A DNA stretch of 64,000 nt from Vicugna vicugna. Its lineage: Eukaryota. The notes beneath the pieces were generated by a model that was not told the origin of the DNA, made no database searches, and worked only from the letters and a program-made list of their open reading frames with translations. The position numbers were made by a program, and so were the translations under genes. This document shows, piece after piece, positions 1 to 64,000 of this stretch. Where the stretch lies: contig MU058153.1 of the NCBI GenBank assembly GCA_013265495.1, forward strand, positions 808,001 to 872,000, read 5' to 3'. Numbering within the stretch: the first letter of the stretch is position 1; each line of letters starts with the position of its first letter.

Positions 1-279
1 CATTGTAAATAATCTGTTTTTAAGATGAAACAATGCAAGGCCGCAGAAGGTATCAAATTTCTGCCCAAGCAGGGGCAACTGAAATACACATTTTAGGAAA
101 ATTTAGTCATGCAAAAAAAAGAGAAAAAATTAGCAGGAATGTTTATTAAGATATAAGTAACTGTAACTGCAAAGTGGCTTCGCTAATCCTCAACTCAAAT
201 AAAAGCAGAGAATGAAGCAGTGTCTGTTTTAGCCTTAATTGGAAGTAGTGACCATTTCCTAGAAATTTTAAGAGCAAGG

Positions 280-402
280 TATTGTAATCAGACTGTGATG
301 TTTGGGTTGACATCCCGTGCCTACAGCCATGTAGCCTTGCACTAATCACTTACTCTATGTCTTCCTCAGTTTCTCTACCTAGAAAAAAGGAGTAGAAATA
401 GC
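280..402 (+). mobile_element. MIR SINE fragment (ancient)
   Basis: Degenerate MIR core CCTCAGTTTCTCTACCTAGAAAAAAGG resembles CCTCAGTTTCCTCATCTGTAAAATGG. Confidence 0.45.
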
Positions 403-1239
403 TGGAATATGTCCCTTGTAAATGCTATTTATAAATGCTTTTGAGTAGCATTTACAGTCATGAATTCACCCTTAAAATTAACTTCTGGACTCTTTCTTGA
501 ATATGGGGTTAACAAAACAGAAAGTTACAGTGATAAACTCTGGACACCAGAAGTCACCATGACTCCTGTTCTGAATTCCATTATGCGGTGATGGTGATGA
601 TGATGATGGTCGTAATGACCAGGTCAATGCCTTAAAAGGAAATGGACACAAACGCCATCACATCTGTGGGTAGTGGAAAGAGAGTGACCTAGTCAATGTG
701 TCTAGAGCTTTGAGTAGAGGTGGAGATTGCATTTTCTAGTCACCTAGGTCTGAACTCTCCCACTGTCTTTGTTTAGTTTCAGAACTCACTGAGAGAGATG
801 TGGCCTCTCTTTTTTGAACTTACAGAGCCAGGCAATGCAGCATATCATTTTGCTCTTGTGTTCCACATAAACCACACATATCAGGCATATATATATGTAT
901 GCTGTTTATTTATTTATTTATTTTAACAGGTGTTCCTGAAGATTTTTTAATCTACTATAAGCAAACAGTTTAGCAACACAATTTTAAATTAAATATTAAA
1001 CAAGCTTATACCTTCAAATCCTTCACCTTAGTTCTTCCCAAATGCTGATCTTTTGTGTTCATGTCTGGCCATTCTCCCTTTTGTCTCCCTGAGAGTTATT
1101 GCTTTTTTTCCAGAAAGTATGTGATAGAGTCTGTTAGCAACTCCAAAATAATTTCTCTCACTGTATTATGCAAAGCAATCTGACCCTCCCCAAAGGCTGT
1201 CAAAGGACGATATCTGCGTAACCACAATGTCGTAGGAGA

Positions 1240-2340
1240 AACTGAATTGAGAGAGAACCTATTGTCAAACAGATGGGTCTTTTAGACAATGATAAAGATG
1301 TTGGGTTTTAATTCTAGTAAATTTAGAAGCTATTAGAATCTTTCAAATTGAGAGAAAGAAGTGATCCCTAACATATATTCTAGAAGTATCACCTTGGGTA
1401 ACAAGTGAAGAATGACCACGTGGGAGAAAAATCAGCAGAAGCAAGGAAACCAATTAGGAAGTTATTGCAACCATGAAGGCAAGATATAATGGTGATTTCT
1501 ATAAATATGGTTATTAGCAATAGAAGTCATGAAAAGTGTCAGATTTTGAAAATATATTGAGGATATAGCCCATAATATTTGCTTATGGGTTGTAGATAGC
1601 ATGTGAGGGGACAGAAAAAAAAAAAGTGTGTTCAAAATTTGAGGCTTTATCTACTAGAAGGAAAGAGTTTTGGATTCCTTAGATGGGCATTGCTGTAGGA
1701 AGGCAAGTTGGGACAATAGGGGAACTGGAAATTTGTCTTAAGACATACTGAGTTTCAGATGTGTATTAGATATCTCACCAGAGATGTTAAGAAGGAATTG
1801 AAAGATCAGAATTTGCAACCCAGGAGATAGGTTTAGGCTGAAGATTAAATGTGCCAATCATAATACAGATGCTGTGTATAGCCACAAGTTTGGATGAGAT
1901 TATCAATGGAGATAAGTGTAGAAACAAAGGAGAGGAGGTCCTTCAAACTAGGGCACTTCAGTGTTTAGATCAAAACAAGAGGATAGGGTGCTGAGATGGA
2001 ACAGCAAATATGTAGGAGAACCAGGAGAGTCTGGTGTTACTGAAGCCAAGTTGAGAAAGTGATTCTAGAAGATAAGAAAGACTTATAGATGCAGAGGTTG
2101 GCAAAAGGTTTGGTAAGATGACGATCAAGATTTCACCACTGAGTTCGTAAGCTAGGAGCCTCAACAAGAGCGAGAATGGTGGAGCTGCAAAGCCGAAAAC
2201 TTGATCAGAGTGAACGCAAGAAGTAGAAGGGATCTGAGGGCAGGTGATGCATACAGATAACTATTTGAAGGAGTTTTGCTATAAAAAGGAAAAGCAATAG
2301 GATGGATGGTGACTAAAAGGGAGTGTGGTATTAGGAGAGA
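1240..2340 (-). mobile_element. LINE-2 (L2a-like) fragment, ~1.1 kb
   Basis: Purine-rich run collinear with antisense L2 motifs, e.g. GAAACCAATTAGGAAGTTATTGCA, GAGTTTCAGATGTGTATTAGATATC, GGATGAGATTATC, GGAGAACCAGGAGAG. Confidence 0.8.
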
Positions 2341-2615
2341 TTTGAGATTAAAAAAATTAATTTGATATTAATTTGTTTGATGGAACATATAGCCTACTGA
2401 TGATGGTTCAGGAAAAAGTGAAAATTTGATTTTGTTATTAAAAGGGACAATTTCAGGAAAGAAGCCTTATAGTCGGTAAGTCAAGACAGTACTTAACATG
2501 CAGTAATGTTGTTTTAGATGTCAGTAAAGTCAAAATAAAGAGACAGAATAAATGACTCATCATAGAAGTTAAATAAAGGCTGGCTATTAATATTATCTAG
2601 AAACTTGCACATATT

Positions 2616-2745
2616 GTTATTAAAAAAAGATGGTAGGGGAGGTAATTCGTTTTATTTATTTATTTTTAATGGAGGTATAGGGGATTGAACCCAGGACGTC
2701 ATGCATGCTAGGCAGGCACTCTACTACTGAGCTGTACCCTCCCCC
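2616..2745 (-). mobile_element. tRNA-Ala-derived SINE (camelid vic-1-like), long form
   Basis: Minus strand reads GGGGGAGGGTACAGCTCAGTAGTAGAG (A box) ... GGGTTCAATCCCC (B box), then an A-rich linker and AATTACCTCCCC. 11-bp TSD TTGCACATATT at 2605-2615 and 2747-2757. Confidence 0.9.
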
Positions 2746-4943
2746 TTTGCACATATTAATTATTCACATTATAGGAAATTTATTACAACAATAATTTCTT
2801 ACTGGAAATTGAAGTTATTAAAAATTTGTTGAAGAAACTTATAAGACTCATTGCCTATTATTACTTTCACCCTTCCTGCTGGTATGGATTCTCTCAAGGA
2901 GGAAATTCTCCTCCTCTCTCAAGGGGAGCAACCTGGGACAAAGTAACTCTTGAGCCTAACTGCCTCCTGCAAACCTGCTTCACTTGGCTTCACTGAAAAT
3001 TGGTGGTGGTGAGAGGAACTGGGTGGCGACTCAGATACCAGCGCCCTTGGCACGATTCTCTTCTCCAAGGCCAGACTTAGATTTCCAGAACTATTGAAAC
3101 CCATTTCAGGAACTATCTCTCATTCTGTCTCTTTGTTTGCTGGTTTGATTTGTAGACGACTATGCCTGAAATCAGCTTAACCTGCTAGGTAGTGAGCTTG
3201 GAATCTTGCTGCTCCATAATGAAGGTCCTTGTGATGGGCAAGCAGAAGTTGGTTGTTAAATTGCAGAGTTTTCAAGGACTTTCCATGAACTCCAGCTGTA
3301 ATTCCAAACTGGTATTTCACTAAGTCAGAAAGGAGTGCAAATGGCCTACTTCCCCTGTCCTTTCTGCCAATTTGCTGTAAGTGCTGATTATTTTGTCAAG
3401 CGTTTTGAGCTCAGCCCTCTGCCTATAGTATCTGCAGCCTCTGATGGATTGTGGTGAGGGCAGTAAGTGTTGGAAATGAAATGTCTTGTTTATTTAAGAG
3501 AAGAGTTGAAAGTGAAACAGGGTTTGCTCTGCTTTTGGGAAGACTGAGTAAATGCTAACGAGAAGTAATTGAAAGTCTTTATTTTCATATGAAAAATCAA
3601 GGGCAGATAATCCCTACATGCCCGGAATGGCAAGGCGGCTACTTTCATTAGAGGATAAAGAGCACCCTTAGAATGAAACAATCTCTGTTTATATTTTATT
3701 CAGGAGTTTGAAGAAGAGTCACATATAAAGTGTTAATCTATCATCCTTTATGCCTCTGTGGTTAGCAACTGTATTGAATCTCAACAAAGGGAAGTTTTGC
3801 TTATTAAGAGTCTAGAATTCTTGATCTTGTGAAGTTTCTTTTAAAAATCTAACTAATACATTTTTAAGAAATTAACTGAGGGCGAAGAAAATCCTGACAA
3901 TTTGTTATCAATGCTTGTGACAGCGAATCTGAAATAATCCAGTAACATTTTAAACATTAATTTATTTCAAAGTTATGTCTGAAGTAGTAGTTTTTAATAG
4001 AATGGAATCCAAGGGGACAGGTCTTCACATATTCTGCAAAATTTTAATTACCAAAACAATGCAAGACACCATCGGTTTCCTTTATTATGGGTGTGCATGC
4101 TGGAGGTAGGGCTCTTTAATGATATTCAATAAACATTCTTAAGCCCCTTATTGTATGTTCAATCCTATGCAAAGTAGCCACTGAGGGAAAGAGAGAGGAA
4201 GGGGAAGAAGTGGTGAGAATTATAAAATAAATATCACGCAATCCACTTTTTACTTAAAGACCCAGAAGCTAATAGTTGTCTGTTCCTGGACAGCACCATA
4301 GAACTAAAGACGTACAAGTCTATGATCAGAGCACTTAACCAAAGCAATAACAGTCCTGATAAAAATTACTAGAATGGTTACAATATGCTTGATGTTTATT
4401 TTAATTAAAGCTACAGGAAGCATAGGACTTCACACTGAACATGCAGGAAGATGAGGACTGTCTGACAGAATGGGGTACAAAGAAGAATTGAGGCTATGAC
4501 GTTATGGAGACTTGGGAATAATGCACAGAGACTCAGGGACAATTGCACAGTGAGCACTTCCAAGCCAGAGCATGTGTTCAAACTAAGCAGAGAGGAAGCA
4601 TGAGGGATAAACAGGCATCCTCAACACTACGGTCTTCTGCTAAGCCTCGCTACGTGCAGCTATTCCATTGTCCTCTGAAAAAAAAATGAGCATCCAGGAA
4701 AAATCATGTATGAACCAACATTACTTATTCCTTATGCTGTTATCATTTCCTGTGTATCAAACACAAACAGGCTTCTTTATGTTTCAAAGACACACATTGT
4801 CTCAGAACGGATAGAATATAGGAATTTAGTGAAGTCTCAATAGGGAAGAAGGATTTTGTCTGAAACCAGAAGAATGGAGTTTGAATAAATAGAATAGATT
4901 AATCTTGTGTAATAAGGACTAATGATATTATTAATATATAGCT

Positions 4944-5110
4944 GGGCGAAGGTGTAGCTCAGTGGTAGAGAGCTTTCTTAGCATGCACGAGGTTCTGGGT
5001 TCAACCTCTAGTATCTGTAAAAAAATAATAATAAAATATAAAAATGTATAAGTAAGCCTAATTACCATCCCCCACAAGAAAAGAAAAAGAAATAAAAAGA
5101 TAAAATAATT
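4944..5110 (+). mobile_element. tRNA-Ala-derived SINE (vic-1-like), long form
   Basis: GGTGTAGCTCAGTGGTAGAG...CTTAGCATGCACGAGGTTCTGGGTTCAACC, A-rich linker, CCTAATTACCATCCCCC, A-rich tail. Confidence 0.88.
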
Positions 5111-5359
5111 GTAAAAAATACTAAACTACAGCACTGTCAATATGCATAATAAGAATTATGTGACAACATGTTAGGTACCCATCTGGGTAAATTGGTAAAG
5201 AAAGAAAATGGTTTTAGGTGGTTAAAGTAACTGAAAATTATAAATCACTTTTTTCCAGAGCAGTTCTTTGGGATGTACAGAAAGCATAGGTTTTAAAGAT
5301 CAGACCCAATCAAATATGTCGGAGATATGTTTCTTTTAACTGTGTGACGTGGAGTGTCA

Positions 5360-6110
5360 TCTGTGATTGCCCCTTTTCCTTACTGTCCATCTCTAGTCCA
5401 TCATAAGACCTGCCAATTCCACCTCCAAACTATATCCAGTCCCCACAGCCATGACTCTGGTCCAACGCGGCTCTTCAGCCACTTAATATCATTTGATTGA
5501 TCCTCACAGATCATTCTCTACATGGCAGCCAGAACGGTCTTTCAAAATGTAACTCTGATCAAGTCATTCCTGCGCACATAGTCCTCTGCTGGTCCTTAAC
5601 AGTGTTAAAAAATAATAATAATCAAGACCCTTATCTTGGTTTTCAGAACTATTTCCTGCCTAATTCTCTGACCTCACTGGATACCACTCTCTTTTCATTT
5701 AGTCCTCTGGGCCACCCTGGCCATCTTTCTGTTTCTCAGACATAGCAAGATTGCCCTTTCTTTGGGACCATGCCTTTAGCTTTTCTTCCTCATTGGGAAC
5801 AGGCATCCCCAGCCCATCAAAATGACGGCTCCTATCACCCTTTGACTTGCTTCTTCCAAGGGTCCATCCCTGACCCATCTCTGTTGTGCCTGCTCTCTGA
5901 GCTGTAACATTCTTTTCCTCGCTCTGTTCTATATCACTTGATTTGTTCCTTAGCACTGATCGCTAAATACAATTTTTTCTAATTATTTGATGATTATGTG
6001 TTTTTTCTATTCAACTAGATTCTTAGCTCAATTATGAATAAATATTTATTTTGTTTACTCTTGTATCTCCACCACCAAGAACAATATTTGGCAATAACAC
6101 TTACTGAAGA
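5360..6110 (+). mobile_element. LINE-2 3' fragment lying between two halves of a MIR
   Basis: Pyrimidine-rich L2 motifs (CAATTCCACCTCCAAACTATATCC, GGCAGCCAGAACGGTCTTTCAAAATGTAACTCTGATCAAGTCA). MIR-like halves at ~5285-5352 and ~6120-6235. Confidence 0.7.
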
Positions 6111-6297
6111 AGAAATAAAGCTGTAGTTTCTCTCATGCAAAATTGGAAAATAACGCCTACCTTGCAGGACTGTGGAGATTACGCGCCAGGCACATTCCAT
6201 GACGTGCAGGACGGATGCTGCTCACCAAGGATTAATTCCGTTCCTCTGACCTCTGCTGTTTGAAAATATATTCTGATTTAAACTATTGCTGCAGGTT

Positions 6298-6757
6298 GTA
6301 TATTAGTTTCCTTGGGGCATTATAACAAATTACCATAAACTTGGATGGCTTAAAAATAACAAATGTATTATGTCACAGTACTGGAGGCTAGAAGTCTGAA
6401 ATCAAGGTGTCAGTGGGTCCTTGCTCCTTCTCTGAAGACTTTAAGAGGAGGATCCATCTCTGCCTGGTTCCAACTTCTGGTGGTTGCCAACAATCCTTGG
6501 AGTGAGTTCATGGTTTGTAGCAGCGTAACTCTAATCTCTGCCTCCATCTTCACATGTCTGTCTTCCCTGTATGTGTGTATGTCTATGTGCCTCAGTTTTC
6601 TGTTCTTCTAAGAGTCACTGGATCACGGTGCAGTCGAATCCAGCGTGACCTCATCTTACCCAGTTCCATATACAAAGGCCTGTTTCCAAACTGTCACATT
6701 CTGAGATTGTGGGTACATACAGATTTTTTTTTTTTTGAGGACATTATTCAATCCAAG
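6298..6757 (-). mobile_element. MLT1 (ERVL-MaLR) solo LTR
   Basis: TGTATATTAGTTTCCTTGGGGCATTATAACAAATTACCA...CTGGAGGCTAGAAGTCTGAAATCAAGGTGTC...GAGGACATTATTCAATCC matches antisense MLT1B/C motifs. Confidence 0.85.
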
Positions 6758-7364
6758 AATGTCTGTTTCTGATAATATTGTAAGTTCCTTGAGGGCAGGG
6801 ACCATAGATTTCTGCTAAACCAAGTACTCCCTCAGTAATTAGCAGAGTGACTTCCTGGATGTAATGGAGCAGGTTTTCACTTATTATTTTGGGAAAAGTT
6901 TTGGTGGTCAAGCAGTAGAAAAAAGAGCACATCTGTATTAAAATATGTAATGGAAACTTTTGCCTTATGGAGGAGAAGAGAGGAAGCCAAGCAGAGCAAC
7001 CAGTCACATGGCAGGTTAACTTCTCCCCCATAGAAGACTGTGTAGTTCAAACTTTAATTCCTTTACAACACTGTTAAAACACCAGAAGAACATATTAATT
7101 AGAAAAAGTGATTCTGAGTCAAATCTAGGGTATTTCTAATGGCTGGAAAACTAAAGCATGCTGCTGCTTCTTCTGTATCACTACTTAAAATGTGTATTTT
7201 TTATTATCAATTTTAATTTTATTTTCCTAGAATTCTAGAATCCTTGGGCCTGAAAGTACCTTTATGACAGCTGAGAAAACTCCCCTTTCACTTATTTGAT
7301 ATTTGAATTTCCCTTTATCCTCCGAAATCTTTGTCCAGCTTACACGCAGCTGTGGTTTCTTGCT

Positions 7365-7482
7365 AGGATGGACGTATCTTGAGACCAGGGATTGTGTCTC
7401 TTTCATCATCCATGTTGTGCCCAGCACCTAGTACAGTGAGAGGCACAGGGTGGGCACACCACTAATATGTGTTAAATGAATA
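7365..7482 (+). mobile_element. LINE-2 3' end
   Basis: CCCAGCACCTAGTACAGTG...GGCACAG...AATATGTGTTAAATGAAT resembles the L2 terminus. Confidence 0.7.
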
Positions 7483-8089
7483 GCAAAACATGTATCAAGT
7501 CACAGATTTCAGGAGGGTGGTCGGGGAATGGCGGGATGCTGCGCCAGGTAACAGAGACACAGAGAACGGTGCCAGGGCTTACTGTTAATACCTTTTCTTT
7601 TGCACTCTTTTGGCCACATACACAGATATAACACACAACTGCAAGTTGCAACAGTGCCTGACTCTAACTCAAATTCTAAAATACCCATCCAAGGAGGCAA
7701 AACTAAACTTTGATTCCTGTTATGTATTTGCAGCTTTCCTGTCTATAATAGCCCCTCCCTACCTAAGGTGACTCACGGGACAGTCTCATAGTCCCGAGGC
7801 TACAATAGCTGGCTTCTGTGGAGAGGGACAACAATGAAGGAGGAGGAACTTGTGCTGAAGAAGTTAGAGGCCAGTCTGACTCCTAAAGCAAGGCTTAGAC
7901 TGAAACCTGACGTTAACTGTGTGTGGATGGCGCATGGACGTTCTAGTGGGGAAAACAGGAAGCCTTCTCTTTGGGGTGCTACCTACATGGACAGATTTTT
8001 TTGTAAATGAACAAAATCCTCAGTTCCCACGTGAGTGTTTCCCTCACACTTGGGAGCACATGACTTCTTTTTCCAACATGCTCCCGTGA

Positions 8090-8270
8090 CATCTCGAGCT
8101 TCGCTTTTTACAGTGCTTATCACACTGATTGTAGTTTTAGTATCTGCATTCCTTCTGAATTGCACATTCCACAGGATGAGAACCATGCTGGCCGATCCAC
8201 TGCCAGACCCCTAGTGCCTGCTAGCACAGTGCCTGGCAGGTAGCAGATAACCATTTATTTTGTGGAATTA
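8090..8270 (+). mobile_element. LINE-2 3' end
   Basis: CCCTAGTGCCTGCTAGCACAGTGCCTGGCAGGTAGCAG resembles the L2 terminus. Confidence 0.65.
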
Positions 8271-9159
8271 AACTTAACTGAGTTATGTTTTTGATCCCAA
8301 AAAGCAGGTTTCTTCTCCCAGATGAATCAATCAATTAAAAAGACAGGTTGCTTTCCATATTACAATAAAAGAACACTGACTCCAAATTCACTATAAGTAC
8401 TTCTTCAATTGGTCTTTTATGTAGATTTTCAGTCTTCCTCAAAGTATGTTTTATGTTGCTGTTTTGTACCCTTATTGACACATAAAGAAAATCACCCCGA
8501 ATCTTGTATTTCCTATCTCTGAGAAGCCATTTAGTTCAACTTCTCCATTTATATATTAGAAAATGGCCTTTATTAAAACAATATATGTTAAAAAAATAAG
8601 CAATAGAGGATCATATTATCTACTGAAAAGTAAAGAAGAAGAGGCATTCAATCAATTCACTGTAATTGGTGATTTGATGGTAGATGGTTGGTTATAAGTT
8701 AAAACCATAGTTTACTCAGGTCTCTGGACTAGAAATGGCGTTATTTCTCAGTGCCATATTCTAATCAGCAACTGTGACGTTTTAGTCTAGTGCAGAGTTT
8801 GAGGAAACAGTTACATTTGAGTATCTTCCAGCAATACCACTGGATGTTTAGCAGTTTTTAAAAACTTTGATTTATTTGCTAAAGAACAGTTTGAAACACC
8901 AACAGCAAAGCATCTTTCTTGAAAGCTCCCTTCTCTGAGTGTCTTCTGTCTGATTGGGAGTAAGTGTATGTTCTCTGTTCAGTTTCCTACCTTTGCCTCC
9001 ATGCTTATTGTAAGCTGCCCGGTGAATGTTTATCTATTCAAATTAAATATCCTTCTCTGCAGAGAATTGCTGTATTGTTCACCTCAAAAATATGGGAGAT
9101 AATTAATCTTCCTTTCTATCGCAGCTGAAAGTCTGTATGAGGGAATGGTAACCGGGGGT

Positions 9160-9193
9160 GAATGCTAGTCGTGGGCGAATGCTAGTCGTGGGC
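9160..9193. repeat. Perfect 17-bp tandem duplication (GAATGCTAGTCGTGGGC)x2
   Basis: Read directly: 9160-9176 is identical to 9177-9193. Confidence 0.95.
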
Positions 9194-9689
9194 ATAGGGA
9201 TTCCAAAGCCAACGAGGATCCAAAAGTGCACAGGAAGGGATTTGAGTCAGACCTATGATTCAAAACTGGATTAGCAACTCATATTTGCTATCACACATTT
9301 TTGTCTGATGACTATTCTAATCTTAACTAATGAATAGTTCCAGTCACTCTCATATATGATTCAGTGAACAGTGCAAATGACTTAACATGGCAATTAAGTT
9401 CTGAAACTCCCTGACGCTGGGATTACTAGAGCATTCCCCATCAGAGGAGACAAGTAGAAATTACTGTGCTAAAACCATTTCAGTTAAAAAACAGTGACTA
9501 TTCTTTTGAGCTCAAATGGTTAAGACTGCAAAGGCTTTTAACATTTTAAATAGGAAAAGCATGAAAAGAGATGTAACCCCTTTTAAAATCACCTCAACAT
9601 GGGCCTTGACTGAGTTGACTAACTCAGTACTTTCCAATCGAGAAGTCTCTGGGGCTCTTCAACTGAGTGTAGTTCATTCAGTTTCTATT

Positions 9690-10217
9690 TATATTATTTA
9701 TGTATTTCTGTTTTACAGTATTACCAAAAACTTAGCAATTAAAAAAAAAACATATGCTTATTATCTCACTGTCTCTCTGGATCAGGACCTCAGGCACAGC
9801 TTAGCTGCATTTTCCATTTCAGAGTTTCACAAGGAGGCCAGCAAAGGTTTTAGGCAGGTCTTGGGTGTCATCTGGCTTTGACTGGGGAAGGATCCTCTTC
9901 CAAGCTCACTAACCAACCTGTAGGACTAAGGGTCTCAGTTTCTTGCTGTCAGCCAGAGGCCACCCTCAATTCCTTGCCACGTGGGTGCTTCATCACAGCT
10001 GCTTCATCAGAGTCAGCAAGAGAGAGTCTCCCGGCAAGAAGAACATTTACTCTTATGTAATGAATGCAAGGCAGTGACATCCCTTCACCTTTGCCAGAAT
10101 ATACTGATTGGGAGCAAAGCCTGAGTCCTGCCCGCACTCAAGGGGAGGGGTGACCAAGGGCAGGAGTACCAGGAGGCAAGGATAATTGGTAGTCATCTTA
10201 AAATTTTCTGCCCTACT
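9690..10217 (-). mobile_element. MLT1 (F/G-like) MaLR solo LTR
   Basis: CCAAAAACTTAGCAATTAAAA...TTATTATCTCAC...GACTGGGGAAGGATCCTCTTCCAAGCTCAC...CTGCCCGCACTCAAGGGGAGGGG...CCAGGAGGCAAGGAT. Confidence 0.8.
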
Positions 10218-12447
10218 TGCCTGTAAAATGAGAATCAGTGTTTCTTGCCTGGTTTATGGCTCTGAACCATAGAGCTAAGAAACTTGCTGTTTCATGTTCA
10301 GAAGCACAGATTTTCAATTTAAAATGCATTTGGTTTCTAGATCTAGTGCTCTCTAGAATTAGGTTTTATGGATTGGTACAATTTAATGGAGAAGGGAGGA
10401 AAAAAACAAAAATGGGGAACTGATATAGGATTGCCAACTTTTATGAAAAATACATAAAAGAAAAATAAAAAAGCTAATATAATTATTAAAAAAAAGACTG
10501 ATTAAACACCAAAAAAGGACAAAAATCTCAGAATACAGACTATTCCTTTTATTAAATGAATATATTTTTATTTTAAATTTTTAGTTTTTGTTTGTCTTTA
10601 CCATAGACTAGTGAGAAGTTAGTAACTTCACCATTTCTCAGATTGGCATTTGGGAACTATTATAGCACAGAAATGAGATTTTTTTTTAATAATTTAAGAT
10701 GTATAATATGCTTAACTCCTAAAGAAGTTACCCAGATTTACAACTTAAATCTGGAGCAAAACGAAACTTTTAAATATGAAAGTGAACAGAGACCATTAAA
10801 GGAAGCAGAAGGAATAGACAATGCCAGATGCCAAAGAGAAGTGAGCGGAAAGTAGGGCACCAAATTTGGCTCTGAGGTCTTTGGCCATCAAGTTTCCTTA
10901 TGTAGATGACAAGTTTGGATAAGAGAATGTGTGACTCTAACTAAGGAGAGATTATTTTTTCCTTGGACTTGAACTCAGTCAGAATTTAGCCCATGAGTTC
11001 TTCTGCTAGGGACTCTTGTCTTACAGCTTTCTAGAGTTTTGAGCAATGTCTCTAAATGGCATCCTTAATATTTAGAGGGAGTAATATTTTTCAAACTTCT
11101 TACCCTTCTTTATATGCTTTTAATCATTGTAGCCATTGCATTACTCACAGTGGGTAGGGTGGCTAGAAGGGGCAGAGGCTGGGTAGGTACTCAGATACTA
11201 CGTTTTGTACCAGGAATATGTGGTTATGATTATCTTACCTAATACAAAGCAGAACCTAGAGGATTTAATAAAAGGTGAACCCAATAGGCAGACTGGGTGG
11301 TTTAGGCAATTATAATTTCCTCTGTCTCTAGGAAATCTGGTAATTAAAAAAAGTAAACTCTTTTTTATGTACAATTAACATGATCATTTTTTAAAGGTGA
11401 ATTCACTCTTCTTTGTTTGTTCTTAATGATTATATTGGATGCGAGGGCATGCTATGCTGTTGGCCTAAAGTGAAGAAAGAGGAGAAAGATTCCGTAATGT
11501 AGAGGCCAGTGGTTTAGAGTGGACGAGAGAGATAAGGTAGGATTTGACAAAGAGGCCCAGGCAGGCAAGAGAAACGCAGCTAGGAAAGCTCACCTTGGAG
11601 AATAGCAGAGGAAGAATCACAGAACCACAGCATCGCAAAGCCAATCACTGGAATAGAAAGAAGAGGAGAATGGAACCCAGACAATCACTGAAGAGCATGG
11701 TTTGGGAAGATATCACAGGGGTCGGTTTTAAAAAATAAATAAATAACCATAATAGGCTATTAGGATATAACTGATTTTTGTTTTCTTCCCCGAGACCCTT
11801 GGAGGGGCTGAGTTCCAGATGTGCCTTTGGTAAACTGAATTCTTCACGACAGCAGTGACTGAGGAAAGCAGGAGAATGCTGCAGCAGTTTAGAAGTAAGA
11901 GGAAAAGTGGAATTACCTCCTTGTTCCGTTTCTGTGCAGGTAGAAATCAGATTTGTTTAGGCTAATAAAAAATGTATAAAAGACTTGATATCATATTCAT
12001 CGTCCACTCCTTTGCAGTTCAAATACGCAAAGAAGTAAAAGGAACGGAAGATGATCTAGATCAGTAAAATCATCAGCATTTACGTGTTAACGGTCCCAAG
12101 AGATCTTTCTGCGGTAGAACAACAGAGAGCTTTTGAAACTGAGGATACAGATTTATATCCAGAGCTCATGAAATTGCGGTGTCAAACAGCAGGATGCATA
12201 GTACTTTGCAGAAAGCTGGAGATTTTTTTTTTTTTTATGAAGAGAGGAGTCTCAGAGATTCCAACTCACTCAGCTAGGAGAAACTCTAGAATGTAAATTT
12301 ATCACAAGATCCCAGGGCTTGTCTGATGCTCAAAAGATCAGAAAGACATTGTCTTTGAGGAAGCATAGCCTTAAATTACTCTGGAGGCAATTACTTGTTT
12401 GCAGGTCTCAGCAGCCAGAGAATCTAGAATTCATGTTAAGAACCACC

Positions 12448-12672
12448 ACTTATTAAGTGCTACTATACTTTGTATAGTTTATGTATTTACATGTAATTGA
12501 CCTCAACACAACTGTCCAAGAAATATAACAGTATATCCAATTTACAGATAAGTACTCTTACACTGAGAGAGGTTAAGTCAATTTTTCACAGCTACAGAGC
12601 TATTAGGTGATGAAATTGTGATTCAAAATTAGTTCTGACTGATTTCAAACACTGCACTCTTCTCCTCTGTGC
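12448..12672 (-). mobile_element. MIR SINE
   Basis: CCAATTTACAGATAAG...CTGAGAGAGGTTAAGTCAATTTTTCACAGCTACAGAGCTATTA...GATTCAAA is an antisense MIR core. Confidence 0.75.
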
Positions 12673-13089
12673 TGTGATGCCACCCAGAATGCCTTGTTGG
12701 TATTAACTGCTAATACTAAGTACACTTGGAGTTATTATCAGAAGAGATTGTAAAGATGAATCTATAAATTATTTCCTCCAAATCAGTAGAGTTTTCTTCC
12801 ATATCCCATCTAATGAGTTGATCATGCTCATATGGGTCATTGGTAAATTCTATTTTATTCATTAAACAAAAATGTATTGATTGTCAACTGTGTACCAAAT
12901 ATTGTTATCAATACTTGGCAGACCAGCAAGACAAAACCCAAGCATCTAGAACCTTCCATAATGTATTTCTAGCCACTCTGTCCTTGAAAGCCACCATCCA
13001 AATCACTGGATAGTGCCTGGGATACCACTCAGAACCACATAAGCATTATCCCAATGCCCAGGATGGAGCATTTCCCCATTTTAGTAAAT

Positions 13090-13682
13090 GCCAGGTAAAT
13101 TCTGTTACTTCTAAATACAGAATTCATCTTAAGTCTGTACACTTCTTCTTGGCTTCACTTCCACTTGGTATAAACACCATGGCCTCTCATCTGAATTAAT
13201 ACAATACATCCTATACGGTTAATACAATAACTGTTTCTGATTCCCTCTTTGCTTCTATCCAAACCATTTTTAACATAACAGCATGCTGATGTAGCTGAGT
13301 TAACTGTTCAAAGCCTAAATTTACTGGGGATGTGTTACTACTCCAGTCTCTCCAGTGGATCCCCATTGCGCGCAGTATAAGACTTACTCTTTGTGGTGGC
13401 CTGCCAAGCCCTGTATAATCTAGCCCCTAACTCTTGAAACTCATTACAGACAGTCTCCCCATTGTTTGCAATGCTTCAGTCACTCTGGCTTCTTCATTTA
13501 TGACCCAGCAAGCCACTCCCTTTCCTGTTTTCAGGACTTTAGACTTATTTTCTCTTCCAAGGGCACTCTTCCTCCCAGCAGGGTCCTTGCTCCCAACACA
13601 AGGGTCACTGCAATACCCATGACACCTAGGACGATGTCTATCAGAGAGCAGAAACTCAATTAATATGTATGGTATAAAGGAA
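13090..13682 (+). mobile_element. LINE-2 3' fragment
   Basis: L2-like pyrimidine tracts ending CACCTAGGACGATGTCT...AGCAGAAACTCAATTAATATG. Confidence 0.55.
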
Positions 13683-14089
13683 TCAAAGATCAAGGTTTTA
13701 AATCCTTACACTAAATCCATACTCATCACAAAATGGTACCATAGAGCTTTCTGAGAGGAATGAAAGTGTCTCCAGGTAACATATTAAGCATTACACAAGG
13801 AGCACTAGAAATTTTCAAGAAAGTACTCCTTCAGGTGAAAAATAAATAAATAAATGCAAAAGGAATCCAAACTAAACTGAAAGTCTGAGCCCAAATATTT
13901 TATCTTCCGCATTCCCAGCACCCTTTGCTGGGTTGTTCATATTGCAGTTTATTCCCCTACTCACTTGCTTACATTTGCATGAATTCCTTTGTTTTTATTA
14001 TCTACATCTTGAAAAGAAAAGGTTAAAAAAAAAGTACTCTACTGCCAAGGATTTTAGCATAAAGTAAGAAAGTTATGACAGGGACACAA

Positions 14090-14510
14090 ATAAGCCAAGT
14101 ATGAAGTTGAGAGGGGAATGCACTGTGTAAGAGATCTACTGATGAAATGCTTTGGGACATCAGAAAGAGGAGGGAAACTCTAGAAAGGATGTGGAGGTTA
14201 GCTTTATAATTTGACCTCAAAGGACAAAGAACTCAAAAAATGTAGATGGATATATTCCAAGTACAGGGGCACCAGGAGGAAGGGAAACGAGGAAGAAGTC
14301 AGGGCAAGTTTGGTTTTTTTGGAACATCAGAGTTCAAGAGGAATAGTGAAAAACATAAATCGATGAGAATTGGGTTTGATTATACTTCATAGTCCTGACA
14401 AGCATTATTATAAATTAGATTTTAATTCTCTGATTAGTGTGGAGTCATCTGCATTTTTTGAACAGCCATTGGGTTTACCAAAGCTCTACACGAAGGAGAC
14501 AAGCCTGGCT
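14090..14510 (-). mobile_element. LINE-2 fragment
   Basis: Degenerate antisense L2 motifs (ATGCTTTGGGACATCAGAAAGAGG, TTAGATTTTAATTCT). Confidence 0.45.
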
Positions 14511-14904
14511 TATTTTTCTCTGTTTAAAAATGTATTTTATTTTGTTATTATTTTTCATTGAAATATAATTCACATTCTATAACATTCATCATTTTAACAT
14601 GCACAAGTTGGTGGGTTTTAGTATATTCACAGCCTTCACTGCTATCTAATTCTAGAACATTTCCTCACCCCCAAAAAGAAACCCCATACCCATTAAACAG
14701 GCATCCCCCACTGCTCCCCTCTCCCCAGTTCCCAGCAAAACTAACCCACTTTCTATCTCTATAGAGTTGCCTAGTCTGGACATTTCTCGTAGTTGGAATT
14801 ACGTATTATGTGGCCTTTTGTGACTGGTTTCTTTTACTTCATGTACTCTTTTTGGAGTTTATTCATTATGTGTTATATTTCAGGACTCCATTTCTTTTTT
14901 TTAA

Positions 14905-15370
14905 TAGTTTTTTTAATTCTTATTTTTTATTGAAGTGAAGTCAATTACAATGTTAGTTTCAGGTGTATGACAAAGCAATTCAGTTATACATACACATACA
15001 TACATATTTTTTTCAGTTTCTTTCCATTACAGCTCATTACAAGAAATAGAATATAGTTCCCTGTGCTATATAATAGGTCCTTGTTGCTTATCTATTTTAT
15101 ATATAGTAATGTGTTTCTGTTAATCCCAAACTCCTAATCTATCCCTCTCCCCTTCCTTTCATCCCTGGTAACCACAGATTTTCTGTATGTTCCTGAGTCT
15201 ATTTCTGGTTTGTAAATAAAATTTGTGTTTTTTTTGATTCTACATATAAGCAACATCATATGATATTTGTCTTTGTCTGACTGACTTCACTTAAAATGAT
15301 AATCTCTAGGTCCATCCATGTTGCTGCAAATGACATTGTTTCATTCTTTTTTATGGCCAAGTAATATTCC
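14905..15370 (-). mobile_element. Younger 5'-truncated L1 3' end nested in the old L1
   Basis: TTTTATTGAAGTGAAGTCAATTACAATGTTAGTTTCAGGTGTATGACAAAG...ATAGTTCCCTGTGCTATA...CATGTTGCTGCAAATGACATTG. Flanked by a TTCTTTT(..)AA TSD-like repeat. Confidence 0.85.
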
Positions 15371-15551
15371 TTCTTTTAAGCCTAATATTCCATTGTATGA
15401 ATAAAATACATTTTAATTATTTATTCCTTAGTTGATAGACATTTGTTTTTTTCCCCACTTTTTGGCTATTATGGATAATACAGCTATGAACATCCATTTC
15501 ATTTTGTATGAACATAGGATTTCAGTTATCTTGGGCTAATACCTAGAAGTA

Positions 15552-15973
15552 TGCTGAGGTTATAATGCAGAAATAGTGTGGACTCCCACCCCAAATTTGG
15601 CTTATGTGTGAAGGCTGATACTGCCACACATACAGCAGAGGGTATGAAAACTTTTATTACAATGAGACTTTCTGGGGAAAGCAAGACAGGCCTCCCAAGC
15701 TGGTCAAAAAATTACTTAAGTGAGAAAAAACGGGAGACTGGCTTGGGGTTTTTATTGTGGTTAGGGAGTGGGGCTGGGGGGGTGGTTCCCACTCAAGGGA
15801 AGGAGGTTGAGTAGTTTGAATCTCTCATATCTCTCCTTGGTGCCAAAATAGGGAATACTCGGCCTTTCTTATCAGTCTGCCCAGGTGTGGGGTCCAAGGG
15901 GAAGAGGGAAGTGTGAGACTTAAAAGCTGTTGGCAGTCAAATATCAAAAAATGGAGTCAGAGTCTTTATTACA
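15552..15973 (-). mobile_element. Solo LTR (probably ERVL class) nested in the old L1
   Basis: TG...CA termini; minus strand begins TGTAATAAAGACTCTGACTCCATTTTTTG. It splits the L1 motif ATACCTAGGAGTGGA with an imperfect 5-bp TSD (AAGTA at 15547, GAGTG at 15974). Confidence 0.75.
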
Positions 15974-16200
15974 GAGTGGATCTGCTAGATGTTACGGTGA
16001 TTCTGTGTTTAGCTTTTTGAACTGTCAGACTGTTTTCCACAGTGGCTACACCATTTGACATCACCACCAACACAGTACGAGAGTTACAATTTCTCCAAAT
16101 CCTTGTTATCCATCTTTTGTATGATTATTGTTGTTGTTGTTGTTATTACTATCATCCTAGTGGTATTAAGTTGTATTACATTGTGATTTTTATTTGAATT

Positions 16201-16355
16201 TTTCTTTTCTTTTTTTAATTTTATTTTATTGAGTTATAGTCAGTTTACAATGTTGCGTCAATTTCCAGTGTAGAGCACAATTTTTCAGTTATACATGAAC
16301 CTACACATATTCATTGTCACATTCCTGTTCACCGTGAGCCACCACAAGAGCTTGC
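16201..16355 (-). mobile_element. Short young L1 3' end (same family as the 60787 element)
   Basis: GAGCACAATTTTTCAGTTATACATGAAC...ATATTCATTGTCACATT...GTGAGCCACCACAAGA is nearly identical to 60811-60940. Confidence 0.9.
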
Positions 16356-17484
16356 ATAATGATGCAGAACATCTTTATATATATTATTTTCCTTTTGCAT
16401 ATTTCCTTTAGAGAAATATCTTTTCAAATCCTTCGCTGATTTTAAAAATTGGGTTGTCTTTTTACTGTTGAGTGGTGAGAATTCTTTCTATGTTCTGAAT
16501 ACAAGACCTTTGTTAGATGTATGATTTGCAAATATTTTCTCCTATTTTGTGAGTTGCCTTTTTGATTTCTTCGTGGAGTCCTTTGATGCAAAAGAAGTTT
16601 TAAATTTTGGTAAAGTCCTATTTATTTATTTTTTTCATGTGGTTGCTTTTCCCTTGTGGTGTCCTAGCCAAAAAGCTATTGTCTAATTTAACATGACTAA
16701 CATTTATACCTATATCTCATTCTAAGGGTTTCATTTATAGTATTAGCTCTTACGTTTTGTTCTTTTATCTGTGTTGAGTTATTTTTGTATGTGGTTTGGT
16801 TGAAGGGGTGTACGCTCATTATTCTGCATGTAGATATCCAAAGCCTGAGTAATCCTGATACTCACAAGGGTTATAGCCTCAATGTGCAAGTATCGTGGTT
16901 CCTGTGATAGTCTCTGCAAACCATATACTACAGCTGATCCCTTATGTCAGCCAAATGGAAGTCATTTACCAAGCGTTTTGTTTGCTTTTATAGCCAAGAA
17001 CTGTCACATTCTTAGACTACTCAGAAGTCTTTTTAGTACAGATATGAGAATGGGTAGTTAACTTTGTTTTCTAAGCCGCCTTTCACCAGGAACCTAAGTT
17101 TGTCACTTCCTGAGACTTACTGATCATAGCAGTGACCAGCAGCGAAAAATAAACAATACTGCAATGCAGGTGCTGGGTATTGGCTTGTCTCTCTCCCAAA
17201 TAACTGATTCATTGATGTACAGTGGTCAGTCAGCCAATTGAAATGTTTTTTTAATAAAATTAGAAATAACTATAAGCCAGGGGTCTAAAGAATTGCTCTG
17301 GAATACTCCAAACGATGAGTGTTCTATCCCCAATTGCCATCACATTTTTATCAAAAGTAATTTCTTTAATCTTCTCTTTGCCCTAGAGTCAGACACTGTT
17401 TGATATCTGTAGAGTTGGTTGCATGGCACATACATAATCTCTGAGCAAGGGTTCTGTTTTCATACTCCCTCTGGGGCCCAAGAA

Positions 17485-17670
17485 TTAGAGTCAGAAAGGC
17501 ATAATAAATGGTCCCTCCACTTATTAGCTGTGTGATTTAGGTTACTTGCTCTCACCAAGTCTGTTTTTGTCTGTAAAAAAAGCCAATGAGATTTTCCTTG
17601 TACAGGGAAAGAAAGGAAATGAACCATGATGCAAAGCACCTAACCCAATACCTGACACTCCAAACACATT
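17485..17670 (+). mobile_element. MIR SINE
   Basis: CCACTTATTAGCTGTGTGATTTAGGTTACTT...CTGTAAAA...AAAGCACCTAACCCAATACCTGACAC. Confidence 0.65.
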
Positions 17671-18549
17671 GGCAAGAGCTACAGTCGTATTGTTATAAAG
17701 ATAATACATAATTCTTATTTTATGAGCATTTTCAAGAACAAATTAACCACTAAAGCTTTTTGAAATAAAGATGTTAGCCAACAGTATAGTCAGTTCAAAT
17801 ATTCATGCTAATACAGCAGAGCTAGTTTCTCTGCTCTGTTTGTCTTTCTACTGATTAACTCTCTGGTCTTCAGATCTTAGGAGTCAGGATGAAAAATAAA
17901 AGGCATACAATAGTTCTGTAAATTTTGTCTTTGTTACTTCTTTCTAGTAGATACAATGGCCATACATTGAGAAGGGTGATGTGAGTTTCGTATGTATGTA
18001 AAATTTACCATCTGGAAAATTAACATTATTTCCTGGAGTGTAAGATACCCACAGGGTGCTCTTTGACTCACCCTCATCAAAGGTTCACTTCACTCACTGA
18101 GCTAGAAAAATAATTTCCAGGTGGAAGTTGGCCCCCTTCAACAGCTGGGCCTTCTCTGCATTATAGAGAGATTGCTAATCCAGTCTGGATGGGGACTCCT
18201 TGGCCCCCTCACATCACTGAGATGTTTTGTTTTCCCCACTGAAGCTGTGTGAACTCACCACTAGCCTCCTCTCATCTGTTTAACACCAAGGGAGCATGCA
18301 TCTTCACTTGAAGTCAGCAGGAGCTCCCAGAAAAGAGGAACATTTGCACGTGGCAGATTAAAGGCACCAGCGTCAACCCGTCCTTCTGTCTCCATGGTCT
18401 GGATTACTCTACCCATTCAGTAGCAAATGTTGAGTAGTAATTATATTTCTACTAACTTGCTTTCAAATGCCAGTAGGTTATAAATATTCCCATGGGAGTG
18501 AGACAGATTGGGGAAATGTAAAAAGAAAGTAAAAGGAAAGAGTGGGTCT

Positions 18550-18685
18550 CTTTTGATGCCAGTCATTAAGTCTGCTGCCTAGATTTGCCATTTAACCATT
18601 TAAGGTGCCTCAGTTTCCTCACCGACAAAATGAAGGCAATCAAGCAGAAAACTCATACGGTCTCTTCCGATTTTAAATTCTATAT
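18550..18685 (+). mobile_element. MIR/MIR3 fragment
   Basis: GTGCCTCAGTTTCCTCACCGACAAAATGAAGG core, followed by a GGTCTCTTCC...ATTCTAT MIR3-like tail. Confidence 0.6.
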
Positions 18686-20072
18686 ATGAGCCATCAAGGA
18701 GAAATATCCTTTGTCTTAGCATAAAGCTTACGAGATTCAGTGATATCAGTGTACAGTCTTGGCCAGTAAATGACAAACAAGGTGGGGGTGGAAATCAGTG
18801 CTGAGCAGTACTTTTCAAGAAATGCTTGTTGAAATGGATGACGGGAAGCATCTAACTAAAGCTGAAGACAAACGGACCTTCGTGAACTGTAAAGAGGGCT
18901 CAAGGTTACATAGTCAAGAGAGAAAAATACACTTCAGGCGTTTTGCCTTACTTATTCCACATCCTGAAATGCCCTTCCAGCTTTTATGGTTGAACTATAG
19001 TGAACATATTCCAGAAGAGGCTTGGATTAATACAGCTTAATTCAATCACACTAAATAAAATGAATTTTAAAGGTGATTTAAATGTCTTTTAGCTCATGGA
19101 TTGATTAGTTTTAATGGGGAGAGCTTTAATACAGTTTTCTGTATCAGCGTATCATATAATTGCATTCTAAGTAAATTTGTGAAATTGGTAAATATTTGCT
19201 CTTCTTTGAACTTCTGAAATTGATAGTACATCATTTTTTGTTATACCGACCACAGGTTGTATGTATCGCCACCATTTACAGTGGTGAATTTCCTGATGGC
19301 AGTTACAGAATTTGATTCTCCGGTTGTTCTCACGAGGACCTAGCCCCCGCCTGGTCAAAGGGATACCCTTCCAGAAACTATTACTGATTATCTCTCACTT
19401 TTTGAATCAAGAAGTCAGTCAAGGTGAATAAGGGATATTTGGGGAAAGACTATTTCAAATGCATTGATTTCCTGAATTCTCCCTCCGTGCTAAACCACTG
19501 TCCAGATGACTGGTGGATTTTTGGCAGAAGCATTGTCTTACATTCACACCAAAGATTCACTTTGTTTATTTTGTGTACTCATATTGCTGCTTCCACCACT
19601 GTGACGTGGTGCAGTTCTTCTTCAATTCTTTCTCTTGTTGCTAGAATGTATCTACTCCCCCTTGCCCTTATGCAGAGTGCCACCAATAACATATTAGTCA
19701 TATTGTCTAGCTCAGATTTTCCTGGGGACGCGTGACACTCATACTTTAGCTTGTAAGAGCTCACCCACAGGAAAGATGACGGTTTTCAGATTATCAAAAT
19801 GCAGGAGTCTTCTTTCTACTGCTCTACATTGTGTGTCTGTAATAATGAGGATGGGAGGGTTGGCGATACATTGTGTGATTTTGAAAAGTCATTTGACTTA
19901 CCATTTTAAGGTTCTTACCCATCAAATGCGGACTATACATCCTTATCTATCATGCTTGTGGTTGTAGGATTCAGGTGAGGAATATGCTGAAGTGCAGTAG
20001 AAATTGTGTAATATGGACTGTTTGTTATACATGATTATTTAGTATCTGTGTGATTTTGCTTCTTTTATATCA

Positions 20073-20305
20073 TGGTGATAAAAAGTGTGGAAAGTGATAT
20101 TAGAGAGCTGTGGGTACAACACTTCATTTTATCACTTACTAACTACATGAGCTTGGGTCATTTGTTTCATTCCTCTGAGACTCAGTTTCCTCATTTGTAA
20201 AATGGGCATAAGAATGACCATGGAGGTAATCTGGAGATTTAACTGAAATAATGGATGCAAGTCGTTTTGCCTGACATGGAGCGAAGACTGAAATGTTAGA
20301 CGTTA
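20073..20305 (+). mobile_element. MIR SINE
   Basis: Clear core CTCTGAGACTCAGTTTCCTCATTTGTAAAATGGGCATAA. Confidence 0.8.
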
Positions 20306-20994
20306 TTATTGACCTGGAAAGTAAGTGGAAAAAATAAGCCTTGAAAGAAACTTCCTTACACAGCAGATTTGAAGACTAAGAGTGACATTTCATGTTTTCA
20401 ATTAAGAAAATGCCCTCGCCACATCCAGCATCTTGGGGAGACAGGAAAGAGCTGCTTATGATTCAATAACGTAGTCTTTTTATGCATGCTCATGGTGTGG
20501 CCTAAGTCTGTAAAGTTCAAGAGCCTAGAGGATTTGAGTTTCTCTTCCTAGGACCCACCTATTTGGGATCCAAGTCAACCTGAGAGAATCAGGTTCTTCT
20601 ATGTCCCTTTCAGGCACTGATGAAATGAAAGAAGATGCAGTTCAACCCTGTCAAACTGAATTAAACCCTTTCCTTTGTATTCCTTCTCATCATGCCAAAA
20701 GGTTCTACTCTTGTAGCATCTTTTGGGGTTTCAATGAGGCTTGCAGAAAACAAAGCAGCAAAAAAACAGGTGGCAATAGTTCATTGGAATGCAAAGGTGC
20801 AAAATAGGGACTCCTTTTATTTGGTAATTGTTTCAGGGTTCTCAATTACCAGCCATGCCAATTAGAGCAAGATGAATGTCTTTCCATGTGGTGAGAACAG
20901 AAAGACAGCTGCTCATTTACTACTGGTCATTTGTGTCCGTGATTTGTCTGAGATTTTTTCATCTATTATTTTACCCAGGGTAGAAACATTTAAC

Positions 20995-21035
20995 AAAAAA
21001 AAAAAAAAAAAGAAGAAGAAGAAGAAGAAGAAGAA
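20995..21035 (+). repeat. A17 followed by (GAA)8
   Basis: Read directly. Confidence 0.95.
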
Positions 21036-21904
21036 GGTATCCCTGTGACTGACACAAATTGCCATGTGAAATATGGGTCAGCATGCAACTGTGACTATTA
21101 TTCTATTGCCCATTAGCAAACAGGAGATTTCATTACAGCACAGCTCCCTGAAGATCTAAGAGAAAAATGATGTGGGTGAACCACAGAGAAATATTAGAGA
21201 GAAGGTGATGAAAAAGGGAGCTTTGGGGAGGTGGAGAGAGCAGAGTTGCGGCAAGGAAATGTGCATTAGACAGTGAATTATGCTTCAATTTTAATCGTTC
21301 CACCTACACTCCTTCTGGTCTCTCCATGTGGCTCATTTTTGCTCTGACTTTTAAGTTAAGTAACTTGAAAGTATAAATTGGAGAGAATTTTGTTTGGGGG
21401 AGGGACTTAAACTTAGGTGCCTGTATGGGGACTCAGAGGTCAGATTTAGGTGATTTCGGGTGATTTCATGTTATCAGCTGACAAACAGGCCTTTGAGTAA
21501 GTTCTTGCTCTGTAGGTGCCACACCTGTTTCCCATCCCTATGGAAGGTCTTTGGCTCCGTTTACCAGCATTGTAGCTGCAGTTCAGGACCTGGGTATTTC
21601 AGAAACCCAACAGGTTTGCTCTCATTTGGCAAAGCTTTATCATCATGGAGCCAGTTGCCTGTTCTGTATCAAGAAGGAGACATTCAAAATACAAAAAGGT
21701 TAACAAATACACTCTTAGAGTTGTAGACCCTTTTAGTTGGAATAGGATTGCATTTCTTTCCCTTCTTCCTTTTCCCTTTAATTTTGGGATCTGTGCTAGA
21801 GAATTTAGGTGCATAAATTCTTGTCAGCAGATTTTGATTTGGGAAATTCGTCTTTAGCACATGCGGTTGTAGGAGACCAACACATCAGACCTGTACCAAT
21901 TTCA

Positions 21905-22080
21905 GAAGTGTGCATATATGTGCCATATACTGTACATATGGCCATATTTGTGAGAATATACCTGTATGTATTTGTGAGCACGTGTGAATGTTGAGTGTGA
22001 ATGCACAAGTGTGTGAGAATGTGAGTGTGCACAGTGTAAGTACTGTACGTGTGAGTTGTGTGTATGTGTATGAGCATCTG
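21905..22080. repeat. Degenerate TG/TA-rich low-complexity tract
   Basis: Alternating purine-pyrimidine sequence; it produces spurious His/Thr-rich ORFs. Confidence 0.7.
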
Positions 22081-22339
22081 CGCATATCTGATCTGAGATT
22101 ACGATTTGGCCACTAACTGACTGTGACTTCTCTCAGCTTGTAATCATCATGTGACCTAATGCATGTGATAGTGCTTTGTGGAATCTACAGTGCTGTACAA
22201 GTCAATTTCATTCTTATGGCTACCTACATAAAACACACCATTTTAACTTAAGAATGGAACACTTCTGCAAGCCAATCAGCATAGTGTCTGGATATCTTTA
22301 TGTCTGCATGTGGTCAGTAAATCCACTTTAAAATATTTA

Positions 22340-22370
22340 TAGCTAGCTAGCTAGCTAGCCAGAGATATTT

Positions 22371-22408
<38 letters not shown>
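22340..22408. repeat. (TAGC)n palindromic tract at 22340-22357 plus (CA)17 at 22375-22408
   Basis: Read directly. Confidence 0.95.
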
Positions 22409-22409
<1 letters not shown>

Positions 22410-22780
22410 GTATATATGAAACAGAACTTTTATATCCTTTCTGTCATTCCTAATTCATCAGCTTTCCTTTCCCAATCATTCTGAAAAGGCCATTACCATT
22501 ACCGAGGCTAATACCATTCAAAACAAGCTCCTTCGCCTATTCCTTATCCCCTTACCCCCTGACTTGGCTCCAATAACTGTAGCTATTCTTGCTAAGGATT
22601 TCCTGTTAATATTTTGAAGTTTTAGAGCAAGATACTTTTCTCTGTGCAGAAAACTGGGAAGAGAAAGTCGCTTCTGCGTCTATGACAGTGTTTCAAATGG
22701 AATGGTTCTCATTTCCCAAAACTTACTCGATGAAACGTTCCAGGAAATCACATCCATCTTGTAGGTGACCTCTTGGATTC

Positions 22781-23154
22781 TGTTAAAAGATAAACTGAGG
22801 CCTGTTAAACATTTTAAGAGTCTATCTGAGCAAGAATCAAATCGAATAGGGAAGCATCCGAGCTAGCAGATAGAAAAGAGGAGATGTACACAATGAAAGA
22901 CTTATAGGCAGAAGGGAGCAGCAACAGGGAAGTTACGCTAGACCAAAAAGCTGGCTGGTTACTTCAAGGTATCCTTTGGATTACAGCAGGGGTCTGCCAG
23001 GCCGATTATCTCACCAGTGCTGATCAGGTGGTTCCTGATTGACTGGCTGAAGGTTCCATTTCTGGAAGAATCGAAACTATAACTGAGCCTCAGTTTGGTG
23101 ACGTGGGGCTTAGCATTAGCATTTGCATTTGGGACTGTTTTCTTGTTTTTAGCA
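22781..23154 (-). mobile_element. ERV1-class solo LTR (374 bp)
   Basis: TG...CA termini; perfect 4-bp TSD ATTC at 22777-22780 and 23155-23158; TATA-like CCTATAAG on the minus strand at ~22901-22908. Confidence 0.85.
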
Positions 23155-23954
23155 ATTCTAAAACAATTCTTTCAAAAGCAATCCTTTTAGTGGGATTAAA
23201 AACTTCCCCTAGTTTTAATGTATCTTTACAACCCAGGAGGTGTTAAATATGTCTGCACAGAACATGGATAGACTTGCTATGGGTCATGTGTAGCTCACTC
23301 TAAATAAAATAAATAAATAAATAGATAAATCAATACGTACAATTTTAAACAAGGGAGAGGTTCCAGCTTCTTAGAAGATTGTGTAGCTTCAAGGGTCCTT
23401 AAATACCCAAGAAGGTTCTTGTATATTTAATCAGATGAAATACTTCGAATTGAGTTGAGTCAATATTGAACCCTCTGATTCTCTAAAATGTCACACTTTG
23501 TGTAAATTGGAGGTGTTTAGAAAGAAGGTGGCAAGCCGTGTTTGTACTTTTAGTTTCCGGTTGGGAAGTCTTTCATCACCAGCCTGAAGCCTCTCTCTCT
23601 TCTTGAACTCCTTTTTCATGGCTGGAGTATGGAGGCTGTGGAGTCTGACTGGAGACCGTGGTCCAAGGGAGCAGCTGCAGCGAGACGCGTGTTTCAGCTG
23701 AGAATCGACATTGAGAGAGTGCCACTCAGTTTTAAGCTCAATGTGAATTCAGTCAGCATTCCTCTGAACCTTCAATTAGTTCTTTGCTTTATATAAAGCC
23801 CTTGTTACGTGGGTGTGTGTGCATGTATAGGTGTGTATACACGTCTATACACATAATTTAAGAAACTCAGCGTTTGAAGGATCTAAGACATCTCAGGACT
23901 CTGCGTAGAGTAGACGTTCAGTAGATATTTTCCTGTTGTCTGACTCTCCCCATT

Positions 23955-24110
23955 GCTTTAAACTTTGGGGAGGATATACATTCTTTTGAAAATCTGATGA
24001 AACTATTTGTATGAAAAATCACTGATGAACGCATGAACAGGTTTACGTGACATGCCCAGGAAATTAAAGATCTGCTAAAGACTATTGTGGATACACAGAG
24101 ATTACTCCAG
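23955..24110. mobile_element. Possible hAT-Charlie MITE remnant
   Basis: TTCTTTTGAAAATCTGATGAAAACTAT resembles a remembered Charlie-type motif; TIRs not resolved. Confidence 0.3.
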
Positions 24111-25700
24111 GTACACCTCCACGAACCAGTTCAGTGCCTTTTCTGCACAAGCAGGAACTGAGACCAAGAGGTCGAATGAGTCAAGGAGGCCTGGTGTAAA
24201 ATAATAGGGAACGGTGAGCCCTGTGGCACTGAAAACAATAACCCTTCTCAGGGCGTCCTTTATTCTAGTCCAGCCAGTGTTTGGCAGGTAGGAAACAGGC
24301 CCAGGGGTGTCAGAGCTCCTGATATATCAAGGGGAGCCTAAGAAAATATTTGTTTAGATATAAAATGTCTTAACTTTAATAGTGACAACTAATTCCAATT
24401 ATTTTAAACATGTGGAAGTGGGCAGGATAACTATCCTAACAGCCTATTTCTGGTTATAACCCAACAGTTTATCTTTCTTTCAAATACTGTATTTCATCTA
24501 TGTCCAGATTGTTCCATTCATGTTGCAAATACTCATTAAGCTCTGTAAAAAAGTTTACACTTTTTCTTTATAGATACTTTTATATTTATAGATGTCTACA
24601 AGACTGTGTGATATTCCTGTCTTAATTCAGGAATCTTAGTGCATAATAGACGAAAAAGTTCACGCAGACGTTTATGTGGAGAAAACACTTAGTGATATGG
24701 AATAAAAACAGCGTTGTGGCTCCTCCGATGGTTCGCTGAATTGCTGTCATGTTAACCAGCACGACCCGGCAGGCAGCAGGGGTAGACCTCCTGTAAAGTC
24801 TACATGTGTTCTCCCTTTGTCTGGTCTGAAGTCTCACTTTACACAGTTAATTGATTTGGTGGTGGAACTGGGGAGGAATACATGCTCCTGGGGCTGTGTG
24901 AGGACCTATGGAGACAGACTTGACCGCAAAAAAAAAAAAAGAAAAAGAAAAAGAAAAAAGAATTGAATTACCTTCAGTTCTCCTTCTTTCTTTTAACTAC
25001 TCCTTAGTGTGACAATCCCACAGTACTTGCAAATCCCCTCTAGCCAGAGTTTTCACAATAATAGTAGTGTCCAGGAATCATTCTACAAATACAAATATCC
25101 AATTCATTCACATTTTAAAACTGGCAGAATATGTTTAAATTCAACTTTGTAATGCCTGCCCTATGTATAAAATTTAAACAGGTATTTATGAATGGAATTT
25201 CTTTGTGTGGAATGAATGTATGTACACACGTGTGTGTGTGCACGTGCACATGTGCATATTTCCTTCATGAATGTAAGTGGATGCGTGCATTTCTTACCTT
25301 GTTTTCCTGAGTTGATAAACTTGAACTTGGCGCCTGCAATCTCCCAATATCCATATGGCCAAAGGTTTGACTTTATGTTACCTCTTCGTTTTGATTCCAT
25401 CTCATGAGAACAAACTGCCTCTCACCTTGTGGAGTCCCAGCAGTGCCAGACTTAGGAGCAGACAGCAGGAAAACTTCCCGCTGAAATTAGAAGGGTTGGG
25501 GGAGGCAAATAAAAGAGAAACAAGACTAAGGAATGAACTCACCCAGGGATTTTAGAACCTGATGGGAAATTAGCATTAGAAATGTAAATGAGGTTAGGGA
25601 AATTTAGAGGATTAACTGGCTTACAGGGATTTATATAAAAATAAAGAGAAGATCACTGAAACCCTTTGGGATCTCTATCCCCTCAACAGAATGGTTTTGT

Positions 25701-25702
<2 letters not shown>

Positions 25703-25738
<36 letters not shown>
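25703..25738. repeat. (GT)18 microsatellite
   Basis: Read directly. Confidence 0.95.
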
Positions 25739-25739
<1 letters not shown>

Positions 25740-26119
25740 TGGCTTTGCTGCTACTTCTGATTTGTAAGCATTGGACCAAATTGCTCTTGGAGCCTGTGTT
25801 TGCTTTCTTCCTCAGCGCGCCACCTATGGCCCGAGGCTGACACTCGGTAAGCTTGCCTGCCCAATTTGCAATGCTGTAATTTACATTGTTATTAATGTGA
25901 TGGGCTGGAATCCAAGGAGAAAGGGGATTTACAGCCCTTCCAACCTTTTCAGATTTTCTAATAACCTGAAATACAGACCCTATATTAGAAATAATCATTT
26001 TTCTGTATAGTTCATCTCTGGTGGTGGCTAGACATGTTTTCCAGAGCTGGCTGTTCTTTAGTCATGGGCAAGTGCGTGAGGTTGAAGAATTGTTGAGCTT
26101 TGGAATATATTGTCTAAAA

Positions 26120-26524
26120 AAAATTTAAACCACCAAAAAGTAGGAAAATTCATGTGAGCATCAACCTGGACAATCTGTAGTAATTTCAGTGCTGTAACAG
26201 AGACGTCTCTGGTAAAGCAGGAGGAAGTGGTCACCCTATGTATAAGTCCCGAGAACCTGGAGTGAAGGTGCAGTGACTCTGTTGGGATGCAGCCCAGCTC
26301 AATCCTTCCCCTAATCTGTACATAACGTCATGAGTGTCTACGCTCTAACAACTGCCTCAGTGCACTAGAGTGTGTCTTGCTTCTCTGCTCAGTGCATAAA
26401 CTTACCTGAGACCCTAACTGATGTAGCTCACTGTCTCTCCTTGAGGTTGAGGTTTGTTTACTGCTTCCGTGTTCTAATTTTTCAGACCAATTTCACTCTC
26501 ACTAACCTCTGAAAAGACCTCACA
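26120..26524 (+). mobile_element. Old LTR-like element (ERVL, possibly LTR41-like)
   Basis: TATA-like TATAAG at ~26241, polyA-signal-like CATAAA at ~26395, ends ...GAAAAGACCTCACA. 5' boundary uncertain. Confidence 0.35.
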
Positions 26525-27957
26525 ATAGCCAGTCTTCCCCATGAGGACTTCAACAAGCATAACGATCCAGGTAGTTCTCGCTCTCATCCTTTGAGTAGAC
26601 CTAGGTTGACTGGATAATCATCAGAAGGCAGCTCTGACTAGAACAGAGAACAACAATGAAGTATGTCAAAAACAGATCCTTCTATTTAAAAAGCCTGCTA
26701 GTCACATTTCATGGAATCAAGTAATTATGTGTATTTTTTTCTAATCCAAAGGACAGGAATTGCTTTTATAAAGTGTGAATGTTTATGCAAAATGATGTTA
26801 CCTGTATATTGATTGTGACTGAGTGGTAATACTCTAATGGTCTACTTTGATGAACAAAATGGAATTATCTTCATAAATACTTAATTAAAATGAGTAAAAC
26901 AAATCCATTAGCCACAACTAATTTAAATTATAACAGATGTGAAAACTTATTGCAATGTATTATTATGTTTTTCTTTTTTCAATTACTAAATGATGAGTGA
27001 CATCTAATATATATTGAATTAAAAGAACTGTGCTTTCTTCATGAGCTAGATATTTTCAACATTAGAATATTAACATACTTGTACTATAAAATGGCTTTGG
27101 ATTTGTCAGACCTATTGATAAGCTATTTTTGGAAATTATGATGAACGATTTCAAAGATTCTATTGCTAGCGGACAATATTGCAACTTTTATGATGCAATT
27201 TTTATCATAATGCAAATGTTAAAAAATTGACTTAATAAAATCACCTGCAGCTGAAGATTTCAATCAAAACTTTCTTTCTTAGGGTATATCAGGAACTCTC
27301 AGTTTGGAATAAGATTTTCAAGTCTGTTTTAGGGATCATATAGTTAAGGGGTGTTAACTGCGTAATAGAGAAGGAAAGTCTAACAGATTTAGGTGCTTCC
27401 CAGAATCATGATGTATGTTACTTCAACCTGAAGACCTAGCTCTAGAGAGTCTTACTCAGTAATGTGAATCAAGCCTGAGTTATCTCATCCATGCTACCTG
27501 AGCAGAGGTTCTAAAATTAATTTCCTGCAGAAGGCTTGGGATTTTTGAGTCTGGGATTAACCTATAGATAATTATAAGACCATCAGGCTGTGTCTTTCTC
27601 CCAAACTCCCATTGCATGCTTAGGGTATTTTTCTCTTGTGTTTAGTCCCTGGTTTTCTGCTATAATCAGAGACCTTTCTTGACCCCCAGTTTAACTGGGG
27701 ATCTGACAGCCTACCTAATCCTTGAACCATTTTGCTCACAAGGAGGTTTTCTGGAAGCATGAGTTTTATCTTTTACCTTGATGAGCTTTTCTAACCAAAC
27801 TTATGAAGGTACAACCCACCAGGGTTGTATCACCTTTGCCAGGGGATGGTTTCTGGCAGTGTGGATAACCGATTTGGATAACAACCTGACTTATTCTGCC
27901 TTTTCTAGAACTTGGCTTCTTTTACTGCTAGTCTTCCAAATTGAGGTGCATCTCCAT

Positions 27958-28216
27958 AGCCAATTGTTAGACTGGGAAAAAGCTTCGTGGGCAGATCCAA
28001 TATATTGCACCTTTAAAATCAATAGTAAAATTGAATACATTACATTAGGGAAATTGGCCACTGAAATAGTCAAGTAGGTACTGAGGGGGCAGTGGGCATG
28101 GGGCAGTGGACATATCTCAGTGGTAGAGCACCTGCTTAGCATGCACGAGGTCCAGGGTTCAATTTACAGAACCTCCATTAAAAAAAATACTTAAAAAAAT
28201 CAAAAAGAAGAAGGCA
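27958..28216 (+). repeat. Left arm of a long-range inverted duplication (flank + SINE)
   Basis: Exact reverse-complement blocks: 27993-28027 with 41626-41660 (35 bp) and 28041-28072 with 41586-41617 (32 bp). Confidence 0.95.
28085..28200 (+). mobile_element. tRNA-Ala-derived SINE (vic-1-like), short form, with a 14-bp tandem duplication at its head
   Basis: GGGGCAGTGGGCAT GGGGCAGTGGACAT ATCTCAGTGGTAGAGCACCTGCTTAGCATGCACGAGGTCCAGGGTTCAA...CCTCCATTAAAAAAAA. Confidence 0.9.
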
Positions 28217-28344
28217 AAACATTTTGCCTGGTCTTAATTTTCTCTCTTCCTACAGTATTTAGTGAGTACCCATTACTAAGCACACACTTAGGCTACCAAA
28301 ATGAACCTAGAACGGTTGATCTTGTGGTAAGCAGCTGTGGTGGG

Positions 28345-28530
28345 CAGAGTCATACATCCAGAGTTCCTGAGTTATGATTTAGATCTGTGAATTGTTAGCT
28401 GTATAAACGTGTCAAGTCATTTAAACTCTAAGCAGCGTTTTCCTCCTGTTTGAAGAATAACCCCTAGGGAGTTTGTTTTGTAGGTTAAATGAAGTAAAAC
28501 CCATAAGTAGTCCTTTGTAATCTCTAAAGC
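28345..28530 (+). mobile_element. MIR SINE
   Basis: TTAGCTGTATAAACGTGTCAAGTCATTTAAACTCT...TGTAGGTTAAATGAAGTAA. Confidence 0.55.
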
Positions 28531-28660
28531 ATTCAGTATTATCTTTCTTATTTAGCAAGGATATTGTAAATACCCACAGTAGTGTAAGCATTATGCTAGT
28601 GCTTGCCATACAGAAATGAGATGACGTGAGCACAACCCAAAGATAATTTATAGTCCAGAA

Positions 28661-29413
28661 TGCTAAAGAAGAGTAGGTTCTTGTCTCGTCACAGAAAGAA
28701 TTCAGAGACGGAACACAAAGGTCAAGAAAGTAAAGTGAGGATTTACAAGTGTTAGTACACTCCTAAGGGGAGAGTGGGCAGACTAGGTGAGTAGCTGCCC
28801 TGAGTTCCTTTGATAAGCTGGTTTTATGGGGGGTAAAATGAATGGGCAGAATACTCACTGGGGAGAGAAGAATTTGGGGCCATATTTCCTGACTGTCACC
28901 TCAGCTCCACCTTCCTGAGGGGAGGAGGAATTTTGTCCGTATTTAGTCTTGATCAGAAGTGTCATGGGGGAGGGTATAGCTCAAGTGGTAGAGTGCATGC
29001 TTAGCGTGCATGAGGTTCTGGGTTCGAGCTCCAGTACCTCTTCTAAGGATAAACAAATAAATAAGCCTAATTACCACCTCCCCCCAAAAAAACTTTAAAA
29101 AACTTTTTAATAAGTGTCATGGCATTGGTGCATGATGTGTACGTCTAACCTGCAAGGCTAATTTTACTGTAATGAGGGCATAATGAGTAAAAGGATTCAT
29201 TCGGATACTGGAAATTCCTGCCTTATCCCACTTTCTTGGTCTGCCTCCAGGACACTTGTCAACCCAAAATGTGTGATTCCTTACCAGTCTGGAGGTTCCT
29301 GCTTTTCTTTGTCTGCCCAAGGACCCCCATTGTTCCCAAGATGGATGGTTTCCTGTAATTTGGCTCGTGGCCACCTTTCTCTGCTCGTATCTTGCTACCT
29401 GCCTGCTCTAACA
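28661..29413 (-). mobile_element. ERV solo LTR (ERV1-like) interrupted by a SINE
   Basis: GGTTCTTGTCTCGTCACAGAAAGAATTCAGAGAC...AGTACACTCC...TGCTACCTGCCTGCTCTAACA with TG...CA termini; TATA-like CCCATAAAA on the minus strand; TSD imperfect. Confidence 0.7.
28968..29111 (+). mobile_element. tRNA-Ala-derived SINE (vic-1-like), long form
   Basis: GGGAGGGTATAGCTCAAGTGGTAGAG...GGGTTCGAG...CCTAATTACCACCTCCCCC. TSD AAGTGTCATGG at 28957-28967 and 29112-29122. Confidence 0.92.
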
Positions 29414-30699
29414 GGAGGGAAAGCAGAATGGTGGCAGTGTGGTTCAATATCAGTAGTGGAGGCTTCTGTAGTCACTGGGGGCCATTGCTTGATCTTTAGC
29501 CTCTGCAGGAAGACTGTGCAAATACCTACCAGTCATTTTCAATAGCATCATCTTCAGGTAGGGAGTCCTTCAGCCCCAAGGAGTCTTGTGAAAGTAATAA
29601 CATCATTTTCCTTAAAAGCTACTTGGTTTGAGTCATACATTGGACAAAGTTCTACATTGGTAATTTATACCAATGTGTCTTACATTCTCTTCAGCAGGCC
29701 TAATTAAAGTGAGATAAGGAAAAAGCAAGGGGATAGTATAGGTTTTCCAAAGTCAGAAAAGTTTTAGGAATGCAAATGCATTTTTAAGTGCATTTAAACC
29801 TAATAGCTGGTGCCATAGATAATGAGAGTTTTAAAATTTAGAAATATGAGAATTTACATACATATATGCATATATATACATATAGCCCCAGAAATGTCTA
29901 TAAACATACATACACACACATACAGACACTTTTTTCTTTTTCTTTTATTCTGATGCCCGTCTTATTCCAAGTATTCTTTGCAAACAGAATTTAAGCTAGA
30001 AATTCACCTTGGAATCATACATGATGATAGAAAACCAGGTCTACTATTTGAAGGGCTTCCCCAAGGGACTAATGGTTTAGCTACTCAATCTACATCTGCT
30101 TGGTGTTTGTGATGGTGTTTGATGGTGACGAAGAGGTTGTGATCGTCACTTCAGCGTGTTCTGTGACTTTTGGTTGGAGAATTACACAGCGTGTTTGGTA
30201 CCGTGAAAAGCTTCCTCCCGCCGTTCTATCTAGGCTTTTGATACAATGAAAGGAGGTCAGTCCCTCAGGGTATCATTGAGGGTTATGATACAGGCCTGAA
30301 CATGATCCAATGCAGTATTTCAGAAGCCTGGAGGATTCCTTTTGAGGCTGCTTTGCACGGAGTGACTCTCCTATTTTCTCCCTGAGGTTCAATATTTCAA
30401 CTCAGTTCTCTTGAGGAATCACTGCACACCTAGCACAGCTCGGCATGCAAAAATAATGAAATGAACACTTTAGAAAGGGTGTCTTACTGTTTTCTGCATA
30501 GCGCTGCCTTGTTTCACTGCTGTGCTTTCCATATTTTAAATTAATGGTATTAATAGCTATTTATTGCAGACATTAATTATGCATGTTTTATATCCTTTGT
30601 GATACATGGTGATTTTAGAAGATGAGTGTTGAGTTGTGAAAATACATACTGTTTTGTTTCTTGGTGTTGTTTCCTTTATGTTCTTTTTCACCTCCTCCA

Positions 30700-31065
30700 G
30701 TAACCCTCCTTCTGTTCATAGCTTGGAAAACCCCTACTTGTTCTCAAGAATCTTTTTTCTCAGGAACCCATTTCAGTCCTTTCTTCCTACCAAGTTTGGG
30801 TGGTATGACCTTCCTCTGTTCCCAGAGCACCCCATCCCTACCAACATCATCGGTTCTTCTCTTTATTCATCACGTTCTTCCCACAAACATAGATTAAGTG
30901 CTTACAATGACCTAGAATATTCTATATTGAAATTACCTGTTTATGGTAGTCTCCCCCACTGTTTTATAAGTGTCTTCCATGCAGGGATCAGGTCTGATTT
31001 ATTTTCTAATCCCTGGGTACCAAACCGATTCTAGGGACAGTAGAGGCTTAACAAATGTTTGCTGT
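30700..31065 (+). mobile_element. LINE-2 3' end
   Basis: CCATGCAGGGATCAGGTCTGATTTATTTT...ACAGTAGAGGCTTAACAAATGTTTGCTG. Confidence 0.65.
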
Positions 31066-31924
31066 ACAGAGTCACTGATAGTCGCAGTGGGGTAGTTTTA
31101 TCAAAGCTAATCTAATTACCAGGGTAAATGAGCCAACGTACTATGTGTTACTATTAAATCATTTGATCGTTATGATTTGTAAGTATAGTTATATTCAAAA
31201 TTATACTCTGTGCTTTCTCTAAATAAGAAGTATGTGTACCGCAGAAAGCTAAAGTTGAAAATGGTAGCAGCCTACATGAAAAGGCTAACGTCAGAGGTCT
31301 CAGACCTGCAGTTGTTGAGAAATATACTCCACAGAATGTGTTTTGCTTGACTGTTTGATAGGCCCACACAGTGTTTTAAAGGACATAAAAGTAGGCAGGT
31401 GCTATGCTTACATAAGCACACAAACAGCTTACCACGGGCTGCCTTGCAAGCTGCATATGCTAAACATGCACTCCGTGTAGGTATTTGAGTTTGGGGCCTC
31501 TACTGTGTGCTTCACAAAGATGCTACCACATACGAACCCTGCCGCTTTGTCAGCACATCTATTCAACTGTGATGTAATTTACTGGTTTGGGCAACATTGT
31601 GCTACCAACAGTAGGCTTTTGTGTCAATTTCACAGATCATTTCCCAGTTAACATCTCTTGAGGATAAGAGAGTTCAGTGGTAAAATATCTCTTAGCAGTG
31701 TATTTCATAAGCACATACATACACACATAAATGCATATACATATACATGTTTGACACTGATTCTTAGAACGTGTTACATTACAAATTTCTCTCATAATCT
31801 TGTGTTTGCTCCAAGTCATCTCTAGTCACATCAGCAGAGGATCTTTTTAATCTCATAATAAGTCAACTTGTATGAAAATAACTTCTTTCAGTTCCAAAGA
31901 GTAAGCAGCACTTAGGTACAGGCA

Positions 31925-32300
31925 CGTGAAAGAGGGAGAAGGCATTCCCAGCAGAAGAGACCACATGAACAAAGATTCAGAACAGTAAAAAGGATTTATT
32001 TGGCCTGTTAGCAATTAGGATGTTGAATGAGGCTGGAGGAGTTGAGGTCCTACCAAGAGACTTTGAATGGCGGGGTCAAGAGTTTGGATTTGGTTCTCTC
32101 GGGGAGCCTTCTGAGTGCGTGCTTTACATGCTAAAAGCAATTCCCATTTCAGAGAAAGAGATGGCAGTACTGTGGAGGGTAAATTAAGGTCAGGTGAGAC
32201 TGGCGTTAAAGGGCCAGACGGAAAGGAATTGCTGTAGCAGGAGGCGGAGTTGATTGTCAGTAGAAGCAGAGCAAATAGATTGAATTTGAGAGACTGTTCC
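31925..32300 (-). mobile_element. LINE-2 fragment
   Basis: GGCATTCCCAGCAGAAGAGACCACATGAACAAAG...AAGAGTTTGGATTT. Confidence 0.6.
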
Positions 32301-32599
32301 TTTGCAGGTAAAACGGGGAGGAGATATAGACATAAAGCATTTTTAAAAATCTATTTTAAAAGAAAACATGTCAAGAGCTCGGCCCCATCTCCTCGCAAGT
32401 GTCTACGGAATTTTTTTGAAAGATAATTAGGTTGGTATTTGGTTTTTTGATAGGACTGAAGTGAGTTCCCAAGGTTGGTTAGACAACACTTCACTATTTA
32501 TATGTTTATCACAAAATGTAATTTATTTAAAAAACAGATGATTCTCTCATTTTAAAGACTGGCATTCCTAAGAGGGATCACCTTTGATTTAAATCGTAT

Positions 32600-32712
32600 G
32601 AATTCGCTTAATCAACAAATAGCATCTCCTCTGTGCTAAGTACGGTTCTAGGCCTTGGGCACACAGCAGTGATTAAGAAAAAATCCTTCTCTCATGCAGC
32701 CTATTTTCTTAG
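32600..32712 (-). mobile_element. LINE-2 3' end
   Basis: TCAACAAATAGCATCTCCTCTGTGCTAAGTACGGTTCTAGGCCTTGGGCACACAGCAGTGA. Confidence 0.65.
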
Positions 32713-33927
32713 ATCAAGATTCTCACTATTAACTTCAAATATGTTTTCTTGGATTTTTAATTAATATTTTAGTTTTTATAGACTGTACGTAGAGAATACC
32801 ACTGCAGTGGTGCTTGAATGCTGGGCAATACCAAGAAAATTTACCTAAATCAAAACTGTTTCAATTCACTCTCAAGAGTGATTGTGAATGAAAGATAAAA
32901 AGGCCAAAGTCCATTATTAAGAGGGAAATGTGAAAAACCCATGTCCCTTAGCATTATGAAAATTGAGTTACCAATGTTTTAATTAATCATACTGAGTTTG
33001 ACTGATTTAAGTCTTATCCTATCTTTAGGAAAATGCTTAGGATTTTCTTATGATTATCTATTTTAATAAAAAAAAGTTGTTTTCCTAAGGGAACATTTTA
33101 ATAAATAAATAAACTCACATTAATTATTTGGAGAATGATGGTGTGTATGCTCATTGTGAACACATGAAAATAATTTAACATTAGAATTATTGTGGTGATT
33201 CAACTCTTTTTTTTCTAACTGTTCTTCGTTTGGTGACCTTATTAGTCGTCTGTGTGGTAGGACATGTGAGTGTGTTATTTCATAACCTTCTGAGTGCTAA
33301 GTTCTGGATTGTTTTTTAATTAGCATTTTAATTGCTCATCAGAGTAATTGAAGACAGAGTGGGAAAATGGAGCATTCGCTAATCCCTTTGGTACCAGTCA
33401 GTGCTAAGTTTTCCCAAGGTCAAGTGCCTTCCAGTGGTACTGACAGAAGCTTGCATTGCCCTGCATTCCCTGACGCGTGGTGTGACGATGCCAGGGCTGG
33501 CATCTTGAAGAATAAGAGATGTTTTTTATTCCTTCTTTCTTCCTGATTCTTTGGTTAATTAAGGAAAAGGGGGAATTGGTCACTTCACAATGAAAAGATA
33601 AGAGACAAATGGAATATTCTCTGTGATCAAGTGTAGGTCATAGTAGAGTAGATGTTCGCCACTTTCGTTGAGAAGTGAACTTACTGGATCCATGCTGAGC
33701 TCTGTGAGCGAGAGAAATCTGACATGATTTATTCTTTATTCACTTTTTAAATAAATTACTGAATGCCTTCGATGTTGCAAACACTGGGTTGACAACAAGC
33801 TAGATACAAGTTCTAATTTTTGGAAAGCTAAAGAGTAATCATTTTTCTTATTGTATAGACCACACTGCCCCGATCTAAAGTGAGTATAAGCAAATGGAAG
33901 ACGCATCTACAAATGGATCCTAGGAGG

Positions 33928-34110
33928 AAGGGCAGCGTAGTGCAGGGGCTGAGTGCCTGGTATGGGAACCAGGATTGCCATCTATTTGCTATTTTATCTC
34001 TTGGTGCCTCATTGATGTTGTGGGGACAAAGGGATTTGTCTCAGAAGAACATTGTGAGGATTAAGTAAATCAATACTTGTAAGTGGTTTAGAATCATAAG
34101 ACATTTTGGT
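33928..34110 (+). mobile_element. MIR SINE
   Basis: GGGCAGCGTAGTGCAGGGG head and TTGTGAGGATTAAGTAAATCAATACTTGTAA tail. Confidence 0.6.
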
Positions 34111-35089
34111 AATATATTTTATTATTTTGAAAAATGAATATAGTATTATTCTCGTGTGGTGACCATAGTATGAAGACCAAGATTTCATGGCAAAATTTTT
34201 GTTGCTGTTATAAAGTAAACATACTTTTCTCAGGCCTGAAAATATGATCCAGGTCATTCTTGCCAATTTAATCTGCTTAAGTAGTCCTTGGCCAGGATGT
34301 GAACACTTTTCTGTCTCATTCATATCTTGTACTCGCCTTCTGGCTAATATTGTCTATATACCTTTACACAGAGCTTGAAAAACCCCAATATGCCAGTAGC
34401 TAAATAGGGCGCAGTTTGGCTTTCAGGAAGTATTATCTACTTTACCAAAGATGGATGATGAGGAAGATAGTCCTGAACGAAAACGGGAGTATTAAAGAAC
34501 TGATCCAAACCTAACTGAAAAAAAATATTAATTGCTTGTCCAATTATACTTATGTCATTCAAGCCAAGCATTTTACCAACTAACAGGGGATAACTGATGA
34601 AAGGCCAGTCAGTCTGGCCTGAATGGCAGACGGTTTGGGGGCAACAGAATCAACTATCTCTGCATCTTTTTTTCTTTTTAATTCCAACTTTTTTTTCTGC
34701 TGTTCAGGCTGCCAATCTCCTCTCCCTACATACAAGCCTAAAAATAAGTGCAGTATTTTTCAGTGTGGATAATCAATAGTCTCTCATTCCTGTGTTAAGT
34801 GTGATTATAACACTTTTAGAAAACTTTACTAATTTTTTTAAAAATTTGTAACATGCAGTCTGAATTAAGTCTGCCTACTATGCAAACACAATTTTAAAAT
34901 ATTTCCCTGGCTCTCTTCTCCAACTTCATCCCTGTTCCTAAGCTCATTGTGTCTAGAAAATGCTGGAGTTGCCCTGTTTAGAATTTCATTCTGTTGAATT
35001 GATAAAACACCTATAGGAATGTTTTCCCAGCATTTACCGTCTCATTATTACGTCTTCACTTAGTTTTCCAACTTTTGTAATTTACAGGT

Positions 35090-35360
35090 ATCACCTTTTA
35101 TCCCATGTAGGTCTTTTACCTTGGATGGATTTTATGTGACATCACTGCCTTTTTTCCTCACTTTGCTCATGTTTTTTTCAGGAACTTGCCCACCTTTGTT
35201 ATTCTTAATTTGAATGTATCACTTTGGGGTGTCATATAAACTGCATCTAGTTGGATGTTGGTTTGCCCACTATGATAATCTTCACCTAAGGACAGGAGAG
35301 TTTCCCCCTATTTAAATTTGTTGATATGGTTGGTGTATTTAGTTTTACATCTGTCGAGTT
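35090..35360 (-). mobile_element. Old L1M internal fragment
   Basis: ATAAACTGCATCTAGTTGGATGTTG...ATAATCTT...TTGATATGGTTGG resembles antisense old L1 near the ORF2 start. Confidence 0.45.
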
Positions 35361-37309
35361 CCAGCTTTCCATCTTCAAGGTCAGTACAAAGCAGAAGCGG
35401 GACTTGCCACCGTGTCTCCTACTGTTCAGAGTGGTTTTCTCTCTGTCTCTTTTTCTTCTGTTTATTTTATCTTTCAAAAAATCAACATGTAATTTAAGTT
35501 GTGTATAATTACACTGGAGAGTGAGGATATATGACTTTGGAATCATCCGTTCCCCCATCCGGATTTTTACATACAGACTCACGAGTCACAGTCATTTCTG
35601 AGAGAAGGTTCACCGGGGCTCACCCCCGACCCAAAGTGACTTCACAGTTTTCCAAGCCTTCTGTAGCGTCTCATTTTTCCACTCTGGCAAAAGAATACTG
35701 TTCTCACTTTGAGGCATGGATTCTGAAATGGATGTTCCTAGGCCATCAAGTTGATGATGGAGAAAGGGTTGCATTTCTGTCTTTAAAGTCCCAATAGAAA
35801 ATCTCTCCAGTTGCTTTGCTAAAGTCAAGTCATCCCCTCCTAACCTTGAAGTGTCCATTATTTTAGACCAGAGCCAGACCAGTGTGACCACTGACGGGTT
35901 ATACCCGTGTACAAAACACATCTTGTCCTCTGATGGAAGGAGGATGTATACTATTATACCTGGAGTTTCCTTTCTCTTGGTGCTAACAAAGGCCTGATGT
36001 CCTGATGCAGCTGTAACTCACATCATGATGTGCCATCCGTGACCTGACGGGTGCTTTGAAATAGAGCCCACGGAGCATCAGGGACCTCTTGCCACCCTCG
36101 GAACACTTGACCTAACTAGCTCAGAGCTCTGCGCAGTGGGCAGTTGTCCTTCCTTACCTGTGATCCGCGTGTTTCCAGGGTACTTGTAATTTTCCTCAGA
36201 TTAGAGGTTTACTTTGCTGTAAGGATAGCAACTTCAGACTCTCAGCACCCAATGTCAAACAGTGTTCATCGCAATAATCTGCTTCTATACATCCTAATTG
36301 TATATGCATTTATATACTTTATATATATTGAGAAATGTGAATTGCTTTCAATTCAGCTGTGTATATACTAATAAAAGTCTAAGCTCATAAAATAAAAGCT
36401 AGTGCAAGTGCTCAGGAAGGCATTCCTGTGGAGAGCTAAGATAACATACAGTGAATATTGACTCAGTCAACGTGGACTTTCTGAGCACACACTGTGTACT
36501 CAGCACTGTAGTGGCACCTGGAGATATTATAAAGAAGAAAAAAGCTGATTTTCTTTCAAACTTTCCAATGGAAAATATTGAGGAAAGTAAGCCTTTTTGA
36601 GTGAATATATGAAACTTTTGTTTAAAAGATTCTATGTTTACGACATGGTATGAGGTCATAGAATTCATTACATAGAGTGGATATGGCACCGTTGTGCATG
36701 GAGAAGGGTGTGGGGAGGGGACCTTTTCTGAAAGAAACAAATTCTGTTTCTTAGGCAGAAAGCAAGGGCTTTAAGGGATAGCCATGGGTATGCACGATGT
36801 GGAAATCATAGTTTCTTTATCTAAATTACAGTGTTATCACTCAGGTCTAAAAAGGAGTTCCTGCAGGGTGTTTCTGGAGGTGAGTTAGAATATCTGGAGT
36901 GGTGATTGCAGGAAAGATTTGAGTTATAGGAGCGATAACTTGAGATTTTGAAATATCAACCTTTTATCAACCAACTCTCAAAAAGTATTAAAATCTTGTA
37001 TTCCCTTAGGGTTTGATAAACTCTTTGAAATATTCCACTCAGCCTCAGCAGTGTTAAAGGTGTCTAGGGTAGGACTTTGTCTTTCTTTTTGCTTACATTA
37101 TAACTGCAGAGAAATAGAGCATTCTAGAACCAGGCTAGAGGTAGCCATGGTAATTGAAATAAGAGAAACTCAAAGGTCAGGCTTTCCTCATTTTTTTGGA
37201 GAATGTCTTCCAAGTAGTACAAGCTGTAGATTAAGAATTGAATTTCATTAATTAGATGCACACACCTACACACACTCACAAACACACAACAGGGAACAAA
37301 CAAAATGGG

Positions 37310-37640
37310 TCTGGTCCTCACAGCTTAAGATGCATGGTGAGGGACAAGTGGTAAACAGTAAGTCAACAGATGTAATTTATATGATTATAATTTGAAATCA
37401 ATGTTACCAAGGAAAAAGGGCAGAGGGCAATGCAAATCAGCCTAATTTATTTTAGGGGATCAGGGGATTCTTTTCAGAGAAAATGACATTTCAGCTGAGC
37501 TTTGATGGATGATTTGAGGATTTTAACCAGGCAGGGAATAGAGGAAAGAAGGTTCCCAGAAGGGAAAACATCCTTGTGAGGCATCCGCGTGGGGGAAGCT
37601 GCCGTGCATTTGAGTAGCTGAAGAAACCCCGTGCAGCCCT
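37310..37640 (-). mobile_element. LINE-2 fragment (continues weakly after the MLT1)
   Basis: GAGAAAATGACATTTCAGCTGAGCTTTGATGGATGA...GGTTCCCAGAAGGGAAAACATCCTTGTGAGGC. Confidence 0.7.
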
Positions 37641-37652
37641 GGGGGCCCCCAA

Positions 37653-38100
37653 GTGTTAGTTCCCTGTGGCTGTCAGAGCAAAGCACAAAAACTGGGTGGC
37701 TTAAAACAATAGAAATTTATTTTCTCCTGTCTCTGGAGGCTGGAAGTAAGAAATGAGGATGTTGGCAGGACCATGTGCTCTCTCCCAGCTTCGGGTATTT
37801 GTCAGCAGTCCTTGGCATTCCTTGGCTTAATCTGCATAACTCCATCTCTGCCTCCGTCTTCCCCCGCGTGTCTGTGTCTTCACATGGCTTCTCTCTGTGT
37901 GTCTGTCTCTGTGTCTCTTTTCTTCTTAGAAAGCCACCAGTCACATTGGAATAAGGGCCCACTCTGCTCCAGAATGCTCTAATCTTAACTTGCATCTTCA
38001 TTACACTTAACAAAGGCCCTATTTCCAAGTAAGATTCCACTCCCAGGTACCAAAAGATGCTTCAACATATCCTTTGGGGAACACAGTTCAACCCCCAGCA
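37653..38100 (-). mobile_element. MLT1C-like MaLR solo LTR
   Basis: AACTGGGTGGCTTAAAACAATAGAAATTTATT...CCTTGGCATTCCTTGGCTT...GGGGAACACAGTTCAACCCCCAGCA. Confidence 0.88.
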
Positions 38101-38197
38101 GCAGGGTCTGTAAACTCTGCTGTGGAGTTATTGTTTTATTGACAAAGGAGAATGGTTTAAGCAGAGGATTAGAGTGAGCTGACTTGCTGTAGACTGT

Positions 38198-38436
38198 GTA
38201 ATTCCATTTCTAGGACATTTTAGAAAGGGCAAAAGGCTAGGGGCAAAAACCAGTGTGGTAGTTGCCAGGGGTTAAGGGGAGGGGTTGGGGACCGACCACA
38301 AAGGAGATCTAGGTGATTCTGGAGATGGATGGAGATATTTTATATCTTGATTGTAATGTAGGTTAGTAAATCTGGATAGACGTGTACGCCTGAAAAGGGA
38401 TATTTTTACTGTGCGTAAGTGGTACCTCAATCAAAC
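38198..38436 (+). mobile_element. Old L1 (L1MC/ME-like) 3' end
   Basis: ATTCCATTTCTAGGACATTTTAGAAAGGGCAAAA...GTTGCCAGGGGTTAAGGGG...TATATCTTGATTGT...TACCTCAATCAAA. Confidence 0.75.
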
Positions 38437-39384
38437 AAGCAGAATGGACTCCGTTCAGACCCTGCTCTGGTGGGCTAGTTGAGACAAGGCTGTTGCTAGA
38501 TTGGGGGGTGGTCTGCTCTTGGCACTCAACTTTCCTGCCTTGCAGAGCCTTCCTTGGGAATCAGCTATGAATTTGTCAGCTCCTTCCCATTGTGACAGCT
38601 TGCTGAAAATAGCTTTTGGTTGCAAGATAGGTGAAGGGAGAGGTTCAGAACACGAGGCGCCTGTCAGAGGAGGGCCTGAGCGGAGGTCAGGGGAGGGGGT
38701 CTTGGTGTCAACAAAAGACGGGACTTGCACTGCTTCCCCAAGGCTTGTCACTACTCGGAATAATTAAGGAGAAGGAAAGCGAAGATGCTGAAGAGGGAAG
38801 TAGGGCCGAATGAAGTGTCGCACTGTCCTGTGTGAATCGAAGGTCACTCTGTTGGGGTGTGTTGAGGGGAAACCAGAGGCCATGGTGGGTGGGTAGAGAT
38901 CCTCTCCCTCTGCCCCAAAACGTTGCCAAGTATTAGCTGCAGAAACCTGCACTCCCTCAGCTGTGCTTTGCAATTTAAATTCCCCAGGAAAGACTCTGTT
39001 GCTGATCTAGAAGTGTTTAATTGACAAAAGAAGAAATTTGCAAAAACCAGGTGCTCTGGAAAAAAATAAATGCCTGTAATTTTTTTCTTGTCATAATCAC
39101 TTCTGTTATTGGTGTATCTTAGTTCAAACAAAGAAATATTTTATAACTTATTTTTGTTAAGCAAAAAATACATTTTTCCCCTATTTGCAGTCTTGTTAGT
39201 AGGAGAAATAATCAACTAGCACGTTTTCAAGCTATTTTATCGCCATTGGTCTCTGGAATTGGCCAAACTCTAATAAATCGTAGAGGGGTAATATTAAACA
39301 CAAGCAATGGAATATCATTTTGCAGTGATTTCTATTAAGAGAAAATATACTATAGATACACCGAAAGTCACTCTAACTCTAGAT

Positions 39385-39570
39385 CTTGGCATAGTGAAAG
39401 TCCAGAGTTTCATCCTAACCCTGTGAATTAGTAGTTACGTGATCTTGTGCACATTCGTATGTTTCTCTGAGATCAGATATCCTCCTCAGCAATATCGTAT
39501 GGAATATACACCTGCACTACCTACTTAGTAAATCTCATACTGAAATTATTCTATGTCGGGTACGTGTGAT
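39385..39570 (+). mobile_element. MIR fragment
   Basis: TTAGTAGTTACGTGATCTTGTGCAC...TTTCTCTGAGATCAGATATCCTC; degenerate. Confidence 0.45.
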
Positions 39571-39599
39571 GTCTGATACTTACTTTTCACTTCATTAAT

Positions 39600-39790
39600 T
39601 CTCATCCCCCTTTGCTTTTCCCCAAGGCACTAACTAGATAGCACATATTACATCTCATTTCTTTGCTCCATCTCTCCACAACAGAATGTAAAACCACGAG
39701 AAGAGTTTGTCTTATTTGATTCTGTAAACTCAATACCTAGGTCAGTGCCTGGTAGGTGACAATAAAGAATTGTACAATTAATGAACAAGT
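39600..39790 (+). mobile_element. LINE-2 3' end
   Basis: AGAATGTAAAACCACGAG...CAATACCTAGGTCAGTGCCTGGTAGGTGACAATAAA. Confidence 0.65.
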
Positions 39791-41451
39791 GATCCTTAGT
39801 AATAATGCAGTTCTCTTCCCTTGGTCAGCAATATGGAAGTTAACAAAGTCTGACGTTTCTCAGCAATGTGGTTTCCTAGCTGTTCCCTGGAGACAATCAA
39901 AGACTTTGCCATAGGTACATGCGAAAATAAAGACTTCACAACCTGAAATTGGATGGAAACTCCTTTCCTTGCCCAGTCAGATGAAAATAACAGAAATCCA
40001 GGGTATCCGTAACAGGGCAGAAGGAGTGAAGCCTAGGAGAGCATCCTGACCCCAGGTTTGTTCCGCTCCTGGACCTCGGACGTTGCCTGACCCTCTAAAA
40101 TGCAGAGATATTCATCAATAATGGAATGGAACATGAGAAAGAACTTTCCTTTATTTTGACTCTAGTTCACCATAAGAAGCAAATGTTCTCAGTGCAAGGC
40201 AGAGTGAAAGGCTCTCTTGATTTTGAATTCTGGCTCAGATATCAACTGATCCTGTCTCTGGAGCTAAAAAAAATAGACAGCTTTATTCATTCATTCCTTT
40301 GATCAACCTAATCTAAAAAAATTCTCTGAGTTGTGTAAGTTTGGCATCGTTGAAAATCCTTCCTGTTCCTTCCAGCATGACCATGTTTTATTGACATGTT
40401 TAATTACACGGTGCCGAATGAAGCTGTTGCTGGAGAATTTTAAGGGGCAAATGTCTCCTCTGGAAGAAAGTCAGTTCAGGGAACAAGATATGTACTCCTG
40501 GTAATTCTCACATCCTTGAAAGAGCTGAGTGATCTGGTAAAGGGAAGCTCTGGATTTAACCCTCTGCTTCTCCAAGATGAAACCTTTGTGTGTTCATTCA
40601 TCATTATTAGCGTGAGCAGACAGAGCAAGGTGTCAACATTCTCAAGGCTGAGCTGGGCTGGCATCCTCTAGGATTCCCCATGGGGACAGTGCTCACATAA
40701 TTCCTTCGGAGCATCTTGTTGTTTTGAAAAGGACAATGTAAAAGGGCTACATACCTATTTGTAGAAAGATCACAAAATGGGGAGACATCTGTTCCCAGGA
40801 ATATTGTTCATCTGTGGTTGGAAAAGTCATCCAGTCCAGCCATGCGCCTCCTTGTTCTTTTTCTTTTCTAGTAGTTACACAGTATATACAATACACTAAT
40901 TTAGAAAGACAGGTTTTCCCCATTCTCAAAGTACTCCTGGTACCAAGGCTTTTTTTCTTCTTCTTCTTCTTCTTTTCTTTCTAAGTAGAGCCACTTTTGA
41001 GTCATCTATATAGTTTTCCAGAAAACATCATCTTCACGCCTACCTAAAGTGATTTGAGATACAGAAATGTGTGAAGTCCTTGTATGATGTTTCCTTATTC
41101 TTTAGGAGAAACTGTCCTGATGTGAATGGTGTGAGTTAATAGTCTCTTTTTTTCTGTACTAAAATATGTGTGTGTGTGTGTTTTTAGCTCTTTTTTCTTT
41201 TTATGTAAATGATTTTCCATCTATTGCTTCTCCTCCTCTCTTTGAAAATGCGGATTTTTTTGGCAGGCCAGCTACAGATTCTTGAATATTTTAAAGAGGA
41301 GGAGACTCAGGTTTCTAGTTCCATTTGAGTAGAACCACTCTAAGGGAATGTTCCAGGAGAAAGAAGAGTGTGTAAGGGTTTTTCATATTATTTTGAGTTC
41401 CATGCCTTGCCCTAGTGAAGAAATACAGATATGACTATTCTGAGTATTTAG

Positions 41452-41697
41452 TGCCTTCTTTTTTTCTCATTAAAAAAAGCTTCTTTTTTAATGGAGGTAC
41501 TGGGAATTGAACCCTGGACCTCTTGCATGCTAAGCAGGTGCTCTACCACTGAGCTATGCCCACTGCCCCCCAGCACCTTCGTAACTGACTATTTCAGTGG
41601 CCAATTTCCCTAATGTATTCAGATGTACTATTGATTTTAAAGGTGCAATATATTGGATCTTCCCACAAAGTTTATTCCCCCGTCTAACACCTTGGCT
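41452..41697 (-). repeat. Right arm of the long-range inverted duplication (flank + SINE)
   Basis: Reverse complement of 27958-28216, with substitutions and small indels. Confidence 0.95.
41459..41571 (-). mobile_element. tRNA-Ala-derived SINE (vic-1-like), short form
   Basis: Minus strand GGGGGGCAGTGGGCATAGCTCAGTGGTAGAGCACCTGCTTAGCATGCAAGAGGTCCAGGGTTCAATTCCCAGTACCTCCATTAAAAAA; TSD-like GAAGGTGCT / GAAGGCACT. Confidence 0.92.
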
Positions 41698-42704
41698 GTT
41701 TTTTCTCACATTTAAATAACATCAATCAAATTTCAGATCACTTTCCTAAAATACGTCTGCATACACTCACTGACATAAATCCCTAAAGACTGTGTAAAAA
41801 TGTCTTTCTGTAACAAGTTATACAGCATCACTTTTATTGACTGCAGATGAAATAATCTATTTTTATCATGTCATAATAAAGAAAACTGAGTATTTTTAAT
41901 TCTCATAGAACTGGTGGACTCCTGACATGTTCATTCTCTATTAGCCATTAGAAAAAAAATCAAATTAGAGCAGGAATTAACTGTGTAAATATTAATATTT
42001 TACTCTGGCTTAAAATAAAAAAAAAACTAGATTATTGTTCTAGTCGATTATCCCACATGGTGACTTCATTTAGCCTCAAGTCAGTAAAGGTTTCCCCACT
42101 TTAATAACATAAGTTGTTCCTGGTCCCATGACAGATTGTGCCGTAGATCTGGAGTCAGAAAACGGCACCAAAGCTTTGGCTCTGCTGTGTGCTGGCTGTG
42201 CAGCTTTCTCCTGGCTTCCTCCTCTATGAAAGGGAAATGATCTTTTTTTCAGGGTAAATAACATGATCCCGTTTCCCCAGGACTTTCACCAGCTTTAGCC
42301 CTGAAAGTCCCACGGATGGGTCTGATCGCTCTCAGTCCCAGGCAACCCAGGCTGGTTGTTCACCCTACTCTTTGCCCCACTTCACTGATTTGTAGTGGCG
42401 ATGGGTATGCCAAAAAAAAAAAATCACTTTTTGAGCAAGAATTGTTTCTACACACAGAAGCAATTAAAGACATATTTATAATTGTTCATTATTTTGATTA
42501 AATTTTTTGATCTCCAAGTCCATATTCTTACATGAGCAAGTGTGTTTTCTATATCATGTTATCCAACAGAGATTCTGGGCACAGACCAAACTCTGGGGTA
42601 AGAAAAGTAGTTCCCACTATGGCCCACAACACATGGGTGTGCCCTCCACTGCTTTTTCATCTTGGGCAGATTCTCCTTTCTTTGGAGGCTGAGATTCCTT
42701 GCAG

Positions 42705-42865
42705 ACAGCTTAGACCTGGATGCAATCTCTGGCCCCCATTTCCAAAGAGAAATTTCCTTAAATTTGATAAATTGTATCAGCCTATTTGTAAAATTCAGGC
42801 TTCTTTCAAGATTATATAAAACACTGTCTCAAGTGCTTAGCACAGGGCTAGCCTCATAAGATTAT
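42705..42865 (+). mobile_element. MIR fragment
   Basis: AGACCTGGATGCAATCTCTGGC...TTTGTAAAAT...AAGTGCTTAGCACAGGGCTAGCCTCATA. Confidence 0.55.
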
Positions 42866-43276
42866 TTAGATGATTCTACTCATCATTACTGTCATTAATA
42901 ATTGAGAGCAGTAAGTCAGTAACCAATGTTCACAGGACTTAAGCAGTGAAACTTGCAGCCCAGGGAAGAAGTCAAGTAACAGAAAAGGAAAAAAAAAGAG
43001 TAATCACTGAGTATTGAAAAGAAGTGTGTTTTCAAAGCTAAGTTAGGAAACAGGTTGAAAGAAGTGGAGTGGATACAGTGAGTAACTAGATATTAAAAAT
43101 GAATCCAGGGATTCGGTTAAAAGGTAGCTCAGTAGCTCCATTGCTCGTTACTGACTGATTTGCTTGCTGTCTCAGTTGAATTCCATCGAACAGTCCTACA
43201 TGAGTTCCTGTTCCCCAAAGAAACTATGGGACTTTGCCTACAAAACACTTTCACCTGCACTGTTTTACTTGATCTC

Positions 43277-43300
43277 AAAAAAAAAAAAAAAAAAAAAAAA
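43277..43300 (+). repeat. Poly(A)24
   Basis: Read directly; no recognisable retroelement body upstream. Confidence 0.9.
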
Positions 43301-44808
43301 CAAACAAAAGAAACAAGAATCATGCGAGTTTAGTTCACTTTCGAATGCACAGTTGAGGCTCTCTAAGTATAATGAACCACCAAGGTGACTTCGCTTGCAA
43401 ATGGTGGTGTTTAGATTGAGACCTTGGCTTTGTGACTCTGTAACTACTTCTTGGTCCACTGTGTCACAGGGAGCATTGTAGCCAACGTGCAGTGCATGCC
43501 CAGTTTCTCTGGCATGCTAGAAATACATACATACTTTATAATATTTCTACCACAACCAACTTTCCCTGTGTTGAAGGGCAGGGTAGCAGCAACTACTGCT
43601 TTCTCTTTCTTAAAATAATGCATTTTACATGTGTTTAATTGCTAGTGAAAATCACAATGAAAAATAAATGGGGTCAAGTTTGCAGAATCAGCTTAATCAT
43701 TTAGAGTGGACTGAAAAACCTAACTGGCTACAGAATACCAAAACAATTAGCATTCGTGTTTCACTGACCATTGTCCAAAGATGTACTTGTTTTTTTTCAG
43801 TTTTTTTCAGTTTTGAGGAAAATCTAATCTGGAAGTTTCAGATGAACATAAAAAATTAACATTCCAGTAAATAAAGATGTGAACTACCATCAAGTTAATT
43901 TCTATGAAATAGTAATGATGATGGTGATGTAATGATAATGATAATGATGTTAACAACAGCAATAAAAGTAACAAATGTCATATATATTGATATATATATG
44001 ATCAATTTCAAATATTTTCTTTTGCTGGATACCTGTGAAATAGAACAGATGGGCATTCTGTTCATAGTTGATACAAGTAAATTTCTTTTGCCCCAGAATG
44101 GTCAAATGCTTCTTCAAGCCAGTAACAGAAAGAGGACTAAAATACTGAGCTTCTAACTGTCCATTTCATGCAGTTTCCATGATATCCTTCCTTCCTTCCC
44201 ATTTCAATATTTTTGATCCTACCATCTGATGAAGTAGGTGCATCCAAGACTCATTTGGCAACTTTATCTTTCATTCCCAAGAGTCAGCCTGTTACTGTAT
44301 TTGCAATATGTTCACTGGCTGGCTCTCTGCAAGTGGCTACGGTATCCACAGCTATGTAAAGGCAGCAGTGAGAAGGGGGCTAGTGATTCTTGAAGTGATC
44401 ACCCTTTGTCTGTTTTCTGGTCTCTCTCGTAACATGATTTTCCACCCCTTCTTCAAAAGCAAAGTCTTGACAAGAATCTGGCCAATATAGTACCTTAAAA
44501 ACAGTTGTTAAACCCCTTTTGGAGAACTTCTCAGGCTGTTTGCCAGCAAGTTCCCTTCTGGCCACATCCTTTGTTGCCAAACCAACTTCACTTTTTTTCT
44601 CTCTTTGCACAGAACTATCCCAGGGCTTTGCCTGTGTAAAAGCATTCTGAGTTCAGGACTAGAATGCCTGGTGCATGTTCACTACTTATTTTTAAGTGCT
44701 ATTCTCTAAATGATTTTTCTAATCTAAATAGTGGGGAAACGTAGACTATAAAAGCAAGAAGACGGCACAAAATTCTTCTCCTCTAGAGGACAAAGTATTC
44801 AAAAGGCT

Positions 44809-44890
44809 GTGTAGGACTGATACATCATGCTGTACACCAGAAACTGACACAATGTAACTGACTGTACTTCAATTAAAAAATTAAAAAATA
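44809..44890 (+). mobile_element. Extremely truncated young L1 3' terminus (~80 bp)
   Basis: GCTGTACACCAGAAACTGACACAATGTAACTGACTGTACTTCAATTAAAAAATTAAAAAA; TSD-like AAAAGGCT / AAAAGCT. Confidence 0.8.
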
Positions 44891-44952
44891 AAAGCTACAG
44901 GAGCTAGCCAGGCAACACTGGTGACTAAGGAGCACCAGGCAGGTGTTGGGAG

Positions 44953-45415
44953 AGTGCTGGTTTCCCGGGGCTGCTGTAACAAGGGGCCAAACATTAGGTG
45001 GCTTAAAAGAACATATATGTATTATTTCACACGTCTGGAGGCTAGAAGTTCAAAATTGAGGTGTCTGTACTCTCTGATGGCTCTAGCTAGGAGAAAATCC
45101 TTCCTTGCATCTTCTAGCTTCTGGTGTTGGCTGACAATCCTTGGCAATCCTTGGCATTCCTTGGCTTATAGGTGCATCACTCCAGCTGCATGGCTGCCTT
45201 CCCGTGTGTCTTTATATCATCTTCCCTCTTTGCATGTGTCTCTGTGTTGAAATTTGCCCCTATTTGTATTGGATTCGGGCTCACTCTAACGACATCAATT
45301 TAATTTAATTACCTTTGTTAAGACCCTTTTCCCAAATAATGTCACATTTTGGGGTACTGGGGATTTGGACTTCAGTATATGTTTTTTTTGGAGACACAAA
45401 ATTTAACCCATAACA
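44953..45415 (-). mobile_element. MLT1 (C-like) MaLR solo LTR
   Basis: GGTTTCCCGGGGCTGCTGTAACAA...CTGGAGGCTAGAAGTTCAAAATTGAGGTGTC...GAGACACAAAATTTAACCCATAACA. Confidence 0.88.
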
Positions 45416-46699
45416 AGGATAAACTGGAAAGTACATGTTGTCTCGAAAAGTGTGGCAATCCCTCAGCTCCAGCCTGTTGCTCTAATTTTAAACCTTCTTT
45501 TTTAAGGGAAACTGGAAATCTGAACATTTCCTGGAAAATATCTGCAAGATATGTCCCTTGTTTTGGGATAACTAAACTAAGCATGTCTTAAGGTCGGGTT
45601 GAGTCAGCTGCAAGCCCCCAAATTCTGATTGTCCTAATCCATCCATTTACTTGTGAGAACTCTGGCCCCAGTGGGCTATAGAGTTTGCTGTGGCCACACA
45701 GCTGATAGTGGAAGAGCAAGGCTCACAATCCACTGCTCCTAATTTTGTTTCCTTTGGACAAAAAGCAGGGATTGATTAGAGACAATCTTTTTTAGTGATC
45801 AAACAGCCTACCTTTGTGCATTCAGTTACATCAAGTACTATCTGTTTAGAAAAATCTGCCTTCAACTTCCTAATTTTGCCAGATAATAGTATACAAAGTG
45901 AAAAAAAGTCTGTTCAAAAATGACATATATACATATTGTTTGAGTATATAATTATGTATATATAAAATCAAAAGAAAAATATTTAGCCTTTGAAATATCT
46001 ACCTGAATCAAATAAGTAAAAATACTTTTGTCTTTCTTTGTTGCTAGTTTAGGTGTACGATTTCTCTTTCTCTATCTGTCCTTTAAACTTGGAGTCATAT
46101 TGTACGTGAAGTATTAAATTGTACTTTTGGTTGTGATTTTCTCCTTTATAGAACTAAATTACTTGAAGAAGAAATAAGTGCATAAGGCAGGTTATAAAAA
46201 GGCAAAAATGATACTCAGAATATACTGTGGGGACAAAGAAGAGGATTTGGGCGTGATGGGGGAAACTGTAAAAAGTTTATGACTCTCTCGAAATCCTGCC
46301 ATTAAAAAAGGGAATTTGGGTGGAAAAATTCAGCACTTAATAAGAAAATTTACAGTCTAACTAGATGACAAGGTGTCCCCCAAATCCCAAATAGTAGATG
46401 AGCACACACCATTGGCAGCTACAAAACCCCTGTGGTGTCCTCATTGATACATGAGGAAGCAAAGGGTGATGACAGAATGGCCCTGAGAATTGGGAAGCCA
46501 CCTGAAATCAGCCAAGAGCCAACCTGAGAACAGCAGCTAAAGCTGAGGAGGATCTGCGGGACATATGTGTGAGTGAGTGCAGATCAGGAGGGACGCTGTC
46601 TGGACTGTCAGTTCTGAAAATCCAACATATTAAAATAGCTCTTGCTAGTATCAGTCATTGTGTGCATTTGCACTAAGTATCCTATGCTTGTGTAAGGCA

Positions 46700-47255
46700 G
46701 GAGTTGAGGTCAGAGAGACAGGCAGGGGCCAGATAACTCAGGGCTGTGTCAGCCAGTTAAAGAGTTAAGATCTCATTCCAGACATCATGGGACAATGTCA
46801 GAAGATTTTAGGTGAGGAGTAATGTGTGTATAAAAACCTCACTCTACCTACTGTGTGTAGTATGGATTGGAGGGAAGGCAAAGTGGAAGAAAGGCACGAG
46901 GCAGGTATCTCTGGAGGAGGCTGATGGCTTGGATCGGACTGGAGGGCCATCACTGGAGAGAGAACAGAGTGGCCTGTTTTTCCTGAGTCTTGGAGATTTA
47001 GGCAATAAACCTCGCTGATGGATTGGAAATGAAATATGAGAGAAAGAAAAGATGGAGATTCGGTCCTAATTAACTAGATAGATAATGCTGCTAATTATTA
47101 GAAAGAGAAAATCCTGGGACTGACTATGTTTAGGGAGGAGGGGGAAATCAAGTGTTCTGTAATGGCCGTGCTCACTTGGACACGAATCTAGAGTTCAAGG
47201 AAGAGAGCAAGACTGTGTAACTGCATTGTAGAGTCACAGACATGTAGATGGGATG
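46700..47255 (-). mobile_element. LINE-2 fragment
   Basis: GAGGTCAGAGAGACAGGCAGGGGCCAGATAACTCAGGGC...GCTGATGGATTGGAAATG...GGGGAAATCAAGTGTTCTGT. Confidence 0.78.
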
Positions 47256-47264
47256 GATAAGTTG

Positions 47265-47870
47265 GTTTTACACAAAATGGAGACCCGGTTAAACAATATT
47301 CTACATTAAAAAATAATAATAGCCTATCTGGAAAGCTTTCCATAATGTTATCTTTATCTATATGTTTAATGACGCAGTGGGTTTCCTTTGTAGTCTACTG
47401 ATGGGCATTGAATGGGCCGCAAAGGCCATTTTTTGTACGTGTATCTTTGCACACATGTGGATGTTTATCTATGAGAGCAATTCCTAGAAGTGGGATTGCT
47501 GCATTCAAACATATGCGCATTTAAAATTTTGATAGATGTTGCCAAGTACTCCCAGCGACAATGTATAAGAATGTCTGTTTCTCATACCCTTGCCAAATTT
47601 CATAATCTTTGCCAATCTGATAGGTTGAAAAAGAAGTGTTTTTTTGTTTTTAGTTTGCATTTTACAAAGTAATTAGTGAGGCCGAGCATCTATCCGTATG
47701 GTTTTAAGTTAGTTGAGTCTCTTTCTGTGAACGAATCTGCCTGTTTATCCTTTGCCTATTTTCCCATCGAGCTGCTATTGTTTTTCTGGATTTTTTTCTC
47801 TATCTGTTGCACAGTAGTATAAATATTTTCCAAATTTTCACTTCTCTTTGAACTTTGGCATTTTTTTGGC
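47265..47870 (-). mobile_element. Old L1 (L1ME-like) fragment
   Basis: ATTCCTAGAAGTGGGATTGCTG...TTTTGATAGATGTTGCCAA...TTTGCCAATCTGATAGGT...TAGTGAGGCCGAGCATCT. Confidence 0.78.
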
Positions 47871-47959
47871 AGCAGGATTTTTGAAACATGTTTGTTTGTA
47901 ATACAAGTTTATGGCTTAACTGATCATAGTCATATATTCCGAATGACAACAGTAGAGAT

Positions 47960-48175
47960 GAAGCTATGAAAGTGGTCGGAGTTAATATATTACAATTCTC
48001 ATTCTGCTGCAGATTTGCTGGGTGCCTCTGGGACAGTCATTTAATCATGTGCCTTAGTTTCCTCCTTGTAAAATGGAAATCACAATCTCTGCCTTACCTT
48101 CAAGAACTTATTTAAGGAGAAATCAACGAATAAATATAATAACTGTCTTTTGGGTTTTGAATGCTCTCAACATAT
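47960..48175 (+). mobile_element. MIR SINE
   Basis: GTCATTTAATCATGTGCCTTAGTTTCCTCCTTGTAAAATGGAAAT. Confidence 0.7.
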
Positions 48176-48994
48176 GAATGTATGCATGCTAGGTAGTCAG
48201 TAACATGTGGGACACACAATATTGCAAAATACTAAGAATTTCCAGAGTGCCCTGTGATCTTTAAAGCTTCATCTCTCCCTAGTCCTTCTTCTTGTCATCC
48301 TTCTTCTCCTTTTTATGTTGTCTTTCTCCTTTTCTTCCTTCTCCTTCCCTTTTCTTATTTTGTTACATGTGACTTTCTGGTTGCCATTATTTTGGTGGAT
48401 AACTGCCATGCACACCAATCTGGATACATTGTAAACTGATAAAGAAAGTAAATGCCTGGTAATCACTAGAAGCTCTGTCCTCTGTATCTTTTTTATGACA
48501 TCCGCTTGGTAGGACACATGCTGATGAATTAGGCTGGATAACTGGGGAGTGACCAGCACCAACGAACAGAAGAAGGATGTGGTTGTTACTCCCTGTGAAG
48601 AAGTCAAACTCTGTAACGGGAAGAGCACTGACCCGAGAGTCTGCAGACCTGAGGGGCAGCTCAGATTCTCTTACTAAGTGGTTTTATAGTAGTGATTTAT
48701 GATTATGTCATAAACTAAAAGTTACAGCATTTATTTATTTTAAAACTCGCTCAGAAGAATATTACTGTTTAAGTGAGCAAAAAATGAAATTCAAATTTAG
48801 GATTATGAATGGCAGACTCAGTCCTAGCCTCTTCATCCATAAAAACAAATTAAAGCAACAGCGCCGCGTTTTACAAGAGTCCTTAAAGCATCTCTGTAAA
48901 ACGCATTTTGAAAACCCCTTATCTGTATTATCTTTTCCTAATTTCTGGCTTAGACATTAAGTTCTGTGACTAGTTTGCTACCAACAGCTGTTAG

Positions 48995-49078
48995 AAGAAA
49001 AAAGAAAGAAAGGAGGGAGGGAGGAAGGAAACAAGGAATGAAGGAAGGGAGGGAGGAAAGAGAAGAGAGAAGAGAGAA
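48995..49078 (+). repeat. Polypurine (GGAA/GAGAA) low-complexity tract
   Basis: Read directly. Confidence 0.85.
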
Positions 49079-49430
49079 CAGTCTCTCAGTCCCTACTCTG
49101 TCCCTAAGGTGATCAGGACATATTATTATAAACGTTTTCCTTCTTACCTCTCACACCAGATAAACATCCTTATGATGCTCATGTTAAACTATTAAATCCA
49201 AACATCACAGCCGGGGGAGATAGGTATCAGTCAGATTCTTCACACTCATTTTGAGTGGTTTCCTGTTATTTGACTGACTCTACAACCCAGAACTCTGCAG
49301 AAAATAAGTAAAGCTTTACCCAAAAAAGTTAAGTTTAACTGATTTCTCTAACACTTTCTCTACATTTTCTAACCTTCTTATAGCATCCATAATAGTTAGG
49401 ATTGTATGGTTAAAACCACATGCAATTTTA

Positions 49431-50297
49431 GTCCCTTGTTGTCACATCATTTGCAAATATTTTCTCCCATTCTGTAGGTTGTCTTTTCATTTTGTTTATG
49501 GTTTCCTTTGCTGTGCAAGAGCTTTGAAGTTTAATTAGGTCCCATTTGTTTATTTTTGCTTTTATTTCCATTACTCAAGGAGCTGGTTTGAAAAAAATAT
49601 TGCTGCAATTTATGGCAAAGAGTCTTCTGCCTATGTTTTCCTCTAGGAGTTTTATAGTATCCAGTCTTCCTTGTAGGTCTTTAATCCACTTTGAGTTTAT
49701 TTTTGTATATGATGTTAAAGAATGCTCTAATTTCATTCTTTTACATGTAGCTGTCCCATTTTCCCAGCACCACTTATTGAAGAGACTGTCTTTTCTCCAT
49801 TGTATATTCTTGCTTTCTTTGTCATAGATTAATTGACCATAAATGTGTGGGTTTATTTCTGGACTTTCTATCCTTTCCATTGATGTATGTGTCTGTTTTT
49901 GTGCCAGCACCATACTTTTTATTTACTGTAGCTTTGTAGTATAGTCTGAAGTCAAGGAGCATGATTCCTCCAGCTCCGTTTTTCTTTCTCAAGATTGTTT
50001 TGGGTGTTTGGAGTCTTTTGTGTTTCCATACAAATTTTAACAGTGCTTGTTCCTGTTCTTTAAAAAATGTCATTCGTTATTTGATGGGGATTGCACTGAA
50101 TCTTTATAGTGCCTTGGGTAGTATGGCCATTTTAGCAATATTGATTTTTTTCAATGCAAGTCTATTTTTCCATCTGTTTGTGTTGTCTTCAGTTTCTTTC
50201 ATCAGTGTCTTACAGTTTTTGGAGTACAGGTCCTTTGCCTCCTTAGGTGGGTTTCCCCTAGGTAGTCTGTTCTTTGTGATGTGATGGTAAATGGGAT
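49431..50297 (-). pseudogene. L1 ORF2 fragment (post-RT region), frameshifted
   Basis: ORF track 49822-50073 ([10 protein letters not shown]...[17 protein letters not shown]) and 49575-49913 are typical ORF2p motifs. Confidence 0.9.
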
Positions 50298-50800
50298 CAA
50301 ACAGCTCATACAGCTTACTATCAGAAAAGCAAAGAACCCAATCAAAAAATGGGCCGAATACCTAAATAGACATTTCTCAGAAGAAGACATCCAGATAGCC
50401 AACAGATACATGAGAAGATGCTCAATATCACTAATTATTAGAGACATGCAAATAAAAACTACAATGAGGTATCACCTAACACCAGTCAGAATGGCTATCA
50501 TTGAAGAGTCTACAAATAATAAATGCTGGAGAGGGTGTGGACAAAAAGGAACCCTCCTACACTGTTGGTGGCAATGTAAATTGGTGCAGCCACTGTGGAG
50601 AACAATATGGAGGTTCTTTAAAAAACTGAAAATAGAGTTACTGTGTGATACAGCAATCCCTCTACTAGGCATATATCAGGGAAAGAAAAAAACTCTAATT
50701 CGAAAAGATACATGCACCCCAATGTTCATTGCAGCGTTATTTACAATAGCCAAGACATAGAAACAATCTAACTGTCCATCGACAGATGAATGGATAAAAA
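50298..50800 (+). pseudogene. L1 ORF2 C-terminal cysteine-rich domain fragment
   Basis: [17 protein letters not shown]...[22 protein letters not shown]...[15 protein letters not shown]. Confidence 0.92.
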
Positions 50801-50814
50801 AAGATGTAATATAC

Positions 50815-50845
<31 letters not shown>

Positions 50846-51429
50846 ATGGAATACTGCTCAGCCATAAAAAAGAATGAAGTAATACCATTTGCAGCAACAT
50901 GGATCGACCAAGAGATCATCATATTAAGTGAAGTGAGTCAGATAGAAAGACAAATGTCATATGATATCACTTATATGTGGAATCTAAAAATAATGGTACA
51001 AATATTATTTACAGACCAACAATAGTCTCATGGACATAGAAAACAAACTACAGTTACCAAAGAGGAAAGGGCAGGGAGGGATAAATTAGGAGTTTGGGGT
51101 TAACAGATGCACATTACTGTAAATAAAATAGATAAACAACAAGGTCCTACTGTATAGTACAAGGAATTATATTCAAATTCTTATAATAACATATAATGGA
51201 AAAGAATCTGAAAAAAATCTGTATTTGTGTATAACTGAATCACTTTGCTATACTCCTGAAACTAATATTGTAAATCAACTACACTTTAATAAAAAAATTA
51301 AATTCCAAAAAACACCCAGCATACAATTTTAATAAGAAGAGAGTCATTGGTTGTATGCAACTCCAGGACTTCATAATTCATACACCTGATTGTCTTCTTA
51401 ATTTGTAAAGAGATGCACTAAGTTATTTT

Positions 51430-51590
51430 ACATTCATTCATTCACTTATTGTTTACCTACTGTGTATCAGCTCCTGTGCTATGCAGATCATGGTAATGTA
51501 AGAATGAATAAGGTATGGTCCCTTCTCTAAAAGATTATGCTAAGAAAAGAGGTAGATAAATATATAATTTTTCAAATTTAAGGTGACCAG
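51430..51590 (-). mobile_element. LINE-2 3' end
   Basis: CATTCATTCATTCAC...CCTACTGTGTATCAGCTCCTGTGCTA...GAATAAGGTATGGTCCCT. Confidence 0.7.
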
Positions 51591-54500
51591 TCTAATATGT
51601 TGGCTGTTGGTGGCTTTTTCATTGTCTTAGCCTATTTCAAGAATCAATGGACATTAATAAGAGTCTTAACTCTCTTACACATTTCTCTGGCATATGAGTA
51701 GGAGGAGAGTAAAAAGAGTTTTGCTAATGATGCTCAGAAGCTTTCTGTCCAACTACAAAAGACAGTTGATCTTGTTTCAGCAAAACTCCACAGAAGATAG
51801 AGGAGGACACAGCGAGATGAGAACTAGCAGCAGATACAGGAGCCATTCAACTTGGTACTAGAAACGTTTTTGTCTGTGGGTTCAGAATCCCCTGAGAGTA
51901 AGTATTGAGGACACTGAAAAGAGAATGTGCTGAATGGGAAGAGCCCTGCCCTGTGTGCCTTTAAGCTAATCTGCTGTGCCGGCTTCCACAGAGGTAGTAG
52001 GTGTTCCAGGACTCTGTAACAGTGGTCTCTCCCAGCAGCTTCTTGTGTGCTTTCCACCTGTCTATTTCATCTTATCTTCGTCCTTGACTCCACCTCCTGC
52101 ACATAAGTACACGTGGTCTGTCTTCACTAGGCTTTGAAATGTGGTCTCTTGAGCTGACATTCTTTAAAAGACTTGGCTCAGATTCATCCTATTGGCTCTT
52201 TGCACTTAGGGAACCCACATGTAACAAACCCTGATGTAAGTGTCCCTCAGAGCCAGGCATGTCTGCTTGGGCTTCCACAAAAGGAAGGAAGTCTATTTCA
52301 GTTGCCAAAGACAACTGTAAATAGTGCACAGTGAATAATATTTTAAAGGATTTATGATGGCTGGCCAGGTGCCCTCATGATGGTTCTTCCCTCCCTTCAA
52401 ATTCTTCACAAAACGGAAAATGTATAAACAATTTCCCTTTGTGTTTTGTCTTTGTTTTTATGTGTTTAGTGAAGCACATCAGAAAAATTGGATATGGAAA
52501 AAAATCTTGCCTTTTTATCTTGTCAATCCCTTAGCTCTGTTGGTTGACATAATCTCAAATGGATCTCAAATAACCTTCTTGTAGCCTCCTTGCCTTATTC
52601 CCCAGGGTGTCTGTGAATGTAGTGTTTCCAAATGAGTCAAAGTCAAACTGTAAGATTCTGGATGTCCTTTACTTTGCTTCCTTACCATGAATATGATATC
52701 AGCATTTACCACATCATTTAAAATATAATCACACCAGCCTCTATGCTTGTTCTTCATTCTGTCTGTCTTCCTTCAACATGTCTTACTTTACATATAGACT
52801 TACTTTTTTTGCTTCTACTAAATTGAATAGTGAGTATTATCTTTGAAGAAAAAGAGTGATTTTTAAATTATTGGAATATTAAGACAATACTTGGGAAAAA
52901 AACTAGAACCTGTCTTTAAACTAGTGTCATTCTGCTTGTATTTATTCAGGTAATAGTTCTCATGTCAAAAATTAGACAAATTCAATGACAAATGATTATC
53001 TTTTGCATATTGTTTTGTTTTAAATTCATGACTTTTCAATTTTTCATTATAGCAGTAATATATCAGCAGAATAGGAGTTTGCAAAGAAGGATATATCACT
53101 CAACTCCGTAACTTTAACGTAACATCTCAAATTAATATTTTGGAGTATTCGCTGGTGTTTGTTTTTCTATGCATATTTTTAAAGTTATAACCATAAAAGG
53201 CATATTGTGTTGCTCCTGGCTTTTTTTTTTCCACTTAATACATATTCTGAGCATTTCCCCATACTATTATGTAGTCATGATAAACGATGACTATTGAGTT
53301 TTTACTCTTCCTCTATAATGGCAAATGGTCATAAGGTTTACTTTAAACATAAATCACTGTGGCTTCTTATCCATGCTTTGAAATATGGAGGCACGTTATT
53401 ATTCAAAACCACTAGACTAAATTGTTCAGCATCAATAAAATGAAATGCCACTGCTTGCAATTCCGGCCTTAATTTGGTGATTTGTAGCACTTTCTCTCCA
53501 CCTACCATGTAATGAGGGTCTCTTGATGAATTTGGCAACAGGAGCAGAGACATAAGTCTGTGACTCATAACACTGTCTCATGACTGCCCAGACTTACAGC
53601 CTGGTGTTTGGAACCTGCTTCCCTTGAGGTTTGTTCCAATTTTAATTTGAGCTGCTCAGCTAAGGCTTAACAAAGGCAGGCACATCCAGTGGCAAGATGA
53701 ATAATGGGCAATCTGAGAGCAGCGCTTGGAGAGGCCTAGGGCGACCTATATTAACACGGTGACCTTGGGTTTATTAGAATAAAGAACCACCCGCAAGGTG
53801 GGGGCAACCAAATCAGTCACCTCTGGATGTGGGTCTGTGTGCGACTCCATGCGTATTTCTCCTTACCCATTGACCTCTGTGTATGCACAGGTTCTGTTAC
53901 TTAAACTGAAGTAGTTTATTCGATAACCATTGTTAACTAATCTGTTTGTAATATTTAATGCCAAAATCCACAGAGGAAAGTAGTTCAAAGAAGAATTAAG
54001 ACAAATCTCTGTTGCCCTTTGAAAATTTTATAGAACTGTAACCCGACTATGGAAAAATTAAATGGAAGAGGAAAAATTCTCTAAGTAAATGTAGGCAGTT
54101 GTCTGACTCCTGTTATAATGTAAGCACGTGTTAAATGGAAGACAGGTTTACCTCAGGATCACAAATATCTACAGCCTGCTTCACAATTCTGGATTTTCAA
54201 AAAAGTGCCATAGACCAGCAGAGGAGAGCTGAGATTACTGATCAGCAGGAAGCTGTGTGAAGCTCAAAAAAGGTCAGAGTAAGATTCAATATAGTATTGC
54301 CTAATACCTGTTAGAGGTAGAAGGTAGCCAAGCAATGCTATGTTAAGTCATCTCCTCAATAATCCAGGGCTTTTCCAGAAATCTAATTCCATTTGATTAG
54401 TATCTTGGGTCAGGAAAGGGCTGCATTAAAATTCAGAAGATATTTGCATTGTGGGTGTATTTTTTTAATTATGTAAAGCCCTCTTAGCTTGTCAGACAAA

Positions 54501-54849
54501 ACATTAGACTAGATTTAAGGCAGGCCAGGAAGGCGATGCCAGGCTGGGTGACTTTCAAATGTAGTCTTGCAAGGCTCCTGAGAGTCTGAAACTCTGTTAT
54601 GTTTCTCTGTGAACTTCTCTCACCACCAACACACTTAATTTACGTGTCTCAAGAGGTAAAGAGGTTTGTCCGAGTAGAATGGGAAAAAAAAAGGAAAACA
54701 AGATAGTTCATAAAAGGATTCGGTTAGAAATATTTAGTTGACATATGGTAATGGATTCTTTTCCTGCTTTATGTCAAGAAATGAGTTATGTGACTGAGGA
54801 TTCATTTCACTGAAAAGAAACCAATCTTGGGTGGTGGGAACTCCTAGGT

Positions 54850-55162
54850 TCTGGAGGAAAATGGATTCAACTTAATTCTAGCTCAAAACTTTACCACCTG
54901 TGTGACCTCGGTTAGAGCCGCTGAATGTCAGTTTCCATCACTGCAACTTACCTTCTATTTGATAAATCAGAAATACTTACTGGGCACCTCCTTTGTACCA
55001 GGCATTATTCCAACTACTGTAAATTCAGCAATAGAAGAACTCTGCCCCTCACGGAGTTTATCTTCTAATACTTTTAGGATTATTAAGCTGATTAAGTGAA
55101 ATCATGTATTTAAATCTTCTTGCATAGTGCCTCATACACAGTGAGTACTCAGTAAATGTTCC
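54850..55162 (+). mobile_element. MIR interrupted by an antisense L2 3' end (~54955-55068)
   Basis: MIR 5' half (CTGTGTGACCTCGG...TCAGTTTCC), then L2 (TACTTACTGGGCACCTCCTTTGTACCAGGCATT...CTGCCCCTCACGGAGTTTA), then MIR 3' half (GATTAAGTGAAAT...CATAGTGCCT...AGTACTCAGTAAATGTT). Confidence 0.7.
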
Positions 55163-55458
55163 TGTTGCTTCTGTTTCTCCAATGCTTTTTCAAAATTCAT
55201 GAATAAAAATCGTAAGCCAACCTAGTAGGATGTTGACACATTTTGACTTAACCTTTCCCTGTCAAATGCAGACTTATTAAACACCAGACCATGTTAGTCT
55301 TGTCCGTTTCAAATGTGACAGCCTCTACACATTGATCTGAATCTGTCAATAGAGCCACTTTGTCGCCTTTCTACTTTTTCTCATAGGAAACTCTTATTTA
55401 CCTTTCAAGCACAAGTTCCAATGCTACGTCTTCTCCAATGTCTTTTTTTTCCCTCCCC

Positions 55459-55652
55459 TTTTTTTAAATTGAAACATAGTTGATTTACAATGTTGTATTA
55501 GTTTCTGTTGTACAGCATAGTGATTCAGTTATACATGTATATACATATTCTTTTTCACATTCTTTTTTATTATAGGTTATTACTACTCTGTACCCAATAA
55601 ATAAACAACAAGATCCTACTCTATAGCACAGGGAACCATATCTAATACCTTT
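55459..55652 (-). mobile_element. Miniature 5'-inverted L1 (~190 bp)
   Basis: 55459-55583 is the antisense L1 terminus; ~55579-55652 is the immediately upstream L1 3'UTR in sense orientation (compare 51112-51200). Confidence 0.85.
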
Positions 55653-55785
55653 TAGGTTGTCCTGCAAGGAAAAATTGGCTGTTCTTTTTTGCACTTCCAA
55701 AAGACTTTAGACTTACCTGAGATAATGCTATTTGCCGTGATGTATTTTCACTGTTTGTTCCCATATGTGTCTTCTCACTATCTAT

Positions 55786-56099
55786 TGTCTTAGCTTGAGC
55801 TGCTATAACACATATCATAGATCATACATCATGGCGAGGTGCCAGCAGATTGAGTGTCTGTTGAGGCTCAGCTTCCTGGTTTGCAGATGGCTGTCTTCTC
55901 ATGTGTCCATGTATGGCCGAGAGGGAAATCATCTCTCTTATGTCTCTTCTTGTAAGCGCACTAATTCCATTCATGAGGGCTCCACCTTCATGACCTATTT
56001 ACCTCGCAAAGGTCCTATCTCCAAATACCATCATATATACTGGGAATGAAGGCTTCAGCAGATGAATTTTGAGGGGACACATACACCTAGTACATTGCA
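55786..56099 (-). mobile_element. MLT1A-like MaLR solo LTR (internally deleted)
   Basis: TGTCTTAGCTTGAGCTGCTATAAC...CTTCCTGGTTTGCAGATGGCTGTCTTCTC...CCATTCATGAGGGCTCCACCTTCATGACCT...TGAATTTTGAGGGGACACA. Confidence 0.85.
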
Positions 56100-58089
56100 C
56101 ATAGTATCCAGGGCATGTTCAAGTTTCTAGCAAATATTTGATGGAAAAAAAATGAAAATGTCCATCTGAATAGAGATCAGTGAGTGTAGTAAATTTGGTT
56201 TATTCTTTGGTAAGTCCTCATTTCATCCACCCATTGGGGGATGTTGCATTAAGGAAAATTAGAGTAAATCAGAACTGCTCCACTAGGTACTTAATTTGCA
56301 GGACTTACATTTTCAATTTGTGATTTTTGCACCATAAAATTTGAACTGAGACCAAAGCCAAACATTTATTTTATAAATCATTTTTGAAAAATTCTTCCAT
56401 CTCTAGAAATACACGGTTTTGAAAATGCTGCAAATTACGTAGTGCCCTTGATAATGCTACGATTTTTTTTTTTTAATGTTGATCTCTTTGTTGCCGTTTC
56501 AGTCCCAATTTAAGTGTACCCTGCTTAGGAGCGAGAAATCTCTATGGAGGCGAGGGCTAGACAGTGTGACGGGGCGGCATGCAGCAAATTCTGTCCAGGA
56601 AGACTAATGCCAGGAGACATTTACAGTCTGTAATAGTAGCCAGTGACTCAGACAGCTTTATTGATGTGTCGTCAGGCTGAGAAGAGAAGGCACTGCAGCA
56701 GGGTGACAAGGACATGTTCTGTGTGTTCATCGACCTGCAGTCTCCCATGGAAAACGCCACAGACTTCTGAATGTCTTGAGTGGTTTTATCGATGCAGCTC
56801 CTGCCAGCTGAGCGGGGAATTGGAATCACCACATTTATTTTTCCTGTCATGTTGGCGCTGTCATTTAAGAATTTAATAGATACATAGATGATGCAGAAAA
56901 GTAGGGAAACTGAGTACCTGGTCAAATTATTTGGGGGTGGGTTGCTGGAGAAAATTGCAAAACCCCAGAAAGTCAAAGGAATATGAAATCTGCCTGAAAT
57001 GGATTGTACGTGCACGCTACTGTGGAATTTCTACAGTCTTTTGTCACTGAAATCCTCTCCTGCAGCAGGTGATGAATCTTGACCAGGGGAACCAGTCAAT
57101 GGAGCAAAACTGTCATCCGAGAAGACAATATGAAAAACTGATAGGACTTTAATACATGTCTAGTTTGTGAGTGGGTATATTCATGGGACAGGCTGAATGA
57201 GGGCATGTCAGTAGATCATAAAGTCATAGGCCCAAGAAGGACTTTGAAAGGTTATGCAATCCATTTTCCTGTCTCCAAGAGGGAAAACCCTTATAATATT
57301 GCATAAAGGAAAAACAAAACAAAACAAAATATCCTATAGATCTGCAGAGTGCAGTCAGCTTGAGAGATTAATTTCCATTTTAAATTTATAAATGGCATTT
57401 GCTTATAATTCTTTTTTATCATTAAATATTAAATTCATAATTAGTTTCTCATAAAGACAATCAATTCTGAAGCCCTTATTCTGTAATGCCCTTGATTATT
57501 AATTTATCAGTTATTTGAACCAACATACTGTATACCCAGGTATGATACTAGAAATAATGTTCTAAAGACATTTATCACAGGAATGTATAATAAGAAAAAA
57601 AGAGACATTCTTTACTCAGCTCAGCTCGAAGGAACACCTCCACACGCCTGGGTTGTCGTTGGGGGTGTGTGGGAGGCCTTAGTGAGGGCTTCTTGGAGGT
57701 TAATATCTGCAGTTTTGATGTTACTATGTATTTCACAATTAGTGTGTCTCTGTATATTTTTAAAACCATTGGTCACAGTGGAACAGCCCTCCTTATTTTC
57801 ATGTAGACTTTTTTCCTCTACCTCAGATTGGCACATTATTTCTTGCTGTTTCTTAGGAATCTTACTGCCTTACAGTTTACAAAAATATAGAGACAAAAGT
57901 AGAGAGAGATGGAAAGATGGAGAGAGAATCTTCTTTGGTCTTTCGCCCGTCTCTGGAGATCACCCAAACTGTGACCTTTCTTTCATCACACTAAGTCTTT
58001 TGAAATAATTACACTCATCCCTGTCACTCCTTCACTGTCTGGCTGCATTCCCGACTGCTCCTCTGAGATAGGTCTGTCAGAGATTGCTT

Positions 58090-58640
58090 CTGGATGCTGG
58101 GGAGCTTTTGAATCCTATCTCATTTGACCCCTTTGCAGCCTGCGGCATCCTTGACTACTCTGTACCTTAGGAAACCTTCTTTTCCTCTAACTTCTGAAGC
58201 ACCTCTCTCCTCCTCCTACTGCTGTACCCTTTACTGTCTCTTTTAGTTTCCTTTGTGCATCACAAGTGTTGGTGATCCCTGTGGTTCCATTTTTATCCTC
58301 ATTTCATCACTGTCTTCCTTTTCTTTTCACAGTGTATACGCGTACTTACTGATATCATCAACTTCCAGCTCTTCAGCTATCCTTACTATTCTGATAATTC
58401 ACGAATCTCTGTCTCCCACACTGATATCTTTGCAGAGCTAAGCCTTCCCACCGACTGTATGCTGCGTAGTGTCACTGGTGTATATTTCAAGCCTCTGTAA
58501 CTCAGAGCATCGAACACTAAACCTCTCATACCACTCCAGGCCGCACCACTTCTCCTGTGTGTCCTGTCTGTCCATCAAATGGCACTACTACTAATCACAT
58601 TCCATTGGTCAGATTTCGCTTTTCTTGATCTTCACGAACC
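58090..58640 (+). mobile_element. LINE-2 internal fragment
   Basis: ATTTGACCCCTTTGCAGC...GAAACCTTCTTTTCCTCTAACTTCTG...GTGTTGGTGATCCCTGTGGTTCCATT resemble the decayed L2 RT region. Confidence 0.55.
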
Positions 58641-59199
58641 CCACCACATCCCTATTCACTCACCTCTTAAAACATCAGTGACTATTTCTAGAGCCCTGAT
58701 AATTTTTTGCTCGTTAGTTTCAAAAATGGCACTATGGAATGTGCAGATAGCTAAGATCACAGTGAATTGCTAGACTAGGACCATGCCTGGTGCAAGGGAA
58801 GAGAAGATCAGGGTCCGCTGTCAGCAAATGTATAAAGTAGGTGATGATTATTATCCATCCTCATAACTTAGCTACTACTCTCTTTAGCCTCCAGGGTGCC
58901 TCTGATGCCAAATGGCATAAGGATTTGTCACCCACAAATTATTTTATTGTAAAAAAATAGAACTGTCTGCATTTTTAAATGAATGTTTCAGAGTCATAAA
59001 CATAAAGAAAAGTATTCCTACTCTGGAATTAAGTAATGAATTAACCTGGAAAGTAAGGATTTCTCAGACTTCTCTGTATCCTATTAAAAGATGATTAGTC
59101 TTCATACAGAAGTCAACCTTGATGTGATTAAGGCACTGTTCTTTGGACAGGGAATCCAGTATGCTGTGAAAACCATACTGGGGGAGGAGGGAGGTTACT

Positions 59200-59702
59200 A
59201 CAAGATGAATTTGAAGATATACACTGGGTCAGGTTGATGGAAAGGCCCCGTAGACCAAGCAGTGGTTTGGCATTTGTTCCAAACGCAGTGGGAAGTTTCC
59301 TAAGCATTTTTAGCTGGGATATAATATATTTCAGGCATCTGTGTGAATCGTGGTTTTATTATGAGCAAAGGAAAAAAAGGAAAAATGATCAACATATGAC
59401 AGTATCTAAAATTAGGTAGTAATAGACCTGGAGAGAAATTTAAAAATTTGGAAATATATTTTGAAGTTAGCATTACCAAATCTTTTGATGGGCTGTGTGT
59501 GATTAGAAACTATCAAAGATGTCTCCCAGGTTCTTTGCTTGAGCATGTGGGTGGATAAAGTACTAATTTTCTGAAACGGGGAAGACTGGAGGAGAAACAG
59601 AACTTGGAGAGATATTAAGAGTTGTGTTTTAGCTATGTTAAATTGGAAATGCCCGCTAGGTGACTAAGTGAAGTAAGCAGTTGTGTATATGAGTCTGAAG
59701 TT
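59200..59702 (-). mobile_element. LINE-2 fragment
   Basis: TCAAAGATGTCTCCCAGGTTCTTTGCTTGAGCA...CTGAAACGGGGAAGACTGGAGGAGAAACAG...GCAGTTGTGTATATGAGTCTG. Confidence 0.78.
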
Positions 59703-61602
59703 GTATTAGTGGTTATATTTCACAGGAGGAGAACCCTATCCTGTTTAGCTACTTTCATATAAATAAGAACCAGGTTTCCCCCTGGGCTACATAGCTCTGC
59801 AGATACAGAGTCCTAAAATCTGACGATGCAGCATCAGCTGTATTTCAGGGGCCTTTTTCTTGGGCACAAACAGCCCAGTCATATTTGGCTACCCTGATTC
59901 CTAGTCTGCTTACTTGTACAACTTTGATGACCACTTAAGGGAAAGGGAAATGATCAGTTCTCAGGGGTATACTTTAAGTTGTGTTTCTGGAATGTTTCTG
60001 AGAGATGTTACAAAGTCATCAACAGAGATTCCCAGATCACAGGTATGTTGTATGCCAGTCTTTGAACTTCACCTCTGGTCATTTTTGGTGGATGTCTTGA
60101 TAAAGAAGACATAACTTTCTGGCTGAGTCAGGTTTCTGGTCCTCTTGGTTATTTTAGCAAAATCAAGGCAGAGGAGAAAGAAAAAAAAATAAGGAGCTTT
60201 AGAGTTGGAGGTCATTAGGGAAGAAAAGCTAATGAAGTTGTGAAAGAAGTGTAATAGAGAAAAGTTAAGAGAGGGGGAAAGATGGAATTCCAAGTTGGGT
60301 TAAAGGTTGAATATTTTGGTCTCTAAAGATTAATTTGTAAATATTTGGTGGAAAATTTTGTTTCTATGAAATGTAATTGTTGTTTCTTAAGGGATGAGGA
60401 TTTGGAGAGCTGTAGATGGAGGGAAAAGCAACCACCTCATTTTGGAGGAATCTTTGGCAGCCGTGGAAATTATATAATATATATTGCCAGGGTTTTCAAC
60501 TATGAGTAGGAGCAACGTCCAAGTCTAATTGGTGGACCTGCAAGCCAGAAATTCTGAAAGCCTCTCCTTCATCCCATGTTAATTGCAAATGAACATATCT
60601 CTAGCAGAGGGAAGCCCTCGCTTCTTCAACATCCCTCACTGCTATGGTGCAACCAGTGTTTATGCTTCTGGGGAGATTACAGCCAGCTGTCTTCCATGGG
60701 AATTGCCTGGGTTGCCAGTTGGCCAGCGATGCCATCCCACTTCACTGTTAGTTAATAAAAATGCTGAGGAGAGAATGCTTTCTTTATTATTATTATTTAT
60801 TTTTTTTTAATTGAGTGATAGTCATCTTACAATGTTGTGTCAAATTCTAGTGCAGAGCACAATTTTTCAGTTATACATGAACATATATATATATATTCAT
60901 TGTCACATTTTTTTCCACTGTGAGCTACCACAAGATCTTGTATATATTTCCCTGTGCTATACTGTTTATCTATTCTGCATTTTAAAATCCCAGTCTGTCC
61001 CTTCCCACCCCCTGCCCCCTTGGCAACCACAAGACTGTATTCTATGTCTATGAGTCTGTTTCTGTTTTGTATTTATGTTTTTGTTTTTTTTTTAGATTCA
61101 TCATATGAGCGATCTCATATGGTATTTTTCTTTCTCTTTCTGGCTTACTTCACTTAGAATGACATTCTCCAGGGACATCCATGTGGCTGCAAATGGCATT
61201 ATGTTTTCATTTTTTATGGCTGAATAGTATTCTATTGTATAAATATACTACATTTTCTTTATCCAGTCATCTGTCAGTGGACATTAAAGCTGCTTCCATG
61301 TCTTGGCTATTGTAAATAGTGCTGCTAGGAACATTCGGGTGCAGGTGTCATTTTGAAGTAAGATTCCTTCTGGATATATGCCTGGAGCAGGATTCTTGGG
61401 TCATATGGTAAGTATATTCCTAGTCTTTTGAGGAATCTCCATACTGTTTTCCACAGTGGCTTTCCTTGCTTCCTTCTCCCACTCTTAATGATTTAGAGGT
61501 CTTCTTTTACAATTTTATGTTTATTCTTTTTGTAATTCATGGCAGTTATCTCCTTTCCAGTTATGAGTTTCTCATTTTTGTAGCATCCTGCTTCTTTTCT
61601 AT

Positions 61603-62501
61603 TTAGAGTAGACCTGTCAATATTTCTTTTAGCATGGGTTTAGTGTTGCTAAACTCTTTAGTTTTTGCTTGTCTGTAAAGTTCTTTATCTCTCCTTCTAT
61701 TCTAAAGGATAGCCTTGCTGGATAGAGTATCCTAGGCTGCATCTTTTTTTCATTCAGGACTTTGAGTGTATCCTGCCACTGCCTTCTGGCCTGTAGTGTC
61801 TGTGTAGAGAAATCAGCTGAGAGCCTTATGGGGATTCCCTTGTAACTCACTCTTTGTTTTTCTCTTGCTGCCTTTAGGACCATTGCTTTATCCTTGACTC
61901 TGACCATCTTGATTATGATATGTCTTGATGTGGGTCTATTTGGGTTCTTCCTGTTTGGGACCCTCTGAGCCTCCTGTACTTGGATATCTGATTCCTTTAG
62001 GTTTGGGAAGTTTTCAGTCATGATTTCTTCAAATACCTTTTCAATCCCCTTTGTTCTTTCTTCCCCTTCTGGAACCCCTATTATGCATAGATTGGCATGC
62101 TTTATGTCATCCCATAGGTCCCTTATATTGTTTTCATTGTATTTTATTTGTTTTTCTCTCAGCTGTTCTGATTGGGTGCTTTCTATTGTCCTGTCTTCTA
62201 GGTCACTTATTCATTCCTCTGCATTATCTAGCCTGCTTTGTACAGCCTTTAGGTCAGCTCTCATCTCAGCCAATGAGTTTACTAATTCTACTTGGTTCTT
62301 CTTTATAGCTTCTATTTCATTTTTGACATATTTTATATCTTTAAACACTATTTCTTTTAGTTCCTTCAGTACTTTGGTCAGTCCTTTTTTGAAATCTTGA
62401 TCTAGTAGGCCATCAATGTCTATTTCCTTGATCGTGCTTTCAGGGGATTTCTCTTGATCTTTTAATTGGGAGAGGTTCCTCTGCTTCTTCATATTGCTCA
62501 T
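61603..62501 (-). pseudogene. L1 ORF1p (~299 aa if repaired); one nonsense codon and one 1-bp deletion
   Basis: ORF-track pieces 62211-62501 and 61629-62021 share a frame, linked by AEE*ISDLEDR...LWDDIKHANLCIIGVPEGEE. Motifs ENFPNL, IRLSADFS, QARRQW, YPARLSF. A frameshift at ~61657 restores EFSNTKPMLKEILTGLL*. Confidence 0.93.
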
Positions 62502-63780
62502 ATCTCTCTGACACTGTGGCTTAAGGAGTATCAGCTATCTAGTTCTCCTGGAGATGGTGTGCTCTTAATGATTTTATTGAGGTCTTTGTGTCTTCACCCT
62601 GTTTCGTGAACTCAGCTTGCTGTTTCTAGAGGCCCTCTGTTGGCACCCTCATCTGTGCTGCTCCCAGTGGCTGTCGGCTGGCAGATCATGCCCCCTCCTA
62701 ACACTGGGTCAGGTGCTGAGCTCTTACCCTGTGGGCAGGTGGGTCATGACCCCCCCCCCAGCACCATGGTCCGGTGCTGCATTCCTGCCAAGAAGGTGGG
62801 TGGCCGCCCTCCCTTTCCCAGCACAGATCGCTCCACTGCTCTGTGCAGCTGCCTGCTCTGCCTCTGGTCAGCACTCCGGAGGCGGGCTCTGGAAAGACCA
62901 CAGAACGGCCCCATCCCTGCTCTGTGCCAAATCTCAGCTCCTTGTTTGTCTTGGTGGCACAAGTTCTCTGAGGTGCCAGGGCAGAAAGATCCTAATGTCT
63001 TGGGCTGTAAACAAGTCTCAGTCCTGCCTAGGAGGTTGCGGAGCCCCCAGGTGCAGATTCAGGTCTCAGCCCCTCCCGGACCCGGGCACTGCGCACTGGA
63101 GAAGATGGCGGCTGTGGCTGCACCCTGCCTCTCTTCTCGCGAGAAGCACCAGTAATGGCGGTGCAGGTCTGAGGAGACAAAGGCTATGGCGCCCTTCCCC
63201 GCAGGGCACACCAGCCGTGTTGCTTCGCTTTTATCACAATTTATGGAGGACTGAGGTTGTTCTGCTCCATATCCCCTCCCAGCCACGGCGTACAGCACCC
63301 TGCAGTCCTCCAGGGCTGCCTCAGTGCAGCCGCCTCATTGCTCTGCCTAGCTCGGGCAGCCCGTCCTGGCCCCAGCTGCCAGCTCCCATCTCGGGCTGGG
63401 TGTCGTGGGGACCCTCCATGCCCGTTTAACTCAGTTCTGTCAGTCAAGGGATGCTCGGGGCAGATCTGAGCCTCGGAGGCTCCCCCTCCATCCCGCTGGC
63501 CTCTACATTGGATGGGGGGAGACCCAGAGAATGAGCACCAGTCCTCATTTGTTGCTCCCTCCCTGGGGGATTGGTCCTGCACTGTTTTGGTTTTTCTTCT
63601 TTCTTTTTTCCTTTTCTCCTACAAGATTTTTGGTGTCTTTGTCTTTCGAAGAGTGACATTCTGTCGGAGTTCAGCAGGTGCTCTGGTTGGCTGAGTAGGT
63701 CCGTAGATGTGAGTTTTGGTGTATTTGTGGGAGAGGGTGAGCTACGAGCATCCTTTACTCCATCATCTTGCTTCATGTCC
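62502..63780 (-). promoter_or_regulatory. L1 5'UTR internal promoter region, GC/CpG-rich
   Basis: The only extended CpG-rich tract in the window. The 5' end reads GGACATGAAGCAAGATGATGGAG (decayed YY1-type AAGATGGCGG), and an intact AAGATGGCGG is on the + strand at 63102-63111. Confidence 0.8.
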
Positions 63781-64000
63781 GAGAATGCTTTCTTTAGAGT
63801 GGAGTAGTGCTTTCTGCTGCATTTGTGAATTTTATGGAAGAGGAACTTTATGTGGACATTGGTAAGATTTCATAATTCTGACATGCACTAATTATGCCAA
63901 AGCATGTGGGTGGTGAATCAATAGTTTTCCAGGAAAATTGAGTAACACTCCACTACACATTGAACTTCTTTAAAAACAATTACTTTTCAATGATTCAGAG

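Follow-up and report, generated by a model that had tools for sequence, protein, structure and literature searches.

The closest described counterparts of the locus analyzed here are the small inverted duplications of the human genome, for which the sections of the source drawn upon report 277 events with a median size of 284 bp and mostly 1-15 bp of microhomology; they constitute the commonest class of inversion not involving mobile elements, and a replicative origin has been proposed for them (PMC12350158). A related process is represented by four-point template-switch events, in which, according to the parts of the report considered, a switch to the opposite strand of the same fork and the subsequent return create an inverted repeat, the point orders 3-1-2-4 and 3-1-4-2 inverting the spacer and the order 1-4-3-2 leaving it uninverted (PMC5453318). 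These events are short-range in the passages cited, as are the templated insertions of MMBIR, the corresponding tool for which considers templates within 100 bp (PMC8421209). Finally, class 2 templated sequence insertion polymorphisms are presented, in the portion of the source used here, as copied patches without a target-site duplication or poly(A) of their own, derived from distant sources and possibly via RNA (PMC5110952).

In a 64-kb stretch of Vicugna vicugna DNA (named “the window”), a segment of about 260 bp occurs twice in opposite orientation. One arm is a reverse-complement copy of nearby sequence, non-repeat DNA included, and the locus corresponds to the human small inverted duplications, as those sections describe them, in its size, in the inverted copy being close by and in its ends being without long homology, but differs from them in that the vicugna case is old, presumably fixed and approximately 8% diverged. 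The arms are of the kind which an opposite-strand switch followed by a return creates in four-point events, although the template would here be located 13 kb away, and the copied patch is without its own target-site duplication or poly(A) as in class 2 templated insertions, although its source is local; an RNA intermediate in the copying of the arm is possible. The type of event is a common copying accident of an already known class, and the inverted duplication is real, ordinary and probably neutral. Its features are as follows:

27958 to 28216, plus strand: complete duplicated unit forming the left arm (arm A; BLAST)
27958 to 28071, plus strand: non-repeat flank of arm A, containing a 5-bp tandem duplication, all of the 35-bp exact block and the greater part of the 32-bp one (alignment)
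28072 to 28082, plus strand: 5’ target-site half of arm A, 9 of 11 bases identical to the full 3’ half of arm B
28085 to 28207, plus strand: tRNA-derived SINE and A-rich tail of arm A, head tandemly doubled (alignments)
28208 to 28216, plus strand: 3’ target-site half of arm A, 9 of 11 bases, where clear homology stops (alignment)
28217 to 41449, no strand: 13.2-kb spacer of unique DNA and old repeats, containing an additional SINE at about 28963-29100; its skew has the sign seen outside
41450 to 41460, minus strand: 3’ target-site half of arm B, complete 11 bp (alignment)
41461 to 41571, minus strand: tRNA-derived SINE and tail of arm B, 10-bp hairpin in the tail (Rfam, DNA fold)
41572 to 41582, minus strand: 5’ target-site half of arm B, 8 of 11 bases matching the 3’ half
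41586 to 41697, minus strand: non-repeat flank of arm B (BLAST, alignment, nhmmer)
41450 to 41697, minus strand: right arm (arm B), whole unit (alignment)

Self-BLAST of the window aligned 27958-28216 with 41697-41452 at 82.1% over 262 columns (19 gap columns, E 3e-64), giving an arm length of 246-259 bp by BLAST extents. On their own, the flank and the 5’ target site (27958-28085) matched the other arm at 86% over 117 columns (E 7e-34), with 100 matches and 9 substitutions in the flank alignment, which bears out the proposal of the first-pass annotation that an inverted duplication of ~250 bp reaches beyond the SINE. No third copy of 27958-28085 was present in the 64 kb (next BLAST match E 0.26), and an nhmmer search of the window with the flank as query returned itself, the other arm and nothing else. 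Two exact blocks of 35 bp (27993-28027) and 32 bp (28041-28072) lie where that annotation had placed them. In simulations with a difference rate of 10% per column, two such exact runs occurred in 13% of runs (31% at 8% difference, 4.5% at 12% and 0.8% at 15%), and the blocks are therefore expected at this divergence and require no special explanation. Selection on the exact blocks was rejected as unnecessary given this simulation.

Rfam at gathering thresholds yielded three tRNA-like matches, every one a SINE (that of arm B being at 41492-41563, 45 bits), and no match in the flank. The SINE bodies of the two arms are 92% alike, the remaining nine of the ten pairs among the window’s five copies being 74-84% alike, and the arms share up to 8 derived positions among the 76 scored. 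Of three sequence words previously named as diagnostic of this pair, none occurs in full outside the arms, although the copy near 2670 shares one base of the second. Both target-site halves are present in each arm. Around the whole unit, the best score for an outer target-site duplication in both arms was 4, a score of at least 4 being reached by 271 of 300 random pairs, and a second poly(A) beyond the SINE tail was likewise not found, each arm running through its tail into the old target site. The two marks of an L1-mediated retro-copy, namely a new target-site duplication and a unit ending in poly(A), are therefore both lacking, which argues for a DNA-type copy; together with the shared unique flank and both target-site halves, this leads to one insertion duplicated as DNA after its arrival, a conclusion which had been advanced earlier and which the shared derived positions also support. 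The locus provides a clean example of a common mutation class that is hidden by repeat masking, where it appears as two ordinary SINEs. The SINE in both arms is a candidate member of the camelid vic-1 family. It has the structure of a simple tRNA-derived SINE with an A-rich tail and a target-site duplication, and the simple SINE present in camels goes by the name vic-1 (PMC3531059). That the duplication is lineage-specific would follow only from membership of this family, and SINE insertion followed by duplication represents a potential two-step phylogenetic marker for camelids.

The core divergence between the arms is ~8%, the remaining difference consisting of local slippage and a hairpin. 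In arm A, a 14-bp tandem duplication has doubled the SINE head (28086-28099 and 28100-28113) and a 5-bp tandem duplication is located in the flank (28036-28045), while the tail of arm B contains the 10-bp hairpin (41468-41493, DNA fold -6.0 kcal/mol); these changes, as well as the paired target-site halves, were absent from the first-pass annotation. Substitutions are unevenly spread, with 6 in the outer 35 bases and 3 in the next 80, and no local template for those divergent 35 bases was identified when one was sought. There are 10 transversions to 4 transitions, an unusual ratio for neutral decay (p 0.004 against an expectation of two-thirds transitions). Several transversions are grouped in short clusters. 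Private changes within the SINE number 4 in arm A and 1-2 in arm B (one site being ambiguous), and both tandem duplications are in arm A. Because the 3’ target site is complete in arm B and private changes are fewer there, the donor was probably the right arm, as judged from small counts.

The explanation that we consider probable, albeit with considerable room for doubt, is an old, small inverted duplication generated by a template switch, in which the spacer was not turned, the right arm being the original and the left arm its copy. The sequence shows that a tRNA-derived SINE, on insertion, produced an 11-bp target-site duplication and then aged. According to this scheme, a nascent strand would subsequently, during replication or break repair, have switched to the opposite strand ~13 kb away, copied ~260 bases comprising flank, SINE, tail and the greater part of the 3’ target site, and gone back to near its point of departure. 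The orientation of the spacer would be unchanged by this, with the right arm remaining as original and the left arm arising as copy. Both arms then decayed to ~8% substitutions, the left arm having undergone slippage and the right arm having gained a fold-back in its tail. The size fits with small inverted duplications from replication or repair template switching, and the junctions may do so as well. With regard to the junctions, a 6-bp word is common to 28216-28221 and 41702-41697, this being the sole overlap above background (0.4-1.8% per join, four joins tried), and the other three joins show at most 3 bp. In addition, the first six bases of the arm (27958-27963) match 28212-28217 at 5 of 6 bases, a weak match noticed post hoc that could be microhomology used at both switches and that competes with the 6-bp word. 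On the inner side, weak similarity extends ~33 bases beyond the target site (p 0.013-0.03); on the outer side, no similarity was found beyond the arms (p about 0.5), long homology being absent there, and sensitive alignments of the neighbouring kilobases gave nothing but short, off-axis matches. A single clean copy does not predict the inner similarity, and the 6-bp overlap is what an inversion would leave.

The arms could accordingly be the scar of a 13.2-kb inversion, a single template-switch or staggered-break event having inverted the spacer and left duplications of 260 bp and 4-6 bp, respectively, at its two breakpoints (3-1-4-2 or 3-1-2-4 in four-point notation). The overlap is positioned exactly at the join which such an event predicts, the contrast between a complete target site in arm B and a truncated one in arm A is equally compatible with this origin, and event types of this kind are described at short range in the portion of the source considered (PMC5453318); the overlap is, however, A-rich and is one of four joins examined, so that about 1.5-7% would be expected by chance. 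Against an inversion, the skew of the spacer is unreversed, being the strongest same-sign skew of the window (T over A +0.044 to +0.047, G over C +0.047 to +0.049), and the spacer halves represent the two highest values among nine window segments. In each of four settings, the summed spacer skew reached the reversed outside value in none of 5000 resamples, in an indirect test where young repeats were masked by eye and old ones left unmasked, and where 1-14 kb has little T/A skew. After an inversion, most of the reversal of an old skew should have persisted, each arm having changed by ~4% in the meantime. Repeat orientation was assessed with ten queries (eight old L1-, MIR- or L2-like pieces, one MaLR-like piece and one younger LTR), of which seven of the eight and the MaLR-like piece were meant as informative; among these, relatives outside the spacer were found for the LTR-like MaLR piece alone, and its orientation agrees with both relatives found (2 of 2), while the younger LTR matched through its SINE alone. 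An inversion of the spacer is therefore unlikely, and the sign of the skew argues against the earlier suggestion that the arms mark inversion breakpoints. An inverted spacer, if proved, would make the locus an example at kilobase scale of a kind of template switch known mainly at short range. By eye, an old L1-like fragment near 38200-38440 seems to lie on the plus strand and most L1 pieces outside on the minus strand, which would tell against an unturned spacer.

Very unlikely, in our estimation, is membership of the unit in a large dispersed set, be it of composite SINEs, of 5’ transductions or of SINEs within an unrecognised camelid repeat, with the 13-kb spacing being fortuitous. Priming in the SINE tail would yield a retro-copy that omits the 3’ target site, which both arms carry, and that gains a target-site duplication and tail of its own, neither of which was seen; nor was there a third copy within the 64 kb. 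Searched for in metagenomes, the exact flank word was found at 0 loci and a loose gapped pattern at 78 loci, of which 0 of 78 genuinely resembled either the arms (best E 0.07) or the window.

Slender credence is likewise given to an older, longer inverted homology between whose arms gene conversion later moved the SINE and flank, or whose core it still homogenises. The inner 33-base similarity, the uneven spread of substitutions and the two long exact blocks are consistent with such a history, but the blocks are expected at this divergence, a p of 0.01-0.03 on one of two sides is marginal, no similarity was found on the outer side, and sensitive alignments of the neighbouring kilobases gave nothing beyond the short, off-axis matches mentioned above.

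Functional roles for the arms had also been put forward. Recurrent inversions resemble the present locus in that inverted repeats bracket a spacer, but in the parts of the report considered the flanking repeats are at least 10 kb in 28 of 40 recurrent human inversions (bioRxiv 10.1101/2021.12.20.472354), whereas the arms here are too short and too diverged (0.26 kb, 82% overall); no exact match between them exceeds 35 bp, and recurrent inversion through them is unlikely. Similarly, opposed arms could pair if transcribed, as do ADAR-edited inverted SINE pairs, and the computed duplex is -339 kcal/mol, but 78.3% of edited Alus had an inverted partner within 1 kb according to the passages cited (PMC4053975), whereas the arms here are 13.2 kb apart. 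Between the arms, no exon was recognised by a crude splice scan, which could miss short or non-coding exons, and no Pfam family was matched by the stop-free frames scanned. These frames were part of a set of 60 (50 of those listed with at least 70 aa at 24-43 kb, five L1-like and five exon candidates), in which L1 ORF1 domains at 61632-62210 alone exceeded the curated cut-offs, two weak matches being below them. Given that no exon was recognised and that the arms are far apart, editing and back-splicing find no support. The plus strand of the spacer is 52.4% G+T, resembling the 52.7% of transcribed DNA (PMC1391917), with replication skew as an alternative cause to transcription. It is conceivable, but hardly to be expected, that the window is in a long plus-strand intron and that the copy is kept as a camelid-specific RNA duplex over 13 kb, edited or affecting splicing of the host gene, with its core matched by gene conversion; the clustered, transversion-rich differences would then be mostly a fossil of error-prone copying and not of age. 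Selection for RNA pairing is not suggested, because the differences are mostly pair-breaking transversions. RNA editing confined to the arms would signify a long-range duplex born of one copying accident. As matters stand, the significance of the duplication is little, nothing showing that it has an effect, and it is most likely without function.

Finally, that the second arm is an artefact of assembly is extremely improbable. The excess of transversions, odd for neutral decay, would speak for it, but a misassembly would have copied near-exactly, and the arms differ by ~8% in their core and by their tandem duplications and hairpin; several of the transversions, moreover, sit in short clusters.

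Comparison of the window with itself by BLAST established that the inverted arm pair claimed in the first-pass annotation is real, with positions 27958-28216 matching 41697-41452 at 82.1% identity over 262 columns (E 3e-64). Each arm begins on its outer side with unique flank (≈114 bases); an 11-bp target site comes next, then a tRNA-derived SINE with an A-rich tail, and a second copy of the target site closes the arm on its inner side. The two arms, whose SINEs face each other, lie as follows:

27958-28216, plus strand: left arm
28072-28082 and 28208-28216, plus strand: 5' and 3' halves of the target site, left arm
41697-41450, minus strand: right arm
41582-41572 and 41460-41450, minus strand: 5' and 3' halves of the target site, right arm

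When the flank alone was used as BLAST query within the window, its sole match was the other arm (E 7e-34; next-best E 0.26), and nhmmer agreed that this is the only other copy there; no relatives of the arms or the window were found in metagenome scans. Exact blocks of 35 and 32 bp are often expected at the divergence of the arms: with the difference rate set to 10%, such blocks arose in 13% of simulations. An 11-base direct repeat on the plus strand lies just inside both arms (28255-28265 and 41444-41454, the second copy overlapping the target site of the right arm) and is probably due to chance.

Five copies of the SINE are present within the window, three being tRNA-like by Rfam; the arm pair is 92% alike, as compared to 74-84% for the other nine pairs. 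At no more than 8 of 76 scored positions, the two arms agree with each other against the base held by most of the remaining three copies, an upper figure, since those copies served as a rough outgroup; private changes number four in the left arm and one in the right, with one site ambiguous. One mismatch of the 5' target-site half against the 3' half is likewise present in both arms, which, together with the jointly derived SINE positions, indicates that the SINE had aged before it was copied. The SINE may be vic-1. In PMC3531059, vic-1 is described as the simple SINE of camels. A third SINE (28963-29100), located in the 13.2-kb spacer between the arms and within an LTR-like element (≈28670-29415), has a perfect 11-bp target-site duplication.

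The 3' target-site half is retained in full (11/11 bases) in the right arm, while the left arm ends after nine. Two tandem duplications are also found in the left arm, one (14 bp) of the SINE head and the other (5 bp) in the flank. Most mismatches in the tail of the right arm would be explained by one fold-back event via a 10-bp hairpin present there, by analogy with a class described in PMC5453318.

Four histories, differing in which junctions are new, were compared: insertion of the left or the right arm into unchanged sequence, and inversion of the spacer with duplication of the unit from either side (template-switch orders 3-1-4-2 or 3-1-2-4). Inversion of the spacer predicts a join at which six bases are indeed common to 28216-28221 and 41702-41697 (background 0.4-1.8% per join), this being the only one of the four ancestral joins with above-background overlap; however, the overlap is A-rich and was found among four tries. 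As each arm has changed by only ≈4% since the duplication, an inverted spacer would be expected to retain a mostly reversed skew, yet the skew of the spacer (T over A about +0.045, G over C about +0.048; masking by eye, old repeats left unmasked) has the same sign as that outside it at 14-60 kb (+0.037 and +0.029), and none of 5000 resamples gave a summed skew as low as the outside value with its sign reversed. Skew was positive in 8 of 9 segments, the two highest being the halves of the spacer, and negative in 1 of 49 overlapping 13.2-kb stretches outside; the first 14 kb of the window display little T/A skew. Among old repeats, whose names (MIR, L2, MaLR, old L1) were assigned by eye rather than from a library, one MaLR-like repeat in the spacer is oriented as both relatives found outside, while one old L1-like piece there appears to run counter to the majority of the outside L1 pieces. 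The same-sign skew was weighed more heavily than the A-rich overlap.

Given the absence of a net inversion and the complete target site on the right, the original is more likely to be the right arm, and the favoured history corresponds to a long-range 1-4-3-2 event in the terms of PMC5453318. A 5/6 match between 27958-27963 and 28212-28217, weak and noticed after the fact, could have served as microhomology for both leaving and returning, which would explain why the copy ends inside the target site. Older homology with gene conversion between the arms is a minor rival: on the inner side, anchored alignment continues weakly for ≈33 bases beyond the target site (p 0.03 relative to random places and 0.013 relative to shuffles), perhaps by chance or as a remnant of such homology, whereas on the outer side it does not continue at all. 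A retro-copy is unlikely, since each arm continues past the tail into the old target site, a second tail is absent from both, and no new target-site duplication above background brackets the unit in either arm; DNA-level copying of the SINE-bearing segment therefore remains, as had been correctly read at first pass.

The arm pair is a further example of a common mutation class. Inverted duplications are the commonest human inversion class outside mobile elements in 1,019 long-read genomes (277 events, median 284 bp, mostly 1-15 bp microhomology, replicative origin proposed; PMC12350158), and the arm pair behaves like these, being an inverted copy of nearby sequence, non-repeat DNA included, and a few hundred bases in size. 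Class 2 templated insertions (PMC5110952) and germline MMBIR insertions (PMC8421209) are similar as described there, but differ in how far away the template lies.

Across flank and SINE body the arms differ by substitution at 14 of 190 sites (K2P 0.078, SE ≈0.019). Slower mammalian rates of 1-2e-9 per year would place the duplication at 20-40 million years. With 2.5e-8 per five-year generation, as applied in PMC8605555, the estimate is about 8 million years; the duplication could fall on either side of the camel-llama split. Transitions account for 4 of the 14 substitutions (p 0.004 against a two-thirds expectation), whereas two L1 control pairs gave transition-to-transversion counts of 46 to 29 and 12 to 10; several of the transversions between the arms are clustered. 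Error-prone copying would account for this pattern and make the event younger than apparent, but the counts are small.

The inverted duplication is probably neutral. Recurrent inversion mediated by the arms, as initially proposed, is unlikely, given that human recurrent inversions mostly have far longer flanking repeats (at least 10 kb in 28 of 40, repeat length being the main driver; bioRxiv 10.1101/2021.12.20.472354). The G+T content of the spacer on the plus strand (52.4%) is near the figure of 52.7% given in PMC1391917 for sense strands in transcribed DNA, and the window may therefore be part of a long intron on the plus strand, replication skew being the alternative. A steady plus-strand G+T excess extends over 14000-60800, where most L1 and MaLR-like pieces are apparently antisense; together these suggest a putative unannotated long plus-strand transcription unit, in which no exons were recognised. 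If transcribed as such an intron, the arms could pair, the computed energy being -339 kcal/mol, while the closest opposed SINE pair apart from them reaches -128; the SINE at 28963-29100, opposed to that of the right arm, could compete (-128 kcal/mol). However, 78.3% of edited Alus have an inverted partner no more than 1 kb away (PMC4053975), whereas the arms are 13.2 kb apart, and a crude splice scan and Pfam searches of a set of frames from between the arms recognised no exon. Selection for pairing is not suggested, as most of the arm differences are transversions, a pattern that such selection would not be expected to leave.

Approximately 2 kb to the left of the left arm, a short GC-rich word beside non-repeat sequence (25810-25960) is a candidate CTCF site by resemblance to the motif. 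A long minus-strand L1 (60790-63800) has ORF1 domains (Pfam) and a GC-rich 5' region, its 3'-end sequence following almost directly after ORF1, and ORF2 seems to be mostly missing. At 49430-51310, an L1 insertion has its 5' part on the minus strand and its 3' part and tail on the plus strand, switching near 50300, which by eye and from reading frames is the pattern of a 5'-inverted L1 from twin priming.

Follow-up and report, generated by a model that had tools for sequence, protein, structure and literature searches.

An ORF2-Less L1 Element in the Vicuna Genome: Dead Copy of a Candidate HAL1-Like Family or Scar of a Single Event

Introduction

When an L1 element has kept both of its ends and its ORF1 while the greater part of ORF2 is missing, is it one copy of an amplified non-autonomous family, or the outcome of one deletion at one place? 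This question is raised by a locus of the vicuna, found in a stretch of 64 kb that was analysed as a whole (the window), for which the original prediction had proposed an ORF1-only L1 of the HAL1 kind. HAL1 (half-L1) non-autonomous retrotransposons of mammals were reportedly described by Bao and Jurka in 2010. As far as the relevant passages of four papers go, HAL1 is a non-autonomous L1 derivative which codes only for ORF1p and has had several origins in mammals (PMC5753468, PMC13756887, PMC4161310, PMC3627910), and the premise of the original prediction, that ORF1-only families arose repeatedly in mammals, agrees with what is stated in PMC5753468, PMC3627910 and others.

HAL1 families are named for marmoset and guinea pig, e.g., HAL1-1C_Cja and HAL1-1H_Cpo, in a part of PMC3183009 where no very young family is given for alpaca. 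The literature searched contained no camelid HAL1. In the main text of a survey of transposable elements in Camelus (PMC8605555) HAL1 is mentioned 0 times; according to the same text, non-LTR elements were detected by their reverse transcriptase, so an ORF2-less element would be missed by such a survey. The pertinent passage of PMC6726744 names L1-2_Vpa and only a 73-bp match to the bat element HAL1-3_ML.

Results

The element lies on the minus strand, from 63780 to 60787, and its 2,994 bp are flanked by two identical 16-mers (Table 1), for which the chance of occurrence is about 7e-10 at two given ends and about 7e-6 when 100 x 100 end positions are considered. As the first T of the repeat may be part of the AAT-type tail, the true target-site duplication (TSD) is 15-16 bp long. 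The hallmarks of L1 insertion are present, namely the A tail, the TSD and an A-rich target; the target sequence, CT/AAAG on the element strand, we take to be near the TT/AAAA consensus, and the 5' end, which consists of GG and a decayed CAAGATG-type motif, presumably resembles the 5' ends of full-length L1s. With both termini, an A tail and a TSD of this length, the locus is a single L1-type insertion. The element had been predicted as 2,994 bp within a perfect 16-bp TSD, with a 5'UTR of about 1.28 kb and an inter-ORF spacer of about 140 bp, and all of these values were recovered by measurement (Table 1). An assembly chimera or two adjacent L1s are ruled out, because a single TSD encloses both parts, and a twin-priming inversion is ruled out by the colinearity of all parts of the element. 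The ratio of observed to expected CpG equals 0.29-0.40 in the 5'UTR versus 0.03 in ORF1, and self-alignment of positions 62401-63780 revealed no long internal tandem or monomer repeat in the 5'UTR.

Table 1. Parts of the vicuna element, listed in the 5' to 3' direction of the element (positions in the window).
Feature	Position	Strand	Remark
5' target-site duplication (15-16 bp)	63781..63796	-	100% identity to 60771-60786
L1 5'UTR, 1,279 bp	62502..63780	-	GC 56-58%, CpG observed/expected 0.29-0.40
ORF1, ~300 codons, broken	61603..62501	-	TAA stop codon 61603-61605
Inter-ORF spacer, first 141 bp	61462..61602	-	assigned by place after the ORF1 stop
Deletion junction	61460..61462	-	local alignment to older L1 at 50588 begins at 61461
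ORF2 remnant	61090..61461	-	lower end approximate, inferred from 124 remaining codons
L1 3'UTR	60811..61089	-	other, older L1 3' ends of the window are 68-83% identical
A-rich tail, in part an AAT repeat	60787..60810	-	
3' target-site duplication	60771..60786	-	repeat partner of 63781-63796

The predicted ORF1 is present at full length, but its reading frame is broken by a TGA stop at codon 97 (62211-62213) and by a frameshift some ten codons from its C-terminal end; a one-codon deletion is present as well. ORF1 is a full-length but dead gene, since the stop and the frameshift exclude that the locus still bears an intact or working ORF1. In the Pfam scan, which covered five pieces (two of them from ORF1), matches came from the C-terminal piece of ORF1 only, to PF02994 (E = 4.5e-24) and PF17490 (E = 1e-18), while comparison with human ORF1p structures gave E = 1.6e-55. 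The protein is an ORF1 of the L1 type (coiled coil, RRM, CTD), as is characteristic of elements of the L1 clade.

The protein search with ORF1 yielded 5,264 matches among 6,591 candidates, the best 120 of which were listed. Among the matches listed there are three close relatives, at 82%, 87% and 78% identity, and the next nearly full-length named relatives come from pig, at 55-60%. Over approximately 208 common columns the identity of the element equals 87% to P0005, 84% to P0004 and 79% to P0025. From the majority of these three relatives the element deviates at 17 of 203 positions, and we therefore consider it an old, neutrally decayed copy. It can also be seen that the close relatives are of two types, the element being nearer to P0005 than to the intact-looking P0004, a split that may reflect two L1 subfamilies within the lineage of the host.

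The peptide PLWKTVWRFLKRLGIYLPYDP, which begins at 61459, matches human ORF2p residues 1152-1172, and the predicted jump from the spacer to the last part of ORF2, with the 3'UTR and A tail behind it, is thus real; in the local alignment, homology to an older L1 of the same window (at 50588) sets in abruptly at 61461. On the scale of human ORF2p (1275 residues) the remnant opens at the position of residue 1152, so that ORF2 codons 1-1151 (approximately 3.45 kb) were lost, along with part of the spacer. With these codons went the endonuclease and the reverse transcriptase, as well as the Cys-rich motif that lies immediately before the breakpoint, and the remnant, within a 3' piece of 675 bp past the junction, still corresponds to about 124 C-terminal codons of ORF2. 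No ORF of endonuclease or reverse-transcriptase size is present within the element, and the absence of both domains, also foreseen in the original prediction, follows from the point at which ORF2 resumes. Within 61200-61460 the remnant carries one frameshift and two stops. The junction sequence reads ...AAG|CCACT, where the AG at 61461-61460 agrees with the ORF2 side and may represent microhomology, as judged from the ORF2 side alone.

A spacer ATG at 61540 shares its frame with the ORF2 remnant beyond the junction, so that a minus-strand frame of 71 codons, with one stop, extends over 61328-61540. An in-frame junction is expected by chance in one case of three, and it is highly improbable that this ATG let a master make a small protein of spacer and ORF2 C-terminal sequence.

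The older L1 of the window occupies positions 49445-51297 (ends approximate) and has a 5' inversion followed by the 3'UTR, which is the usual twin-priming layout: its minus-strand piece, 49578-49922, corresponds to human ORF2p residues 899-995, and its plus-strand piece, 50266-50757, to residues 1056-1207. Other older interspersed repeats were noticed at 14896-16358, 27958-28216, 41452-41697 and 55459-55582, with 68-83% identity to each other or to the 3' end of the element; the pieces at 14.9-16.4 kb and 55.5 kb are L1 3' ends. A separate observation concerns the sequence L003, where positions 1-3424 form a tandem repeat with a period of 2,185 bp and units that are 98% identical, derived from a diverged L1. 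Its components are part of ORF1, the spacer, an insert resembling a SINE, the C-terminal end of ORF2 and the 3'UTR. The repeat is another ORF2-less L1 derivative with a different junction, and we take it to be pig-like.

The search for further copies of the element was made at several levels. In the 64-kb window there is no second copy, and the seven other matches to the element, all of them to its 3' part, show 68-83% identity. Metagenome contigs, a collection with almost no host DNA, contained 0 exact matches to the junction 25-mer; ORF1 was found there in 6 of 264 candidate stretches (five loci, 38-64% identity), all of which, judging from their divergence, appear to derive from other mammals. 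ORF1 was confirmed in none of 6 candidates from viral contigs and none of 148 from prokaryote genomes. The spacer motif gave no match in prokaryote genomes, and its one match in viral contigs was rejected as a chance match in unrelated sequence. The plasmid collection gave one 65-bp match that is not relevant, and the phage collection gave none. Since these non-host collections hold almost no DNA of the host, their blanks weigh little on the copy number.

At the protein level, when the 90% protein library was searched with the junction peptide, neither near lengths nor longer ones gave any candidate, a blank which is uninformative because ordinary ORF2 proteins were missed as well. In the 50% protein library, 53 of the 63 matches were scorable, and none of these had more than 5 of the 27 residues of the spacer peptide; in the remaining 10 of 63, inspected by eye, the spacer peptide was absent from the first 80 residues.

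In the run index, 62-67% of 421 sampled words from 59800-64000 were present in 14 of 24 rows (organisms A and B), while rows X21-X24 bear the vicuna's own species label (D). As the flanks make up 28% of 59800-64000, at least 47-54% of the words of the element must be present in those rows. This suggests that the insertion is common to organisms A and B, the word shares being blind to a short versus a full-length allele. In the RNA rows the word shares were 0.10-0.24, which is no evidence of expression.

The decay of ORF1 and of the ORF2 remnant was used as a single-copy proxy for selection on ORF1 in a master line. Conserved columns were scored across other mammals, for ORF1 on 117 matches with the three close relatives left out, and for the remnant on 63 matches for its first piece and 19 of 63 for its second (61200-61460 only). 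At the 70% threshold, 23 of 144 conserved columns were changed in ORF1 and 3 of 37 in the remnant (Fisher p = 0.30), while at thresholds of 60% and 80% the same test gave p = 0.53 and p = 0.30. Most of the ORF1 differences are common to the close relatives, and those private to the element, about 7 of 144 as read from the lists, correspond to a rate like that of the remnant. Since the remnant has changed no more than ORF1, a long ORF2-free history is not visible. Disabling lesions number three in 87 codons of the remnant versus two in approximately 300 codons of ORF1, a difference that is not significant (p = 0.079).

Discussion

The layout of the element, its insertion hallmarks, its breakpoint and its later decay can be read directly at the locus. 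The reading that we prefer, to which we assign a probability of about 50%, is that the element is a dead copy of a multi-copy, HAL1-like, ORF2-less L1 derivative. To hypothesize, an L1 of the same lineage, presumably one of the camelid L1 families of Repbase (e.g., L1-2_Vpa), would have lost the rest of the spacer together with ORF2 codons 1-1151, the two sides of the junction having no more than 1-2 bases in common. The shortened element would have retained the promoter, ORF1 and the poly(A) end, and for this reason would have been transcribed; its short RNA would have been copied into the present site by target-primed reverse transcription with ORF2p from a full-length L1, and the inserted copy would then have decayed neutrally. 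We infer that the RNA lacked ORF2 before it was inserted; only in that case does mobilisation in trans by ORF2p follow, and sister copies, if any, would probably number tens to hundreds. The retained parts are those of known HAL1s, i.e., the promoter, ORF1 and the 3' end, which supports a family. The excess of lesions in the remnant, although not significant, leans slightly towards a master in which ORF1, and not ORF2, was under selection, while the equal decay at conserved columns would fit a one-off event, or else a master that had only just lost ORF2 and gave rise to copies for a short time. We hold more tentatively the fuller version of this proposal, in which the copy belongs to an undescribed and independent camelid HAL1 family whose master lost ORF2 at this very junction, kept ORF1 under selection and reached many loci by means of borrowed ORF2p.

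Compared with HAL1, the vicuna element has the same composition: an L1 5'UTR, ORF1 (present, though broken), an L1 3' end, no endonuclease or reverse transcriptase of ORF2, an A tail and a TSD, and by analogy it would depend on ORF2p in trans. Unlike the HAL1s, which are named as families, the vicuna element is known from one copy and its ORF1 is broken; also unlike them, it retains the C-terminal end of ORF2. Another known kind of internally shortened L1 that bears normal insertion hallmarks is the SpIRE; among full-length human L1s, about 2% (131/6,609) are SpIREs according to PMC5860796. In a SpIRE, splicing at canonical sites has removed either some of the 5'UTR or the beginning of ORF1, and ORF2 is retained (PMC5860796), whereas the vicuna element retains the 5'UTR and ORF1, loses ORF2 and has what would be a weak acceptor.

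It is unlikely, but deserves the most serious attention among the alternatives, that a full-length L1 was inserted here and that an ordinary deletion, through end-joining repair, later removed approximately 3.5-4 kb of it, which would leave a one-off scar. A single large deletion at the locus would give a picture identical to the one observed: a full-length insertion would leave the two ends and the TSD as they are seen here, ORF1 and the remnant are equally decayed at conserved columns, as if both had died at insertion, and the copy is old enough for such an event, as its ORF1 differences from the majority of the relatives indicate. However, the deletion would have had to spare all of ORF1 and the entire 3' end, which would be the parts needed by a mobile non-autonomous element, and deletions of several kilobases that stay within a single element are uncommon.

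Less probable still is a template jump, in which a full-length L1 RNA would have been copied by its own ORF2p and the cDNA would have skipped upstream after about 675 bases, to the spacer, and continued to the 5' end, again as a one-off event. The length of the 3' piece is near the usual stop of reverse transcription: in the part of a recent preprint concerned with breakpoints (bioRxiv 2024.08.27.596794), the median 5' breakpoint of L1 insertions is given as 5.5 kb, with a median of 503 bp for non-inverted ones. Additionally, PMC4476161 documents U6 chimeras that arose when L1 switched templates. The same preprint classifies 3,611 new somatic L1 insertions in humans by long reads, and in the classification as given there, 10 are full length, the rest are 5'-truncated with or without inversion and 81 are unclassified, while the switching events, 20 and 3, all have inversions. 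That part of the source, which concerns human tumours and not the germ line, names no class in which the 5' end is intact and the deletion is internal and colinear, and a deletion during insertion is therefore less likely. Taken together, the two one-off readings come close in probability to that of a family.

The weakest candidate is a spliced L1 RNA, joined from a donor in the spacer to an acceptor late in ORF2 and then retrotransposed, whose junction might recur without a master as in human SpIREs: in the older L1 of the window an identical CCACT is immediately preceded by CAG, so the AG could serve both as exon end and as intron end, but only 8 of the 20 bases before this AG are pyrimidines (a poor acceptor, read from an older L1 of another subfamily), and the human classes described in the cited section of PMC5860796 are intra-5'UTR and 5'UTR/ORF1, which makes this origin improbable.

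Conclusions

The vicuna element is real and has sharply defined ends; it is a dead, ORF2-less L1, at best a lineage-specific addition to the known HAL1 kind and at worst a single deletion scar. If it arose as a one-off, it is an ordinary genome scar. If the family is true, ORF1-only L1 parasites would have arisen independently one further time, and the element would offer a fairly young case, sharply delimited at its breakpoint, in which the parent L1 would be findable and selection on ORF1 after the loss of ORF2 would be measurable. Such a family would provide camelids with an entry for repeat libraries and with insertion markers, and it would bear on the reason why HAL1s retain ORF1p in cis.
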